A stretch of 64,000 nt of DNA from an uncultured Candidatus Rokubacteria bacterium (GTDB lineage: Bacteria; Methylomirabilota; Methylomirabilia; Rokubacteriales; DASRDR01). The notes under the pieces were generated by a model. That model was not told the DNA's origin, ran no database searches, and worked only from the letters and a program-made list of their open reading frames with translations. The translations under genes were made by a program, and so were the position numbers. Positions within the stretch are counted from its first letter, which is position 1. Each line of letters opens with the position of its first letter. Shown in pieces: positions 1-64,000 of the stretch. The stretch is taken from the NCBI GenBank assembly GCA_963826115.1, contig CAWGVS010000011.1, positions 96,001 through 160,000 of the forward strand, read 5' to 3'.

Positions 1-434
1 CCGTCTCCGGAGACCTGGACGCCGCCGCTGACCTGGACGGACAGGGTGACGTTGACGCCGCCGAAGACCAAAGCGACGTCGATGCTCTGGAGGCCGGGGG
101 GGACGGTGAAGACGGGATCGGGCTTGTCGGAGGGGAAGCTCTGGCCGCCGCAGCGGATGACGCCGCTGACGCTGTACTGGCCGGCGGGGAGAAGCAGGGA
201 GACGGTCGTGTCGCTGGCGGAGACGGTTTTGTTCCCGGGCTGGATGGTGAGCTCGACGCTCTGGCAGCCCTGGGGGAGGACGCCGAGGACGGCGCCCTTG
301 ACCTGGCTGAAGCGGAGCTCGAGCCGGCTGGCGCTGGAGCCCGTGCTGTTACTGCTGCTCCCGCTGCAGGCCTGGGCCAGCGCGGCGATCACCACGAGCC
401 CCGCCATGAACCGCCAGGACCATCGCATGCTCAT
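1..434 (-). CDS. Lipoprotein, paralog of 463..1335 (3' end lies outside the window)
   Basis: Hand translation from ATG 434 (alternative ATG 428) gives MSMRWSWRFMAGLVVIAALAQAC-SGSSSNSTGSSASRLELRFSQVKG..., with lipobox LAQAC. It is nearly identical to the N-terminal ~145 aa of the upstream gene. Missing from the ORF track because no stop falls in the window. Confidence 0.85.
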   Translation of the reverse strand, partial: MSMRWSWRFMAGLVVIAALAQACSGSSSNSTGSSASRLELRFSQVKGAVLGVLPQGCQSVELTIQPGNKTVSASDTTVSLLLPAGQYSVSGVIRCGGQSFPSDKPDPVFTVPPGLQSIDVALVFGGVNVTLSVQVSGGVQVSGD

Positions 435-462
435 GCCCTCGTCGCGACCGATCGGCTAGTGG

Positions 463-1335
463 CTAACGTCGTGGGCGTAGGAACTGGAAGAAACAGGCAT
501 CCCCATTGAAGTTCACCTGCACGGTTCCCCCGCCGACGGTCACGTTCTGCGGCGAGTCCGGGTGCTGGAACTCCCCCTCGCCTTGGCAGAAAGCCTGGAC
601 CGAGTGGCTTCCGCTGGACACCGACTTGCTGACGGAGCTGCCCGTGCCAAGGTGTGCCGCTACGGTGGAGCCGTCGACGGCGATTCGTATGCCGGGGCTC
701 TCCTCCCCGGTATTGGTCACCCGGATCGTGCCCCCGCCGACGCCAACGAACACGGTCTTGTTGGCGTTCATCAGCACGGTGCAGGAGCCGGTGCCGCTGC
801 AGCCGCCGGAGAACACGGCGTCAGGCTGATTGGCGGTGAGCGTGACGCTGGTGCCGGCGAAGAAGCTCTCGGAGCAGTCGCCGGGGCAGGCGATGCCGGA
901 GCCGGAGACCTGGACGCCGCCGCTGACCTGGACGGAGAGGGTGACGTTGACCCCGCCGAAGACGAGGGCGACGTCGATGCTCTGGAGGCCGGGCGGCACG
1001 GTGAAGACCGGGTCGGGCTTGTCGGAGGGGAAGCTCTGGCCGCCGCAGCGGAGGACGCCGCTGACGCTGTACTGGCCGGCGGGGAGGAGGAGGGAGACGG
1101 TCGTGTCGTTGCCGGAGACGGTTTTGTTCCCGGGCTGGATGGTGAGCTCGACGCTCTGGCAGCCCTGGGGGAGGACCCCGAGGACGACGCCCTTGACCTG
1201 GCTGAAGCGGAGCTCGAACCGGCTGGCGCTGGAGCTCGTGCTGCTGCTGCCGCTGCAGGCCTGGGCCAGCGCGGCGATCACCACCAGCGCCACGGCGAGC
1301 CGCCAGGGACGCCGCCCGCGTGCTCCCACCGACAC
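463..1335 (-). CDS. Lipoprotein with Ig-like beta-sandwich modules and a divergent InlB B-repeat-like segment
   Basis: Lipobox LAQAC and a Ser-rich tether. The segment CPGDCSESFFAGTSVTLTA...FSGGCSGTGSCTVLMNANKTV resembles InlB-B/bacterial repeat domains. Confidence 0.75.
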   Translation of the reverse strand: MSVGARGRRPWRLAVALVVIAALAQACSGSSSTSSSASRFELRFSQVKGVVLGVLPQGCQSVELTIQPGNKTVSGNDTTVSLLLPAGQYSVSGVLRCGGQSFPSDKPDPVFTVPPGLQSIDVALVFGGVNVTLSVQVSGGVQVSGSGIACPGDCSESFFAGTSVTLTANQPDAVFSGGCSGTGSCTVLMNANKTVFVGVGGGTIRVTNTGEESPGIRIAVDGSTVAAHLGTGSSVSKSVSSGSHSVQAFCQGEGEFQHPDSPQNVTVGGGTVQVNFNGDACFFQFLRPRR

Positions 1336-1356
1336 CCTCGTCGCCCTCGCCGGTCC

Positions 1357-2523
1357 CTAGAACCGGTACATCACGCGGACGTCCGCGTGGACTCCGTTGA
1401 TCGTGCCCGCCTGGGGGAAGGACGGGCTCCGCTCGACGTCCATGAAGAAGTAGCGCACCCCGCCCTCGATCCCGAACCGCCGGTGCGGCAGCCACGACAC
1501 CGTGGGGCCGATGGAGATCTTGGTCCGGCCGCCGTCGTAGAGCGGATCGCTTGTCGCGTATTCGTTAGCGAACACGTGCTTCACCTCGACGGCGCCCGTG
1601 ATCGTCCACACGTCGTCGATGATGTAGCCGACGACGACGCCGCCGCGGATGTCGTTGCCGTTGCTGTTGCTGGGTTCGGTCGTGAGGTTCCCGGCGGCGT
1701 TGGGCCGGTCGGCCTTGAAACGGACGATGTCCCGGAACGTCACCGCGATCCACCAGGGCTCCGGGCGCCACTCGAGGCTCACCCGGAAGTCCAGCTCGTC
1801 GCCTTCCTGGAAGCTGTCGCTGCCGCCCAGCTTGTCCGCGCTGAACATCGTGTAGGTGACGGTGCCGACGAGGCGCGTCGCGTCGGCCACGGCCACGTCG
1901 GCGAGGGCCGTGAAGGTGAGCTCGTTGCCCGGGTCGAGGTCGTCGCCCGGGATGTCCTTGGTCGGGTCGTACTCGCCCGTCCAGAGGTAGCCCACACCGC
2001 CGCCGATTCCCCACCGGCCGAAGTTCCGGTACGCGCTGACGGTCGGGTTGACGTCGAATCCCTCGCCGAACCGCTCGAGGAGGGCGAGGTCTTCGTCCTG
2101 GATCGCCGCGAGGTCGCGGGTCTTCAGGCGCGACACGCCCGTCGGGAGGTCGAGGTTCAGCCCCGCGCGGATCTCGACGTCGGCGACGATCCAGCGGTAG
2201 TACCCGGCCAGCGTCGAGTCCGTGAGACCGCTGATCTGGCCGCTCTGGCGGTTACCGCCGGGATCACGCTGCGAATCGCCGATGGCGCCCCGGATGCTCA
2301 CGCCCCAGAAGGGCGTGTCGAAGGCCAGCGACAGCGGGGCCAGGATCTGGTGACCGTCCTGTCCGGCGCCGCTCCAGGCGTCCAGGTGAACGCCGGTCCA
2401 GGCCGTCCACTCGTCGGCGAGGGCGGGGGAGCCGCCGGCCACGACAGCCGCGAGGACGAGGATCCCCGCCAGGAACAGGGCGCCGGTCCGACGCTTTCGG
2501 GACTTCCGATCTCGGAGTGACAT
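1357..2523 (-). CDS. Outer-membrane beta-barrel protein
   Basis: Signal peptide (SPALA-DE), amphipathic beta strands, and a C-terminal BAM-type signature VRVMYRF. Confidence 0.8.
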   Translation of the reverse strand: MSLRDRKSRKRRTGALFLAGILVLAAVVAGGSPALADEWTAWTGVHLDAWSGAGQDGHQILAPLSLAFDTPFWGVSIRGAIGDSQRDPGGNRQSGQISGLTDSTLAGYYRWIVADVEIRAGLNLDLPTGVSRLKTRDLAAIQDEDLALLERFGEGFDVNPTVSAYRNFGRWGIGGGVGYLWTGEYDPTKDIPGDDLDPGNELTFTALADVAVADATRLVGTVTYTMFSADKLGGSDSFQEGDELDFRVSLEWRPEPWWIAVTFRDIVRFKADRPNAAGNLTTEPSNSNGNDIRGGVVVGYIIDDVWTITGAVEVKHVFANEYATSDPLYDGGRTKISIGPTVSWLPHRRFGIEGGVRYFFMDVERSPSFPQAGTINGVHADVRVMYRF

Positions 2524-2541
2524 GTCGGTCCTCTCGCCGTC

Positions 2542-3405
2542 TCAGTTGACCGAGATGTCGATGTTGGCGACGCCGTTTTCCTTCTCGGGCGCGGTGCCGC
2601 TCGACTGGTTCGACTGGCCCGTGCCGCCGCTGAGCGTGTTGCCGATGGTCTTGTCGAGCTTGGAATCGATCACGCCGAGCGTCTGACGGTCGAGGTTGCC
2701 CGGGAGCACGCTGGCGCCCTCGAAGGCGAGGCTCGACAGGACCGAGCGCTTGTCCCAGAGCGGGATGATCCGGCAGGGCGTCGGATCGCGCTTGCTCTGC
2801 ACCCGCGTGTAGCGGTTACGCGTGCAGAGGACCTGGCCGGCGTCCGTGGAGTCGGCCTGGACGGTGCCGGCGAAGACGTAGACGCGGGTGTCCGGGCTCC
2901 CGTCCGGCGCCGGCTGGCCACCGGAGCTGGGCGTCATGCCCTGGAGCAGCGCGAAGTCCGTCTGGCGCACGGCGGCGACGGCGGTCGGCGTCTTGACCGC
3001 GAAGCGTCCCATGCCGGTCCCGACCTTGGCCACGACCTGGCGGGCGACCCAGGCGCGCGCCTGCCCGTTGTTGAGGTTGAAGCGGGACGTGGTCGGCTGG
3101 TTGGCCCCGTCGACGTCGAGCTTGTCGATCTCGAGGTCGGACAGCTCGCCGACGCGCACGAGGCTCCCGTCGCCCAGCACCACCTCGGCGACGCCGCCCT
3201 TGCCCGTGACGATGCGGTCGCCCTCGGAGAGCCGGGCGCCCTTCTGCAGCGGCTGGGCCGCCGTCTGCCCCTGCTTCACGACCTCCACGGGCGCGCGCGC
3301 AAGGATCACCTCGGCGGTGCCCGTCGTCTGGGCGGCGACGCTCGATACGCCGAGCGCGACGCTCACCGCGAGGGCCAGCCCGAGCCACTTCGTGACGCTG
3401 CTCAT
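2542..3405 (-). CDS. Secreted FecR-domain protein
   Basis: Signal peptide; FecR-like motifs LSEGDRIVTGKGGVAEVVLGDGSLVRVGELS and FAVKTPTAVAAVRQTDF. Confidence 0.85.
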   Translation of the reverse strand: MSSVTKWLGLALAVSVALGVSSVAAQTTGTAEVILARAPVEVVKQGQTAAQPLQKGARLSEGDRIVTGKGGVAEVVLGDGSLVRVGELSDLEIDKLDVDGANQPTTSRFNLNNGQARAWVARQVVAKVGTGMGRFAVKTPTAVAAVRQTDFALLQGMTPSSGGQPAPDGSPDTRVYVFAGTVQADSTDAGQVLCTRNRYTRVQSKRDPTPCRIIPLWDKRSVLSSLAFEGASVLPGNLDRQTLGVIDSKLDKTIGNTLSGGTGQSNQSSGTAPEKENGVANIDISVN

Positions 3406-5516
3406 GACGACGCCTCCTGGCCGATCTTCTTCACGTCGACGAGATCAAAGATGTCGACGGCCAGATGCTTGCCCTTGACGGTCACGCTTCCGAGGGGGCG
3501 GACCTCCACGTGGTCCCGTACCAGCTCGTAGGTGCCCTGGCTGATGATGATGTGGCGGGCGGTCTGGTAGTCCTTGTTGAGGCTCTCGAGCCGAGCGCCC
3601 AGGTTCACCTGGTCCCCGATGACCGTGTAGGTGAAGCGCTGTGACGAACCGAAGTTCCCCACCAGCATCTCTCCCGTCGCGATACCGAAGCCCGTGACGA
3701 ACGGCTCCCGCCCCTCCGCCTGCCATTTCTCGTTGAGGCGGGCCACCACCTCGGACATTTCGACTGCAGCCCGACATGCCTGGAGTGCGTGATCCGGGTT
3801 GTCGAAGGGTGCGCCGAAGAACGCCATCGTAGCATCGCCGATGAACTTGTCCAAAGTTCCCCGGTGCCGGAAGACGACCTCGACCATCGCGGTCAAGTAC
3901 TCGCGCAACGCGCCCACGACCTCCTCCGGCGAATGGTGCTCCGAGAAGGTCGTGAAGCCTCGAATGTCCGAAAACAGGACAGTCAGGATCCGGCGCTCAC
4001 CGCCGAAGGTGAGCTTGGCCGGGTCGCGTCCGATCTCCTCGACCACGGCCGGCGGGACGTACTGGCGGAACGCCTGCTTGATCCACCGTCGCTCGCGCTC
4101 CTCGGTCAACACCTGGTAAGTCACGCTCCCCACGTGGCCGACGGCGAGGGCCACCAGGGGCGGCAGGAGCAGGACCCAGAGGCCGTTGCGAAAGCCGAGG
4201 TGGACGAGGCCCGTCGTTCCGGCCGCCAGGGCGAGCGCGACCACCGTGCCCCAGATGGCCCCCACGCGGGGCAGGAGCAGGGGGCCGACGAGGCCGAGGA
4301 CGATGACGCCGATCGTCTCGATGATGGCGAGCGCTGCCGGTGTCCGGAGCCCTCGGCCTTCCAGCAGGTTGGCGATCGCGGTGGCGTGGCTTTCGACGCC
4401 GGGCATGACCGAGTCGAAGGGAGTCGGCCGGACGTCCATGAGACCGTGCGCGGTGAAGCCGACGAGGACGACCTGGTCCTTGACGTCCGGCGGCGTGGAT
4501 CCGGTGAGAACGTCGACCGCGGGGATGTTGCGGAAGGTACCCGCCGGGCCGTAGTAGGAGAGCAGCAGCACCCCGCTCTCGTCCGTCGGCACCAGCGTCG
4601 AGCCGATCTGCACGCCGCGGTCTGCCGTCACGCGAACGCGGGTCCGCGAGAGCCCGAGCGCGAGGCGCGCGGCCTCGAGCGTCAGGCTCGGATAGAGTCC
4701 CTCCCCCAGGCGGATCATCAGCTCGACGCGCCGCAGGGCGCCGTCGGCGTCGGGGTTCACGTTGACGTGGCCGTTCCCCGCGGACGCGAGGATGAATCGG
4801 GGCAGGGGAAGCTGCACGCCCGCCGCGTGGCGCGGGTCGACCGACTGCTCGGCCTCGGGGCTCGCGAAGCCCACGATCCGGCTCCGGTTGAGGAGGCGCT
4901 GGCCCTCGTCGTCGAGCGGCATGAGCTCGTGCGGCGGGAACACGAAGAAGTAGGGCAGCACGACGCGGCGGGTCGCGGCGAGCGTCTGGGCGAGCGTCGC
5001 GTCGGTGTCCGCGTCCGCCAGCGCTTCCTCGAGGCTCCGACTGAACTCGGCCGACGGCCCCTGCGCGCGCGCGAGGCCGAGGGCCCGGTAGCGCCCGGCG
5101 AGGGCGCGCGCGAGCACCAGCCGGCTGTTCTCGTCGGGCTCGTTCAGCAGGAGGTCGAGCGCGATGACCTTCGCGCCACCCTCGGTCAGGCGCTGGATGA
5201 TCTCGGCGGTGCGGGTCCGGGGCCACGGCCACCGGCCGACCAGCTCGAGGCTCAGCTCGTCGATGGCGACGATGCTGACGTTCGGCGGTGGCGTCAGGGG
5301 CCCGCGGAGCCGCGCGTGCCAGTCGAGGACGCGCAGCTCGATCTGGTCGACGAGCGTGGGTGGCGCGAAGACGCACACGAGCCCCAGCGTGATCGCGAGG
5401 CAGGCGAGGGCCGGCCGCACGAGGCGCCGGAGCGAGCGCCTCGTGTTCGGCTTCGCCGGCTGCGTCGAGGGTGCGGCCGTCTTCAGCTTCACGGGTGGCG
5501 CGATCTTAGCATGCAC
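3402..5516 (-). CDS. CHASE2-domain class III adenylate cyclase
   Basis: CHASE2 motifs IVAIDE, GRWPWPR, DADGALRR and MPGVESHA, followed by three TM helices. Cyclase motifs FSDIRGFT, DKFIGD and YTVIGDQVNLGARLE, with Lys/Thr residues indicating ATP specificity. Confidence 0.95.
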   Translation of the reverse strand: MHAKIAPPVKLKTAAPSTQPAKPNTRRSLRRLVRPALACLAITLGLVCVFAPPTLVDQIELRVLDWHARLRGPLTPPPNVSIVAIDELSLELVGRWPWPRTRTAEIIQRLTEGGAKVIALDLLLNEPDENSRLVLARALAGRYRALGLARAQGPSAEFSRSLEEALADADTDATLAQTLAATRRVVLPYFFVFPPHELMPLDDEGQRLLNRSRIVGFASPEAEQSVDPRHAAGVQLPLPRFILASAGNGHVNVNPDADGALRRVELMIRLGEGLYPSLTLEAARLALGLSRTRVRVTADRGVQIGSTLVPTDESGVLLLSYYGPAGTFRNIPAVDVLTGSTPPDVKDQVVLVGFTAHGLMDVRPTPFDSVMPGVESHATAIANLLEGRGLRTPAALAIIETIGVIVLGLVGPLLLPRVGAIWGTVVALALAAGTTGLVHLGFRNGLWVLLLPPLVALAVGHVGSVTYQVLTEERERRWIKQAFRQYVPPAVVEEIGRDPAKLTFGGERRILTVLFSDIRGFTTFSEHHSPEEVVGALREYLTAMVEVVFRHRGTLDKFIGDATMAFFGAPFDNPDHALQACRAAVEMSEVVARLNEKWQAEGREPFVTGFGIATGEMLVGNFGSSQRFTYTVIGDQVNLGARLESLNKDYQTARHIIISQGTYELVRDHVEVRPLGSVTVKGKHLAVDIFDLVDVKKIGQEASS

Positions 5517-5638
5517 CCCCGCCAGGCCTCGATTCTCGGCGTGCCCGCCGATACACGCGGCGCGCGGCGGGCCAGCTGCGGCTAGCTGCGGCTAAGTGTC
5601 GAGAAGTCAACGTCCGACGCCGTAGTATCATCCATGCC

Positions 5639-6265
5639 ATGGCACCCTTTGCAGGCGCTCCGGCGGCGCCCCGCAACGTGATCCTGGTCGGCTTCATGGG
5701 CGCAGGGAAGTCCACCGTCGGGCGTCTCCTCGCGCGTCGCCTGGGCCGCTGCTTCGTGGAGACCGACGCGATGATCACGGCGCGCGAGGGCCGCTCCATC
5801 CCCGAGATCTTCGAGACGCGCGGCGAGCCCTACTTCCGCCAGCTCGAGGGGGAGGTGCTGGAGGCGCTCACGGACAAGCGCGATCACGTGGTCGCGACGG
5901 GCGGGGGTTTTCCGTGCGCGCCCGGGGCCATGGACCGACTTCTCCAGCTCGGCACGGTCGTCTGGCTCGCGGCCGACTTCGAGGCGGCCTACGCCCGGGC
6001 CAACCGCGTCGGCGGGCGGCCCATGCTGGCGGGTCGCTCGATGGAGGAGGCCGCGGCACTCTACCGGGTCCGGCAGGACGTCTACCGTCGGGCCCACCTC
6101 GCCCTCGACACCTCGCGCATGACGGTGGACGCCGTGGTCGGGCGGATCATGCGTCACCTTCGAGACCGCGAGGGCGTCGTCCGTCGGGCCGAGGCGCCCG
6201 TCGAGCCCCGTCCGTCCGCGGACCTGCCCGCCGCGGTGGGTGAGCGTCGGGAGGGGGATGCGTAG
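5639..6265 (+). CDS. aroK: Shikimate kinase
   Basis: GFMGAGKST P-loop, GEPYFRQLE, ATGGG, RPML. Confidence 0.95.
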   Translation: MAPFAGAPAAPRNVILVGFMGAGKSTVGRLLARRLGRCFVETDAMITAREGRSIPEIFETRGEPYFRQLEGEVLEALTDKRDHVVATGGGFPCAPGAMDRLLQLGTVVWLAADFEAAYARANRVGGRPMLAGRSMEEAAALYRVRQDVYRRAHLALDTSRMTVDAVVGRIMRHLRDREGVVRRAEAPVEPRPSADLPAAVGERREGDA

Positions 6266-6291
6266 CTCACGAGCCCTCGAGCCGCGGGGCC

Positions 6292-8160
6292 ATGGCTAGC
6301 GAGACGGGCGCGCTCGCCCAGCGGCTCCAGCGGGGGCCGCTCCTCGCCGACGGCGCGATGGGCACCATGCTCTACGCCCGCGGCGTGTCGCTCGACGCGT
6401 GCTTCGACGTCCTGAACCTCCACGACCCGAAGACCGTCCAGTCGATCCACCGGGAGTACGTCGCCGCCGGGGCCGACCTCGTCGAGACCAACACCTTTGG
6501 CGCCAACCGGTTCAAGCTGGCTCTTCACGGGCTCGAGGGGCGGGTCCACGAGATCAATCGCGCCGGCGCGCGGCTCGCGCGCGACGTCCGCGAGACGATG
6601 GGACGGGACGTTCTCGTGCTGGGCTCCATCGGGCCGCTCGGGAAGTACCTCTTGCCCCTCGGGACGCTCGGTGAGGCCGAGGCGGCCGCCGCGTTCCGGG
6701 AGCAGGCCGAGGCGCTGCTCGAGGGCGGCGTGGACGGGTTCGTCGCGGAAACGTTCTCCGACTTCCGCGAGCTCCGGCTCGCCGTCGCCGCGATCCGCGA
6801 GGTCTCGGCCGACCTGCCCGTCGTGGCCCAGATGGCGTTCAACGACGAGCACGTGACCTTCCGGGGCCAGGCGCCAGCCGAGGTCGCGCGCGACCTCGCC
6901 GCGCTGCCGGTCCAGGTGATCGGGGCCAACTGCGGCGTCGGCTCCAGCGTGCTCTACGACGTGGGGCTCCTCTTCCACGAGGCGGCGCCCCGGGCATGGC
7001 TGTCGATCCGGCCGAACGCGGGCCTCCCGAGCCGGCACGGCGAGCGCCTGATCTACCTGTCGTCGCCGGCCTACATGGCCGACTACGCCTCGCGCATGCT
7101 TGACGCCGGCGCCCGGATCGTCGGCGGTTGCTGCGGGACCACGCCCGCCCACATCCGCGCGATGCGCGAGGTCGTGGACGCGCACGCGGGCAGGGCGGAG
7201 GGGACGCGCCGCGCCGTGACGGTCGCGCCGTCCGTCCGCCCGGAGCGGGAGGAGGCGCCCGCGTTCGGGGTGACCGCCGAGCCCTCGCGGCTCCTGTCGC
7301 GCCTCCGCGCCGAGGAGTTCCTGGTCACGGTGGAGCTCGACCCGCCGCGTGGCCACAACATCGAGAAGCTCGTGCAGGGGGCGAAGCTGCTCGCCGAGCG
7401 CGGCGTGGAGGTCGTCGACATCAACGACGGGTCGCTCGGGCGGGTCCGGATGGCGGTTCTCGCGACCGCGCTCCTCGTGCGCGAGGCGACCGGCCTCGAC
7501 ATCAGCATGCACTTCACCTGCCGAGACCGGAACCTGATGGGCATCCAGGGCGACCTCCTCGGTGCCCACGCGCTCGGCGTGCGGAACATCCTGGCGATGA
7601 CCGGGGATCCCCCGCGTGGCGGCGACTACGTCAACGCGACCGCGGTCTTCGACGTCGACGCGATCGGCCTCGTCCGCATCATTGCCGGCATGAACCGAGG
7701 GGTGGACGCGGCGGGCAACTCGATCGGCGAGCCCACGGCCTTCGGCGTCGGCGTTGCGGTGGACCCCGGGGCCGCCGACCCGTCGCGCGAGATCGACCGC
7801 CTCCACACCAAGGTGGAGGCCGGCGCCATGTGGGCCCAGACGCAGCCGGTCTACGACCTCGGCCAGCTCGAGCAGTTCCTCGCGCGCCTCGGTCGGGTGC
7901 CGGTGCCGCTGATCGTCGGCATCCTGCCGCTCCACTCGTTCCGTCACGCCGAGTTTCTGCACAATGAGGTGCCCGGCATCACGATCCCGGACGGTGTCCG
8001 GGCGCGGCTCCGTGACGCGGGCGACCACGCGCTCCGGGTCGGCGTCGAGACGGCGCAGGAGATCCTGACCGCGGTGCGCCGGCGGCACGCGGGCGCGTAC
8101 CTGATGCCCTCCTTCGGACGCTACGAGGTCGTGGCCGAGGTCCTCGAGGCCCTCCGGTGA
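6292..8160 (+). CDS. Bifunctional homocysteine S-methyltransferase / 5,10-methylenetetrahydrofolate reductase (YitJ-like)
   Basis: DGAMGT, GANC and GGCCGTTP (Zn-binding Cys), followed by an MTHFR domain (VELDPP, HFTCRDRN, MTGDPP, QTQPVYD). Confidence 0.93.
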   Translation: MASETGALAQRLQRGPLLADGAMGTMLYARGVSLDACFDVLNLHDPKTVQSIHREYVAAGADLVETNTFGANRFKLALHGLEGRVHEINRAGARLARDVRETMGRDVLVLGSIGPLGKYLLPLGTLGEAEAAAAFREQAEALLEGGVDGFVAETFSDFRELRLAVAAIREVSADLPVVAQMAFNDEHVTFRGQAPAEVARDLAALPVQVIGANCGVGSSVLYDVGLLFHEAAPRAWLSIRPNAGLPSRHGERLIYLSSPAYMADYASRMLDAGARIVGGCCGTTPAHIRAMREVVDAHAGRAEGTRRAVTVAPSVRPEREEAPAFGVTAEPSRLLSRLRAEEFLVTVELDPPRGHNIEKLVQGAKLLAERGVEVVDINDGSLGRVRMAVLATALLVREATGLDISMHFTCRDRNLMGIQGDLLGAHALGVRNILAMTGDPPRGGDYVNATAVFDVDAIGLVRIIAGMNRGVDAAGNSIGEPTAFGVGVAVDPGAADPSREIDRLHTKVEAGAMWAQTQPVYDLGQLEQFLARLGRVPVPLIVGILPLHSFRHAEFLHNEVPGITIPDGVRARLRDAGDHALRVGVETAQEILTAVRRRHAGAYLMPSFGRYEVVAEVLEALR

Positions 8161-8183
8161 CCCGGGGCCGGCAATCGAAGTCC

Positions 8184-8239
8184 GGGGTCAGGCCCCGCTC
8201 TTGATTTCGGCATGGACATCAAAGTCCGGGCCTGACCCC
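8184..8239. repeat. GGGGTCAGGCCC inverted-repeat element (REP/REPIN- or MITE-like), copy 1
   Basis: GGGGTCAGGCCC at 8184 and its reverse complement GGGCCTGACCCC ending at 8239; internal TTGAT...ATCAA also pairs. Confidence 0.85.
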
Positions 8240-8279
8240 GTCGTCTGGCTTCTGACGCGCGAGGGCGAGGACTGACCCC

Positions 8280-9467
8280 GTGGGGGCGCTGGACGGGCTC
8301 GTCGTCCTGGACCTCGCCACGTTCATCGCGGCGCCGATGTGCGCCACGCTGCTCGGCGAGTTCGGGGCGGAAGTCATCAAGGTGGAGCAGCCCGGGGTGG
8401 GGGACGACCTCCGCCGGCTCGGCCGCCAGTCGGACGGCGTGTCGCTCTGGTGGCTCTCCGACTCGCGAAACAAGAAGTCGATCACGTGCAACCTCCGGGA
8501 CCCGGCGGGGCAGGCCCTCATCCGACGCCTGTGTCGGCACGTCGACGTCGTCGCGGAGAACTTCCGGCCCGGCACCCTCGAGCGCTGGGGGCTCGGGTAC
8601 GAGGCCCTCCGAGCCGAGAACCCCCGGCTCGTGATGGTCCGGATCTCCGCGTTCGGCCAGACGGGACCCCACCGGGAGCGGCCGGGGTTCGGGCGCATCG
8701 CCGCGGCGGTTGGCGGCATCTCATATCTGTCGGGGTATCCCGACCGTCCGCCGGTGACCCCGGGAACGCCGACGGTGCCCGACTACCTGGCGGGCGTCAT
8801 GGGAGCGGTGGGGGCCCTGGTGGCGCTCCGGGCACGGGAGCGGACGGGCGAGGGGCAGATGGTCGACCTGGCGCTCTACGAGCCGATCGTGCGGATCCTG
8901 GACGACGCGATCCCCGTGTTCGGGGCGCTCGGGTACGTCCGCGAGCGCATCGGCTCGGCCGCGGAGAGCGCGGCGCCCCACAACCACTACGAGAGCCGGG
9001 ACGGGCGCTGGGTGGCGGTGGCCTGCACGAACGACCGGATGTTCGCCCGGCTGGCGCAGGCCATGGGAACACCCGGCCTCGTGGCGCGGTTTCCGGGGGT
9101 GCGGGAGCGTCTCGCCGCGCGGGCCGAGCTGGACGGGCTCGTCCAGACGTGGGTCGGCGCCCGGGACGCCGCGGAGGCCCTGGCCGCCCTCGACGCCGCC
9201 GAGGTGCCGTGCGCGCTCGTCAACTCCGTGCGGGACCTCTTCGAGGACCCGCAGATCAAGGCCCGGGAGAACATCGTCGCCGTGCCGGACGCGCGCCTGG
9301 GGACGGTCCACATGTCGGGTGTCGTGCCCCGCCTCACGGGCACGCCCGGGGAGATCCGGCATGCCGGGCCCCGCGAGCTCGGAGGCGACAACGAGGACAT
9401 CTACCTCGGCCGGCTCGGGCTCGAGCGGGCCGAGTACGACCGATTGCGAGCCGCCGGCGTAGTCTAG
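8280..9467 (+). CDS. Family III CoA transferase (CaiB/BaiF)
   Basis: ALDGLVVLDL, LGEFGAEVIKVE, RNKKSITCNL, ENFRPG, and the catalytic-Asp region PDYLAG. Confidence 0.93.
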   Translation: MGALDGLVVLDLATFIAAPMCATLLGEFGAEVIKVEQPGVGDDLRRLGRQSDGVSLWWLSDSRNKKSITCNLRDPAGQALIRRLCRHVDVVAENFRPGTLERWGLGYEALRAENPRLVMVRISAFGQTGPHRERPGFGRIAAAVGGISYLSGYPDRPPVTPGTPTVPDYLAGVMGAVGALVALRARERTGEGQMVDLALYEPIVRILDDAIPVFGALGYVRERIGSAAESAAPHNHYESRDGRWVAVACTNDRMFARLAQAMGTPGLVARFPGVRERLAARAELDGLVQTWVGARDAAEALAALDAAEVPCALVNSVRDLFEDPQIKARENIVAVPDARLGTVHMSGVVPRLTGTPGEIRHAGPRELGGDNEDIYLGRLGLERAEYDRLRAAGVV

Positions 9468-9482
9468 GTGCAGGGAGGACTC

Positions 9483-10460
9483 ATGCTGATCCGAATTCCG
9501 GGACCGAACGACCCGCGGCCGTCCGAGATCACCCCGCGCGGCGTGTACGTGAACCGCCGGGCCTTCATGGCCGGCGCCGCCGCCGCCGTGGGGGCCGTGA
9601 CGCTGGCCGGCTCCGAGGCGACGACGGAGGCCGCCCTCAAGCCCGCGGCGAAGGGGCAGCCCCTGACCGCGGCGCGCAACCAGGGACTGAGCCTGGCCGA
9701 TCCGCCGACGCCGTGGGACAGCGCCACCACGTACAACAACTTCTACGAGTTCGGCACCGACAAGTCCGACCCCGCGCTGAACGCGCACACCCTTCGGACC
9801 CGTCCGTGGACGGTCGAGGTGGGCGGGCTCGTCCAGAAGCCGAAGACCTTCGACATCGAGGAGATCATGAAGCTGGCGCCCCTCGAGGAGCGCGTGTACG
9901 CCCTCCGCTGCGTCGAGGGCTGGTCGATGGTGATCCCGTGGATCGGGTATCCCCTGTCGGCTCTGCTGAAGCGAGTCGAGCCCACCAGCGCCGCCAAGTA
10001 CGTGGAGTTCCTGACGCTCGTCGACCCCGAGCAGATGCCCGGCACCAAGCCGAGCTTCTTCGGCTCGTCGCTCGACTGGCCCTACGTGGAGGGGCTCCGG
10101 CTCGACGAGGCGATGCACCCGCTGGCCCTCCTCACCGTGGGCATGTACGGGGTCGTGCTGGCGAACCAGAACGGCGCGCCGCTCCGGGTGGTGGTGCCCT
10201 GGAAGTACGGGTTCAAGAGCGCGAAGTCCATCGTGAAGATCCGCCTGGTGTCGGAGGAGCCGAAGACCAGCTGGAACAAGGCGGCGGCGAACGAGTACGG
10301 CTTCTACTCGAACGTCAACCCGAACGTGGACCACCCGCGGTGGAGCCAGGCGACCGAGCGGCGGATCGGGGAGTTCCGGCGCCGCAAAACCCTCATGTTC
10401 AACGGCTACGAGCAGGTCGCGTCGCTCTACACGGGAATGGACCTCAAGAAGAGCTACTAG
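9483..10460 (+). CDS. msrP: Periplasmic protein-methionine-sulfoxide reductase, Mo catalytic subunit
   Basis: SEITP, Tat signal [22 protein letters not shown] (Mo ligand Cys), [26 protein letters not shown] lies before ATG 9483. Confidence 0.96.
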
Positions 10461-10476
10461 GCGAGGGAGCGGCGCC

Positions 10477-11046
10477 GTGGCGCGGATCGAGGGGGTGCGG
10501 GCGAGCGATCCGGGCGACGAGTACGTCCAGAAGATCCTGGCCGCCCAGGCCAAGCACTGGGGCGCGCCCCTCCTGAACCACCTCGTCTACGCGCGCCGGC
10601 CGTCCATCTTCCGCGGGGCGCGCGGGATGTGGACCGGGATCGACGCCTCGGGGCTGATCGACGAGGCGCTCAAGGCCCTGGTCAACCGGCGCGTGGCGTC
10701 GCTCAACCGCTGCGAGTTCTGACAGGACCTCAACGCTGCCGTGGGCAGCGCCCTCGGGGTCTCGGACGAGAAGATCCTCGCCCTCGGCGAGTACGCGACG
10801 AGCGCGCTGTACGACGAGGCCGAGCGGGTGGCGCTCGAGTACGCCGACGCCATGACGCTGACCCACCGCGAGGTCGACGACGCCCTCTTCGCCCGCCTGC
10901 GCCGGTCCTACGACGACGACGCGATCGTCGAGCTCACCGCGGTGATCGCCTGGGAGAACGCGTCCAGCAAGTTCAACCGGGCGCTCCGCGTGCCCTCGCA
11001 GGGATTGTGGCGTCGGCCCGGCCCGCCGGCCGCGGCGGGCCCGTAG
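10477..11046 (+). CDS. AhpD/carboxymuconolactone-decarboxylase-like selenoprotein (UGA at 10720-10722 read as Sec, CxxU)
   Basis: ORFs 10477..10722 and 10741..11046 share one frame. Read-through gives KALVNRRVASLNRCEF-U-QDLNAAVG...ERVALEYADAMT...IVELTAVIAWENASSKFNRAL, a complete AhpD-like protein with UGA at the second Cys of CxxC. Confidence 0.88.
10723..10752 (+). promoter_or_regulatory. Candidate bacterial SECIS hairpin
   Basis: CGCTGCC-GTG-GGCAGCG stem-loop. The apical loop begins with G, 18 nt after the UGA, within the described bacterial SECIS spacing. Confidence 0.7.
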
Positions 11047-11068
11047 CCACCCCGGGACCGGTTGCGGT

Positions 11069-11719
11069 ATGACCCGACGGTGGCGCATCGGGCTGAAGGT
11101 CGTCGTGTGGGCGGGGTGCCTCGCCCCGCTGGTCGCGCTCCTCTGGCGGCTCTACGCGGACCCGCTCGTGACGAATCCCATCGACGTCGCGACGGACACC
11201 CTCGGGGACTGGACGCTCCGGCTCCTCCTCCTCGCCCTCACGATGACGCCGCTTCGCCTCCTGTTCGGGCTGTCCTGGCCGGTGACGCTCCGGCGCCTTC
11301 TGGGCCTCTTCGGCTTCTTCTACGCGTGCCTGCACTTCGGCGTCTGGCTGGTCGTCGACCACTTCTTCGACTGGCCCGAGATGGCCAAGGACATCGTGAA
11401 GCGTCCGTACGTGACGGTGGGCTTCACGGCGCTCGTGCTGCTCCTGCCGCTCGCGGCGACCTCGACGGCGGGGATGATCCGGCGCCTCGGACCGGTGGCC
11501 TGGCGACGGCTGCACCGCCTCGCATACGTGATCGGCGTGCTGGGCGTGCTCCACTACTTCTGGCTCGCGAAGGTCGGCGTGCGGGGGCCGTACTACTACG
11601 CCCTGTGGCTTCTCGTGGTGCTCTCCGTCCGGATCGTGGACGCCGTCCGGCGCCGGCTGCGCGCGCGGCGACGGACTCTGGGCCCGGTGCTCGCACCCGG
11701 TCCCGCGCGACCGGCCTGA
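11069..11719 (+). CDS. msrQ: Heme-binding membrane subunit of MsrPQ
   Basis: LAMTPLR-like segment, RRLLGLFGFFYACLHF, KRPYVTVG, LAATST, WRRLHRLAY, LHYFW. Confidence 0.95.
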   Translation: MTRRWRIGLKVVVWAGCLAPLVALLWRLYADPLVTNPIDVATDTLGDWTLRLLLLALTMTPLRLLFGLSWPVTLRRLLGLFGFFYACLHFGVWLVVDHFFDWPEMAKDIVKRPYVTVGFTALVLLLPLAATSTAGMIRRLGPVAWRRLHRLAYVIGVLGVLHYFWLAKVGVRGPYYYALWLLVVLSVRIVDAVRRRLRARRRTLGPVLAPGPARPA

Positions 11720-11818
11720 GGCGCTCGCCGTCGCCCGGGCCGCCTCCCCTCGCGCGGGCGCTTGTGCTACCGTGATCGTCGCTCGGCCGGGTGGTCCTGA
11801 GCGGCCGGAGGGGGGACG

Positions 11819-12082
11819 ATGGTGAGAGGCTTCCTTGCGGGATTCGTGGCAGGCGCGACCGTCGTGTGGTTCTTCCGCGACGATATCCAGGCTTACTTCG
11901 ACGAGCAGGCGCGGCTGGCCCGCGTGAGCACGGCCGACCGCCTCCACGCGGTCGAGGAGACGGCCGAGCGGGTGTTCGATCGCGCGTCCGGGCCGATCCG
12001 GCGCGCCGAGGAGATGCTCGACCACGGCAAGGCGCAGGTCAGCGAGACCCTGCTCGCCGCCGAGCGCACCATCCGTCCCTAG
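11819..12082 (+). CDS. Small membrane-anchored protein (YtxH-like architecture)
   Basis: N-terminal GFLAGFVAGATVVWFF followed by a helical charged tail; RBS GGAGGG. Confidence 0.65.
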   Translation: MVRGFLAGFVAGATVVWFFRDDIQAYFDEQARLARVSTADRLHAVEETAERVFDRASGPIRRAEEMLDHGKAQVSETLLAAERTIRP

Positions 12083-12091
12083 TCAGGCTTC

Positions 12092-12170
12092 GGGGTCAGG
12101 CCCGGAGTTTGGGTTTCCCGCCGGCGGCCGCCGGCGCAGGGCCCGGATATCAAAACTAAGGCCTGACCCC
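12092..12170. repeat. GGGGTCAGGCCC inverted-repeat element, copy 2
   Basis: GGGGTCAGGCC...GGCCTGACCCC between convergent genes, with an extra half-unit GTCAGGCTTC directly upstream. Confidence 0.8.
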
Positions 12171-12175
12171 CGAGT

Positions 12176-13096
12176 CTAGGTCCGGAGGCGGGGGTCCATC
12201 GCGTCCCGGACCGCGTCGCCGAAGAGGTTCAGCCCGAAGACCGCCACCGCGATCGTCGCCCCGGGGAAGATCGCGAGCCACGGCGCGTTCCGCATGTTCT
12301 TCTGCGCCTCGTAGAGCATGTTGCCCCACGTGGGGCGCGGCGGGGCCTCGCCCAGCCCGAGGAACGACAACGCCGCCTCGGCCAGCAAGACCTCCGCGAA
12401 GTACAGGCTGCACTGCACGATCACCACCGAGAGGCAGTTCGGCACCACCGTCCGCAGGATGAGCCGGCGGGCCGACGTGCCGAGGGCGCGCGAGGCGGTG
12501 ACGTACTCCTGCGCCATGACCGACAGCGCGATCCCCCGGGTCATCCGCGCGATGCGCGGGAAGTACACGACGCTGAGCGCGATGACGATGCTCCGGCCGC
12601 CCGTTCCGAGCGCGGCGCCGACGGCCACCGCCAGGAGCAGGGCCGGGAACGACATCAGGACGTCGAGGGCCCGCATCAGGAGGCCCGCCACGCGCGGCGG
12701 CGCCGTCGCCCCCAGGATGCCGACCAGGACGCCGGGGACCCCGGCCAGCAGGATCGTGAGGGCGCCGATCGCCAGGCTGAAGCCTGCACCGTGGACCACG
12801 CGGCTGAAGACGTCGCGCCCCAGATGATCGCTGCCGAACCAGAATGCCGAGCCGGGCGGCGTGAAACGCTGCGAGACGTTCATGCGGACCGGGTTCTGGA
12901 GGGGGAAGTAGGGCGCGAGGAGCGCCATCACGACCAGGCCGAGCACGATCGCGGCGCCGACGACCGACAGCGGATTCCGGCGCATCCATCGCCGGGCGCG
13001 CGCCCACGCGGAGCGCCGCGGCAGCAGGGCCGCCGCGAGGGCCGTGTGCGCCTCGCCCGGCGCCGATGTTTCCATCGCTGCGCCCGGACCCGGCAT
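12176..13096 (-). CDS. Peptide/nickel ABC transporter permease (DppC/OppC-like)
   Basis: FGSDHLGRDVFSR, EAA loop EYVTASRALG, AEAALSFLGLG, NLFGDAVRDAMDPR. ATG 13096 overlaps the upstream stop (TGATG). Confidence 0.92.
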   Translation of the reverse strand: MPGPGAAMETSAPGEAHTALAAALLPRRSAWARARRWMRRNPLSVVGAAIVLGLVVMALLAPYFPLQNPVRMNVSQRFTPPGSAFWFGSDHLGRDVFSRVVHGAGFSLAIGALTILLAGVPGVLVGILGATAPPRVAGLLMRALDVLMSFPALLLAVAVGAALGTGGRSIVIALSVVYFPRIARMTRGIALSVMAQEYVTASRALGTSARRLILRTVVPNCLSVVIVQCSLYFAEVLLAEAALSFLGLGEAPPRPTWGNMLYEAQKNMRNAPWLAIFPGATIAVAVFGLNLFGDAVRDAMDPRLRT

Positions 13097-14049
13097 CAGC
13101 TCGGGCGGAGCCGCGGGTCGAGGTAGGTGTACAGCACGTCGACCAGCAGGTTCACCAGCACGTAGACCACCGCCACGTAGAGGATGAGGCCCTGGATGAC
13201 CGGCAGGTCCCGGTTGTACAGGGATCGCACGACGAGCTGCCCCACGCCCGGCAGCACGAAGACCGTCTCGATCACCGCGCTCCCGCCCAGCAGGATCCCG
13301 ACGTTGATGCCGATCACGGTGACGATGGGGATGAGGGCGTTCCGGAGCGCGTGGCGCATCAGCACGACGCGGTCCCGCAGCCCCTTCGCCCGGGCGGTCC
13401 GCACGTAGTCCTGGCTCAGCACCTCCAGCATGCTCGAGCGCGTGAGGCGGGTGAGCAGCGCCGTTAGGTAGGTGCCGAGGGAGAGGCTCGGCAGGATCAG
13501 GAACGGGATCGCCTTCCAGACGCCCTCGGTGATCGGCTCGTAGCCGATGATCGGCAGAAGATCGAGCCACAGGGAGAAGAAGATGATCAGCATGAGCCCC
13601 AGCCAGAAGCTCGGCAGGGAGAGGCTCACCAGGGTCAGGAGGCGCGCGACGTGGTCGATCCAGCTGTTCCGGTACGCGGCCGACAGGAGGCCGGCGGGGA
13701 CGCCGATCGCGACCGAGAAGAGGAGGGCGAGGCCCACGAGAGCCAGCGTCGTCGGCATCCGCCAGACGAGCTCCTCCGACACTCGGGTCTTGTTGTAGAG
13801 CGACTGGCCGAGGTCCCCGCGGGCGATCTGCGCGAGCCACTCGAGGTAGCGCACGTGGAGCGGCCGGTCCAGGCCGAGCTGGTGGCGCAGCTCCTCCACC
13901 GCCTGGGGCGTCCCTTCCCCGCCCATGATCACGAGCGCCGGGTCGCCCGGGATGACGTGGACGAGCGCGAAGGAGAGGACGCTCAGCGCGAGCAGCATCG
14001 GGACGAGCGCGACCAGGCGCATCAGGACGAGCCGGATCAGGGGATGCAT
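13096..14049 (-). CDS. Peptide/nickel ABC transporter permease (DppB/OppB-like)
   Basis: IPGDPA, LGLDRPL, DYVRTARAKGL, HALRNALIP, YTYLDPRLR. Confidence 0.95.
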   Translation of the reverse strand: MHPLIRLVLMRLVALVPMLLALSVLSFALVHVIPGDPALVIMGGEGTPQAVEELRHQLGLDRPLHVRYLEWLAQIARGDLGQSLYNKTRVSEELVWRMPTTLALVGLALLFSVAIGVPAGLLSAAYRNSWIDHVARLLTLVSLSLPSFWLGLMLIIFFSLWLDLLPIIGYEPITEGVWKAIPFLILPSLSLGTYLTALLTRLTRSSMLEVLSQDYVRTARAKGLRDRVVLMRHALRNALIPIVTVIGINVGILLGGSAVIETVFVLPGVGQLVVRSLYNRDLPVIQGLILYVAVVYVLVNLLVDVLYTYLDPRLRPS

Positions 14050-14130
14050 GGCTAGACGGGCGACGGCCTCACCGGGCGCGGGGCGGTCCGTCTCCCGGGG
14101 CCGCGACCGCCGGGCTCCGCGCGGCGGCCC

Positions 14131-15069
14131 TCACGACGCGGCCGCGAAGGCCTTCTGGAGCGATCCCGCCATCTCGTCGAGCGCCGTCCGCGCCTTGTCG
14201 AGGATGTGCGTCATGCGGACGAAGCCGTGGAACATCCCGGTGTACCGCGTGAGCGTGACGGGGACGCCGGCGTCGCGGAGGCGGGCGGCGTAGGCCTCGC
14301 CCTCGTCGCGGAGCGGATCGTGCTCCGCGGTGATCACCAGCGCCGGCGGGAGTCCAGCGAGGCTCGGCGCGCGGAGCGGGGAGGCGTACCGCTCGAACCC
14401 CTGCGCTTCGCGGGCGAGGTAGTGGTTCCAGAACCAGCGCATCGCCTCACGGGTGAGCACGTAGCCCGTCGCGTTCTCGACGTAGGACGGTGTGTCGAGG
14501 TCGAAGTCGGTGACGGGATAGATGAGGAGCTGATGCACCAGCGCGGGGCCGCCGCGCTCGCGCGCCATCAGCGCGGCCACCGTGGCCAGGTTCCCGCCCG
14601 CGCTGTCGCCGCCGATGGCGACCCGGCGCGGATCGATTCCGAGCCGCGCGGCGTGCGTCACCACCCAGTCGAGCGCAGCGTAGGAGTCCTCGGCGGCCAC
14701 CGGATACTTGAACTCCGGCGCCAGCCGGTAGTCCACGCTCAGCACCGAGCAGCGAGCCGCGTTGGTCAGCGACCGGCACAGCCCGTCGTGCGTGTAGAGG
14801 TCGCCGATCACCCAGCCGCCGCCGTGGTAGTAGACGAGCGCCGGATGCGGCCCGCGCCCGCCCGGGGAGTACTCGCGCACCACGATCTCGCCGCTCTTCA
14901 CGGGCACCTTGTGGTCGGTCACGGACGCCACGTCCTCGAAGGGGCCGAGCGCCGCGGTGCGGGCGCGGATCGACTCGCGCGCCTGGGCCGGCGTGGACGC
15001 CTCGACGGGTGGGAGGTTCAGAGCTGCCATGGCGTCGACGACGCGCTGGGCCTGGGGATCGAGTGACAT
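14131..15069 (-). CDS. HSL-family (family IV) alpha/beta hydrolase esterase
   Basis: HGGG oxyanion motif, GDSAGG nucleophile elbow, DPLRDE, HGF; start MSLDPQ. Confidence 0.93.
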   Translation of the reverse strand: MSLDPQAQRVVDAMAALNLPPVEASTPAQARESIRARTAALGPFEDVASVTDHKVPVKSGEIVVREYSPGGRGPHPALVYYHGGGWVIGDLYTHDGLCRSLTNAARCSVLSVDYRLAPEFKYPVAAEDSYAALDWVVTHAARLGIDPRRVAIGGDSAGGNLATVAALMARERGGPALVHQLLIYPVTDFDLDTPSYVENATGYVLTREAMRWFWNHYLAREAQGFERYASPLRAPSLAGLPPALVITAEHDPLRDEGEAYAARLRDAGVPVTLTRYTGMFHGFVRMTHILDKARTALDEMAGSLQKAFAAAS

Positions 15070-15092
15070 GACGGCCTCCGAGGGCTCTGGGG

Positions 15093-15692
15093 TCAGGCGG
15101 GCGCGGCCCCCGCGGCCGCGCGTGGCCGCAGGAGCTTGACCCGGGCATCGTGGAGCTGCTGATGGAGCGGCGTCCGCTCCCGGACCGTCATCGGCGTCTG
15201 CTCGGCGAGCCCCGTGTGGAGCTCGACGAACGCCGGTCCTTCGGCCCGGAGGAGGTCGGGGAGCCGGCGCTCGAAGTCGCCCAGGTCGTCGAGGGCCGTG
15301 GCCAGCCGGTAGCCGGCGCCCCGCGCCATCATGACGAAGTCGACCGAGAGGCCGCCCGGGATCCCCTGCGCCCCCGACGTGTGATAGACGCCGTTCCTGA
15401 AGAGGAAGTGCACCAGGTTGCGGGGCGCCGCGCCCGCCACGGTGGCGAGCGACCCGAGTTGCATGAGGAGCGACCCGTCGCCGTCCAGCACCAGGACGCG
15501 CCGGTCGGGGCGGGCGAGGGCCATCCCGAGGCCGAGCGACGAGGCGCCGCCCATGAAGCCGACGCAGGTGACGGACAGATCGTCGGGCGCGATGGTGCGC
15601 CACGCCGGCGCCGTCGTCATGGTGGGTACGACGATCGCGTCGCCGCGGCAGGTGGCGATCGCGCGCAGCACGTCCTCCGGCTTCATCGCCAT
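15093..15692 (-). CDS. ThDP-binding decarboxylase beta subunit (ComE / phosphonopyruvate decarboxylase C-half-like)
   Basis: GFMGGASSLGLG and the ThDP motif DGDGSLLMQLGSL...NGVY. Confidence 0.85.
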   Translation of the reverse strand: MAMKPEDVLRAIATCRGDAIVVPTMTTAPAWRTIAPDDLSVTCVGFMGGASSLGLGMALARPDRRVLVLDGDGSLLMQLGSLATVAGAAPRNLVHFLFRNGVYHTSGAQGIPGGLSVDFVMMARGAGYRLATALDDLGDFERRLPDLLRAEGPAFVELHTGLAEQTPMTVRERTPLHQQLHDARVKLLRPRAAAGAAPA

Positions 15693-15702
15693 GGCGAGGT
15701 CC

Positions 15703-16263
15703 TCAGGCCGTCGGGAGCCCGACCAGCACGACGGCGGGTCCCCGGCGCGCGCGGCTCAGACGGTAGTACTCCGGGATGAGGTGCACGTCGTTCGGGCCCT
15801 CCAGGCGGGCGTGGGGCACGCCGAACGTGTCGAGGAGGGGCTCGCAGTAGCGCACCATCGAGTGCCGAGACTCGCGCGGGTCCTTGTCCTTCTCGCGGCT
15901 CAGGAGGCCGATCATGTAGAACATGGGGACCCGGCCGTCCATCGCGACCCCGCGGAGCGTGTTCACCGATGCGTAGAGACCGGCGTGCTGGATCATCAGC
16001 ACCACCGGCTCGCCGCCGACGTGGAGGCCCGCGGCGATCGCCGTCGCCTCGTCCTCGGTCGCGCAGGTCACGACGCGGATGGAATCCTCCTTGTCGAGGG
16101 CGGCGAGCACCGTCTTCTGGTGCGTGTCGGGCACGCTCAGGATCCAGCCGAGGTGCGTGTGGACGGGCGGCACCGCGTTCTCCGCCGCCAGCGCGGCCCT
16201 CGCCTCGCGGAACGTGTCCTTCAGCGTGTCGATGATGAGCGGGGCCGGAATGGACTCGGGCAT
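15703..16263 (-). CDS. ThDP decarboxylase alpha subunit (ComD-like, Pyr domain)
   Basis: SVPD, catalytic-Glu region TEDEATAIAAG, IQHAGL...NTL. Confidence 0.8.
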   Translation of the reverse strand: MPESIPAPLIIDTLKDTFREARAALAAENAVPPVHTHLGWILSVPDTHQKTVLAALDKEDSIRVVTCATEDEATAIAAGLHVGGEPVVLMIQHAGLYASVNTLRGVAMDGRVPMFYMIGLLSREKDKDPRESRHSMVRYCEPLLDTFGVPHARLEGPNDVHLIPEYYRLSRARRGPAVVLVGLPTA

Positions 16264-16369
16264 CAGGTCTCCCGCGATGGCGGGGAGCTCACCCGCCGGG
16301 ATTCGTCGGTCCGCCCGGGCGCCCGCGCGAGATCGCCTCGCGGGGCGCCCGGGTCTCGATCACGGACGG

Positions 16370-17944
16370 CTACTTCGAGACGCCCCAGACGCGAGCGTAG
16401 CCCGCGGCCCAGTGGGTCCAGCCCTTGACGTTCTCACGCCACGCGGCGACCTGGGGCACGTACACGGTCGGATAGTACGGCAGGTCGGCGCGGCGAAGCT
16501 GCTCGAGCTGCGCGTAGATCTTGGCGCGGTCCTCGGCCTTCGTGGCCTTGCGGCCCTCCTGGCAGAGCCGGTCGTACTCCGGGTTGTTGTAGCCGGCCTG
16601 GCTCGACTTGGACTCGTTCGTCTGGCAGTAGTACACGTCGGCGTCCGGGCGCGGCGTGAGGCCCGAGTAGAAGAGCTCGAACTCGCCCTTGTTCCAGACC
16701 TCCTGGAGCGCCGCCGACTCCAGCGTCTTCACCTCGACGTTCATCCCGGCCGCCTGGAGCTGTGCCTGGATCACGACCGCGCCCTGGGCGATCCGGTCCG
16801 GCACCAGGTGGGCCGTCAGGACGACCTTCTCGCCCTTGTAGCCGGCCTCCTGCATGAGCTGCTTGGCCTTCTGGACGTTGACCTTCGCGAACGGGTCCTG
16901 ATCGTGCACGGCGCCGTGGAACGGCATCCCGGCCGGGAACCCGGCCGCGACGGGCTTGCCCTGGCCGCCGGTCGTCGCCTTCGACAGCTCGTCCTTGTCG
17001 ATGGCGAAGCCGACCGCCTGGCGGAGCTTCGGGTTCGTGAACGGTCCCCGCTTGAACCCGAAGCGCAGGTCGTCGAACGCGATGCCGGGCTTGGAGACGA
17101 CCACGAGCCCTGGCTTGCCCTTCATGCGCGCCACGTCCTCGACGTTCAGCTCGATGGCGATGTCGACGTCGCCCTTCTCGATCGCCGCCGCGCGCACCGA
17201 GCTGTCCGGGATCGGGATGAAGTCGACCGTCTCGACCAGGGCGACCTTCTTTCCGGCGAGCCCGGAGGCCGGCCGCGTGTCCGCCACGTAATCCTTGAAC
17301 TTCTTCACGCGCAGGTACGCGTCCTTCTTCCACTCCACGAACTCGAACGGGCCCGTGCCCACCGGCTTCGTGATGGCGCCGCCCTGCTTCTCGACCTCGC
17401 CCTCGGGGTAGATCACCACCGGGCAGATGACGTTCGCGAGGTTGGCCAGGAAGACGCCGGACGGCGCGTTGAGGGTGATGCGGACCGTCGAGGCGTCGGT
17501 GGCCGCGAACTCCTTCACGAGGGCCTTGAATTCCGCCGACCGGCAGCCCTGGTTCATCATCCGGTTCAGCGTGTACGCGACGTCCTTCGCGTCCATCACC
17601 TTGCCGTTGTGGAACTTGACGCCCTTGCGCACCGTGATGGTGTAGACGAGGGCGTCCGGGCTGATCGTGGCCTTGTCGGCCAGCATCGGCTGTATCGACA
17701 GGTCCTCGCCGAGCGTGTAGAGCATCTCGTACACGTTGAGGAGCGCGACCCGGCTGACGTAGTGGGTCGTCAGGTGCAGGTCGACGTTCGAGGTGTCGCC
17801 CTGGAGGGCGACCTTCAGGTGGGTGGCCTGCGGCGAGGCCGGGGGCGCGGCGGCGAGCGCCACGCCGAGCACGAGCGCCAGCGCCGCGCCGACGCGGGCG
17901 CTCGTCGAACGGAGTCCGTGTCCTGTCGACCGCTTCGATCGCAT
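16370..17944 (-). CDS. ABC transporter substrate-binding protein, family 5
   Basis: Signal peptide; YTITVRKGVKFHNG, PVGTGPF, KLRQAVGFAID; RBS GGAGGAG. Confidence 0.93.
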   Translation of the reverse strand: MRSKRSTGHGLRSTSARVGAALALVLGVALAAAPPASPQATHLKVALQGDTSNVDLHLTTHYVSRVALLNVYEMLYTLGEDLSIQPMLADKATISPDALVYTITVRKGVKFHNGKVMDAKDVAYTLNRMMNQGCRSAEFKALVKEFAATDASTVRITLNAPSGVFLANLANVICPVVIYPEGEVEKQGGAITKPVGTGPFEFVEWKKDAYLRVKKFKDYVADTRPASGLAGKKVALVETVDFIPIPDSSVRAAAIEKGDVDIAIELNVEDVARMKGKPGLVVVSKPGIAFDDLRFGFKRGPFTNPKLRQAVGFAIDKDELSKATTGGQGKPVAAGFPAGMPFHGAVHDQDPFAKVNVQKAKQLMQEAGYKGEKVVLTAHLVPDRIAQGAVVIQAQLQAAGMNVEVKTLESAALQEVWNKGEFELFYSGLTPRPDADVYYCQTNESKSSQAGYNNPEYDRLCQEGRKATKAEDRAKIYAQLEQLRRADLPYYPTVYVPQVAAWRENVKGWTHWAAGYARVWGVSK

Positions 17945-17964
17945 CACCGTCTCCTCCCTGGTTG

Positions 17965-18780
17965 TCACCAGCGGATCTCGCGCTGCACCGGCAGCCGGTG
18001 CTGGTCCTGGCGCCCCTCGATCGGCCAGGCCCGGAACTCGTCGAGCCAGACCAGCATCTCCTTCATGATCGCGTCCGCGATCCGGCGGCCCTTCTCGCGG
18101 GTGGCCTTCGTCGGGTCGCCGTGGACGCCCGTCTTGGTCCAGCGCCCCCAGAAGTCGTTGAACCGCACGTTCGTGGTGCTGTCGGAGGTCATCGTCCGCC
18201 CGACCCGGTCGGTGTCCTGCACGGCCTTGTCCATCTGGACCCGGTCGGCGGCGTAGTGCAGGTAGAGCGAGGTCTCCCATTCGTCGGCGTGCGCGTAGAC
18301 CCCGCTCTCGAGCCCCCGGAGGCTGTCGTCCCGCCCCATGTTGTAGTAGCCGAACGCGCAGCAGATGGCCGGGGTCTCGAGCACCACGCGGCGCGCGATC
18401 AGGTCGGCCATCGGCATGTTCGAGCCGTGCCCGTTGACGACGGCCATCCGCCGGAAGCCGTGGTAGGCGACGCTCTTCAGGACGTCCACGGAGAAGTCGA
18501 TGAAGTGCTGAGGCTCGACGTGGATCGTCCCCGGGAAGTCGAAGTGGTGCATGTTGAGCCCGTAGGGGATGCCGGGCAGGACGAGGACCTTGTCGGGCGC
18601 CCGGCGGCCGAGCTCCTGGCACACCGATTCGACCAGGAACAGGTCGGTGTCGAGGGGCAGGTGCGCTCCGTGCTGCTCGGTCGAGCCGGTCGGCAGGATG
18701 ACGACCTTGCCGAGCTCGATCGCGTCGTTCATCTCGGGCCAGGTGAGCTTGTTGTACTCGAAGATCTCGCGCGCCTTCAA
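17965..18780 (-). CDS. Creatininase / mycofactocin MftE-family amidohydrolase
   Basis: PTGSTEQHGAHLPLDTD, HHFDFPGT, NGHGSN, HADEWETS, GVHGDPTKAT. Likely TTG start at 18780 with AGGAGG RBS. Confidence 0.92.
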   Translation of the reverse strand: MKAREIFEYNKLTWPEMNDAIELGKVVILPTGSTEQHGAHLPLDTDLFLVESVCQELGRRAPDKVLVLPGIPYGLNMHHFDFPGTIHVEPQHFIDFSVDVLKSVAYHGFRRMAVVNGHGSNMPMADLIARRVVLETPAICCAFGYYNMGRDDSLRGLESGVYAHADEWETSLYLHYAADRVQMDKAVQDTDRVGRTMTSDSTTNVRFNDFWGRWTKTGVHGDPTKATREKGRRIADAIMKEMLVWLDEFRAWPIEGRQDQHRLPVQREIRW

Positions 18781-18935
18781 CGGACCTCCTGGATGTCGGA
18801 CGTGGTGTCGGGCCGGAACCGGTCTCGGAAGCCCGCTCAACTCTAGCGGAGGGCCGCGGCGCGGACAAGAGGGGTGAGGCTTCCGGGCGCATTCGGACGC
18901 GCGGCCGCGTCCGTCCTGAGGTAGGATGAGCGCCC

Positions 18936-20192
18936 ATGGACCACGCGAGCGCGTCCCCGGCCCCTTTCGTGACTCCCGAGGTGGCCGCCGAGGTGCGCCA
19001 GCGCTTCGGCACGCCCTGCTACGTGTACCACCGTGCCGCGCTCGAGTCGGCCGCGCGGGCGGCCCTCGCGTTCCCCGCGCCGTTCGGCTTCACGCTGCGC
19101 TACGCGATGAAGGCCAACCCGTCCCGCGGAGTCCTCCAGGTGTTCCGCGAGCTCGGCCTCCACATCGACGCGTCCAGCGACTTCGAGGTGGAGCGGGCGA
19201 TCGAGGCGGGATTCGCGCCGGGCGAGATCCAGCTCACCTCGCAGATGCCGTCGCGCCGCCTCGCCGAGCACGTCCGGCGCGGGGTCCTCTTCAACGCGTG
19301 CTCCATCCACCAGCTCGACGCCTTCGGACGGGTCGCGCCCGGCGGCGAGGTGTGCGTGCGGATGAACCCCGGGCTCGGGACCGGCTCCACCAAGCGGACC
19401 AACACCGGCGGGCCCGCGTCGAGCTTCGGGATCTGGCACGAGCACCTGGACGAGGTGAAGGCGGTCGCGGAGCGCTACCGGCTCCGGATCACGCGGCTCC
19501 ACTCCCACGTCGGATCGGGCACCGACCCCGAGATCTGGAAGCGTTGCACGCGGATGACGCTCGAGCTCGCGTCGAAGCTTCCCGAGGTGGGCGCGGTCAA
19601 TCTGGGCGGGGGATTCAAGGTCGGGCGCATGCCCGAGGAGCCCACCGTCGACCTCGGCGACGTGGGCGCCCACGTGCGCGGGGAGCTCCAGGCCTTCCAG
19701 GCCCGGGACGGCCGGAGCCTCGGGCTCGAGATCGAGCCCGGCACGTATCTGGTGGCGCGCGCCGGCGCGGTGGTGGCGAGCTGCATCGACGTCGTGGACA
19801 CGGGACGGGAAGGGTATCTGTTCGCCAAGCTCGACACCGGGATGACCGAGGTCACGCGACCCTCGCTCTACGGCGCCCAGCACCCCATCGACGTGCTGGC
19901 CCGGGACCGCGAGGCGGCCGCGGTCGTCTTCGTCGGTCCCTGCTGCGAGTCGGGGGACATCCTCACGCCGGCGCCCGGTGACCCGGAGGCGCTCGCGCCG
20001 CGCTGGGTCCCGCGCCCCCGGATCGACGACCTCGTCGTCGTCAGCGGGGCCGGCGCCTACTGCGCCGCGATGTCCACCGTCAACTACAACTCCTACCCGC
20101 GCGCGCCCGAGGTCATGCTGGAGCGGGACGGCAGCCTGCGCCTGCTCCGGCGCCGCCAGGAGCCGGCGGCCGTCTGGGCCGACGAGGTCTGA
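18936..20192 (+). CDS. lysA: Diaminopimelate decarboxylase
   Basis: GTPCYVY, YAMKAN (PLP Lys), HSHVGSG, NLGGGF, EPG, GPCCESGD, GAY...NYNSYPR. Confidence 0.9.
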   Translation: MDHASASPAPFVTPEVAAEVRQRFGTPCYVYHRAALESAARAALAFPAPFGFTLRYAMKANPSRGVLQVFRELGLHIDASSDFEVERAIEAGFAPGEIQLTSQMPSRRLAEHVRRGVLFNACSIHQLDAFGRVAPGGEVCVRMNPGLGTGSTKRTNTGGPASSFGIWHEHLDEVKAVAERYRLRITRLHSHVGSGTDPEIWKRCTRMTLELASKLPEVGAVNLGGGFKVGRMPEEPTVDLGDVGAHVRGELQAFQARDGRSLGLEIEPGTYLVARAGAVVASCIDVVDTGREGYLFAKLDTGMTEVTRPSLYGAQHPIDVLARDREAAAVVFVGPCCESGDILTPAPGDPEALAPRWVPRPRIDDLVVVSGAGAYCAAMSTVNYNSYPRAPEVMLERDGSLRLLRRRQEPAAVWADEV

Positions 20193-20250
20193 TTCGGCCG
20201 GCGGCGGGCCCGGCGCGCGGAGAACACGCCGCCGCGCGACCCGTCGGCTC

Positions 20251-20760
20251 CTGCTGACGCTGGCCGTCTCGACCCTCGCCGTCAGTTTCCGTCTCCCTGC
20301 TGCCGCGCGCGTTGGCTTGGCCGAGTGGGAGGTCGAGACGCCCGGAGGGCACCTCGTCTCCCACGCGGATCCCTGGGTCGAGCAACACGGGACGTGCCTT
20401 CGGAAGCGGAGCACGGGGAACGATCCTGGGATCCTGGTTGCCCATGTCGAGTGGTGGCAGTACTACCAGGCTCACGTTGCGGGAAAGGCTCGCGACGGCT
20501 ACTTCCTCCTCCACGAGCCGACGGGCCGGTTGTCGCGCCACGCGAGCCAGGCGGCGCTCGAGGCGACGCTGCGGCAGGCCGGCGCGGGCGCGCCCGTGTC
20601 GCAGCGATTCACGCCGGCCGACGGGTGGCGCCAGGCCTGGCGGCCGGTGTTCGAGAGCCGCTGTCGCCAGCTTCAGTCAGGGGGACCAGCGACCGGAGGG
20701 CCGAGTCCCACCGAGGTGCAAGCGACTCGCGATCTGTGCCGCCAGCTCGGACTTCCGTAG
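20251..20760 (+). CDS. Hypothetical secreted protein (start uncertain)
   Basis: Open frame with a signal-like segment and plausible globular sequence. No ATG/GTG start in frame after the lysA stop, so the start is placed at a CTG. Confidence 0.45.
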   Translation: MLTLAVSTLAVSFRLPAAARVGLAEWEVETPGGHLVSHADPWVEQHGTCLRKRSTGNDPGILVAHVEWWQYYQAHVAGKARDGYFLLHEPTGRLSRHASQAALEATLRQAGAGAPVSQRFTPADGWRQAWRPVFESRCRQLQSGGPATGGPSPTEVQATRDLCRQLGLP

Positions 20761-20796
20761 CGCGCCGCGGCGCCGGGTCTATGATGGCAGCCGAGG

Positions 20797-23157
20797 ATGC
20801 ACATGAGCGGGCTGCCCATCGTTCCTCTCGTCGCGCTGGGGCTTCTCTTCTTCGCGACGCCGATCATCGTTCTGGTCCTCGTCCTGGTCCTGCTGAGCCT
20901 GCGGGCCCGGGTGCGCCGGCTCGAGGCCCGCCTCGTCGCGCTGGAGCGGCGGCCGGCAGGGAGGGCGGGGGAGACCGTTCCGGCCGCGACCCCGCCGGTC
21001 GAGCCCGAATCCGCCGCGCCTGAACCGCCGCCGGTAGAGCCGCTCGCGCCCGTCCTGGCGGCCGAGCCCGAGGCGCCCGTGGCCATCCACGCGGCCCCGA
21101 CGGAGGTGTCCGCCGCCGCGGACGGCGTCCTGCCAGAGCCCGCGGAGGTCGCGCCGCCCCCGACGGCCCCGGAGTCCGTCCCGAGCCCTGGCGTCGGTCA
21201 GTGGGAAGGCCGCCTCGGCGGGACCTGGCTCTCCCGCGTCGGGGCGATCCTGCTTCTCCTCGGCGTCGGCTTCTTTCTCAAGCACGCCTTCGAGCAGGAC
21301 TGGATCGGACCGCGGGGCCGCGTCCTGACCGGGCTCGTGGCGGGCATCGCGATGCTGGTCACCGGCACTCGACTGGCCCGCGGCGGGACCTACCGGCTCC
21401 CGGCCCAGAGCCTGGTCGCGGCGGGCATCGGCGTGATCTACCTCTCCCTCTACGCGGCCCAGGCGTTCTACGGGCTCGTGGGCGCCCCCGCGGCGTTCGT
21501 GGCGATGGCGATCGCGACGGCCGTGAGCTTCGTGACGGCGCTCCGGCTGGACGCGCGCGCCATCGCCGTTCTCGCGACGCTGGGTGGACTCCTGACGCCG
21601 ATCATCCTCGACACCGACACGGACGCCGGCGGGGCGCTCTTCACGTACCTGGCCATTCTCGGTCTCGGCGTGCTCCTGGTCGCGTCGCGGCGGGGGTGGC
21701 CGGGCCTCGCGCTCCTCTCGCTCGCGGGGACGCAGGTCATCTACGGGGGCTGGCTCGATCGCTGGTATCAGGCGAGCCGGCTCCCGACCGCGCTCGGGTG
21801 GGCGACGGCGTTCTTCGTCGGCTTCGCCGCCTGGGCCCTCCTCAGCTCGAGGCGCGAGGCGCCCGCCGGTTCGCTCGGGCTCGCGCGCGCGCTGGTCATC
21901 CTCGCCGCGCCGGCGCTGTACTTCGCGGCGGCCCGACGCATTCTCGAGTCCCCCTCCGGACGCCGGCTGGCGATCCTGGCCCTCGTGCTCGCAGGCGCCT
22001 ACTTCGTGGCCGCCCGGATGGCGGCCCGGAGCGCCTGGGGCGGCCCGCGCGTGGCCCTTCTCCACCGCGCGATCGCCCTCGCCTTCCTGGCGCTGGCGCC
22101 GGCGGTGACCTTCGGCCGGCACGACCTGGTCGTCGCGTGGTGCGTGGAGGGGGCGGTGCTCCTCCTCGGCGGCTTCGCCCTGGACGCGCCCCGCGTGCGC
22201 GCGGCGGGACTCGCAATCAGCGCGCTGGCGTGGGGGAGCTGGTACGTCGCGCTCGGCGCCGATGCTGGCCGGGCCGGGACGTTCCTGCTCGCGCACCCGG
22301 CGCTCCCCGCCACCGTGGCCGTCGTGGTGACGGCGCTCGCCGGCGCGCTCGCCTACCGGGCCCGGGTGCGGCGCGGCGCGCCACTCGAGCGCTGGGAGGG
22401 CGTCGCGCGCCCGGTCCTCCTGCTGGTCGCCATCGGCAGCGCGGCACTCCTCCTGACCGTGGAGCTCGGCCAGTTCCGCACGCTCGCCATCCCGCCGCCG
22501 TACGTCCCGATGGTGAAGTCCGTCGTGTGGATGCTGGCCGCCATGGCGCTCCTGGCCCTGGCGCGCGGCGACGGCACGCGCATCCTCCTCGGCGTCGCGA
22601 CGGTGCTCCTCCTGGCGCTGGTCGGCGAGGCGCTGGGCGGCACGGACCGCTGGGCGCGCATCCAGCCGTCGCTCCGCCCCGCGATCTCGAACCCCCGGTT
22701 CCTGGCGGGATGCCTCCTGGTGGTGCTCGTCTGGCTCTACGGGCAGGTCACCGCATCCCTGCCGTACCTCGGCGAGCGCGCCCGCCGCCGCCTCGGGATC
22801 ATCGGCGGGCTCGGCGCGGCCGTCCTGCTCCTATGGAACCTGAGCGTCGAGGTCGCGCTCATGCCGCTGCCGGAGACGCGATTCGATCCCGCGAAGCTCC
22901 GGAGCGCGGCGCTCTCCGTCCTGTGGGCGCTCTACGCGTTCACCGCGATGGCGTGGGGGTTGTGGCGGAACCAGTCGTGGCTCCGGGTGGGCGCGATCCT
23001 GCTCTTCAGCGTCACCGTGCTGAAGGTGCTCGTCGTCGATCTGTCGGGCCTCGACGCGCTCTACCGCATCCTGTCGGTCCTGGTCCTCGGGTCCGCGCTC
23101 CTGATCGCGTCCTTCCTCTACGCGCGCTCCCGGCAACGCCCCGGCGACGCGAGCTGA
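20797..23157 (+). CDS. DUF2339-like multi-pass membrane protein
   Basis: TM plus coiled coil, Pro-rich linker, WEGRLGGTWLSRVG...FLKHAFEQDWIGPRGR, and C-terminal KVLVVDLSGLDALYRILS. Confidence 0.85.
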   Translation: MHMSGLPIVPLVALGLLFFATPIIVLVLVLVLLSLRARVRRLEARLVALERRPAGRAGETVPAATPPVEPESAAPEPPPVEPLAPVLAAEPEAPVAIHAAPTEVSAAADGVLPEPAEVAPPPTAPESVPSPGVGQWEGRLGGTWLSRVGAILLLLGVGFFLKHAFEQDWIGPRGRVLTGLVAGIAMLVTGTRLARGGTYRLPAQSLVAAGIGVIYLSLYAAQAFYGLVGAPAAFVAMAIATAVSFVTALRLDARAIAVLATLGGLLTPIILDTDTDAGGALFTYLAILGLGVLLVASRRGWPGLALLSLAGTQVIYGGWLDRWYQASRLPTALGWATAFFVGFAAWALLSSRREAPAGSLGLARALVILAAPALYFAAARRILESPSGRRLAILALVLAGAYFVAARMAARSAWGGPRVALLHRAIALAFLALAPAVTFGRHDLVVAWCVEGAVLLLGGFALDAPRVRAAGLAISALAWGSWYVALGADAGRAGTFLLAHPALPATVAVVVTALAGALAYRARVRRGAPLERWEGVARPVLLLVAIGSAALLLTVELGQFRTLAIPPPYVPMVKSVVWMLAAMALLALARGDGTRILLGVATVLLLALVGEALGGTDRWARIQPSLRPAISNPRFLAGCLLVVLVWLYGQVTASLPYLGERARRRLGIIGGLGAAVLLLWNLSVEVALMPLPETRFDPAKLRSAALSVLWALYAFTAMAWGLWRNQSWLRVGAILLFSVTVLKVLVVDLSGLDALYRILSVLVLGSALLIASFLYARSRQRPGDAS

Positions 23158-23186
23158 TCCCCCGCCGCGCCGCCCGGCGGCGTCGG

Positions 23187-24731
23187 TCAGCCGGCGGCCA
23201 CGTCCTTCAGGATCGCGCGCGCGGCGTTGTGCCCGGGCGCTCCGGTGACCTCGCCGCCTGGATGGGTGCCCGCGCCGCACAGGTAGAGCCCGGCGACCGG
23301 CGTCCGGTATTGCGCCCAGCCGGGCAGGGGACGCCGGCCGAGGAGCTGCGCGGGCACGAGGTCGAGGTGGCGGATGTTGCCATCCGTCATTCCGACGCGC
23401 GCCTCGATGTCCGGCGGGGTGAGGAGCATCCAGTCCACGATCGCCCGGCGGAAGTTCGGCGCGTAGGTCGTGAGGAGGTCGATCATCCGCTCGCCCATTT
23501 CTTGACGGCGGGTCTCCCACGTGCCCTCCGCCGGCTTCACGGGAGCCCAGAGCGCCCAGATCGAGACCACGTGGTGCCCGGGCGGCGCCATCGAGTCGTC
23601 GTAGACCGACGGGATCTGCACCTCCATCAGGGGCGCGCGCGGAAGCCGGCCCGCCTGGGCGTCCTGCCACGCCGCGACGAAGGCCTCGGCGGACGGGCAG
23701 ATCTTCACCTGCGCCAGGTAGCGCGGATCGAAGCCGGGCCCGAGATACGCCGAGAAGTCCGGGAGCTCCCGGAGCGCCGCGTGGAACTTGAAATAGGCCG
23801 CCCGGGTGGAGAGAGCGGCGATCTGCTCCCGGAATTCGGCGGCCAGGGCGTCGGGCGGAACCAGCCGGAGAAATGTGCGCTTCGGGTCCGCGTTGGAGAC
23901 CACGACGTCGGCCCCGATGCGGCTGCCGTCGGCGAGCACGACGCCCGCGGCGCGCCCGTTCCGCACGTCGACCCGCGCCACCTCGACGCCGGTGCGGATC
24001 GTGACCCCTGCCTCGCCCGCCGCGCGCGCCATGGCCTGGGTGATGGCGCCCATCCCGCCCTTGACGATCCCCACCGTGTCGGGCGCCGAGCGGAGGTTCA
24101 CGCGGATGTACGCGTAGATCAGGGCGCTGCCGGGCGCGCGCGGGTCGCCGAGGTCCTGCGCATTGACCGCGTGGGCCCGCATCAGGTCGGACTCGAAGAA
24201 CTCGTGCGCGAGGTCCCACATCGGCCGGGTGAGGAGCGTCTCCAGGACTTCCTCGTCGGGCGTGCCGCGGACCCGCGCCGCCAGCTCCGCGTAGGTGGGC
24301 GCCGGGGCGAGGAAGTAGGGGTGGAGGAGGGCGGCCGCGCGCTCCCACAGCGCGATCCACCGCGGGTAGGCCGCCGCGTCCCGCTTCGAGTAGCGCTCGA
24401 TCTCCGCCGCCGTGCGCGCCACGTCCTCCCACACGACCAGGTGGCGGCCGTCCGGAAAGGGATGGAAGCGGGCCGGCTCGAGGGAGAAGACCTTGAAGCC
24501 GTGCCGGGGGAGGTCGAGGTCCCGGATCACGCGCTCCTGGAGGAGGTGACAGATGTAGGAGCAGGACGAGAGCCGGTAGCCGGGGAACAGCTCCTCGGTC
24601 ACGCATGCGCCGCCGACCATGGGGCGCCGCTCCAGCACCAGGACCTTCAGGCCGCCGCGAGCCAGGTACGTGGAGGCGACCAGCCCGTTGTGACCGCCGC
24701 CGACGATGATCGCGTCGAATCGCTCCGCCAT
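23187..24731 (-). CDS. Phytoene-desaturase-like FAD-dependent oxidoreductase (PYROXD2-like)
   Basis: IVGGGHNGLV, GGACVTEE, GGMGAIT, GNIRH, LYLCGAGTHPGGEVTGAPGHNAA. Confidence 0.9.
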   Translation of the reverse strand: MAERFDAIIVGGGHNGLVASTYLARGGLKVLVLERRPMVGGACVTEELFPGYRLSSCSYICHLLQERVIRDLDLPRHGFKVFSLEPARFHPFPDGRHLVVWEDVARTAAEIERYSKRDAAAYPRWIALWERAAALLHPYFLAPAPTYAELAARVRGTPDEEVLETLLTRPMWDLAHEFFESDLMRAHAVNAQDLGDPRAPGSALIYAYIRVNLRSAPDTVGIVKGGMGAITQAMARAAGEAGVTIRTGVEVARVDVRNGRAAGVVLADGSRIGADVVVSNADPKRTFLRLVPPDALAAEFREQIAALSTRAAYFKFHAALRELPDFSAYLGPGFDPRYLAQVKICPSAEAFVAAWQDAQAGRLPRAPLMEVQIPSVYDDSMAPPGHHVVSIWALWAPVKPAEGTWETRRQEMGERMIDLLTTYAPNFRRAIVDWMLLTPPDIEARVGMTDGNIRHLDLVPAQLLGRRPLPGWAQYRTPVAGLYLCGAGTHPGGEVTGAPGHNAARAILKDVAAG

Positions 24732-24878
24732 GGGTTCTCCTCCGTGTGTGAAAAGCATCGTCGCCGACGCGTCTCCGCCCTGTCAACCGCGACCGTCTTG
24801 ACGCGCGTCCCGTCGCCGGTGATAGCTAGAAGCCGCGACGATGTCGCCGCCGGCGGCGGCGACCGGGGAGGCAGCGGG

Positions 24879-25073
24879 ATGCGTGAGCCAGCGATCGAGA
24901 CGATGCGGGAGCACCTCACCACCGAGATCGCGCGCCGGTTCGGCGCCGAGCGCGCGACGGCCCTCGCCCGGGACGCGGTCGCGCTGGCGGCGGACCTCGC
25001 GCGCGTCGCGGCGGCCGAGGTGCCGGAGGACGCCGAGCCGGCGTTCTTCCTCCGCGAGAGCGACCCAGGGTGA
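24879..25073 (+). CDS. Small amidase partner protein (GatC/AtzG-like position), 64 aa
   Basis: GGAGG RBS, then MREPAIETMREHL...VPEDAEPAFFLRESDPG. Its stop overlaps the amidase start (GTGA). Confidence 0.65.
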   Translation: MREPAIETMREHLTTEIARRFGAERATALARDAVALAADLARVAAAEVPEDAEPAFFLRESDPG

Positions 25074-26422
25074 CGGCGCCCTTCGAGCTGTCGGCGGCCG
25101 ACGCGGCGGCCGCGATCCGCGCGGGCCGGCTCTCGGCCGGCGACCTGGTCTCCGCCTGCCTGGCCCGCATCGACGCCTGCGAGGCGCGGATCCGGGCCTG
25201 GGCAATGGTGGACCGGATAGGGGCGCTCGAGGCCGCCCGCCGTCTGGACGACGAGGCCCGCGCGGGCCGGTTCCGGGGGCCGCTCCACGGCGTGCCGGTG
25301 GGCCTCAAGGACATCATCCACGCGCGCGGACTCACGACGACCGCCGGCGCCCGCGGCTTCGCCGACACGGTGCCCGCGGAGGACGCCGCGTGCGTGGCCC
25401 GTCTGCGGGCGGCGGGCGCCGTGATCCTGGGGAAGGCGGAGACCACGGAGTTTGCGTTCAGCGATCCTGCGGTCACGCGGAATCCCTGGCATCCGGACCG
25501 GACGCCGGGCGGCTCGTCCGCGGGCTCGGCGGCGGCGGTGGCGGCACGGATGGTCCCGGTGACGCTCGGCTCCCAGACCGTCGGCTCCGTGCTCCGACCC
25601 GCGGCCTTCTGCGGCGTCGTCGGCGTGAAGCCCACCTACGGGCGTGTGAGCCGGCGCGGCGTCGTGCCGCTCGCCTGGTCGCTCGATCACGTGGGGGTCT
25701 TCGCGCGCTCGGTGGCGGACGCCGCACTCGTGGTCGGGGTCCTCTCCGGACACGATCCGGCGGACCCGTCCTCGGCCAACGTGCCGGCCCCCGACGTGAC
25801 GGCGGTGCTCGCGGGGCCGCCCGCAAGCCCCCCGCGGCTCGGGCTCATCGGCGAGCCCTACCTCGACCGCGCGACGGACGAGGTCCGGGCGCACCTCGCC
25901 GAGGTCGCGCGCCTCCTCGAGGGGCAGGGCGCGCTCGTCGAGCCGGTGCGCCTGCCGCCCCTGATGGCCGCGATCCAGTCGGCCGTGATCACGGTGTCGC
26001 GGGCGGAGATCGGCGCTGTGCACGCGGATTCCCACCGGCGGCACGCGGACGAGTACCGGCCGCGCATCCGCGCCGGGATCGAGCTCGGGCAGTGCATCCC
26101 GGCCGACCTCTACCTGCGCGCCCAGCGGATCCGGCGGCGGGCGCGCCAGGACATGGCGCCCCTCCTGAGCCGGTACGACGCCCTCGTCATGCCGTCGGCG
26201 CCCGGGCCGGCGCCGGACCGGACGACCACGGGTGACGCCTCGTTCAACGGCCCCTGGACCGGGCTCGGGGTGCCGTCCGCGTCGGTGCCGACCGGCCTCG
26301 GTCGCGAGAGGCTCCCGCTCGGCACTCAGCTCATCGGGGCGCCGTTCGCCGAGGTCCGGCTCCTCGCCGTGGCGCGCTGGGTCGAGGCCGCGGTCGGGTT
26401 CGCGGCCACCCCACCGTCCTGA
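25070..26422 (+). CDS. Amidase signature family enzyme
   Basis: GPLHGVPVGLKD, TPGGSSAGSAAAV, GSQTVGSVLRPA (Ser-Ser-Lys triad). Confidence 0.93.
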   Translation: MTAPFELSAADAAAAIRAGRLSAGDLVSACLARIDACEARIRAWAMVDRIGALEAARRLDDEARAGRFRGPLHGVPVGLKDIIHARGLTTTAGARGFADTVPAEDAACVARLRAAGAVILGKAETTEFAFSDPAVTRNPWHPDRTPGGSSAGSAAAVAARMVPVTLGSQTVGSVLRPAAFCGVVGVKPTYGRVSRRGVVPLAWSLDHVGVFARSVADAALVVGVLSGHDPADPSSANVPAPDVTAVLAGPPASPPRLGLIGEPYLDRATDEVRAHLAEVARLLEGQGALVEPVRLPPLMAAIQSAVITVSRAEIGAVHADSHRRHADEYRPRIRAGIELGQCIPADLYLRAQRIRRRARQDMAPLLSRYDALVMPSAPGPAPDRTTTGDASFNGPWTGLGVPSASVPTGLGRERLPLGTQLIGAPFAEVRLLAVARWVEAAVGFAATPPS

Positions 26423-26530
26423 GCCCTCCCCGGTGACCCCCGGCCCGGGCTTGCGCCGGCCTCGGCCGGGCTCCCCTCCGTGCTAGACTGCCCTTGACGT
26501 GTCGCGCCATTCGGGCGTGGCCCTCGCCTC

Positions 26531-26626
26531 GGATAGAGCACTCTTCCGCATGTCAGGGGCGCAGAGGAAGTGCGGAAGAGTGAAAGCTCCGGGCATCGGG
26601 TCCGGGGCTCCGAAGGAGGCGCCTCC
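26531..26626 (+). promoter_or_regulatory. Structured 5' leader of the RRM gene
   Basis: Perfect 12-bp inverted repeat CACTCTTCCGCA (26539-26550) / TGCGGAAGAGTG (26571-26582). The SD GGAGG can pair with CCTCC directly before the GTG. Confidence 0.5.
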
Positions 26627-26998
26627 GTGGCGACCAAGCTCTTCGTCGGCGGCCTGTCCTATTCCACCACGTCCGAGAGTCTCCGGGAGTACTTCGCCCA
26701 GTGCGGCACGGTCGAGTCCGCCACGGTGATCACCGACCGGGCGACTGGCCAGTCCCGGGGCTTCGGGTTCGTCGAGATGGCGACCGAGGCGGAGGGTCAG
26801 GCAGCGATTTCGAAGCTGAACGACAAGCCCTTCGAGGGGCGGCGCCTCACGGTGAACGTCGCGAACCCGCAGGGTGCCGGTGGTGGCGGTCGCGCTGGTG
26901 GCGGACGGCCGGGCGGCGGATCGCGGCCGGGCGGTGGGTTCGGTGGCGGTGGTGGCGGTGGCTACGGCGGCGGCCCGCGCCGCACGCCCCGCTGGTAA
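26627..26998 (+). CDS. RRM RNA-binding protein with Gly-rich tail
   Basis: RNP2 LFVGGL and RNP1 RGFGFVEM; GTG start after AAGGAGG. Confidence 0.95.
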   Translation: MATKLFVGGLSYSTTSESLREYFAQCGTVESATVITDRATGQSRGFGFVEMATEAEGQAAISKLNDKPFEGRRLTVNVANPQGAGGGGRAGGGRPGGGSRPGGGFGGGGGGGYGGGPRRTPRW

Positions 26999-27062
26999 CG
27001 TAGCTCTCGCTCGGAAGGAACCGCGTCCGGGGCCCTCGTGCCCCGGGCATGCGACGACGATC

Positions 27063-27103
27063 ACGGCGGCGCAGGGTGTCTGCCCTGCGCCGCCGTTCTC
27101 ATT
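27063..27103. terminator. Intrinsic terminator between convergent genes
   Basis: 14-bp stem ACGGCGGCGCAGGG / CCCTGCGCCGCCGT followed by TCTCATT. Confidence 0.7.
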
Positions 27104-27127
27104 CGGCGCGCCGGTGCGCGCGCTCCG

Positions 27128-28735
27128 TCAGGGCTTCGACAGGAACGCCTTCGCCTGCGCGACCTCCGGCCGTTCCGTGTCCGCCTTGGCGGTGAGCGTC
27201 ACCAGCTGGGTGTACTGGAGCTTCGCCTTGGCGAGATCGCCCGAGAGCTCGGCGGCCCGCGCCAGACCGCAGTAGCCGCGGAGGCGGTTCGGCTCCCGGA
27301 GCTGCGACGCCTCGAACTCGCGGACCGCCTCGGCCGGGCGGCCGAGGTCGAGGAGCAGCTCCCCGAGGAGCTCCCGAGCCGGCACGATCGGCCCGGGCGT
27401 CACCGGATGCTTCTCGGTGGCGTCCTCGCGGTCCGCCGCCGCCCGGGTGAGCTGCACCGCGTCGTCGTTCCGGCCCTCGGCCCGGGCGATCCAGCCCGCC
27501 ACCAGGAGCCGCTGGATGTCCACCTGGTCGGCCCAGTACCCGCTCTTGGCCGCGAGCAGGCCGTCCCGGAGCGCGGCGAGCCGCGCCTGGTCGTTCCGGG
27601 CGACGGCGAGGTTTCCGCTCTTCGCCGCCGAGAGTCCGCGGCCGAAGACGAGGATCGCCTCGGCCTGCGGGAAACGCGCCCACGGGAAGTCGCCGGGCCG
27701 CAGCCCGAGCGTCGCCCCGTCGGGCCACTGACCGCGTTCGAGCGCATAGCGTGCGGGCATGGCGGCCAGGGCGAATGCCGTCGCGAAGTTCGTGACGTTC
27801 GGCTTCTCCACGGCGAGCAGCCGGTCGAGGACCCCGCGGGCCGCCCGGTCCTGCCCGAGCTGCAGGTGGGCGTAGGCCAGGTAGTCCCAGGCATGGAAGC
27901 TGTCGAAGTCGTTGTCGCTTGCGGCCGCGGAGGCGCGGTTCGAGGCGATGGAATCCTCCCAGTAGCCGCGGCGCGTGAAGATGTGGGACGGCATGTGCTG
28001 GGCGTGGGGCGCGGTCGGGGCGATGGTCGCGTAGCGCCGGGCGGCGGCGAGCCCCTTCTCCGCGATGGCCGGGTAGTCGTAGCTGTGGATCAGGTAATGT
28101 GCGGCGCCCGGGTGGTCGGGCTGCTCGCGGAACACCGCCTCCAGGATCGACGCTGCCTTCAGCTGCTGGGCGTACGTCTTGTCGGTGGCGACCGCGGTGG
28201 CGTTCAGCGCGAGCGCGTAGAAGATGGCCGCCTCGCGATCGTCGGGATACCGGGCCGCCAGCTGCTCCATCGCCTTCTCGTAGGCGACGGCGCGCGTCCG
28301 GTGCTCGACCTTGTCGTGGTCCTTGTAGAAGACCTCGATCGCGGCGATGTAGTCGACCTCCCGCGGGCTCTTCGCGCCGGCGGCGCGCGCCCGGGCGACG
28401 GCGGCCGACCCGTCGGCCAGCATCTTCGGGGAGGGCGGCCAGCCGAACGGGTTTTCGAGGGCGGCCATCGCGACGCCCCAATGCGCGATCCCGCAGGCGG
28501 GATCCTTCTGCGCGACCTCGTTGAAGGCCTTGATCGTGGCGCCCCACCAGAAGGAGTGGAGCAGGGCCACCGCGCGGGTCAGGTCCGCCTGGACCGCGGC
28601 GTCGCACGTGTTCGCGAAGTTGACCTGGCCGAGCTTCTCGTGGCCGGCGTGCTGGGCCAGGCTGGGTGTGGCGGCGACGAGTCCTATCAGGAGGACGGCG
28701 GCCGGTAGGCTTCGACGCATGGTGAGCACCTCCAT
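27128..28735 (-). CDS. Secreted TPR-like helical repeat protein with conserved His motifs
   Basis: Signal peptide, then AQHAGH, LLHSFW, HPGAAHYLIH, PHAQHMPSHIF and TPR-like helices. Alternative start ATG 28720. Confidence 0.8.
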   Translation of the reverse strand: MEVLTMRRSLPAAVLLIGLVAATPSLAQHAGHEKLGQVNFANTCDAAVQADLTRAVALLHSFWWGATIKAFNEVAQKDPACGIAHWGVAMAALENPFGWPPSPKMLADGSAAVARARAAGAKSPREVDYIAAIEVFYKDHDKVEHRTRAVAYEKAMEQLAARYPDDREAAIFYALALNATAVATDKTYAQQLKAASILEAVFREQPDHPGAAHYLIHSYDYPAIAEKGLAAARRYATIAPTAPHAQHMPSHIFTRRGYWEDSIASNRASAAASDNDFDSFHAWDYLAYAHLQLGQDRAARGVLDRLLAVEKPNVTNFATAFALAAMPARYALERGQWPDGATLGLRPGDFPWARFPQAEAILVFGRGLSAAKSGNLAVARNDQARLAALRDGLLAAKSGYWADQVDIQRLLVAGWIARAEGRNDDAVQLTRAAADREDATEKHPVTPGPIVPARELLGELLLDLGRPAEAVREFEASQLREPNRLRGYCGLARAAELSGDLAKAKLQYTQLVTLTAKADTERPEVAQAKAFLSKP

Positions 28736-28806
28736 GACCCGAGGCTAAGGTCGGAGCCGTCGGCGGGTCAATCGCCCCGCATGGCCCCTGGGCTGACGCC
28801 GCTGGT

Positions 28807-29841
28807 TCAGGGCGTGGGGCGGCGCGCCGGGAAGATCCGCAGCAGGCGGCCGGTGTCCTCCGCCACGACCACGGCGCCGTCGCCGAGGACGGCGAGGGCG
28901 GCGGGTCGGATCAGCCCCTCGACGAACCGCTCCACGGCCCCGTCCGCCCGGATCCGGAAGATCCTTCCTCCCAGGTAGTCGACCGCGTACGCGGTGTCGG
29001 CCTCGCCGGCCACGATGGGACCCGCCCCGCCCAGCTGGGCCAGCCGGACGGTGCTCCCGTCGGAGCGCAGCTGGTCGATCGAGCCGTTGCTCACGCTCGC
29101 GACCACGGCGCCCGACGTCAGGGCGGCCAGGCTGCTGTAGCGCGGCAGGACGATGCGCCGGCGGCGCAGCGCGGCCGGCGGGAACACCTTTCCCGCGTAC
29201 TCGAGGTTGCGCGGCAGCGGGATCGGCTCCTCGACGCGGAGCCAGTGGACCACCGGTCCCTGGTAGGGCTCGCCGCCTTCGAGCAGGTCCTTCAGGGGAT
29301 CCGCGGCGGCGTCCGCGACCGCCGCGCGTCCGGCGTAGTCGAGGATCAGGAGCCGACCTCCGCCGTCGAAGGCGAGGGCCCGCCCGTCGCCGAGCGCGTT
29401 GGCGCCCCTGGCGAAGACGGCGACCGCGCCGCCCGGGGTCACCCGGTAGACGTGACGACCTCGCGACTCGCTGACGTAGAGGTCGCCGGAGGCGGGGTGA
29501 CGGGCCAGGCTGCCGGCCTCGAACGGGACGGTCGACGAGGCGAAGGGGATGGGCAGGACGGGCAGCTGGGCCGCATCGACGGGCTCGGCGCCTCCGAGAG
29601 GCACGCGGACGAGCGCGCCGGCGCCGCGATCCTGGCCCGGCGACGTGCGGGTCAAGACCCAGAGCGCGTCCGGCGCTTCGACGGCCAGATCCTGTGGCAG
29701 GCGGAGGCCGCGCGCGACGACCTCGGACTGGTAGCCGTCCGGGAGCGTCAGCTGGCGCGCGCCCCTGAGCGACGACCCGCTCCAGTCCTGCGCGGCGGCC
29801 GCGCCGGCCAGGAGAAGAAGCAGGAGCGCCGGGCGCGTCAG
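28807..29841 (-). CDS. Secreted beta-propeller protein (NHL/SMP-30-like); start uncertain
   Basis: Signal peptide LLLLLLAGAAAA-QD, repeats GLRLPQDLAV, GDLYVSE, LAFDGGGRLLI, GLIRPAALAV. Only a CTG overlapping the upstream stop fits as a start. Confidence 0.7.
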   Translation of the reverse strand: MTRPALLLLLLAGAAAAQDWSGSSLRGARQLTLPDGYQSEVVARGLRLPQDLAVEAPDALWVLTRTSPGQDRGAGALVRVPLGGAEPVDAAQLPVLPIPFASSTVPFEAGSLARHPASGDLYVSESRGRHVYRVTPGGAVAVFARGANALGDGRALAFDGGGRLLILDYAGRAAVADAAADPLKDLLEGGEPYQGPVVHWLRVEEPIPLPRNLEYAGKVFPPAALRRRRIVLPRYSSLAALTSGAVVASVSNGSIDQLRSDGSTVRLAQLGGAGPIVAGEADTAYAVDYLGGRIFRIRADGAVERFVEGLIRPAALAVLGDGAVVVAEDTGRLLRIFPARRPTP

Positions 29842-31685
29842 CTCATGAAGCGCTCGTAGCGCCCGTACTCCCGCGTCGCGTCCATGAACCACTGCACGAT
29901 CTCCGGCTTGGAGCGTGGCGGGATCTCGCACGACGTCGACAGGATGAAGCCCGAATGCCGGGCGGCCGTGTCGATGCACCGTCGCACCTCGGCCTCGATC
30001 TGGGCCTGCGTGGCGCGCTCGAACAGGGTGGCGTCGACGTTGCCGATCGCGATCGCCCGTCCCCGCGCCACCTCCATGAACCGCGCGAGCTGGTCCACGT
30101 GGAGCTTCGGATCGGCCTGCTGGTCGAGGTCGAAGGACACGGTGCTGAAGCCGCAGCCGATCAGGTCCTCGTAGATGGGGTAGGTGGTGCCGCAGATGTG
30201 GGTCGTGAGGCCCACCTTCTTCGCCTTGAAGTGGTCGACCAGCTCCTTGTGGTACGGCGCGATGAACTCCCGGTAGTTGTCGGGGGAGATGAGGCTGATC
30301 GACGCGGTCGGCTCCGAGAACGACAGGCCGATCTTGGTCTTCACGATCGCGTCGCCCCAGCGCTTGCAGTACTCGGTCGCGAACCGCATCAGGTCGTGGA
30401 TGAACTGGGGGTCCTCGAAGGTGTCGAGGAGCATCACCTCGGGGTTGCGCATGAGCATGGCGATGGTCCAGGGGCCCACCGCCACGGCGCCGACCGCCGT
30501 CGGGAACTTGGCCGCGACCAGCCCCTCGCAGAGCTCGAGGAACCCGGGCAGCCGCGCGTCCTTGAGCGGATCCGGGATCTCCAGGCGCGCCAGCGCGCCC
30601 TTGTCCTCCTGGAGGACGTGGCTCTCGATGGACGGGACGACGTAGTCGGAGTACTTGACCCCGCACCCCGTCGCCTCCGCCTCCTTCGCGAGGTCGTTGT
30701 ACGCGAGCACCACGTCCGGCTGGTACCGGTCGTAGTAGTTCAGCATCGCCTTGATGGCCTTGGACGGGTTCGTGCAGTACTCCTCGATCGACAGCCCGTC
30801 GAGGGTCCCGGCGAAGGACGCGACGATCGGGTACACGGGGACCCGGTCGGTGAAGCTCCGCTTGTACGCGGCGACGACGTGGTCGCGCCCGGTGTAGGCG
30901 CCTCGCCCGCGCTCCGCGTCCCAGAGGCGGTTCACCTCCATGTACCTCGGCGGCAGCTTGGCCTCGTACTCCATGAACTGGGTGATCGGGTAGCGGATGC
31001 CGCCCCGGTGCGTGCCCTCCAGACCTTCGACGATGTCGGCGATCCGGGCCCAGGGAATCGCGAATGCCATCTCGTGGTCCTGCGTCTGCCCGAAGATGCG
31101 GTCGCCGGAGCAGGGGAGGATCACCTGCGACTGGCCGGTCTGCATCGTCGTCACGATGATGTCGGAGCAGACGATGCGCCCCTGGAACGAGGACGCGAGG
31201 CGGCCGCCGGTCTTCCAGAGCGACGCCTGGGTCAGCCGCATGACCTGGGCCGGGTTCGCGTAGACGACGACGACGTCGGGCTCGAACGTCGCGCGGTCGA
31301 GCGGGGCGACCAGGAGGGCGTGGTACTCGCCCGGCTGGAACTTGTCCACCGCCGCCTCGGAGCGCGCGCCCGCCTCCTTGGTCGCCGTGTACATGCCCTC
31401 GCAGAGGGTCCCCGAGTTGTAGAGGTGGGTCGGCCGGTCGAAGCCGAGGGCCGTGATCCCGAGCGAGCAGATGCTGTCGTCGCGGGTGAGCGCGATGGTC
31501 CAGCCGTACCGCCGGGCCATGTCGATGACCTGGCAGTTCATCGAGAGCTTCCCGAAGTCCCGGGCCGGCCGCCGCGCGCGCTCCGGGATGGTCTCGCCGG
31601 GGCGCAGCATCCGGATCGCGACCGGGAAGGTCTGCGGCCGGACGTAGGTCTGGATCGCCTGATCGGCGGTCTTGGTGTCCACCAT
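29838..31685 (-). CDS. Fusion: DUF169-like domain + UroD/MtaA-CmuA-family methyltransferase domain
   Basis: N-terminal ~260 aa: FPVAIR, CQVIDMARRYG, CSLG, NPAQVMRL, CSD, PCSGDRIFG. C-terminal part: DRVPVYP, EAEATGC, GPWTIA, HICG, GNVD, FILSTSCEIP. Confidence 0.85.
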   Translation of the reverse strand: MVDTKTADQAIQTYVRPQTFPVAIRMLRPGETIPERARRPARDFGKLSMNCQVIDMARRYGWTIALTRDDSICSLGITALGFDRPTHLYNSGTLCEGMYTATKEAGARSEAAVDKFQPGEYHALLVAPLDRATFEPDVVVVYANPAQVMRLTQASLWKTGGRLASSFQGRIVCSDIIVTTMQTGQSQVILPCSGDRIFGQTQDHEMAFAIPWARIADIVEGLEGTHRGGIRYPITQFMEYEAKLPPRYMEVNRLWDAERGRGAYTGRDHVVAAYKRSFTDRVPVYPIVASFAGTLDGLSIEEYCTNPSKAIKAMLNYYDRYQPDVVLAYNDLAKEAEATGCGVKYSDYVVPSIESHVLQEDKGALARLEIPDPLKDARLPGFLELCEGLVAAKFPTAVGAVAVGPWTIAMLMRNPEVMLLDTFEDPQFIHDLMRFATEYCKRWGDAIVKTKIGLSFSEPTASISLISPDNYREFIAPYHKELVDHFKAKKVGLTTHICGTTYPIYEDLIGCGFSTVSFDLDQQADPKLHVDQLARFMEVARGRAIAIGNVDATLFERATQAQIEAEVRRCIDTAARHSGFILSTSCEIPPRSKPEIVQWFMDATREYGRYERFMS

Positions 31686-31745
31686 GCGGGTCCCTCCGGA
31701 CGCGGTGCCGGCCGCCTTCGAGAGCGCCGTGTTCCGGTCGCTGCG

Positions 31746-31774
31746 AGCCTACCCGTGGGGTGGGGTCCTGTCAA
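31746..31774 (-). promoter_or_regulatory. Sigma70-type promoter for the DUF169-UroD gene
   Basis: TTGACA-17 nt-TAGGCT on the minus strand. Confidence 0.7.
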
Positions 31775-31841
31775 CAAACACGCCCCCTTGCGTGGCGGAT
31801 GGCGAGCGACGATGCTGGCTCCGGACGAGCCGGAAGGACAC

Positions 31842-32456
31842 ATGAGGATTCGAGTGACGACGAGGCGTCTCGGCGGGCGCGCGGCCGCGCCGGCGATCGC
31901 CGGCCTGCTGGTGGCGTCGTGGCTCTCGGCGGCGCCCGGCATCGCGGCGCCGGCGGCGCCGGAGATCGGTCGACCCGCGCCGAACTTCGCCCTGACCACT
32001 CAGCAGAGCGATCGCCTCTGGCTGACGCAGCTCCGCGGCCGGATCGTCGTGCTGGCCTTCGGATGCGCGGGGTGCGGCGCCTGCCCCGGGCTCCTCGAGC
32101 GGCTGGCCGAGGTCGAGCGCGGGCTGGGCGACGCGCCGGGCCGCCGCGTCTTCTTCGCGATGGTGACGGTCGACCCGGCGCGCGACACGCCGGCCGCGCT
32201 GCGCACGTTCGGCCGGGCGCGCGGCCTGCGCGCGCCCGCGTGGATCTTGCTCACCGAGGATCGGCACGGCCAGGTGGAGGCGGTGACACGGCTGTACGGC
32301 GTCGAGGTGCGTCGACAGGGCGACCGGGTGGACGTCGACTGCACGGTCCTCCTGATCGACGGCGCGGGAGTGCTCCGGTTCCGCTACGGCCCCGACTCGA
32401 TGGATGCCCTGCCCGGTGGCCTTCGCGCCCTTCTCGGACGGCCCGCGACGCCGTGA
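31842..32456 (+). CDS. SCO/SenC-family thioredoxin-fold protein with atypical metal ligands
   Basis: APNFALT, LRGRIVVLAF, VTVDPARDTP, WILLT, LIDGAG. The metal motif reads CAGCGACP. Confidence 0.82.
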   Translation: MRIRVTTRRLGGRAAAPAIAGLLVASWLSAAPGIAAPAAPEIGRPAPNFALTTQQSDRLWLTQLRGRIVVLAFGCAGCGACPGLLERLAEVERGLGDAPGRRVFFAMVTVDPARDTPAALRTFGRARGLRAPAWILLTEDRHGQVEAVTRLYGVEVRRQGDRVDVDCTVLLIDGAGVLRFRYGPDSMDALPGGLRALLGRPATP

Positions 32457-32510
32457 CGGGTGCCCGGGGGCGCGCGCCCGCCTGTGTCCCTTGGTGCTAG
32501 GATGGCGGCG

Positions 32511-32831
32511 ATGCGGCGCCAGCTCTTCCTCCTCGTCCTGGTCTACGTCACGCTGGATTTTGCCAATCCTCTGATGCCGGGCGCGGTGACCTTCTCCGCG
32601 GGGTCGGTCGACGTGGTCCAGGCGGACCGGACCGCGCGGATGGCGCGCCCGGAGGCGGCTGACGCGCGCCCGCCCGCCGCGCTGCCGACCTGGACCGCGA
32701 CACTCTGGGACGCGACGCCCGCCCCGTCCGTCCCAGCGTCGACCCCGGCGCCCGTCGCCACGGGCCGCTCGGCCCGCCGGGCGCCGCCTCCGTCCGATTT
32801 CGCGCCGCCCCCTCCGTCGGAAGACCACTAG
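32511..32831 (+). CDS. Small 'DH-stop' family protein, copy A (candidate leader/arrest peptide)
   Basis: MRRQLFLLVLVYVTLDFANPLMPGAVTF...RRAPPPSDFAPPPPSEDH*. Homologous to 42010 and 44522. Confidence 0.75.
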   Translation: MRRQLFLLVLVYVTLDFANPLMPGAVTFSAGSVDVVQADRTARMARPEAADARPPAALPTWTATLWDATPAPSVPASTPAPVATGRSARRAPPPSDFAPPPPSEDH

Positions 32832-32913
32832 CTCGCCCGCCTCGGAACGTCCCTGGGTCGCGCCGTGCTCTCGCACGGCGCCAGCGCCATTTCCCACCCG
32901 GAGGAGCGCCGAG

Positions 32914-33012
32914 ATGCGGGTCAAGGCAGGATGGGAAGGGATCGTCCTGGGCGTGCTGATGCTGCTGGTCGCACTGTCCCTGATCCTGGGCTTCCGATAC
33001 GTCACGGGTTGA
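32914..33012 (+). CDS. 32-aa single-pass membrane microprotein
   Basis: GGAGGAG RBS, then MRVKAGWEGIVLGVLMLLVALSLILGFRYVTG*. Below the ORF-track size cutoff. Confidence 0.6.
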   Translation: MRVKAGWEGIVLGVLMLLVALSLILGFRYVTG

Positions 33013-33014
33013 CG

Positions 33015-33389
33015 GTGGCGGATGATCCCGCCGGGGAGGTGACCGTGGGCAAGGTCGGCCGGTTCGTGACCGATCCGAAGGCCGGAGCCTTTTGCCAGAT
33101 CGTTCTGGACAGCGGCGAGAAGATCCTCGTGAGCCACGACAAGGGGGGATTCAAGGGAGGCCGCCTCAGCATCGCGACGCTCAAGTGGCTCGGCCTCGCG
33201 TCGGGCGAGATGCTCTTCGAGGTCGACCTCGACACGCCCAGGGGCCAGGCGGCCCTCCGCCGGCTCACGGCCGGCGCGCCGGAGGGGACCGCCCGGGCGA
33301 CGCCGCTCGGGGCCCTCGTGGAGTATGTGAAGGAGTGCCCCTCGGCGGCCGACGTCCGGCTCCGCGGCGCGGCGCTCGAATCTGGCTAG
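33015..33389 (+). CDS. Hypothetical protein
   Basis: GTG start just after the microprotein stop; GC3-biased codons. Confidence 0.65.
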   Translation: MADDPAGEVTVGKVGRFVTDPKAGAFCQIVLDSGEKILVSHDKGGFKGGRLSIATLKWLGLASGEMLFEVDLDTPRGQAALRRLTAGAPEGTARATPLGALVEYVKECPSAADVRLRGAALESG

Positions 33390-33390
33390 G

Positions 33391-34632
33391 CTACGCGGCG
33401 CGAGACGCTCGGCGCCCGACTCGAACGAGCCACGCCAGCACCACGCCCAGGTACGCGAGGGCCCCGCCGACGCGCGCCCACGCGGCGCCGTTGGCGCCCC
33501 ACGCGGGCGCGAGCGCCGGGAGGAGAAGGACGAGGCCGGTGGCGCTGGCGGTGGCCGCGGCCGTGGCCGCTCCGGGCTGGCCGCTGCCGAGCATCGCCGG
33601 CGTCGCCCAGAGCGTGGCCACGGCGATTCCGGTGGCGAGGAGCAGCAGGCGGAACGGCGCCACCGCGTCGGCATAGCCGGGACCCAGAGCGAGGCCGACG
33701 AGCCAGGGGGCGCCGACGACGCCCACGAGGACGACGGCTCCGGTGAGGACCACGAGGCCCCCGACCATCTGGCGGAGCAGCCGGAAGAACTCCCCGCGGT
33801 TCTCGAGCCAGGCGCGCGCCAGTTGGGGGAAGGCGGCGAAGTAGAGCGGATCGCTCAGGTCCTCGAGGACGCGCGCCAGCCGGAGCGCCGCCCCGTAGAC
33901 GCCGACCTCCGCTGCCGTCCGGAAGTAGCCGAGCAGCAGGAGGTCGAGGCGGCGCATCGCCACCTTCAGCGTGGCCCGGACGCTGCTGTGGCCGAGGAAG
34001 GCGAGCATGCCTCGCCAGTACGGACGGACGGCCCGGAGGGATGCGCTCGCGCGGGCCGGCCAGAGCTGCGCGCGGACCTCGCGGCTCGCCAGCGCCAGCA
34101 GGATCAGGGCGCCGACGACGTCGGCGGCCAGGTGGGCGACCAGGACTCCGCCGACACGGGCTCCGGCGGCCACGGCCGCGACCACCAGCCCGAGGCGACT
34201 GACCGCCTCGACCGCCGAGCAGAGGCCCAGCACGCGGAATCGGTCGAAGACCCGCATCACGGCGCGGGCGGTCCGGTCGAATGCGCTGATCACCAGGGTC
34301 GCCGCGCCGAGCACGATCAGCGGCTCGAGCGACGGATCCCCGAAGAGCCGTGTTGCGATCCAGGAGGACGTCGCCCAGACGAGGCCGAAGCCGAGGGCGG
34401 CGACCGCCGCTTCCAGCGCGACGGCGATCTCCAGCGTTGCGAGGGCCACGCCCGTCTGGCCGCGGCTCGTGAACTCGCTCAGGTACCGGGTCACCGCCTC
34501 CCACGCCCGGACGTCCACGACCAGGTGGGCGACCCCGACCACGCTCCACACGAGGGTGAGCCGGCCGAACTCCCCGGCGCCGAGCCCGCGCGCGGCGATC
34601 AGCGTCGCCAGGAACTCGGCCGCGAGCACCAC
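33391..34632 (-). CDS. Wzx/MATE-like oligosaccharide flippase
   Basis: AARGLGAGEFG, RRLDLLLLGYF...EVGVYGAA, about 12 TM helices. The frame extends upstream through LLRNAGWLL, so the true start may be earlier. Confidence 0.85.
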   Translation of the reverse strand: MVLAAEFLATLIAARGLGAGEFGRLTLVWSVVGVAHLVVDVRAWEAVTRYLSEFTSRGQTGVALATLEIAVALEAAVAALGFGLVWATSSWIATRLFGDPSLEPLIVLGAATLVISAFDRTARAVMRVFDRFRVLGLCSAVEAVSRLGLVVAAVAAGARVGGVLVAHLAADVVGALILLALASREVRAQLWPARASASLRAVRPYWRGMLAFLGHSSVRATLKVAMRRLDLLLLGYFRTAAEVGVYGAALRLARVLEDLSDPLYFAAFPQLARAWLENRGEFFRLLRQMVGGLVVLTGAVVLVGVVGAPWLVGLALGPGYADAVAPFRLLLLATGIAVATLWATPAMLGSGQPGAATAAATASATGLVLLLPALAPAWGANGAAWARVGGALAYLGVVLAWLVRVGRRASRAA

Positions 34633-34744
34633 GCCGTCTGACGCGAGCAGCCACCCGGCGTTCCGCAGGAGCCGGCGAAGTGCGGGGTCGAGGTCCGCGA
34701 GGCGCCGCCCCGCGGCGGCGCGCGGCCGCCCGCGACCCTCGGCT

Positions 34745-36985
<2,241 letters not shown>

Positions 36986-37123
36986 GTTCTAGTATAGCCA
37001 CCAACAGGCCGCGTGCGGACGGCGAGGTTGGACCCGCCTCCTCCCGCAGGATCTGGTCACCGGCCGCCCCGGGCGCCTATAATTCCCCCGCCTTGCGGTG
37101 GCGCGAGGGTGGGGGAGGCCTCA

Positions 37124-37315
37124 ATGAAGAGCAAGGACCTGCTCGTCGCCCTGTTCGCGCTCGGAGTCATCCTGCTGTCCTGGCCCTTCCTGACCGTGGT
37201 CAACCGGCCGTCGGCGGTGCTCGGGATCCCGACGCTGGTGGCGTACCTCTTCGCCGTGTGGGCCGGCATCATCGTCGTCCTGTTCTGGCTGACGGGCGGG
37301 CGCGACTCGAGTTGA
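37124..37315 (+). CDS. Small 2-TM protein upstream of the SLC5 kinase (CbrX-like position)
   Basis: GGAGG RBS; MKSKDLLVALFALGVILLSWPFL...GIPTLVAYLFAVWAGIIVVL. TATAAT at 37078. Confidence 0.8.
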   Translation: MKSKDLLVALFALGVILLSWPFLTVVNRPSAVLGIPTLVAYLFAVWAGIIVVLFWLTGGRDSS

Positions 37316-37349
37316 CGGGCGAGCGGCCTCCCCGCCGGCGGATCGGCCC

Positions 37350-40343
37350 ATGAGCTGGCTCGACTACGGGCCTCTCCTCTCCATCGTCGTCGGCTACCTC
37401 CTCTTCCTCTTCGGCGTCGCCTACTGGGCGGAGCGCACGCGCCGGCTCGAGCGACCCCGCCTGCAGATGCTCACCTACGTCCTCACCGCCTCGGTGTACT
37501 GCACGGCGTGGACCTTCTACGGCAGCGTCGGGCTCGCCGCCAACCAGGGCCTCGAGTTCCTGACCATCTACCTCGGACCGGCGCTCCTGGCGCTCCTCTG
37601 GCCGGTCCTGCTCCGCCGGCTCGTGCGCATCGTCAAGGAGCAGCGGATCACGTCGATCTCGGACTTCATCTCGAGCCGCTACGGCAAGTCGGCGCCCCTC
37701 GGCGCGCTGGTCGCCGCGCTCGTCGTGCTCGGCCTGATCCCCTACATCGCGCTCCAGCTCCAGGCGGTCTCGCAGTCATTCAAGGTGATGATCCGGCAGG
37801 AGGCGATCCTCGACCGGTTCGACCCGACGCTCCTCGTCGCCGTGGTCCTCGGACTGTTCGGGATCCTCTTCGGCGCCCGGAATCCCGACTTCACGAAGGC
37901 GCAGCGCGGGCTCCTGACCGCGGTGGCCGTCGAGTCGGTGGTGAAGCTCCTGGCGTTCCTCATCGCCGGCGCCTACGTGACGTGGATCCTTTTCGACGGC
38001 TTCGGCGACCTCTTCGGCCGGATGCTGGCCGACCCGGCGCTGAGCCGCCTGATCACCCTCGGGGAGCCGCCGGCGGCGTCCTTCTCGCGCTGGACCGCGA
38101 TGCTGATCGTGTCGATGATGGCCGTGGTGTTCCTGCCCCGGCAGTTCCACGTTCTGGTGGTACAGAACCAGGACGAGCGCCACGTCGCCGCCGCGTCGTG
38201 GATGTTTCCGCTCTATCTCTTCCTGATCAACATCTTCGTCATCCCGATCGCCGTGGCCGGTCTCCTGCTGCTCCCGCGGACGCAGGCCGACCAGTACGTG
38301 CTCCTGCTGCCGCTCTCGGCCGGGAACCAGGCGCTGTCGATTCTCGTGTTCCTCGGCGGCTTCTCGGCGGCCACCGCGATGATCGTCGTGGACTCGCTCG
38401 CCCTGTCGAAGATGCTGACCAACGACATCGTCGTGCCGATCCTGCTGCGCAACCGGAGCCGCGACATCTACCGCGCGAGCCTGCGCTCGATGCGCTTCTG
38501 CATCCTCCTCGTCGTGTTCCTGGGATACGGCTGGGCGGCGCTGGCGGCCGGGCGCTTCCTGCTGGTGGAGATGGGCCTGCTCTCGTTCGTGGCGGTGACC
38601 CAGTGCGCGCCGGCGATCCTGCTCGGGCTCGTGTGGCCGCGGGGCAACCGAAGCGGAGCGTTCGCGGGGATCTCGGCCGGCTTCGCCCTGTGGTTCTACA
38701 CGCTGATCATCCCCGTGCTGGTGAAGGAGGGCGTCCTCGCCGCGTCGATCGTGGAGGCGGGCCCGTTCGGGGTGGAGTGGCTACGGCCGACGCACCTCCT
38801 CGGCCTGACGGGGCTGGACTCCCTGAGCCACGGGATCTTCTGGTCCCTCCTGGGCAATCTTGGCGCCTATGTCCTCTTCTCGCTCGCCACGCGCCAGGAT
38901 GCGGAGGAGCGGCTCCAGGCGGCGGCGTTCACCGGACGGTTCCCGGGCGCGACGATGCCAATCGACCGGACGATCCTCACGCCGCGGGAGATCGAGCGCA
39001 TCGTCCAGCACTACGTGGGCGATCCCGAGGCGGCGGTCATCGCGGGGGAGATCCTCGGCACCAAGGCGCCGGGCGACCTCACGCCGCCCGAGCTCCTCGA
39101 GCTCCGGATCCGGCTCGAGAAGCGCCTGGCCGCCTCGCTGGGCGCGGCCGCCGCGCGCTTCATCGTGGAGGACCGCTTCACGCTCTCCCAGGGCGAGGCG
39201 GAGCGCCTGGTGGAGTCGTTCCAGGAGCTCCGCCAGTCCTTGCGGACGACCGAGGAGGAGGTCCAGCGGGGCGAGCGCCTGCTGGCAAGCGTCGTGCGCA
39301 GCGTCGACGACTGCATCTTCACCACCGACACCCGGGGCCGGCTCGTGACGGTCAATCCCGCCGGGGAGCGCCTGTTCGGCGCCGCGCAGGCTGAGCTGGG
39401 GGGTGCGCCCTGGTGGGGGCTCCTGGTCGCGGGGCCCGGCGTGTCCGAGGGGCGGACCGGCCGGGTGTTCGAGGGCGCCTACGCGTGGAAGGGCGAGGTG
39501 CGGGCGCGGACCCGCGGTGGCCGTGAGTTCCCGGCCTACCTGGCCGTGGCCCCGATCTTCGATCCCGGCGGCCAGGTCCTCGGGACGGTCGGCGTCCTGC
39601 GGAACCTGACGGAGCAGCACGAGATGCAGCGCCGCCTGATCCAGCAGGAGACCCTGGCCTCGCTCGGGCAGATGGCGGCGGGCGTGGCGCACGAGATCCG
39701 CAACCCGCTGGGCGGGATCAAGATGGCGATGGCCGTCCTCGCGAAGCACAACGGCGACGCCCTCTCCCGGGAGATGGCCGAGAGCATGCGGTCGGGGGTC
39801 GCGGACATCGAGACGATCGTGAGCCATCTCCTCGACTACACGCGGGAGACTCGCCTCGACCGCCAGGCGTTCGACGTGGAGCGGATCGTGCGCGAGGTGG
39901 TCGAGCAGCTGGGCGCGGAGGCCCGGGCGCGCGGCGTCACGCTGTCCAGCCAGGCGTTCCCGGGCGTGGTCGTGGCACTCGTCGACGGCCGCCGGCTGCG
40001 GCAGGTCCTGGTGAACGTCACGCGCAACGGTATCGAGGCGGCCGAGCGGCGCTTCGGCGGCCACGTCGGGGTGACCTGTCACGGCCGCGACGGTGTCGTC
40101 GTGCTCGAGGTCGTCGACAACGGCGTCGGGATCTTGCCCGAGGACCAGGAGCGGATCTTCCTCCCGTTCTTCACGACGAAGCCGACGGGCACTGGACTCG
40201 GGCTTGCCATCGTGAAGAAGATCGTGGACCTTCACGCCGGAGAGATTCGCGTCACGTCGGAGGCGGGGCGGGGGACGCGCGTGGTGATCTCCCTGCCCGC
40301 AGGAGTGCTGGATGAAGCGACGAGTGCTGATCGTCGAGGATGA
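37350..40343 (+). CDS. CbrA/CrbS-type sensor kinase (SLC5 transporter-STAC-PAS-HisKA-HATPase)
   Basis: VYCTAWTFYGSVG, SISDFISSRYGKS, PYIALQL, LPRQFHV, STAC-like LAASLGAAAAR, a PAS domain, AHEIRNPL, DNGVGI, FFTTK, GTGLGL. Confidence 0.93.
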   Translation: MSWLDYGPLLSIVVGYLLFLFGVAYWAERTRRLERPRLQMLTYVLTASVYCTAWTFYGSVGLAANQGLEFLTIYLGPALLALLWPVLLRRLVRIVKEQRITSISDFISSRYGKSAPLGALVAALVVLGLIPYIALQLQAVSQSFKVMIRQEAILDRFDPTLLVAVVLGLFGILFGARNPDFTKAQRGLLTAVAVESVVKLLAFLIAGAYVTWILFDGFGDLFGRMLADPALSRLITLGEPPAASFSRWTAMLIVSMMAVVFLPRQFHVLVVQNQDERHVAAASWMFPLYLFLINIFVIPIAVAGLLLLPRTQADQYVLLLPLSAGNQALSILVFLGGFSAATAMIVVDSLALSKMLTNDIVVPILLRNRSRDIYRASLRSMRFCILLVVFLGYGWAALAAGRFLLVEMGLLSFVAVTQCAPAILLGLVWPRGNRSGAFAGISAGFALWFYTLIIPVLVKEGVLAASIVEAGPFGVEWLRPTHLLGLTGLDSLSHGIFWSLLGNLGAYVLFSLATRQDAEERLQAAAFTGRFPGATMPIDRTILTPREIERIVQHYVGDPEAAVIAGEILGTKAPGDLTPPELLELRIRLEKRLAASLGAAAARFIVEDRFTLSQGEAERLVESFQELRQSLRTTEEEVQRGERLLASVVRSVDDCIFTTDTRGRLVTVNPAGERLFGAAQAELGGAPWWGLLVAGPGVSEGRTGRVFEGAYAWKGEVRARTRGGREFPAYLAVAPIFDPGGQVLGTVGVLRNLTEQHEMQRRLIQQETLASLGQMAAGVAHEIRNPLGGIKMAMAVLAKHNGDALSREMAESMRSGVADIETIVSHLLDYTRETRLDRQAFDVERIVREVVEQLGAEARARGVTLSSQAFPGVVVALVDGRRLRQVLVNVTRNGIEAAERRFGGHVGVTCHGRDGVVVLEVVDNGVGILPEDQERIFLPFFTTKPTGTGLGLAIVKKIVDLHAGEIRVTSEAGRGTRVVISLPAGVLDEATSADRRG

Positions 40344-41715
40344 CGAGGTCTTCCTGCGGCCGCTGCGGCGTGCCCTGGAGCTCGAGGGCTTCGACGTGCT
40401 GACCGCATCCAGCGGCGAGGAGGCCCTGGACCTCCTGAAGCGCGAGGACGTCGAGCTGGCTCTCACCGACCAGCGGCTGCCGGGCATGGACGGCGTGCAG
40501 GTCGTGCGGCAGCTCAAGGCCGAGCATCCCGAGATCGGCGTGGTCATGATGACCGCGTACGGGACCATCGGCGCCGCCGTCGAGGCGACCCGGCTCGGGG
40601 CCGAGGACTACCTGGTGAAGCCGTTCGAGCCCGACGAGATCCTCCTGGTCCTGCGGCGGGCGCTGGAGTTCCGCGAGCTGCGGGCGCAACGTCGCCGGTC
40701 GCTCCGCCGATACCAGGAGCGCTTCACCCTCACGAACCTCGTGGCGAACAGCCCCAAGATGCTCGACATCCTGGCGGTCCTGCGGGAGGTCGCGCAGCTC
40801 GACACGACCGTCCTCATCCACGGGGAGACGGGCGTCGGCAAGGAGCTCCTCGCCCGGACCCTCCACTTCACGGGGCCCCGGCGCGACAAGCCCTTCGTCG
40901 CGGTGAACTGCGCCGCGATCCCCGAGGAGCTGTTCGAGTCGGAGCTCTTCGGATACCGCCGGGGCGCGTTCACCGGCGCGACCGAGCCGCGACGCGGGCA
41001 CTTCCAGCTGGCGAGCGGCGGCACGCTCCTCCTGGACGAGATCGGCGAGATGCCGCTCGGGCTGCAGTCGAAGCTCTTACGCGCCATCGAGGAGAAGAAG
41101 ATCACTCCGATCGGCGCGGAGCGCCCCGTCGACATCGACGTCCGCTTCATCGCCACCACGAACCAGGACCTCCGCGAGGCCGCGGAGCGCGGGGCGTTCC
41201 GGCGCGACCTGTTCTACCGGCTGTCGGTGTTCCCGCTCCGCGTGCCGCCGCTGCGCGAGCGCGTCGAGGACATCCCGCCGCTCGCCGCGCACTTCCTCGT
41301 CGAGAGCGCCCGGCGCTGCAAGAAGAACGTCCGGAGCTTCACCCCCGCCGCCCTCGAGGCCCTGGTCCGGTACCCGTGGCCCGGGAACGCGCGCGAGCTC
41401 GAGAACGTCGTCGAGCGCGCGGTGATCACCGCGCGCGAGGACGTGATCGCCGACGTGGCGCCCTTCCTGGCGCCGAGAGGCGCGGACCGCGCCATCGTGG
41501 ACCTGACGCTGCCCTTCCGGGACGCGAAAGCGCGCGTGGTCGAGGAGTTCGAGCGGGCCTACGTGGCCGGCGTCCTCGGGCTCCATGCCGGAAAGCTCTC
41601 CGCCGCCGCCCGCCACGCCGACATGGACAACAAGAACCTCTGGGAGAAGATGGTGCGCTACGGCCTCCGCTCGCGGGCGGCCGCAGGGGAGCCGCCGCCG
41701 GACGGCGCTCCCTGA
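40312..41715 (+). CDS. Sigma54-dependent NtrC/CbrB-type response regulator
   Basis: REC domain, GETGVGKE, ESELFG, GAFTGA, LDEIGEM, WPGNARELEN, C-terminal HTH. Confidence 0.95.
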   Translation: MKRRVLIVEDDEVFLRPLRRALELEGFDVLTASSGEEALDLLKREDVELALTDQRLPGMDGVQVVRQLKAEHPEIGVVMMTAYGTIGAAVEATRLGAEDYLVKPFEPDEILLVLRRALEFRELRAQRRRSLRRYQERFTLTNLVANSPKMLDILAVLREVAQLDTTVLIHGETGVGKELLARTLHFTGPRRDKPFVAVNCAAIPEELFESELFGYRRGAFTGATEPRRGHFQLASGGTLLLDEIGEMPLGLQSKLLRAIEEKKITPIGAERPVDIDVRFIATTNQDLREAAERGAFRRDLFYRLSVFPLRVPPLRERVEDIPPLAAHFLVESARRCKKNVRSFTPAALEALVRYPWPGNARELENVVERAVITAREDVIADVAPFLAPRGADRAIVDLTLPFRDAKARVVEEFERAYVAGVLGLHAGKLSAAARHADMDNKNLWEKMVRYGLRSRAAAGEPPPDGAP

Positions 41716-41865
41716 CCTAGGGCCCCGGAACCCCGCCGGTCTCGGTCCCGGGGGCATGGCCGGTCCGAATATTGGCCGCGGCTGTCCCATCCTCCCACTT
41801 CCCACCACGTACCGGCGGCGACCTCGACATCGTCGGGAGCCTGGCCTCGATCCCGGCGTCGAGTT

Positions 41866-41901
41866 CCATGGTATCGAGGCCATGGTTCGCGGGCCATTGA
41901 G
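41866..41901. promoter_or_regulatory. Candidate enhancer (UAS): CCATGGT repeats at 14-bp spacing
   Basis: CCATGGTA at 41866, CCATGGTT at 41880, CCATTGAG at 41894. The same arrangement recurs at 44385-44419. Confidence 0.5.
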
Positions 41902-41978
41902 GGATGGCCTCCGTGTCTACCGCAGAGACTAACAGCGAACTGCGAATAACTACAGTGAGAACGGCCGCCACCACGCGT

Positions 41979-41995
41979 CTAGCACGCTCCCTGCT
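41979..41995 (+). promoter_or_regulatory. Sigma54-like promoter (variant -24 AG)
   Basis: CTAGCACGCTCCCTGCT against consensus YTGGCACG-N4-TTGCW; an identical 17-mer is at 44490. Confidence 0.55.
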
Positions 41996-42009
41996 ACAGT
42001 CCCCCGCCG

Positions 42010-42336
42010 ATGAGGATCTGGCTTCCCGGCTGGGCCCTGCTGCTCTATCTGGCGATCGACCTCGCCAACCCCTTCGTGCCCGGCGCTTTCCGGTTTACTC
42101 CCGAGGAGGGGTTCGTCTGGGTCGAAGGGATGTCTCCCGGTCGCGAGGGGGCGCGGAGCGGGGTTGCGGCGGCGAGCGTGCGAGCTCGGGCTTCGCACGT
42201 GCCAGCGTCCTCCGGGGAGCTGCAGGCCCCCACCGAGCCTGTCCGGGCGTGGCGCCTCACGACCTGGCTCACCCGTGTCCGGACCGGCGACCCTCCAGCT
42301 CGGGACCTCCCGCCGCCCGGTTCCGACGACCACTAG
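42010..42336 (+). CDS. Small 'DH-stop' family protein, copy B
   Basis: MRIWLPGWALLLYLAIDLANPFVPGAFRF...RVRTGDPPARDLPPPGSDDH*. Confidence 0.78.
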   Translation: MRIWLPGWALLLYLAIDLANPFVPGAFRFTPEEGFVWVEGMSPGREGARSGVAAASVRARASHVPASSGELQAPTEPVRAWRLTTWLTRVRTGDPPARDLPPPGSDDH

Positions 42337-42427
42337 GCCCCCATCCGCCGCTCGCACTGACCGTCACGACGAGCGCAACGCTGCGTTCGCGGTGCGCCCG
42401 TCCAGCATCGTTCTCGGAACGGTGAGT

Positions 42428-42798
42428 GAGCTGAGAACGTCGTGGAGCGCGCGGTCATCGTCGCGCGCGAGGACGTGATCGCCGACGTCGCGCCGTTCCT
42501 GGCGCCAAGCGGCGCCGACGGCGGTCGTCGATCTGACCCTGCCGTTCCGCGAGGCGAAGGCGCGGGTGTCGAGGAGTTCGAGCGGGCCTACGTGGCCGGG
42601 GTGCTGGGGCTGCACGGCGGCAAGCTCTCCGCGGCGGCCCGTCACGCCGACATGGACAACAAGAACCTCTGGGAGAAGATGGTGCGCTACGGCCTTCGCT
42701 CGCGGGCCATCGCGGGCGAGCCGCCGCCAGAATCTCTTCCTGAGTCCCGGCTGACCCTGGGTTCCGGCACCACTCGTTTCGCGGTCCCGGTGCCATGA
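42428..42798 (+). pseudogene. Duplicated C-terminal (HTH) fragment of the sigma54 regulator
   Basis: Aligns to ~41395-41700 (ERAV...EEFERAYVAGVLGLHxGKLSAAARHADMDNKNLWEKMVRYGLR). Differences are mostly synonymous, with compensating indels. ORF 42442..42798 is open. Confidence 0.75.
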
Positions 42799-42855
42799 GC
42801 CACCGGGATCCTCCGCAATCCTCAGTCATTCCGAACACTTGCTGAGCCGTTTTCG

Positions 42856-42872
42856 CTGGCATGGCGGGTGCT
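42856..42872 (+). promoter_or_regulatory. Sigma54 promoter upstream of the MFS gene
   Basis: CTGGCATG-GCGG-GTGCT: GG at -24 and GC at -12 with correct spacing. Confidence 0.6.
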
Positions 42873-42948
42873 TCCTCCCTTTCGGGTACGGGTCGAGATC
42901 TCCGACAGCCCCAGGGCTGTCCAGTCCCCCCGAACATCGGAGGAAGCA

Positions 42949-44314
42949 ATGCGCGCAGCGAAGGTTCCGCTCAACGAGCTCCGTCGCGTCGTCGTCGCGG
43001 CCTCCGTCGGCAACATCATCGAGTGGTACGACTTCTACATCTTCGGGAGCCTGGCCGCGATCCTTGCGGTCAAGTTCTTCGAGAAGGGCCACCCGGTGGC
43101 GGCCTTTCTCAGCACGGTGGCGATCTTCTCGGTCGGCTTCCTGATCCGGCCGCTGGGGGCGTTCTTCTTCGGCTGGCTCGGTGACAAGGTCGGCCGGAAG
43201 TACACCTTCATCGTCACCCTGACCGGCATGGGTCTGGCGACGGCTCTCATCGGCTTCGTGCCCACCTACCAGTCGATCGGCCTCGCCGCGGCGTTCATTC
43301 TCTTCGCCCTGCGCCTGATCCAGGGTCTCTGCCTTGGCGGGGAGTACGGCGGCGCATCACGTACGTCGCCGAGCACATCGAAGACGAGCATCGCGGGTAC
43401 TACACCGGGTGGCTCCAGACGTCGCCGACCCTCGGCATCGTCGTGTCGCTCGCGACGATCATCAGCATCCGGACCTATCTTGGCGTCGAGGCGTTCAACG
43501 ACTGGGGCTGGCGGCTGCCGTTCATCATCTCGCTTCTGCTGGTCGCCATCGCGATCTGGATCCGGCTCTCGCTCGGCGAGACGCCGATCTTCCAGGACAT
43601 GAAGGCGCGGGGTCGCACTACCACCAACCCCTGGCGCGAGGCGTTTCTCAGCAGCAACTTCAAGTACGTGGCGATCGCCAGCGTGGTCGTGCTAGGGGCA
43701 AGGCTGCGTCTGGTACAGCGGACAGTTCTGGGCGCTGTACTTCCTGCAGACGGTCAAGAAGCTCGACGTGCTGACGTCGAGCTGGATCGTCGGCATCGCG
43801 CTCCTGATCGCGACCCCGACCTTGATCTTCTGGGGCTGGCTCTCCGACAAGATCGGCCGAAAGCCGATCATCCTCGGCGGGATGGCCCTGGCCTCGCTCG
43901 ACCTACTACCCGCTCTACATCCGCGCTCGGAAACTACACGAACCCCGGAGCCGTCAACTACCCGATGGCCATTCTGATCGTGGTGATCCTGGTCAACTAC
44001 GTTGGCATGACCTACGGCCCGATCGGGCGTTCCTGGCCGAGTTCTTCCCCAGCCGCATCCGCTACACGTCGGTGTCGGTGCCCGTACCACATCGGCAACG
44101 GCTGGGGTGGCGGCCTGGTCCCGATCGTCACGACCTCGATGTACCTCTCGACCGGCAGCGTGGGCTACGCGCTGATCTATCCCATCGTGGTGCCGGCGGT
44201 CATGTTTCTCATCGCGATCTTCGTGATGCCGGAGACTCGCAAGCACAGCATCTGGGAAGAAGGGGCGATCGAAGCGAGCCGCAGTCGCAGCCTCAGCCGG
44301 GTAGGCAGGACTAG
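42949..44314 (+). CDS. MFS metabolite:H+ symporter (MHS family), frameshifted in this sequence
   Basis: GNIIEWYDFYIFG, RPLGAFFFGWLGDKVGRK, GGEYGGA, WGWRLPF, SDKIGRKP, YHIGNGWGGG, MPETR, spread over several frames. Confidence 0.85.
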
Positions 44315-44351
44315 GGGCTCTGCACGGCTTGTCGGTGCGGGGCCTTTCCTT
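44315..44351 (+). terminator. Probable intrinsic terminator
   Basis: GGCTCTGCAC / GTGCGGGGCC stem (two G-U pairs) followed by TTTCCTT. Confidence 0.55.
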
Positions 44352-44384
44352 CATGCAGAGTGCTGAGTGCCGAGCGATTGATGA

Positions 44385-44506
44385 CCATGGTAAGGAACCA
44401 TGGTACTGAAACCGTAGGGTAGTTGAGCGACTCCAAGGATGCGACTGATCCAACTCTCGGATTTGCCTGAAGAATCAGGATGAGTCGGTCTAGCACGCTC
44501 CCTGCT
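44385..44506 (+). promoter_or_regulatory. Second UAS-repeat + sigma54-like promoter module
   Basis: CCATGGTA at 44385 and 44398, CCGTAGGG at 44412; CTAGCACGCTCCCTGCT at 44490-44506. Confidence 0.55.
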
Positions 44507-44521
44507 TGCAGTCATCCCCCG

Positions 44522-44840
44522 ATGATCAGGAGGCTTCCAAGTTGGGCCGTGCTGATCTACCTGGCGATCGACCTCGCCAACCCCTTCGTTCCCGGTGCCT
44601 TCCGGTTCACCCCGAGATGGGCTTGTCTGGGTGGAAGCACGTTCGGCGTGCGCGAGGCGCCGAGGCAAAGTCTCGCAGACAGAGAGTCCGCTCGATCTCT
44701 CCCGCGCCGGTGTCCGACGGCGGTCTTCTCGCCACTGGAGCGCCCGCACCCCGCTGGGTACCTCGCTGTCTGGCTGGTCCGCGTCAGGACCGGCGATCCT
44801 CCGCGCGGACCTCCCTCCGTCCGACTCCGACGACCACTAG
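44522..44840 (+). CDS. Small 'DH-stop' family protein, copy C (frameshifted in this sequence)
   Basis: MIRRLPSWAVLIYLAIDLANPFVPGAFRFTP / DGLVWVE / WLVRVRTGDPP / DLPPSDSDDH* across two frames. Confidence 0.7.
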
Positions 44841-44896
44841 GCCCCGTCCGCCGACGCGTGCTGCACGAGAGCGCAGCGGTTGCGTCGGAGGGCTCC

Positions 44897-45166
44897 ATGG
44901 CCGACCTGAGTGAACGTCAGAAGCAGGAGTACTGGCGGTACAACATCAAGCTCACCACCATCCTGCTGACGATCTGGTTCGTGGTGACGTATCTGATCTC
45001 GGGCCTGTGGGCGAGCTGGCTCAACCAGTTCTCGTTCCTCGGTTTCCCGCTCGGCTACTACATGGCGGCCCAGGGGGCGCTCGCGATCTTCGTCATCGAG
45101 ATCGCCGTCTACGCCCGCCTGATGAACCGTAAGGACATCGAGTTCGGCATCCGCGAGGAGGGCTAG
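44897..45166 (+). CDS. Small subunit of solute:sodium symporter (DUF4212-like)
   Basis: YWRYNIKL...WFVVT...LGFPLGYYMAAQGA...YARLMNRKDIEFG. Confidence 0.9.
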   Translation: MADLSERQKQEYWRYNIKLTTILLTIWFVVTYLISGLWASWLNQFSFLGFPLGYYMAAQGALAIFVIEIAVYARLMNRKDIEFGIREEG

Positions 45167-45171
45167 CCGCC

Positions 45172-47106
45172 ATGGGGATCAGCCTCCAGAGGATCTTCGG
45201 ACTCTACACGGTCGGGTTCCTCGGCGTCACCATCCTGATCGGCATCGGTGAGGCGATCGGGCTGTTCAGCAACCAGATGATCGGCTGGATCTTCATGGCG
45301 CTGTCGCTGGCCATCTACGTCGTGATCGGCGTGCTCACCCGGACGTCCAATCCCGACCAGTACTACGTGGCCGGGCGCGGCGTGCCCGCGGTGTACAACG
45401 GGATGGCCACCGGATCCGACTGGATGTCGGCGGCGTCGTTCATCTCGATGGGCGGGGCGCTCTCCGCCCAGGGCTTCGCCGGGCTTGCCTACGTCATGGG
45501 CTGGACGGGCGGTTATCTCCTGCTCGCCGTCCTGCTCGGCCCGTACCTTCGCCAGTTCGGGGCGTACACCATTCCGGACTTCCTGGGGGCGCGTTTCGGC
45601 GGCAACATCCCCCGGGTAATCGGCGTGATCGCCGCGATCGCCTGCTCGTTCACCTATCTGATCGCGCAGGTGACTGGGGTGGGACTGATCGTTTCCCGGT
45701 TCGTCGGCCTCGACTTCAACGTCGGCGTCTTCGTCGGGCTCCTGGGCGTGCTGTTCTGCTCGGTACTCGGCGGGATGAAGTCCGTCACGTGGACCCAGGT
45801 GGCCCAGTACATCATCCTGATCATCTCGTACCTGGTTCCCGTCGTGTACCTGTCGTGGACCATTTTCGCGATTCCGATCCCGCAGCTGACCTACGGCCGG
45901 CTTCTCCATCAGAACAACACCCGTGCGCTCCAGATCACCGGCGACGCCAAGGAGAAGGAGACGCGGGGGCTCTGGCAGAAGGAGGCCGACGAGGCCAACG
46001 CCAAGATCAAGGCCGGCGGCCTGCCGGACGCCGACGTCGACAAGCTCAAGGCCCAGGCCACCCTCGCGGCGCGCCAGGCGATCGCGCCAGCGACCAGCGA
46101 GACCGCGCAGTTCGGCCGCTACCTCACGGTGCCGAGCGGCGTCGGCATGTGGAACTTCCTCGCGCTGACGTTCTGTCTCATGGTGGGGACCGCGGGCCTG
46201 CCCCACATCCTGACTCGCTACTACACCACGCCCTCCGTGCGTCAGGCGCGCACCTCCGTGGCGTGGTCCCTGTTCTTCATCTTCCTGCTGTACTTCACGG
46301 CGCCGGCCTACGCCGCCTTCGCGCGGTTCACGATCTACGCGAAGCTGGTGGGGACCCAGATCAAGGAGCTGCCGCGCTGGATCACCCTCTGGGCGCCGGC
46401 CGGCCTGTTCAGCGTCGTCGACAAGAACGGCGACGGCATCGTGCAGTGGGCGGACTTCGTGATCCGGTCAACCGACTTCGTCGTGCTGTCGATGCCGGAG
46501 ATCGCGGGGCTGCCGTTCGTGATCACCGGCCTCGTCATGGCCGGCGGCCTGGCGGCGGCCCTGTCCACCGCCGACGGCCTCCTCCTGACGATCGCCAACG
46601 CGATCTCCCACGACCTCTACTACAACGTCATCAACCCCCGGACCTCGCTGGCCGTGCGATTGACGATCACCAAGGTCCTGCTGATCGTCACCGCGCTCGT
46701 GGCGGCGTACGTCGCCACGTACCGGGTGGCGATCATCGTCGAGCTGGTGGCCTGGGCGTTCAGCCTGGCCGGCGCGTCGTTCTTCCCCGCGCTGGTGATG
46801 GGCATCTGGTGGAAACGCGCCAACAAGACCGGGGCGTGCTGGGGCATGGTCGTCGGCCTCGGCGTCACGGCCTACTACATGATCGGAAGCCGGTTCTACG
46901 GTGTGTCGTGGTTCGGCACCCAGACGATCGCCTCGGCGATCTTCGGGCTGCCGGCCGGCATCCTCACAATCTGGATCGTGTCCCTCCTGACGGCGCCGCC
47001 GCCCCGGGAGGTGCAGGATCTCGTGGTGAGCGTGCGGTATCCGAAGTCCGGCCAGGCCTACAGGGGCGATCCGCTCGGTCGCGACGTGGCCAGCGCCGCC
47101 CGCTAG
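45172..47106 (+). CDS. Sodium/solute symporter, ActP-like (VC_2705 subfamily)
   Basis: YYVAGRGVPAVYNGMATGSDWMSAASFISM, YTIPDFLGARF, GTAGLPHILTRYYT, AAALSTADGLLL. Confidence 0.93.
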   Translation: MGISLQRIFGLYTVGFLGVTILIGIGEAIGLFSNQMIGWIFMALSLAIYVVIGVLTRTSNPDQYYVAGRGVPAVYNGMATGSDWMSAASFISMGGALSAQGFAGLAYVMGWTGGYLLLAVLLGPYLRQFGAYTIPDFLGARFGGNIPRVIGVIAAIACSFTYLIAQVTGVGLIVSRFVGLDFNVGVFVGLLGVLFCSVLGGMKSVTWTQVAQYIILIISYLVPVVYLSWTIFAIPIPQLTYGRLLHQNNTRALQITGDAKEKETRGLWQKEADEANAKIKAGGLPDADVDKLKAQATLAARQAIAPATSETAQFGRYLTVPSGVGMWNFLALTFCLMVGTAGLPHILTRYYTTPSVRQARTSVAWSLFFIFLLYFTAPAYAAFARFTIYAKLVGTQIKELPRWITLWAPAGLFSVVDKNGDGIVQWADFVIRSTDFVVLSMPEIAGLPFVITGLVMAGGLAAALSTADGLLLTIANAISHDLYYNVINPRTSLAVRLTITKVLLIVTALVAAYVATYRVAIIVELVAWAFSLAGASFFPALVMGIWWKRANKTGACWGMVVGLGVTAYYMIGSRFYGVSWFGTQTIASAIFGLPAGILTIWIVSLLTAPPPREVQDLVVSVRYPKSGQAYRGDPLGRDVASAAR

Positions 47107-47123
47107 CGGTCGACTGACGTCAC

Positions 47124-47160
47124 CCGGGGGGCGGGGCGCCTGGCGCGTCCCGCCCCCTGG
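47124..47160 (+). terminator. GC-rich hairpin after the symporter
   Basis: GGGGGCGGGGCGC / GCGTCCCGCCCCC stem with a weak U tract. Confidence 0.45.
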
Positions 47161-47172
47161 TATCATGCGCCC

Positions 47173-47487
47173 GTGATCGGGTCAGAACTGCTCGTGCGTC
47201 TCCTCCACACCCTCAACGTGGTGGTCCCGCTCGTCTTTTTCATGGCCTCGATCTATCTCGGCCTCCACATTCTGTTCGCTCGCCTGATCAATCGGCCGGA
47301 CAGCCCGGTCCTCTGGTTCTTCTCGGTGGTTACCGGGCCGCTGACGCGCCCCGTGCGGAGGCTTCTGGGGGTCGCCACACCGGAGCGCCGGGTGCGCCTG
47401 GCCGCTCTCGGTGTCTACGTGGCGCTCTGGCTCGGCTCCCGGATCCTGCTCGCCCACTGGCTCGGGTCACGCGGCCCGATAGCCTGA
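47173..47487 (+). CDS. Small membrane protein (YggT-like features)
   Basis: TM segment, PVLWFFSVVTGPLTRPVRRLL, second TM segment. Confidence 0.65.
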   Translation: MIGSELLVRLLHTLNVVVPLVFFMASIYLGLHILFARLINRPDSPVLWFFSVVTGPLTRPVRRLLGVATPERRVRLAALGVYVALWLGSRILLAHWLGSRGPIA

Positions 47488-47501
47488 GCGAGACGGGCTC
47501 C

Positions 47502-47931
47502 ATGCTGGCGCTCGCCGCCGCCAACGTGTTCGGAGCGGTCGCGTTTGCCGGCGTCTACGCGCGCCGGATCGAGGTTTCGCGACGCCCCGGCAGTGTTCAT
47601 GGTTGCCGTGCTCCTGGCGTTCGTCGGAGTGACCGCGCTCTGGGTCTACGTCGAGCAGTGGTCCCGAGCGCTCGAGGCGATCCGCCGGATCGGGCGAGGG
47701 GCCATCGCGCTCCTGATGGTCGTGATCGGCCTGCCGATGGTCGTGCTGATGCCGCTGTTCTGGCTGGAGAGCCAGCTTCCGCCCGAGGCGGTACCGGCGC
47801 TCCATCTCGGATCCGTGATGGCGCTGCTCCTGGTCTCGCTGGCCCTCGTCGTCGCCACGAACGTCGCCGGCGCTCTCGTGGCGACGGGGCTCGGCATCCT
47901 TCGACGGTGGCGGGCCGGCCGGGGACCCTGA
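47502..47931 (+). CDS. Hypothetical membrane protein (one apparent frameshift near 47575)
   Basis: MLALAAANVFGAVAFAGVYARRIE continues as FRDAPAVFMVAVLL... in another frame; about 4 TM segments. Confidence 0.55.
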
Positions 47932-47947
47932 GGAAAGGCGTCCGATC

Positions 47948-49412
47948 GTGAGCCCACGAGGACGTCTCGCTCTTCCTCCATCCGGTCCGCGAGTTCATCG
48001 CGCGGCCGCCCGTGACCGCGAGCCCGCGCACGCTTGTTCAGGCGCTCGCCCGCCAGATGGCGGCGGCCGGAATCGGGTCGGTGGTCATCGCCGGTGACGA
48101 CGGCACGCCCACCGGGATCGTGACGGATCGAGACCTTCGGACGAAGGTCGTCGCGGCCGCCCGCGACCCGACGGCGACGACGGCGGCCGACGTCATGTCG
48201 ACCCCGCTCGTCAGCGTGGCCCCGGCGACCTACGGCTTCGAGGCGCTCCTCGAGATGACCCGGCGCGGAATCCACCACCTCGCGGTCGTGGAAGAGGGAC
48301 GCCTCCTCGGCGTCGTGTCGAGCAACGACTTCCTCCGGCTGCACGCGACGCACCCGGTGACGATGGCCCGCGAGATCGCCTCGGCGCCGTCCGTCGACGA
48401 TCTCGCGCGGCTCGGCGGGCGGGTCACCGCGCTGGTGCGCCGGCTGGTGGACGAGGGCGGGACGCCGTACGACGTCGGGCGGATCGTCGCCGAGCTGAAC
48501 GAGCGGATGATGCAGCGGGTGGTCGAGCTGGTCACCCGGGCCGGTCGCGCGCGGCCGGCCCGCCGCCCGCCCCGTTCTGCTGGCTCGCCTTCGGGAGCGA
48601 GGCCCGGCAGGAGCAGACGCTTCGCACGGATCAGGACAACGGGCTCGCGTACGCCGACCCGTCACCGCGCGACGCCGCGGCGGTCGCGGCCTACTTCGCG
48701 CGGCTCGCCGGCGGAGGTCAACGGGGCGCTCGTCCGGATCGGGTTCCCGGAGTGCCCGGGGCGAATCATGGCCTCGAACCCAGAGTGGTGCCAGCCGGTC
48801 GGCGTCTGGACGAGTCGGTTTCGCGGCTGGATGCAGGAGAGCGGTCCCGCGGAGGTGCTCGCGGCCTGCATCTTCTTCGACCTTCGGTCGACGGCGGACA
48901 CGACGACGCTGGCTCGAGCCTCCGCGACGGTGATCCGGACCGAGGCGCCGGGCGCGCGCCGCCTGCTGGGTCTCCTCGCGCGCGACGTGGTGGAACGGCC
49001 CGTCGCCCTCACGGTCTTCGGGAATCTCCGGGTGGCGCGGAGCGAGCCGCATCGCGGCACCGTCGACCTCAAGGGCGGGGGCGGGCTTCAGCTCGTCGGC
49101 GCCGCGCGGGTCCATGCCCTGGCGCTCGGCCTCGAGGAGACGAACACGGTCGACCGGTTCCGAGCGGCGGCCGCGCGGGAGGTGTACGGCGAGGCCGAAT
49201 GCCGCGACATCACGGACGCCCATCAGTTCCTCCAGCGGCTCCGGCTCGTCCACCAGCTGGATCGTCTGGAGCGCGGCGAGCCGGCCGACAACCGGATCGG
49301 CCCGGCGCGGCTGTCGCACGCGGAGACGGTGCTCCTGCGCGACGCGCTCCGCACCGTCGGCCAGGTGCAGGGGGGCCTCCGGGAGCGCTACGCGACGGAC
49401 CTGCTCCAGTGA
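47948..49412 (+). CDS. CBS + DUF294 nucleotidyltransferase-like protein (frameshifted in this sequence)
   Basis: CBS pair (GIVTDRDLR, IHHLAVVE), CWLAFGSEARQEQTLRTDQDNGL in a shifted frame, CPGRIMASNPEW, IFFDLR, VDLKGGG. Confidence 0.88.
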
Positions 49413-50044
49413 GGGGCCTGGCTCGCTGGCTTCGCTGGCGCACGGCCCTGCCCCGGGACCGCCGGCCGCTCGCGGCGCTGCTCGACGACTTCGTGGCCAT
49501 CGACCTCGAGACGACGGGGCTCGATGCGACCCGGGACGCCGCCGTCGCGGTGGCGGTCGTGCCGTTCCGGGGCGGCCAGGCCATTGACGGTTATGAGACG
49601 CTCGTCAACCCCGGCCGGCCCATCCCGGTCACCTCCACGCGGATCCACGGGATCACGGACGAGATGGTGAGGACCGCGCCACGCCTGAGCGAGGTTCTGG
49701 ACGACATCGAGGGCGTCCTCGGAGGTCACGCCGTCGTCGGTCATGGTGTGGCGTTCGACCTGGCCATTCTCGAGCGGGCCCGCCGGGCCCATCACCGCCC
49801 CGCTCTACCGAATACCGCGCTGTGCACGATGCGCCTGGCCGCCGCCCTCCACCCCGGGTGGGTGGACGTGACCCTCGAGGCGCTCGCGGCGCGACTCGGC
49901 GTACCGGTGGTGGGCCGCCACACGGCTCGGGGGGACGCCATGGTGGCCGGCGCGCTGATGCTCGGGCTCCTGCCCGAGCTCGCGCGCCGAGGCCACCGCA
50001 CCCTCGCCGACGCGGCGTGGCTGCAGCGCAGCGTGCTCCTGTAG
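49409..50044 (+). CDS. DEDDh 3'-5' exonuclease (DnaQ-like)
   Basis: IDLETTGLD, IHGITD, GHGVAFD, RHTARGDA. GTG overlaps the upstream stop. Confidence 0.9.
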   Translation: MRGLARWLRWRTALPRDRRPLAALLDDFVAIDLETTGLDATRDAAVAVAVVPFRGGQAIDGYETLVNPGRPIPVTSTRIHGITDEMVRTAPRLSEVLDDIEGVLGGHAVVGHGVAFDLAILERARRAHHRPALPNTALCTMRLAAALHPGWVDVTLEALAARLGVPVVGRHTARGDAMVAGALMLGLLPELARRGHRTLADAAWLQRSVLL

Positions 50045-50162
50045 CCAAAGCCTGACCCCGTCCATCGGGCCAATCTCTTGTGGGCGGGGCCGATTTCAGC
50101 GATTCTGAGACTCACCGACGCCGTCGCGCCGGGAACGGGCCACCACCACCAAGGAGCCGACG

Positions 50163-51171
50163 ATGCCCACGGGATTCGATGCGCGTGCCTACCTGCCGCG
50201 CGAGACCTACGATGCGATCACCGACGTCCGGGTCCGACAGCCCGGGTTCGCCGACGGTGAGGCGGATCGGCGCACGCGGCGGCCTGTCGTCGGCGCCCGA
50301 CGGCAAGCTGGTCATCCTGGCCGCGGACCATCCCGGACGCGCGAGCCTCAAGATCCAGGACGATCCCGTGGCGATGGCGGACCGCCACGAGTTGCTGGCG
50401 CGGATCCTCCGCGTGCTGAGCCATCCAGGGATCGACGGCGTCATGTCGACGCCGGACGTCGTCGAGGACCTCCTGATCCTGTCCGGTCTCATCCGCGAGC
50501 GGGGCGGCCAGAGCCCGCTCGACGAGCGGCTCCTCATCGGCTGCATGAACCGGGGCGGGCTGCCGGGGAGCGCCTGGGAGATGGATGATCGGTTCACCGC
50601 CTTCACGACGCGCCGGATGCTCGTCCTCGGGCTGGATGGCGGGAAGTTCATGGTGCGAATCGACCCCACCGATCGCGGCTCGCTCACCACCATCGAGGGG
50701 TGTGCGCGGGCGGTCGGGGAGCTGGCCGAGGCGAGCCTGCTCTCGTTTCTCGAGCCGTTGCCAGTCGTCCGCGAGAACGGGGCCTACAAGGTCGTCCGCA
50801 CGGCGCGGGCCTTGATCGACGCGGTCAGCGTGGCGTCCGCCTGGGGGGCGAGCTCCCTGTACACGTGGCTGAAGGTGCCGACCTGCCCGGAGTTCGAGCG
50901 CGTCGCGCGCGCGACGACGCTCCCGCTGGTCCTCCTGGGCGGAGAGGCAGTCGGCGATGCCCGACCGGTGCTCGAGGACCTGCGGCGCGGGATGGCGGCG
51001 GGAGCGAACGTCCGGGGCGCGATGATCGGGCGCAACGTGCTCTATCCGGGAGCGGACGACCCGCGTGCCATCGCGGCGGCGGTGTCGGCGATCGTCCACG
51101 ACGGCAGTCGCGTCGACCAGGCCCTCGCCGCGATGGAATCGGAGCGTGGCAAGGAGCCCGAGCTGGTCTGA
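50163..51171 (+). CDS. Cgl0159-like class I aldolase TIM-barrel protein (frameshift near 50285)
   Basis: AGGAG RBS; MPTGF...TDVRVRQP joins LVILAADHPGR, MNRGGLPG, WLKVP, LLGG, GRNVLYP. Confidence 0.75.
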
Positions 51172-51238
51172 TGCGAGCGACTCGCGAGGCCGTGGTCCGG
51201 GGCGATCGGCGGTCGACATCGGCGGAAGGGAGGACCGG

Positions 51239-52168
51239 ATGAGTGAGCCGCTTCGTTTCGAGGGCGTGATGCCGGCGAACCTCTTGCCCTTCCGGGCCGA
51301 CCTCTCGATCGACGAGCCGGCCTACCGCGGGCACCTCCGCTGGCTCGCCGCCGTGCGCGGCGTCACGGGGCTGGTCGTCAACGGCCACGCCGCCGAGGTG
51401 TCCTCGCTCGACCGCGAGGAGCGGCGGCGGGCGCTCGCGATCGCGGTCGACGAGGTGCGGGGGGCGCTGCCGGTCGTGGCCGGCGTCTACACCGACGGCA
51501 CCCAGGAGGCGGTCCGCCTCGCCCGGGACGCGAAGGCCGAAGGCGCCGCGGGGATCCTCCTCTTCCCGCCGACCCACTTCATGTGGGGCGCCCAGCTCAA
51601 GCCCGAGATGGCGATCCGCCACGTGAGCGAGGTGGCGGCGGGCGCGGACCTCCCGATCGTCGTCTTCGAGTACCCGCCGGCCTCCGGCATCGGGTACGCG
51701 CCCGAGACGCTCGCGCGCCTGTGCGAGATCTCGCAGGTGGCCGCGGTCAAGGACTGGTCGAACGACATCGTCGCCTTCGAGCGGAACCTGCGCGCGATCC
51801 GGGCCACCGGCCGCCCGGTCGCCGTCCTGTCGTCGTTCACGATGTCCCTGATGTCGAGCTTCCTCCTGGGGGCCGACGGCGCGATCTCGGGGATGGGGAG
51901 CGTGGTGGCCGACCTCCAGGCGGATCTCTTCGACGCCAGCCGGAAGGGCGACCTCGAGGAGGCGCGGCGGATCAACGACCGGCTCGACCCGCTCGTGCGT
52001 GTCTTCTACGCGCCCCCCTTCGTCGACATGCACAACCGGATGAAGGAGGCCCTGGTGATCCTGGGCCGCATCCCCGCCGCCCACGTCCGCCCCCCGCTGA
52101 CGCCGATCCCCGACCGCGAGCGCCAGGCGATCCGGGTGGCGCTGGCGCAGGCCGGGGTCAGACCCTGA
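51239..52168 (+). CDS. Dihydrodipicolinate synthase / N-acetylneuraminate lyase family protein
   Basis: GVMPANLLPF, NGHAAE, Schiff-base Lys in AVKDWS, GADGAISG, VRPPL. Confidence 0.88.
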   Translation: MSEPLRFEGVMPANLLPFRADLSIDEPAYRGHLRWLAAVRGVTGLVVNGHAAEVSSLDREERRRALAIAVDEVRGALPVVAGVYTDGTQEAVRLARDAKAEGAAGILLFPPTHFMWGAQLKPEMAIRHVSEVAAGADLPIVVFEYPPASGIGYAPETLARLCEISQVAAVKDWSNDIVAFERNLRAIRATGRPVAVLSSFTMSLMSSFLLGADGAISGMGSVVADLQADLFDASRKGDLEEARRINDRLDPLVRVFYAPPFVDMHNRMKEALVILGRIPAAHVRPPLTPIPDRERQAIRVALAQAGVRP

Positions 52169-52241
52169 TTTTGATTTCCGGACGTCTCAGCACGCCAACG
52201 GCGGCTCGACTCTCTGGAAGTCAAAATCAGGGCCTGACCCC
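52154..52241. repeat. GGGGTCAGGCCC inverted-repeat element, copy 3
   Basis: GGGGTCAGACCCTGATTTTGATTTCC ... GGAAGTCAAAATCAGGGCCTGACCCC. It provides the stop codon (GVRP*) of both flanking convergent genes. Confidence 0.88.
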
Positions 52242-52962
52242 GAAGTCGAAGCCTGACCGCATGACGAGGGCCGTGGGACGCCAGGCGGCGAGGCGGCGCG
52301 CCTCGGCGGCATCGGGGGCGACGCCCACGTAGCAGTCGAGGCCCGCGTCCCGGCAGGCGGTCACGTCGGGCTCGAGGACGACGCTCGGCGTCCAGGCAGA
52401 GCGCGGTGAGGATGCCGGGCGGCGCCATCGCCTCCGGGGCGAGGAGGCGGCCGGTGACGCAGGCGCCGAGCCCGATGTCGCCGTCGAGCGCCCGGCAGCG
52501 CAGAAGCGCGTGATGGTCAAAGGATACGACGACCGTCCGGTCTGTCGCCCCGTATAGATGGAGCAGGCCGAGCGCGCGCTCCTCGATGCCCGGGTAGACG
52601 TCCGAGCCGGCCCGGAGCGCCACGACGAACCCGGTCCGGTCGCGAAACCGCTCGAGGACCTCCGCCAGCGTCTGGATTCGCTGCCCGCGGAAGCGCCAGC
52701 CGAACCAGCGCCCGGCGTCGAGGCGCTTCAGCTCCCGGACCGTGTGCTCCCTCACGAGCCCCCGACCGCTCGTCGTCCGTTCCAGGCGGACGTCGTGGAC
52801 GACGACGAGCTGCTCGTCGGCCGACTCCTGGACGTCGAGCCACACGGCATCGGCCCCGGCCGCGGCCGCGGACTCGTAGGCGGGGATCGTGTGCTCGGGC
52901 GCCACCGTCGCCGCCCCGCGATGGGCGACCATCAGCGGCCGCGACGGGCGCGTCGTTGTCAC
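52227..52962 (-). CDS. Glycerophosphodiester phosphodiesterase-family protein (frameshift near 52385)
   Basis: AHRGAATVAPEHT, DVQESAD, VVVHDVRLERTT, LDAGRWF, SFDH. The metal-binding Glu positions look degenerate (WLD, VAL). Confidence 0.8.
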
Positions 52963-52991
52963 GGCCGGAGCCCGCGTGTCACGATGCGAGG

Positions 52992-53618
52992 GTGCGCCCC
53001 GTTCCATTCTGGTTTCTCGAGGCGTGCCGCCCCGGATTTTGGGCGGCGGCGCGCGGGCTCTTCCGCATCCGCTTCGAAGGCGTCGAGCACGTCCCGCGGT
53101 CCGGACCGGTCGTCATCACGCCGAACCACGTCTCGTTCATGGATCCCATCCTGGTGACGATTCCGATCCGCCGGGTGCTCCACTACATGGCCCTCGAGCC
53201 GTTCTTCCGGATCCGGGGGCTCGGGGCGCTCATGCGGTGGGCCCGCGCCTTCCCGATCCAGGAGGGAGAGCCCGACAGCCCGGCTGTCCGCCGGGCCCTG
53301 CGAATCCTGCGACAGGGGGAGCCGCTCGTGATCTTTCCCGAGGGCGCCCGCTCGCCCGACGGCCGCCTTCAAGCCTTCCGCCCGGGCGCGTTCCGGCTCG
53401 CCCTGTTCACCGGGGCCCCCGTGGTGCCGGTCACGATCGTCGGCGCGTTCGAGGCTTGGCCGGCGCGGCAGCGTCTTCCGCGTCCGGGCCGGATCGTCGT
53501 CACGTACCACTCGCCGCTCGACGGGTCCGCCCTCCCGCCTGACGCCGATCGCAAGGCCCGGCCCGAGATCCTGATGGCGCTGGCTCGCGAGCGGATCGCG
53601 GCGGCACTGCCAGCCTGA
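52992..53618 (+). CDS. 1-acyl-sn-glycerol-3-phosphate acyltransferase family (PlsC-like)
   Basis: NHVSFMD (HX4D), FPEGARS, VVPVTI. Confidence 0.9.
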   Translation: MRPVPFWFLEACRPGFWAAARGLFRIRFEGVEHVPRSGPVVITPNHVSFMDPILVTIPIRRVLHYMALEPFFRIRGLGALMRWARAFPIQEGEPDSPAVRRALRILRQGEPLVIFPEGARSPDGRLQAFRPGAFRLALFTGAPVVPVTIVGAFEAWPARQRLPRPGRIVVTYHSPLDGSALPPDADRKARPEILMALARERIAAALPA

Positions 53619-53664
53619 GGGCGCGCGGTCCAGACCGGCCTGTCCCGCAGGCACCGGCAGGGCG

Positions 53665-54342
53665 CTACTGCGGGAATTTGGCGCGGAGCCCCAGGATGTC
53701 GACCGTCGTCTGCCCAGCCGCGAGCGCCTTCTTGACCTGCTCCTCGCGCTCGTGAATCAGGCGGATGCGCTCGGCCACGGCGGAGACCTGCTCCCTCGGC
53801 ACGACCACGACCCCGTCGTCGTCGCCGGCGACCAGATCCCCGGGGCGGACGAGGACGCCGCCGCACTGGATGGGAACCTGAACAGCGCCGAGGGTTTCCT
53901 TGACCGGCCCGCGCGCCGTCGCGCCGCTGGCGAACACGGGCAGGCCCTGGGCCGCCAGCGCCGCCGAGTCCCGGACGAGCCCCTGCAGGACGACGCCGGC
54001 CACGCCCCGCAGGCGAGCGGCGTAGACGAGGATGTCGCCGAGCAGCGCGGTATCGCGTCCCGAGCCACCGTCGATCACCAGCACGTCGCCGTGCGCGGCC
54101 AGCTCGACGGCGCGATGGATCGTCAGATTGTCGGCGGGCCAGCAGCGCAGCGTGAAGGCGGGACCGAAGCACCGCTTTCCCGACGCGACCGGACGAATCG
54201 AGGCGTCCATGTTTCCCCAGCGCCCGAGGGCGTCGGAGAGCATCGCCGTCGGGGCGGCGGCCAGCACTTTCATGGCTTCCGCATCCGCGGGCGGTGATTT
54301 CGGTGCCGCCACGTTCGGCACCGCGGCCAAGCGCTCTCTCAT
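53665..54342 (-). CDS. RraA / HMG-CHA aldolase family protein
   Basis: LSDALG, DNLTIH, GDVLVIDG, LLGD, GLVRD, PGDLVAGDDDGVVVVP. Confidence 0.9.
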   Translation of the reverse strand: MRERLAAVPNVAAPKSPPADAEAMKVLAAAPTAMLSDALGRWGNMDASIRPVASGKRCFGPAFTLRCWPADNLTIHRAVELAAHGDVLVIDGGSGRDTALLGDILVYAARLRGVAGVVLQGLVRDSAALAAQGLPVFASGATARGPVKETLGAVQVPIQCGGVLVRPGDLVAGDDDGVVVVPREQVSAVAERIRLIHEREEQVKKALAAGQTTVDILGLRAKFPQ

Positions 54343-54348
54343 GCGGTC

Positions 54349-54378
54349 ACCCTAGCGGATCGCTCTCCGACGTGTCAA
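54349..54378 (-). promoter_or_regulatory. Sigma70-type promoter giving a probable leaderless mRNA
   Basis: TTGACA-18 nt-TAGGGT-6 nt-ATG. Confidence 0.6.
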
Positions 54379-54488
54379 CGCGGAGCGGAGTCGGATCGGC
54401 CGTCGGACTGGGTGTGCCCGTGGCGGGGCGGGGTGGATCGGGTGGAGGGTCGGCAGCCGCCGGCCCATGCGAGACGTGCCCGTCAGGG

Positions 54489-55388
54489 CTAAAAGGGGAG
54501 AACGGGCTCCGCCGCGGTCACCTGGCACCAGCCGACCGGCATGAACGCCGTGGAGTGCGCGTGCCCCAGGCGGCCACGCCAGTCCATGAGGATCAACCCG
54601 CCGTCCCCGCGTCCGTCCTCCCGGACGACGTCCAGGGAAACCTCCGCGGCCAGCTGTGGATCGTCCAGCTCCTTCAGGATGTCGAGCGCAGTCTTGGCGA
54701 GCACCGTGCGGATGAACGCCTCGCCGTGCCCCGTGGTCGATACGCCACCGAGCCGGCTGTCCGCGTAGGTGCCGGCGCCGATCAGGGCGGAGTCGCCGAC
54801 GCGGCCGGGCCGCTTGCCCGTGTAGCCGCCGGTCGAGGTGCCGGCGACGATGCGCCCGTGGACATCGATCGCCACGGCGCCCACGGTGCCCCCGACCGAT
54901 CCGGACGTCTGTGGGATCCCGGCCCCCTGGCGCGCCGCCAGGTGCTTGGCCAGGCTCCGGCGCTGCCGGTCGGTCACGAGGGCGTCCGGCGCGCACAGCG
55001 GCAAGCCTTGATCGCGTGCGAAGGTGAGCGCGCCATCCCCGACGAGGAGGATGTGGCGGCCGTCCTCGAGGATCCGTCGCGCGAGCCCGATGGCGCTCCG
55101 GACCCCGCTCACGGCCCCCACCGCGCCCGCCTGAAGGGCGTCACCCTCCATGATGGACGCGTCGCACTCCACGGTTCCGCGCTCCGTCAGGGCCGAGCCG
55201 TAGCCGGCGTTGAGGCGCGGGTGGTCCTCGAGGGCCTGAATGGTGGCCTCGATCGCATCCAGTGCGCCGCCGCCGCGGCGGAGGATAGCCCACCCTCGCG
55301 CGAGGGCCTCGCCCAGGGCCTCCCGGTACGTCGGCTTGTCGTCGGGGTCGCCGCCGGCCCCTCCGTGGGCGATGAGTGCCGGCACCAT
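54489..55388 (-). CDS. iaaA: Isoaspartyl peptidase / L-asparaginase (Ntn hydrolase)
   Basis: HGGAG, NAGYGS, DASIM, G/TVGAVA autocleavage site, TSTGG, GRVGDS, TTGHGE. Confidence 0.92.
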   Translation of the reverse strand: MVPALIAHGGAGGDPDDKPTYREALGEALARGWAILRRGGGALDAIEATIQALEDHPRLNAGYGSALTERGTVECDASIMEGDALQAGAVGAVSGVRSAIGLARRILEDGRHILLVGDGALTFARDQGLPLCAPDALVTDRQRRSLAKHLAARQGAGIPQTSGSVGGTVGAVAIDVHGRIVAGTSTGGYTGKRPGRVGDSALIGAGTYADSRLGGVSTTGHGEAFIRTVLAKTALDILKELDDPQLAAEVSLDVVREDGRGDGGLILMDWRGRLGHAHSTAFMPVGWCQVTAAEPVLPF

Positions 55389-55545
55389 CAGGGCCTCCCT
55401 TCGCTCCGCGTGAGCGAGAGATCCGGGACACCTTCCGAGGCGAGCCGATGGATCGAGTCGGGCATGCTGGGCATCGGATCGTCCGCGCCGCCGATCGTAC
55501 GAGCCGAGAAGCGCGCGAACGCCGCAGAGTCTATCATGACGCCTG

Positions 55546-56247
55546 ATGGCGCTGCGTGACCTGCAGGTGCGGATCGTTTCGTGCCGACGCTGCCCGCGGC
55601 TGGTGCGATTTCGCGAGGCGGTGGCGGCCTCTCCGCCGCGGCGATTCCGCGACGAGGCTTACTGGGCTCGTCCGGTGCCGAGCCTCGGCGATGCGTCGGC
55701 CCGGCTCCTCCTGGTCGGGCTCGCCCCGGCCGCCCACGGAGGGAACCGCACCGGCCGGATGTTCACCGGCGACGCGGCGGGTGGGAGCGGCGAGTGGGTG
55801 GCCCGCGCTCTCCACGCCCACGGCTTCGCGACGCAGCCCACGTCCCGGCACCGGGGCGACGGCTTCCGGCTCGTCGACGCCTACATCACGGCGGCGCTCC
55901 ACTGCGTCCCGCCCGACAACCGGCCCGCTCCCGAGGAGCTCCGCCGGTGCGCCCGCTACCTCCACGAGGAGCTGCCGCGACTGTCGCGCGCTCGCGTCGT
56001 CCTGGGCCTCGGGCGGATCGGCTTCGACGCCTATCTGAGCACGGCCGCGGCCAACGGACTGCCCGTCCCGCGCCCCCGTCCTCGATTCGCGCACGGCGCG
56101 GCGATCGATCTTCCCTGGGGTGTCGCCCTGCTCGGGACCTACCACCCGAGCCGCCAGAACACCCAGACGGGGCGGCTCACCTGGCCCATGTTCGAGGCCG
56201 TCTTTGCCGAGGCACGCCGTCGCCTGAGTGCGGGCGCATCAGCCTGA
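55546..56247 (+). CDS. Uracil-DNA glycosylase family 5 (UdgB-like)
   Basis: CRRCPRL (Fe-S), GLAPAAHGGNRTGRMFTGD, HPSRQNTQTGRLT. Confidence 0.93.
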   Translation: MALRDLQVRIVSCRRCPRLVRFREAVAASPPRRFRDEAYWARPVPSLGDASARLLLVGLAPAAHGGNRTGRMFTGDAAGGSGEWVARALHAHGFATQPTSRHRGDGFRLVDAYITAALHCVPPDNRPAPEELRRCARYLHEELPRLSRARVVLGLGRIGFDAYLSTAAANGLPVPRPRPRFAHGAAIDLPWGVALLGTYHPSRQNTQTGRLTWPMFEAVFAEARRRLSAGASA

Positions 56248-57129
56248 CACCGGGCGCCCGGTCGCGGCGAGCCAGAGGCCGAGGACGACGAGGGACCCGC
56301 CGGCGACCGTGAAGACGGAGAGCGGCTCGTCGAGCCACACGACACCGAGGAGCGCTCCGACGAGCGGCTGGACGTTCAGGTAGATCGCCGCGCGCGCCGC
56401 GGAGACTCGCTCGAGCGCCCAGTTCCAGACGAGATAGCCGAGCGCGGTGATCACGACGCCCAGGTAGAGCACGGCGGCCATGGTCGCCGCGGTCCAGGCG
56501 GACCGCGGCGCGACCCCCCACTCGACGGCGGCGAGCGGCGCTGTCGTGACGAGGCCCCAGAAGAGCGTCCGCGTCGTGACGCCGATGCTGGCATGACGGG
56601 CGAGCACCGGCCGGCCGAGCAGCGAGTACGCGGCGAAGCAGACGCCCGAGAGCAAGAGCATGAGATCGCCGCGCCAGTGCGGCGCGAGCGCGACGGTGAC
56701 CCCCGGCACGCCGTTGACCACGATGACGGTCGCGCCCACCAGGGCGAGGGCGGTGCCGCTGCCCTCCCGCCGGGTGAGGCGCTCGCCGAGCACGATCGGC
56801 GCGAGGGCCACGAGGGCGACGGGCTCGGTGGCGACGAGGAGCGCCGCATTGGTGGCCGTGGACCACGCGAGCCCCCAGTGCGCGAGCGCCATGGCCAGCG
56901 TGAACCCGAGGAATCCCATCCAGAAGAGCGTGCGGCGATCGGCGCTCGAGAACGGAGTCGTCGCGCCGCGCGCGGCGAAGCCCATCGGGGCGACGATGGC
57001 GAACGCGATGGCCATCCGGAGGAAGGCCAGCGTGATGGGCGTGACGGTGCCGAAGACCGGACGCATCACGACGTAAGCGGTGCCGTAGACCGCATTCGCG
57101 GCGAGGAGCACGACCTCGGCGCCGGGCAC
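56239..57129 (-). CDS. DMT/EamA family transporter
   Basis: Two EamA repeats, about 10 TM helices, TATNAALL, LGERL, QPLVGALLG...LDEP. Confidence 0.88.
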   Translation of the reverse strand: MPGAEVVLLAANAVYGTAYVVMRPVFGTVTPITLAFLRMAIAFAIVAPMGFAARGATTPFSSADRRTLFWMGFLGFTLAMALAHWGLAWSTATNAALLVATEPVALVALAPIVLGERLTRREGSGTALALVGATVIVVNGVPGVTVALAPHWRGDLMLLLSGVCFAAYSLLGRPVLARHASIGVTTRTLFWGLVTTAPLAAVEWGVAPRSAWTAATMAAVLYLGVVITALGYLVWNWALERVSAARAAIYLNVQPLVGALLGVVWLDEPLSVFTVAGGSLVVLGLWLAATGRPVSG

Positions 57130-57146
57130 TCGGGGCGGGGACGACG

Positions 57147-57641
57147 TCAGAGGTAGGCGAGCAGTCGCCCGCAGGAGACGACGCCCACCCAGAGCGCGAG
57201 CGAAGCGAGCGCGGAGACCCGGGCAGCGGCCGGGGCCGGCACGTGACGGTCCCACGTCGAGACCGACCTGAACGTGAAGCGGTGAAAGGCCCAGGCGTTG
57301 AGCCCGGCGAGGACGATCAGCGAGAGCTTCACCCAGAAGGCGGGGTTCTCGATCCACTCGGTCGCGTGAGCCGAGAACATGGCGAGGCCCGACGGCACCA
57401 CCAAGCCGAGCCCGACCCGCGACCACGGCAGGAGATGGCGGGCGAGGTCCGAGACGGGGATGCGCGGAGAGATCCCCAGCAGGCGAAGGTCGAACATCAC
57501 CGCGGCGCCGACCAGCAGGACGAAGCCGAGGATGTGCATGATCTCGACGACCGGGTAGAGCCAGAGCCAGTGCCGCATCGCCTGGGCGAATCCGCTGGTC
57601 TCGAGGGCGACCAGCCACGCCGGGCCGATCGGTGGGTGCAC
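57147..57641 (-). CDS. DUF6644-like membrane protein
   Basis: YPVVEIMHILG, FDLRLLG, SGLAMF, NPAFWVKL, CGRLLAY. Confidence 0.78.
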   Translation of the reverse strand: MHPPIGPAWLVALETSGFAQAMRHWLWLYPVVEIMHILGFVLLVGAAVMFDLRLLGISPRIPVSDLARHLLPWSRVGLGLVVPSGLAMFSAHATEWIENPAFWVKLSLIVLAGLNAWAFHRFTFRSVSTWDRHVPAPAAARVSALASLALWVGVVSCGRLLAYL

Positions 57642-57669
57642 TAGGAAGGCCGGGTCCGAGGTCGGGGCA

Positions 57670-58041
57670 CTAGCGCAGCTCGGTGGTCTTGCCGTCGATC
57701 GTGATCCGCTCCGCGCGCATCTCGTTCGGATCCGTGCGGCTCGGATACCCCATCACCGTGGCCTTGGTGCCGGGCTTCAGCATGGCGGCCATCAGCCCGC
57801 GATTCTCCATCCGGGAGGGCGGCGCCAGCGTCACGACCCACACCTTGTCGGAAACCTCGAGCTTCAGGAACCCATGAGGATGCTCGTAGCCCGCTTCCTT
57901 GATCGTCCCGCTCAGGTTGAGCGGCTTGCTGGCGTCGTAGCCGCTCCAGCCGTGGTGGGCGAAGGCGGCGCCGGCGAGGATCAGCAGGAGAGCGAGGCCG
58001 GCCGCGGGCCGGATCGTGCCGAGGATCGTCGATCGGGGCAT
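57670..58041 (-). CDS. DUF6152-like secreted protein
   Basis: Signal peptide AFA-HHGWSGYD, EHPH, MRAERITIDG. Confidence 0.8.
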   Translation of the reverse strand: MPRSTILGTIRPAAGLALLLILAGAAFAHHGWSGYDASKPLNLSGTIKEAGYEHPHGFLKLEVSDKVWVVTLAPPSRMENRGLMAAMLKPGTKATVMGYPSRTDPNEMRAERITIDGKTTELR

Positions 58042-58106
58042 GATTCACCTCCGCGCGTGCGACATCACCGTCATTGAACCATGACGCCCCGGCTCCTGCC
58101 ACCGCG

Positions 58107-59875
58107 TCACCACAGCGGGCCCAGCCGTGTGACGACAGGGACCGGGCCGCGGAGCGCATGGCGGAGCGAGCCGCCGCCGTCGCCGCCTCGTCGACGGTCA
58201 TGGTCGTCGGGTCGATGACGACCCCGTAGTCGTGCCGGGCGCCCTCGAGGGATATGTAGTCCTCCAGGACATCGTGGAGCACCGCCGGAGGATCCCGCTC
58301 CCAGGGCGGGCCGTATCCTCCGGCGCCGGACTGCTGGAACGAGACGACGTCGCCGTGCTCGACGGTATCGGAGGCCTTGGAGTGGACCCGCCGTTCCGCG
58401 GGAGTGCCCGGGTTCACCAGCGTGACGCCGGGCTTGCCCGGCTGCCCGCCGAAGAGCCCCCACGGCCCGAAACGATGCCGTTCGGTGTTGTTCGTGAGCC
58501 GGCCGCCCTCGAGGAAGAACCGGAGGTCCCGCCGGATGCCCGTGCCGCCGCGGTAGCGCCCGGGGCCGGCGGAGTCGCGGATCAGCTCGAACCGCTCGAT
58601 GAGGACGGGCTGGTTCGCCTCCTGGGACTCCACCGGGATGTTGGACGCGTTGAACGCCATCGACATCGCCTCGCAGCCGTCCCGATCCGCGCGGGCGGCG
58701 GTCCCGGAGAGGATCAGCTCGTAGACGACCGTGCGGCGGTTCCGCCGGGGATCGAAGCCCCCGCAGGTCGGGTTCGCGAAGTGGGAGCCGGCCGCCGTCA
58801 CGCGGCCGGGCAGGGCGGGGGCGAGCGCGCCGATCACCGCGTCGAAGATCCGGTAGCAGAAGACGGCGCGCGGCCCGCCGCCGGCCGGAGGGCGCGGATT
58901 GAGGAACGAGCCGAGCGGCGCGTCGATCCGGACCGGACGGAAGGCGCCGTCGTTCTGCGGGCCGGCGGGATCGGTCAGGCACTTCACCGCGGCGTAGCAG
59001 TACGGAGCGCGTGTAGTTGAGGTAGGAGTTCATGCCCGACTCGGTCTGCGGCCCCGTGCCGTCGAAGTCGATCAGGATCTCGTCGTCGCGGACGGTGACC
59101 GCGACCCGGAGCTCCATCGGCGAGTGCCCGGCCCGGAGTCGTCCATGTGGTCCTCGAACCGGTACACCCCGTCCGGGATCGCCCGGATCGCGTCCCGCAC
59201 CTTGGCCTCGGTCCGGTCCATGATCTCGGCCATCGCCGCCTGGATCGTCTCGTGCCCGTACCGGCACGCGAGCTCGATCATCCGGAGCTCGCCGACCCGC
59301 AGCGAGTTCCGCTGGGCGCGGAGGTCGCCCAGCATCGACTCGGCCATGCGGGTGTTCGCCAGGATGATCGCCAGGATGTCCTCCTGCTCCTCGCCGCCCT
59401 TCCAGGGCTTCACGGGCGGGACGTGGAGACCCTCCTGGAAGTAGTCGAACACTCCTTCGACCGCCTGGCTGCCCGGCCGCATGCCGCCCACGTCGGTGTG
59501 ATGGAGGATGTTGGCGACGAAGCCGATGAGCCGCCCGTCGTCCATGAAAGCGGGCTGGATCATGAAGAAGTCGGGGAAGTGCCCGGAGCCGAGGAACGGG
59601 CTGTTGAACAGCACCACGTCCCCGGGCCGGAGCCGATCGCCCGGGAAGGCCTGGACCGCGTTCTTGGCGGCGAACGACATCGCGCCCATGTGTCCCGGGC
59701 TGTACGGCCCCTGGGCGACCATCCGGCCCTCCGGGTCGAAGAGGCAGACCGAGAAGTCCTGGCCCTCGCGGGCCTGCTGGGAGTGCGCCGTCCGGTGCAC
59801 CGTGGTGCCGACCTCCACGGTGACCGACTGGAGCGCGCCCCAGACGACGCTGAGCGTGACCGGATCGAGCGTCAC
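58107..59875 (-). CDS. Hydantoinase B / 5-oxoprolinase family subunit (frameshifted in this sequence)
   Basis: LDPVTLSVV, DFS, NSPFLGSGHFPD, HHTDVGG, FQEGL, NIPVE, DSAGPGRYRGG, GAGGYGPP. Frame breaks near 59130, 59010 and 58150. Confidence 0.87.
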
Positions 59876-61950
59876 GTCGCGTCTCCGACGCTCACGATGA
59901 GGTTCGCCCAGCGATCGACCTCCGCGCGCGTGCCCGGTGGCAGAACGGTCGTGGACTCCGGCTCCTCCACGATGGCCGGTCCGGCGATGCTCGCGCCGAC
60001 CGGCAGGCGCGCCCGGTCGTAGACGGCGCACGGGGCGTAGCCGCGGGTCTCCGGAAAGTAGACCGGGCGGTCCGGCTTCCGGGCCTCCGCGACGTGGCGG
60101 GCGCCTCTGGGCTGCTCGGCGAGTCGGACCTCGGGCCCGGCGCCGGTCACGGTCACCGCGACGGTGACCAGCTCGACCGCGGCCCGCGCGTCCGAGTAGC
60201 CGTAGCGGTGGGCGTAGACGCGGTCGAAGGCGCCGCGGAGCGCGGAGGCCGTCCCGGCGTCGATCGGTCCGTCGGGGATCGGGACCGACAGCTCGTAGCC
60301 CTGGCCGACATAGCGCATGTCCGCCGCTCGCGACAGCGAGAGCGTTCCGCCCACGCCCGCCTCCCGGACGACGGCCGTGCCCTGGGCGGCCATCTCGTCG
60401 AGGATCCCGGCGAGGTACGCGGGGTCCAGCGCGTCGAGGCGCCTCACGTAGGAGCGGGAGAGGTCGAACCTCACCTCGGCCGCGAGCAGTCCGATCGCCG
60501 ACGTGACGCCGGCGGCCGCCGGCAGGATCGCGCGGGGGATGCCGAGCGCCTGGGCGAGCCGGCAGCCGTGGACGGGACCCGAGCCGCCGAACGCCGCGAG
60601 GGCGAGGCGCCGAGGGTCGTAGCCGCGCTCGATCGACACGACCCGCGTGGCCAGCTCCATGTTCGTCGTCACGATCTGGTGGATGCCCCACGCGGCCTCC
60701 GCGACGCCGAGGCCGAGCGGCCCGGCCACGCGGGCCTCGATGCCCCGGCGGGCGGCGTCGACATCGAGCCGCATGCGGCCCCCGAGGAAGTAGTCGGGGT
60801 TGAGATACCCGAGCACCAGGTTCGCGTCGGTGACCGTGGGCTCGGTCCCGCCGAGGCCGTAGCAGAGCGGGCCGGGCGCGGCGCCCGCGGAGTCGGGGCC
60901 GACCTGGATCACGCCCGTTTCCGCTCGCGCGATCGACCCGCCGCCGGCGCCGATCTCGACCAGGTCGATGGCCTGGATGTTCATCGGCAGCCCGCTGCCC
61001 GGCTGGAGCCGGATCCGGTGCAGCTCGAACTCGCGGATCGTCTGGGGGGCCCCGCCCGTGATGAGGGAGAGCTTCGCCGTCGTCCCGCCCATGTCGAAGG
61101 CGATGAGGTCGGCATGGCCGGTGAGCTTCCCGTACGCCGCGGCCATGAGCGCGCCGGCGGCGGGGCCCGACTCGATCATGCGCACGGGGAACCGGGCCAT
61201 CGTCTCCGCGGTGGCGATCCCGCCGCCGGACTGCATGACGAAGAGGCGGCCCCGATAGTCGAGCGCGCGGAGCGCGTGCTCGAGGCGCTCGAGGTAGTCG
61301 CGCACCGCAGTCATCACGTACGCGTTGACGACGGTCGTCGAGGTCCGCTCGTACTCGCGAATGACGGGCGAGATCTCCGAGGAGAGGCTGACCGCGACGT
61401 GCGGGGCTTCCTCGCGGACGATCTCGGCGGCGCGCCGCTCGTGCGCGGAATTGACGTACGCATGCAGAAAGCAGACCGCGATCGACGCCACCTCGCCGCG
61501 GACGAGCTGCCGGACGGTGTCGCGGAGACCCACCTCGTCGAGCGGCACGAGCACCTCGCCGTCGAAGGCCACCCGCTCGACGACCTCCCGGATGCGCGAG
61601 CGCGGCACCAGCGGGGCGGGCTTCTCGATGGAGAGATCGTAGAGCTGGTAGCGCTTCTCCCGGCCGATGATCAGGACGTCACGGAAGCCGCGGGTGGTGA
61701 GGAGCGCGACCTTGCCGCCCTTGCGCTCGATGACGACGTTCGAGCCGAGCGTGGTCCCGTGGACGGCCTGGGCGAGATCGGCCCAGCCGAGGCCCGCGCG
61801 GGCGACGAGCTCGCGGAGGCCCTCGACGCACGCTCGCGCCGGGTCGTCCGGCGTCGTCAGGCGCTTCCCGGTGAGGAGGCGGCCGTCGTCCGCCTGGAGC
61901 GCGAAATCGGTGAAGGTCCCGCCGACGTCGAACCCGACCCGGAACGCCAC
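59872..61950 (-). CDS. Hydantoinase A / 5-oxoprolinase family subunit
   Basis: DVGGTFTD, HGTT, REYERTSTT, ESGPAAG, DMGGTT, GAGGGSIA, PTVTDANLVLG. Confidence 0.94.
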   Translation of the reverse strand: MAFRVGFDVGGTFTDFALQADDGRLLTGKRLTTPDDPARACVEGLRELVARAGLGWADLAQAVHGTTLGSNVVIERKGGKVALLTTRGFRDVLIIGREKRYQLYDLSIEKPAPLVPRSRIREVVERVAFDGEVLVPLDEVGLRDTVRQLVRGEVASIAVCFLHAYVNSAHERRAAEIVREEAPHVAVSLSSEISPVIREYERTSTTVVNAYVMTAVRDYLERLEHALRALDYRGRLFVMQSGGGIATAETMARFPVRMIESGPAAGALMAAAYGKLTGHADLIAFDMGGTTAKLSLITGGAPQTIREFELHRIRLQPGSGLPMNIQAIDLVEIGAGGGSIARAETGVIQVGPDSAGAAPGPLCYGLGGTEPTVTDANLVLGYLNPDYFLGGRMRLDVDAARRGIEARVAGPLGLGVAEAAWGIHQIVTTNMELATRVVSIERGYDPRRLALAAFGGSGPVHGCRLAQALGIPRAILPAAAGVTSAIGLLAAEVRFDLSRSYVRRLDALDPAYLAGILDEMAAQGTAVVREAGVGGTLSLSRAADMRYVGQGYELSVPIPDGPIDAGTASALRGAFDRVYAHRYGYSDARAAVELVTVAVTVTGAGPEVRLAEQPRGARHVAEARKPDRPVYFPETRGYAPCAVYDRARLPVGASIAGPAIVEEPESTTVLPPGTRAEVDRWANLIVSVGDAT

Positions 61951-61994
61951 GGCCTCTCTGTTACCGGAACTCGCCAGGCGTGTCCAGCCCGTGG

Positions 61995-62696
61995 TCACGC
62001 CACGCCGAGGTAGCGGCGCTTGACCTCCTCGTTCGCCCCGAGCTCGGCCGGCGTCCCCTCGTACACGATCTGGCCCTTGCTCATCACGTAGACGCGGTCG
62101 GCGATCCGGAGGGCGAGGTGATAGTTCTGCTCGACCAGGAGGATCGAGAGCCGCTCCGCCTTGAGGCGGAGGAGGATGCGGCCGATCTCGCGGACGATCA
62201 GCGGGGCGAGCCCCTCCGAAGGCTCGTCCAGCAGGAGCAGCCGGCCGTTCGTGAGGAGCGCGCGGCCGACGGCGAGCATCTGCTGCTCGCCGCCGGAGAG
62301 GGTCCCGCCCGCCTGGGCCGCCCGCTCCCGGAGACGCGGGAAGAGCTCGAAGACCCGCTCGAGCGTCCAGCCGTCTGACTGGCTGTTTGGGCGGGCGCCG
62401 AGGAGGAGGTTCTCCCGCACCGTGAGCGGCGCGAAGATGCGGCGCCCCTGCGGGACGAGCGCGAGGCCCCGGCGCGCGATGCGGTGGGCGGGCCAGTCCT
62501 GGATCGGTTCCCCCTCGAGCCGGATGCGGCCGTCGCGCGGCGGCGTGAACCCCATGATGCTGCGGATCAGCGTCGTCTTGCCGGCGCCGTTCCGCCCGAG
62601 GAGGGCGACAGCCTCGCCGTGCCCCACGCGGAGCGACACCCCGTGGAGCACGTGGCTCTCCCCGTAGTAGGTCTGGATCCCCTCGACATCCAACAT
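61995..62696 (-). CDS. livF: Branched-chain amino acid ABC ATPase (LivF-like)
   Basis: GRNGAGKTT, LSGGEQQML, LDEPSEGLAP, VEQN. Confidence 0.92.
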   Translation of the reverse strand: MLDVEGIQTYYGESHVLHGVSLRVGHGEAVALLGRNGAGKTTLIRSIMGFTPPRDGRIRLEGEPIQDWPAHRIARRGLALVPQGRRIFAPLTVRENLLLGARPNSQSDGWTLERVFELFPRLRERAAQAGGTLSGGEQQMLAVGRALLTNGRLLLLDEPSEGLAPLIVREIGRILLRLKAERLSILLVEQNYHLALRIADRVYVMSKGQIVYEGTPAELGANEEVKRRYLGVA

Positions 62697-62697
62697 C

Positions 62698-62802
62698 GGG
62701 GTCAGGCCCTGACTTTGACTTCTCGACAATACGGCCGCCGGGCGCCGCCCGACCCTTCGCGCGGGGCCGTCGGTCTAGAAGTCAAAGTCAGGGCCTGACC
62801 CC
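62698..62802. repeat. GGGGTCAGGCCC inverted-repeat element, copy 4
   Basis: Perfect 26-bp inverted repeat GGGGTCAGGCCCTGACTTTGACTTCT. It encodes the LivG C-terminal tail GSGPDFDF*. Confidence 0.9.
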
Positions 62803-63539
62803 AAGTAGACCTCGTAGACGCGGGGGTCGGCGCGGACCTCGGCGGCGGTGCCTTCGGCCAGGACCTCGCCGTAGTGGAGCACGGTGATGCGATCGGCGAG
62901 CGTGAAGACCACGTCCATGTCGTGCTCGATGATCAGGAGGGTGATCGCGCGCGGCAGGCCGGCGAGGAGCTCGGTCATGCGGTGGGTCTCCTCGGGTGAC
63001 ATCCCGGCGGTGGGCTCGTCGAGGAGAAGGAGCTTGGGGTCGGTGGCGAGCGCGATCCCGATCTCCAGCTGACGCTGCTCCCCGTAGGAGAGAGCGCCGG
63101 CGGGGACGTCGAGCCGGTCGGTGAGCCCCACGGCCTCGGCGGCGCCCCGCGCCCGCTCGAGCGGCACCCAGAGTCGGTCCACGGACCCGAGGATGTCGTA
63201 GCTGCCGCGGCCCCGGGCAGCGGCGGCGAGCCGGAGGTTCTCCCGCACCGGCAGCGGCGCGAAGACGTTGGTGCGCTGAAACGAGCGCGAGATGCCTCGA
63301 CGCGCCACCGCGTGCGGCGGCAGGCCGTCGACCGGACCGCCCTCGAAGAGGATGCGCCCCGCGGTGGGCGTGAGGTGGCCCGTGATCAGGTTGAACAGCG
63401 TCGTCTTGCCGGCGCCGTTCGGCCCGATGATGGCCCGTCGCTCGCGCGGCGCCACCGAGAGGGTCACGCCGTTGACGGCCGTCAGCGCGCCGAAGGTCCG
63501 GCGGAGCCCCTCGATCGCGAGGGCGGGCGGGGCCGTCAC
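62775..63539 (-). CDS. livG: Branched-chain amino acid ABC ATPase (LivG-like)
   Basis: GPNGAGKTTLFN, RSFQ, LSYGEQR, LDEPTAG, IEHDM. Confidence 0.92.
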   Translation of the reverse strand: MTAPPALAIEGLRRTFGALTAVNGVTLSVAPRERRAIIGPNGAGKTTLFNLITGHLTPTAGRILFEGGPVDGLPPHAVARRGISRSFQRTNVFAPLPVRENLRLAAAARGRGSYDILGSVDRLWVPLERARGAAEAVGLTDRLDVPAGALSYGEQRQLEIGIALATDPKLLLLDEPTAGMSPEETHRMTELLAGLPRAITLLIIEHDMDVVFTLADRITVLHYGEVLAEGTAAEVRADPRVYEVYLGSGPDFDF

Positions 63540-64000
63540 GCGCGGAGCCCGATGCGGCCCCGGAGCGCGCCGACGATCCCGCCCGGGACGAAGAGGACGA
63601 ACAGGACGAACGTCACGCCGAGGATGAGCATCCAGCGCTCTGTGTAGGTCGAGACGAGGCTCTGGAGGAGTATGAACGCGGTGGCGCCGAGCACCGCCCC
63701 CCCGAGCGTGCCGGTGCCCCCCAGGATGACCATCAGCAAGGCCTCGCCGGACGTCTTCCAGAACAAGGCATCCGGGGTGATGGACCCGCTGAACTGCGCG
63801 TAGAGCGAGCCCGCCAGGCCCGCCAGGGTGCCGCCCAGGACGAAGGCCAGCAGCTTGTAGCGGCGGACGGGGTAGCCCAGCGCCTCCATTCGCCCCTCGT
63901 TCTCGCGGATCCCGATCAGCACGTGACCGAACGGGGAGCGCACGACGCGCCAGAGGAAGAGGATCGCGCCGCCGGCGATGGCCACGACGTAGACGTGGAA
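63536..64000 (-). CDS. livM: Branched-chain amino acid ABC permease (LivM-like), 5' part outside the window
   Basis: SPFG...IRENE...LGY, MVILGGTGTLGG, PGGIVG. Confidence 0.9.
   Translation of the reverse strand, partial: FHVYVVAIAGGAILFLWRVVRSPFGHVLIGIRENEGRMEALGYPVRRYKLLAFVLGGTLAGLAGSLYAQFSGSITPDALFWKTSGEALLMVILGGTGTLGGAVLGATAFILLQSLVSTYTERWMLILGVTFVLFVLFVPGGIVGALRGRIGLRA

Follow-up and report, generated by a model that had tools for sequence, protein, structure and literature searches.

CutF (DUF2946) of Rhodobacter capsulatus combines, in the portions of its literature available to us, a signal peptide with a sensor motif and a Pro-rich C-terminus, and a stem-loop shields the SD of the gene that follows (PMC9973294; bioRxiv 10.1101/2025.02.05.636593). 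Some arrest peptides halt the ribosome when a stop codon occupies the A site, as set out in the part of PMC10987492 from which we took the criteria for a 'monitoring substrate'. In mycobacteria, leaderless short polycysteine ORFs are described, in the sections at hand of bioRxiv 10.1101/834739, as attenuators sensing an amino acid.

We compare these systems with a previously undescribed gene family of ~105 codons from the Rokubacteria/Methylomirabilota, the DH-stop family. An earlier note had drawn attention to three similar ORFs of ~107 aa (copies A, B and C) in the window, the whole 64-kb stretch of DNA that was analysed, and had proposed that they form an undescribed attenuator family that would stall at DH-UAG and be freed by membrane targeting. 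The likeness reflects a real family, as copies A and B match the family profile, and searches of Pfam, NCBIfam and PDB sequences gave no match to the family. Copies A (106 aa) and B (108 aa) are intact as described, but copy C is not one ORF, being interrupted by indels. The features of the window are as follows.

32495-32503, + strand: copy A promoter, an extended -10 box TGC-TAGGAT, 7 nt before ATG 32511, with a probably leaderless start
32511-32831, + strand: copy A, 106-aa DH-family ORF (profile match, E 1.2e-26)
32832-32913, + strand: copy A spacer, from a predicted fold only
32914-33012, + strand: 32-aa single-helix micro-ORF MRVKAGWEGIVLGVLMLLVALSLILGFRYVTG, the next ORF after copy A
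33045-33389, + strand: 114-aa ORF (VGKVGRFVTDPKAGAFCQ...), with homologues at 20 loci
37350-40343, + strand: membrane PAS histidine kinase, upstream of copy B
40312-41715, + strand: sigma54-dependent response regulator, upstream of copy B
41860-41995, + strand: copy B upstream region, with CCATGGT repeats and a sigma54-like site
42010-42336, + strand: copy B, intact 108-aa DH-family ORF (profile match, E 5.9e-20; 72 relatives)
42337-42798, + strand: copy B spacer remnant, then a partial duplicate of the regulator gene (sequence comparison)
44380-44505, + strand: copy C upstream region, with CCATGGTA repeats and a sigma54-like TAGCACGCTCCCTGC at 44491-44505
44522-44840, + strand: copy C, a decayed or mis-assembled DH-family copy (frame analysis against copy B)
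44841-44896, + strand: copy C spacer, with a hairpin predicted by folding
44897-45166, + strand: DUF4212 small subunit, in the operon behind copy C
45172-47106, + strand: sodium:solute symporter, in the operon behind copy C

The family set consisted of 141 cluster representatives (50% identity, E≤0.001), with members of 98-112 aa. The survey of copy number suggested in the earlier note found the family in 119 of the 251 genomes of the phylum, with 1-5 copies per genome, and on the family tree paralogues group by genomic context. Members have a signal-like N-terminus with DxANPxxPGA, then a variable linker, then a C-terminal [ED]-D-H, and DH is C-terminal in 92/141 representatives. The first 35 residues are the best conserved part; the N-terminus has 2 K/R and a hydrophobic stretch of 9-12 residues, and the hairpin motif D-[FL]-A-N-P-x-x-P-G-A...F is near-invariant, with D, N, P, G, A and F fixed. 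The longer pattern that had been noticed in the window, Y-x3-D-[FL]-ANP-x2-PGA-x2-F, is carried by all three copies. The last ~25 residues have W at -22, RR at -17/-16, a Pro-rich stretch and [ED]-D-H. For copy A, the AF2 prediction has a helix at 2-18, a hairpin at 26-35 and the rest without secondary structure, and a globular fold is absent from it.

The family is real and coding. In-frame GC3 along the DH ORFs is 0.85-0.9, like genes of the same genome, the differences between copies A and B in the motif are mainly synonymous or conservative, ORF length is held constant although the linker varies freely, and the reading frame is kept across the 141 representatives down to 30% identity. All of this speaks against the view that the ORFs are open by chance, in DNA of 72% GC, where a non-coding element is conserved, an explanation that could draw on the frequency of long spurious ORFs within the window and on the DNA-level likeness of copies B and C, which extends to their upstream regions. 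The sequence evidence already contradicts that explanation, which we regard as extremely improbable, and by the same evidence the DH-stop ORFs are to be read as translated genes of a Rokubacteria-specific family.

By analogy, the anatomy of the family is that of CutF, MifM and the 'X-stop' arrest peptides, and it suggests translational control of the genes behind. Our tentative main reading, to which we give a probability of about 0.4, is that the DH ORF is a cis-acting translational leader of the CutF/MifM type with a pause at termination; the pause, the export, the sensing and the action in cis are what we infer. The ORF would act mainly in cis: its N-terminal helix and hairpin would emerge from the ribosome and undergo targeting or export at a time when the last ~25 residues still fill the exit tunnel, termination would be slow in the context E/D-D-H-UAG-C, and the ribosome on the stop codon would cover the pyrimidine-rich tract directly downstream. 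Once uncovered, the tract would pair, enclosing an inner GC hairpin, with the SD and start region of the following ORF, so that translation of the next ORF would depend on ribosome passage and dwell time, the latter set by export force or by a ligand or ion bound at the N-terminal motif outside the membrane.

As far as the CutF sources at hand extend, the DH ORFs resemble CutF and CutF-like uORFs in being shorter than 150 aa and the first gene of an operon, in having a Sec-type signal at the N-terminus and a conserved motif soon after it, near the beginning of the exported part, in their Pro-rich C-terminus (PP in the last 15 residues of 112/166 members), and in a same-strand downstream gene with a stem-loop, here predicted, shielding its SD. 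Unlike CutF, they have CxxxC in only 2/166 members, nearly all have [ED]-D-H adjoining the stop codon in place of the PPP motif, they are probably leaderless and confined to one phylum, and they precede ion/solute transporters and Band_7 proteins instead of metal-detoxification genes. None of 86 members matched DUF2946, and although a DUF2946-named cluster was nearest among the named ones in a language-model search (0.90, 77 shared features), such hits often arise by chance.

MifM was compared together with SecM and VemP. Within the portion of the arrest-peptide literature covered, the family shares with these three an N-terminal signal or anchor, a spacer of more than 30 aa, a conserved C-terminal ~20 residues with aromatic and basic residues and an acidic cluster by the stall point (here proposed), and an SD-sequestering stem-loop (here predicted). 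In contrast to them, sec or yidC lies downstream at 0/100 DH loci, and the pause is proposed at termination, theirs occurring during elongation. No SecM family match was found for the DH family, the SecM_small cluster reaching only 0.89 in Atlas. The conserved last residues adjoin the stop as in the stop-codon arrest peptides; in the part of the source at hand those have Pro or Lys last, whereas the DH family has His after two acidic residues, and arrest here is proposed. The DH ORFs are longer than TnaC and SpeFL, with an external N-terminal domain. Like the mycobacterial attenuators, so far as the sections at hand describe them, they would be the leaderless first cistron of a polycistronic mRNA, with regulation of the downstream genes proposed; unlike these polycysteine ORFs, they have ~105 codons, a signal-like N-terminus and a fixed C-terminus.

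The placement of promoters upstream of the DH ORFs is clear from computation. In 65/91 members a -10 box TANNNT lies 5-10 nt upstream of the start, most often at 6-7 nt, against 2.8% in shuffles, and 13 of the remaining 26 upstream sequences have, by eye, a sigma54-type -24/-12 element at a distance of 14-17 nt from the start. Just 16/91 members have an SD-like motif. From these sequences we infer that members are leaderless, each the first cistron of an operon. What had been claimed for the window agrees with this: SD motifs are absent from copies A, B and C, and each has a candidate promoter (a -10 box at A, sigma54-like at B and C). Family members are almost always the first cistron with a co-oriented ORF behind.

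The last residue is H in 84/91 members, with D at -2 in 78/91. All three copies do share the end nucleotides GACCACTAG: copy A has the C-terminus RRAPPPSDFAPPPPSEDH-TAG (...PPPPSEDH), with GAA GAC CAC TAG at 32820-32831, and copy B ends ...PPPGSDDH-TAG, with GAC GAC CAC TAG. Since 30% of the long ORFs in this genome, and about 50% of the small ones, end in TAG, three TAG stops in the window are by themselves unremarkable. UAG as a fixed feature, as first proposed, did not survive the family survey: the stop codons are TAG 67, TGA 15 and TAA 9 (n=91), stop identity changes at least 18 times on the family tree, and the Band_7 clade keeps TGA in 8/10, all of which counts against the leader reading. 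There is nucleotide-level constraint at and after the stop: TAG is used in 67/91 members versus 30% of long ORFs, the following base is C in 68/92 loci versus 41-44%, Glu at codon -3 is GAA in 49/60 compared with 6.3% genome-wide (the GAA-GAC share of Glu-Asp pairs genome-wide being 5.6%), and GC3 drops to 0.46 at codon -3 only. RRAPPP is present in copy A, but the suggested link to the RAPP motif of ApdA/ApdP falls away: RAPP-like motifs occur in just 3/166 members, so RRAPPP is incidental.

Co-oriented downstream genes, a check raised in the earlier note, were found at 85/100 loci with a crude gene caller. An SD-preceded ORF begins within 160 nt downstream in 81/92 loci, and the distance from the stop to the next co-oriented ORF is about 80-115 nt, similar whichever gene follows; co-orientation and spacing are thus direct results of computation. 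The products include Na_H_Exchanger+TrkA_N, Band_7 (x2), TerC, CitMHS_2, DUF4212+SSF, a 113-aa protein and 30-aa micro-ORFs. The genes behind the module, for ion transporters and other membrane proteins, are unrelated to one another. Homologues of the 114-aa ORF, which had no Pfam match and no Atlas hit, are the commonest first large gene downstream. ORFs of 29-32 aa homologous to the copy A micro-ORF occur at 24/85 loci, 78-147 nt past the stop, and the observation that copies A and C precede small membrane-protein genes is borne out by this micro-ORF and by DUF4212.

The finished product might instead act in trans, as a small exported or membrane-anchored protein whose helix and DxANPxxPGA hairpin bind a common partner, and whose disordered linker, rich in Pro/Ala/Arg, and [ED]-D-H (free carboxylate and His) bind either a metal or a proton-sensitive site, or else a protease/chaperone. 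In that case SD masking by the spacer would be ordinary translational coupling that fixes stoichiometry with the downstream membrane proteins, and coupled operons often show such masking of a downstream SD over a long range. We consider this doubtful, though a serious possibility. To judge from sequence, the N-terminal motif is conserved far beyond the needs of a mere targeting signal, and specific binding by the completed protein would account for this no less well than a targeting role; the substitution pattern is of the protein type with normal codon bias, the conserved C-terminal residue could be a ligand or recognition tag, and the DH ORF and a micro-ORF stand alone at a few loci (among them L039 and L064, where just a 30-aa micro-ORF precedes a convergent gene). 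Against this, one small protein without a predicted globular fold would have to serve at least six structurally unrelated partners, the spacers are alike in length whatever gene follows, and action in trans leaves unexplained the constraint to GAA among synonymous codons, the preference for TAG and for C at +4, and the post-stop pyrimidine tract.

Cis-acting translational control would depend on the spacer, and hairpin-containing spacers had been claimed for copies A and C. Predicted folds do span the spacers from A to the micro-ORF and from C to DUF4212. In the copy A spacer (MFE -39.8 kcal/mol, z -2.1, equalled by 6/200 shuffles), an inner hairpin at 32860-32868/32873-32881 is enclosed by outer stems 32841-32845:32909-32913 and 32850-32858:32896-32905, which would cover the SD GGAGGAG (32900-32906). 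In the copy C spacer (MFE -32 kcal/mol, z -2.1, equalled by 10/200 shuffles), the 5' arm begins 8 nt past the U of UAG and would pair with the DUF4212 SD GGAGGG. Across the family, predicted SD masking is above background: the predicted partner of the SD lies within the first 30 nt at 54/81 loci vs 69/250 background spacers (pairing probability 0.60 vs 0.24), predicted SD accessibility is 0.20 vs 0.37, and at least 3 bp form between +3..+15 and the SD-to-start segment in 57/81 vs 85/250, with p-values that overstate, given the relatedness of the family rows and a background set drawn with a crude gene caller. SD pairing persists in 47% after shuffling of the post-stop tract, so much of the effect is composition. 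Two further results speak against the leader reading: the cis duplex, at -18.1, is not more stable than in background spacers (-18.9), and when 16 nt at the stop are constrained to stay single-stranded, predicted SD accessibility increases only from 0.20 to 0.31. In the TerC group, the consensus fold contains the outer stem joining +3..+15 to the SD-to-start segment, and both partners have changed in 3 of its pairs.

The same tract could act on transcription, its C-rich, G-poor composition (C 0.48, G 0.26 at +1..+30; background spacers 0.39, 0.38) forming a Rho loading site, or the GC-rich hairpin 20-35 nt past nearly every stop forming a terminator without a U-tract, either of which a paused ribosome would block. 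TnaC and SpeFL are precedents for a leader pause controlling transcription, and a leaderless first cistron is well placed for it. In the portion of PMC9973294 available, CruR is reported to work by Rho-dependent termination. We judge control of this TnaC, SpeFL or CruR type to be unlikely: copy A has no terminator-like site with a T run, the spacers are short, and the predicted SD pairing of the tract would explain its composition without Rho.

Copies B and C bear on the choice between cis and trans action. Both have a sigma54-like TAGCACG-N4-CTGC 15-16 nt ahead of their starts. Upstream of copy B it is TAGCACGCTCCCTGC at 41980-41994, preceded by CCATGGT repeats at 41865-41895 that are candidate activator sites, and this layout recurs in family loci L011-L015. 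The copy B region is identical in contigs of run X1 over 41900-42135 and 42166-42346. Its spacer aligns with DUF4212-type spacers, and 42442-42798 mirrors the last ~115 codons of the regulator gene 40312-41715 (a 3'-end partial duplicate); copy B has no intact downstream partner, its downstream gene having been lost. Copy C runs 319 nt from ATG 44522 to TAG 44838-44840, and relative to copy B it has five indels (-2, -4, -1, +1, -2), which put the ATG and the DH-TAG in different frames. The ATG frame holds the N-terminal motif and WLVRVRTGDPP and continues in frame into DUF4212 to 45166; the other frame holds LVWVE and DLPPSDSDDH-TAG. An intact copy B without a partner and a broken copy C before DUF4212/SSF are easier to explain if the protein acts in trans or if copy C is mis-assembled. 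A related-strain contig has GA inserted behind 44614 and G behind 44635, so that in this strain the frame of copy C is kept at both positions.

The DH family, which comprises ORFs of about 105 codons with an N-terminal DxANPxxPGA motif and a C-terminal [ED]-D-H directly before the stop codon, is real and undescribed, and the layout drawn for it in the earlier note is good except for copy C and the weight placed on UAG and RAPP. Three members lie in the window (G+C ~72%, from a genome of 6.2 Mb whose relatives are MAGs of Candidatus Rokubacteria/Methylomirabilota):

32511-32831, (+): copy A, ATG at 32511, 106 codons, ending ...RRAPPPSDFAPPPPSEDH (GAA GAC CAC TAG)
32914-33012: micro-ORF (an ORF of ~30 aa forming a single helix) behind copy A
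33045-33389: gene for a 114-aa protein, behind that micro-ORF
42010-42336, (+): copy B, 108 codons, ending ...PPPGSDDH (GAC GAC CAC TAG); behind it only what is left of a spacer, part of a regulator 3' end in duplicate (42442-42798) and an MFS gene with a frameshift
44522-44840, (+): copy C, ATG at 44522; behind it DUF4212, then SSF

Neither copy A nor copy B has a match in Pfam or NCBIfam. A word-indexed search with copy B returned 72 proteins, nearly all of 107-109 aa, with a conserved N-terminus and C-terminus (WLVRVRTGDPPARDxPPPDSDDH) and a variable middle. Exhaustive phmmer with copy A returned 141 cluster representatives (E<=0.001), typically of 100-109 aa, and DH makes up the last two residues in 92 of these. 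The family profile, built from 86 members, matches copy A at 1.2e-26 and copy B at 5.9e-20, and with it the window's genome shows five to six copies. The earlier note took the three ORFs for an undescribed family; across the phylum, the profile finds 1-5 copies per genome in 119/251 genomes, a tally that counts the unpublished genome G076. Almost all matching genomes fall in two taxonomic families of one order (f1, 19/20; f2, 97/159), with 2/21 in f7 and 0 in all others. A profile search against PDB sequences gave no match to the family, and we found nothing in print on it, although the supplements of PMC10987492 and PMC9973294 might contain members. The main text of PMC10987492 names neither Rokubacteria nor Methylomirabil*. 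Literature searches on Rokubacteria found nothing on leaderless mRNAs or ribosome stalling, and the paper listed for leader peptides deals with secondary metabolites.

Along the DH ORFs in-frame GC3 is 0.85-0.9, like that of other genes of the window's genome. Within the first 7 residues there are 2 K/R (median), followed by a hydrophobic run with a median of 9 residues; in the AlphaFold2 model made with the family alignment (pLDDT 72.8, pTM 0.31), residues 2-18 are helical, 26-35 form a beta hairpin and the rest has no secondary structure. As described in the earlier note, the motif Y-x3-D-[FL]-ANP-x2-PGA-x2-F follows a short hydrophobic stretch in copies A and B, which differ within it mostly by synonymous or conservative changes, and it is also present in copy C; all three copies end in GAC CAC TAG. 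The description of three ORFs of ~107 aa holds for A and B, which are intact, but not for C. Copy C has the N-terminal motif and the last 12 nucleotides as in the other copies, yet in more than one frame: its ATG-to-TAG span is 319 nt, there are five indels relative to copy B (-2, -4, -1, +1, -2), and the ATG frame continues into the DUF4212 gene, to 45166, while ...PPSDSDDH-TAG lies in a different frame. A related-strain contig has an additional GA after 44614 and an additional G after 44635, and at both places copy C is in frame there. Given these indels and split frames, we consider copy C decayed or mis-assembled in the window genome.

We think it most likely, with a probability of roughly 0.4, that the DH ORF is a cis-acting translated leader controlling the next ORF. 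[quoted passage not shown]

The end of the DH ORF is constrained beyond the protein level. Among 91 members, H is found at -1 in 84, D at -2 in 78 and E/D at -3 in 89; farther upstream there is a Pro/Ser-rich stretch, with R at -17/-16 (at -17 in 51/91) and W at -22 (27/91). At Glu codon -3 (32820-32822 in copy A), GAA is used 49 times and GAG 11 times (n=60), against a background in which GAA makes up 6.3% of Glu codons and GAA-GAC 5.6% of Glu-Asp pairs. GC3 at this codon is 0.46, while at the other 39 C-terminal positions it is 0.69-1.0, mostly 0.8-0.95. We found no base-pairing partner that accounts for GAA at codon -3. The base directly after the stop codon is C in 68/92 members versus 41-44% in the background of the window's genome. 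The earlier note had the ribosome stalling at UAG, and TAG is indeed enriched (67/91, versus 30% of long ORFs in the window's genome, which otherwise use 67% TGA and 3% TAA; about half of small ORFs have TAG), but it is not invariant, with TGA in 15 members and TAA in 9. Since the family tree requires at least 18 stop-codon changes, with TAA at tips only and TGA kept in the Band_7 clade, TAG is favoured but not required. In E. coli, inefficient termination goes with acidic residues at -2 and with C as the base following the stop codon. We also considered a small hairpin around the stop codon, in which GA[N]G would pair with C[N']TC, and dropped it, because base -7 does not covary with a downstream tetramer.

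The earlier note placed each DH ORF behind a candidate promoter with no SD, and this pattern is common among the 100 distinct members fetched with flanks. A TANNNT box lies 5-10 nt upstream of the start codon (mode 6-7) in 65/91 members, compared to 2.8% in shuffles, and an SD-like word precedes the start in only 16/91. Typical boxes at this -10 position are TAGAAT, TACAAT, TAGGAT and TACAGT, in many cases with TGn in front. Boxes this close to the start codon would imply that the mRNAs are leaderless or nearly so. Half of the 26 members without a box (13, read by eye) have TGGCA[CT]-N6-TGC or TAGCAC-N6-TGC 14-17 nt upstream of the start, and all 13 precede DUF4212/SSF operons. The sigma54-type element of the B subfamily (41980-41994 and 44491-44505 in the window, and loci L011, L012, L014 and L015) has TAGCAC at -24 rather than TGGCAC in most orthologues, locus L013 having TGGCAC, and CCATGGT repeats occur 90-140 nt upstream. 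For copy A, a scan demanding a -35 box and a T run found no canonical sigma70 promoter and no intrinsic terminator. A transcriptional variant, with control acting through Rho or a hairpin terminator, is a possible but unlikely reading.

Co-oriented downstream genes, which the earlier note proposed to survey, are the rule. The first gene called downstream is co-oriented in 85/100 loci with a crude caller. Among the 12 exceptions several are due to the caller, as a DUF4212 gene or a micro-ORF demonstrably follows there. An ORF start preceded by an SD lies within 160 nt in 81/92 loci, most often 80-115 nt past the DH-ORF stop. The genes themselves are unlike between loci, being Na_H_Exchanger with TrkA_N, two Band_7 genes, TerC, CitMHS_2, DUF4212 with SSF, a 113-aa protein, or micro-ORFs. 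DH-family paralogues cluster by downstream context on the family tree, indicating that the association between the family and its downstream genes is old. The commonest larger gene encodes a protein of 113-114 aa (MGKVGRFVTDPKAGA.C.I.LDSGEKILV.HDKGGFKGG.LSI...), found at 33045-33389 and in 20 related loci such as L026:1934-2272, with no Pfam match and no usable Atlas hit. In the earlier note, copies A and C preceded small membrane-protein genes; behind copy C come DUF4212 and SSF, and behind copy A a micro-ORF and a 114-aa gene without Pfam match.

In 24/85 loci a micro-ORF of 29-32 aa starts 78-147 nt past the DH-ORF stop, with the pattern M..KEG[WY]EG[IL], about 19 hydrophobic residues, then K/R-L..G. 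Besides 32914-33012, examples are in loci L022, L027, L034, L037, L039, L046, L064, L083 and others. It is below the length of usual annotation. Behind it comes a TerC, CitMHS_2, Na_H_Exchanger or 113-aa gene, or sometimes none, a convergent gene being next. Such stand-alone pairs of DH ORF and micro-ORF lend some weight to the main rival explanation, in which the DH ORF would encode a small protein, exported or anchored, that works in trans and is coupled to the next gene in the ordinary way. The very strong N-terminal conservation also speaks for this rival, as does copy B, intact without a partner beside the broken copy C. We regard action in trans as a serious but still doubtful possibility. 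If it were true, Rokubacteria would still have a new and widespread family of small proteins, partnered by a conserved micro-ORF of 30 aa. The DH family and the micro-ORF are both absent from current annotation libraries.

Returning to the cis-acting leader, the earlier note described hairpin-containing spacers behind copies A and C, and we predict such folds in both, with SD masking above background across the family. In the comparisons that follow, family rows are related to one another and background genes come from the crude caller. The first 30 nt of the spacer are 0.48 C and 0.26 G in the family versus 0.39 C and 0.38 G in background co-oriented spacers. In the minimum free energy (MFE) fold, 54/81 family spacers and 69/250 background spacers have at least 3 of the 5 SD bases paired to these 30 nt; the ensemble probability of this pairing is 0.60 versus 0.24, and ensemble SD accessibility is 0.20 versus 0.37. 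Positions +3 to +15, the stretch that a terminating ribosome would cover, are joined by at least 3 bp to the SD-to-start segment in 57/81 family and 85/250 background spacers. Composition carries much of the SD-pairing effect, as 47% of family spacers still pair in the MFE fold once the tract after the stop is shuffled. Unpairing 16 nt lifts predicted SD accessibility from 0.20 only to 0.31. Duplex energy between the post-stop tract and its own SD region was tried as well and set aside as not discriminating (cis -18.1, trans -16.8, background -18.9). MAFFT cannot align mixed-context spacers, in which RNAalifold found no more than 4 pairs, and the TerC group alone is usable for a consensus fold: the outer stem between post-stop tract and SD region around an inner GC hairpin, with 3 pairs changed on both sides. 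Copies A and C are predicted to fold in this way too.

Among known arrest leaders, the closest in anatomy is CutF of Rhodobacter capsulatus. According to PMC9973294 and bioRxiv 10.1101/2025.02.05.636593, CutF combines a Sec signal, a sensor motif near the beginning of its exported part and a Pro-rich C-terminus; a stem-loop shields the next SD, and CutF acts via co-translational export. Like it, DH proteins are small (98-112 aa), with PP in the last 15 residues (112/166), an ORF within 160 nt downstream (81/92) and a predicted SD-shielding stem-loop. Unlike CutF, 0/86 members match the DUF2946 profile (E<=1), nor do copies A and B (E<=0.01), and unlike CutF-like proteins only 2/166 have a CxxxC metal-binding motif. 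The 86 members also differ from SecM, with no SecM or SecM_small profile match. In a language-model search the nearest named clusters were a DUF2946-named one at 0.90 and SecM_small at 0.89, the latter below the tool's 0.9 line; such leads are often due to chance. Fujiwara et al. 2024 (PMC10987492) characterize monitoring substrates by a position upstream of sec/yidC, an N-terminal secretion signal or transmembrane segment, a conserved C-terminus, a spacer of more than 30 residues, and arrest seen as peptidyl-tRNA or a toeprint. DH ORFs have the conserved C-terminus and the spacer (helix end at ~18-25 in ORFs of 98-112 aa), but a sec or yidC gene lies behind a DH ORF in 0/100 loci. The same paper describes arrest peptides that stall with a stop codon in the A site, namely NSP-stop, NAP-stop and DGMK-stop. 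As in stop-dependent arrest peptides (TnaC, SpeFL, the NSP-stop class), the invariant last residues of the DH family abut the stop codon. The earlier note also pointed to RRAPPP in copy A; RAPP occurs in 2/166 members and [RHQ][AG]PP in 3/166, and we reject RAPP as an arrest motif of the ApdA/ApdP/RQH type.

A more ambitious version of the cis-acting leader, which we consider rather unlikely, is a phylum-wide nascent-chain switch. Here the exported DxANPxxPGA would respond to conditions in the envelope, such as periplasmic cations, pH or proton-motive force; the signal would travel along the nascent chain and act on a pause at E/D-D-H-UAG that depends on release factor, and downstream translation would be set accordingly. 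A single type of sensor, present in 1-5 copies per genome, would then serve Na+/H+ and K+/H+ exchangers, Na+/solute symporters, TerC, CitMHS permeases and Band_7 membrane-quality genes. If the cis model as such is true, no family of arrest or pause leaders will have been described from an uncultured phylum before this one, and none tied to operons for ion transport and membrane quality instead of Sec/YidC or metal detoxification; it would also be a further case of termination stalling beside the X-stop peptides. About 200 diverged copies share the last three codons, the stop context and the synonymous GAA, an unusually clean natural data set that could reveal which nascent-chain features slow a release factor.

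Two other members before DUF4212 are broken. At L014:6001-6306, TAG replaces the conserved Trp codon and the sequence is then in frame to ...DDDH-TAG; in locus L045 of genome G228, a 1-nt frameshift lies ahead of the C-terminal motif and the frame enters DUF4212, as in copy C. In the window, G+C is lower between 41900 and 44900 (0.64-0.67), and this region has a rearranged appearance. Directly behind copy B, 42442-42798 is a partial and diverged second copy of the final ~115 codons of the sigma54 response-regulator gene at 40312-41715. The MFS (Sugar_tr) transporter gene at 42868-44366 is split in two frames (42868-43602 and 43443-44366), as a pseudogene with a frameshift or an indel in the assembly would be; in contigs from other runs, this gene region differs in length by single bases at 43694, 44026 and 44080-44084. 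Upstream of copy A, a SCO1/SenC-type thioredoxin-fold gene (31890-32456) stops 54 nt before the ORF, a neighbour kept in the A subfamily (9 loci).
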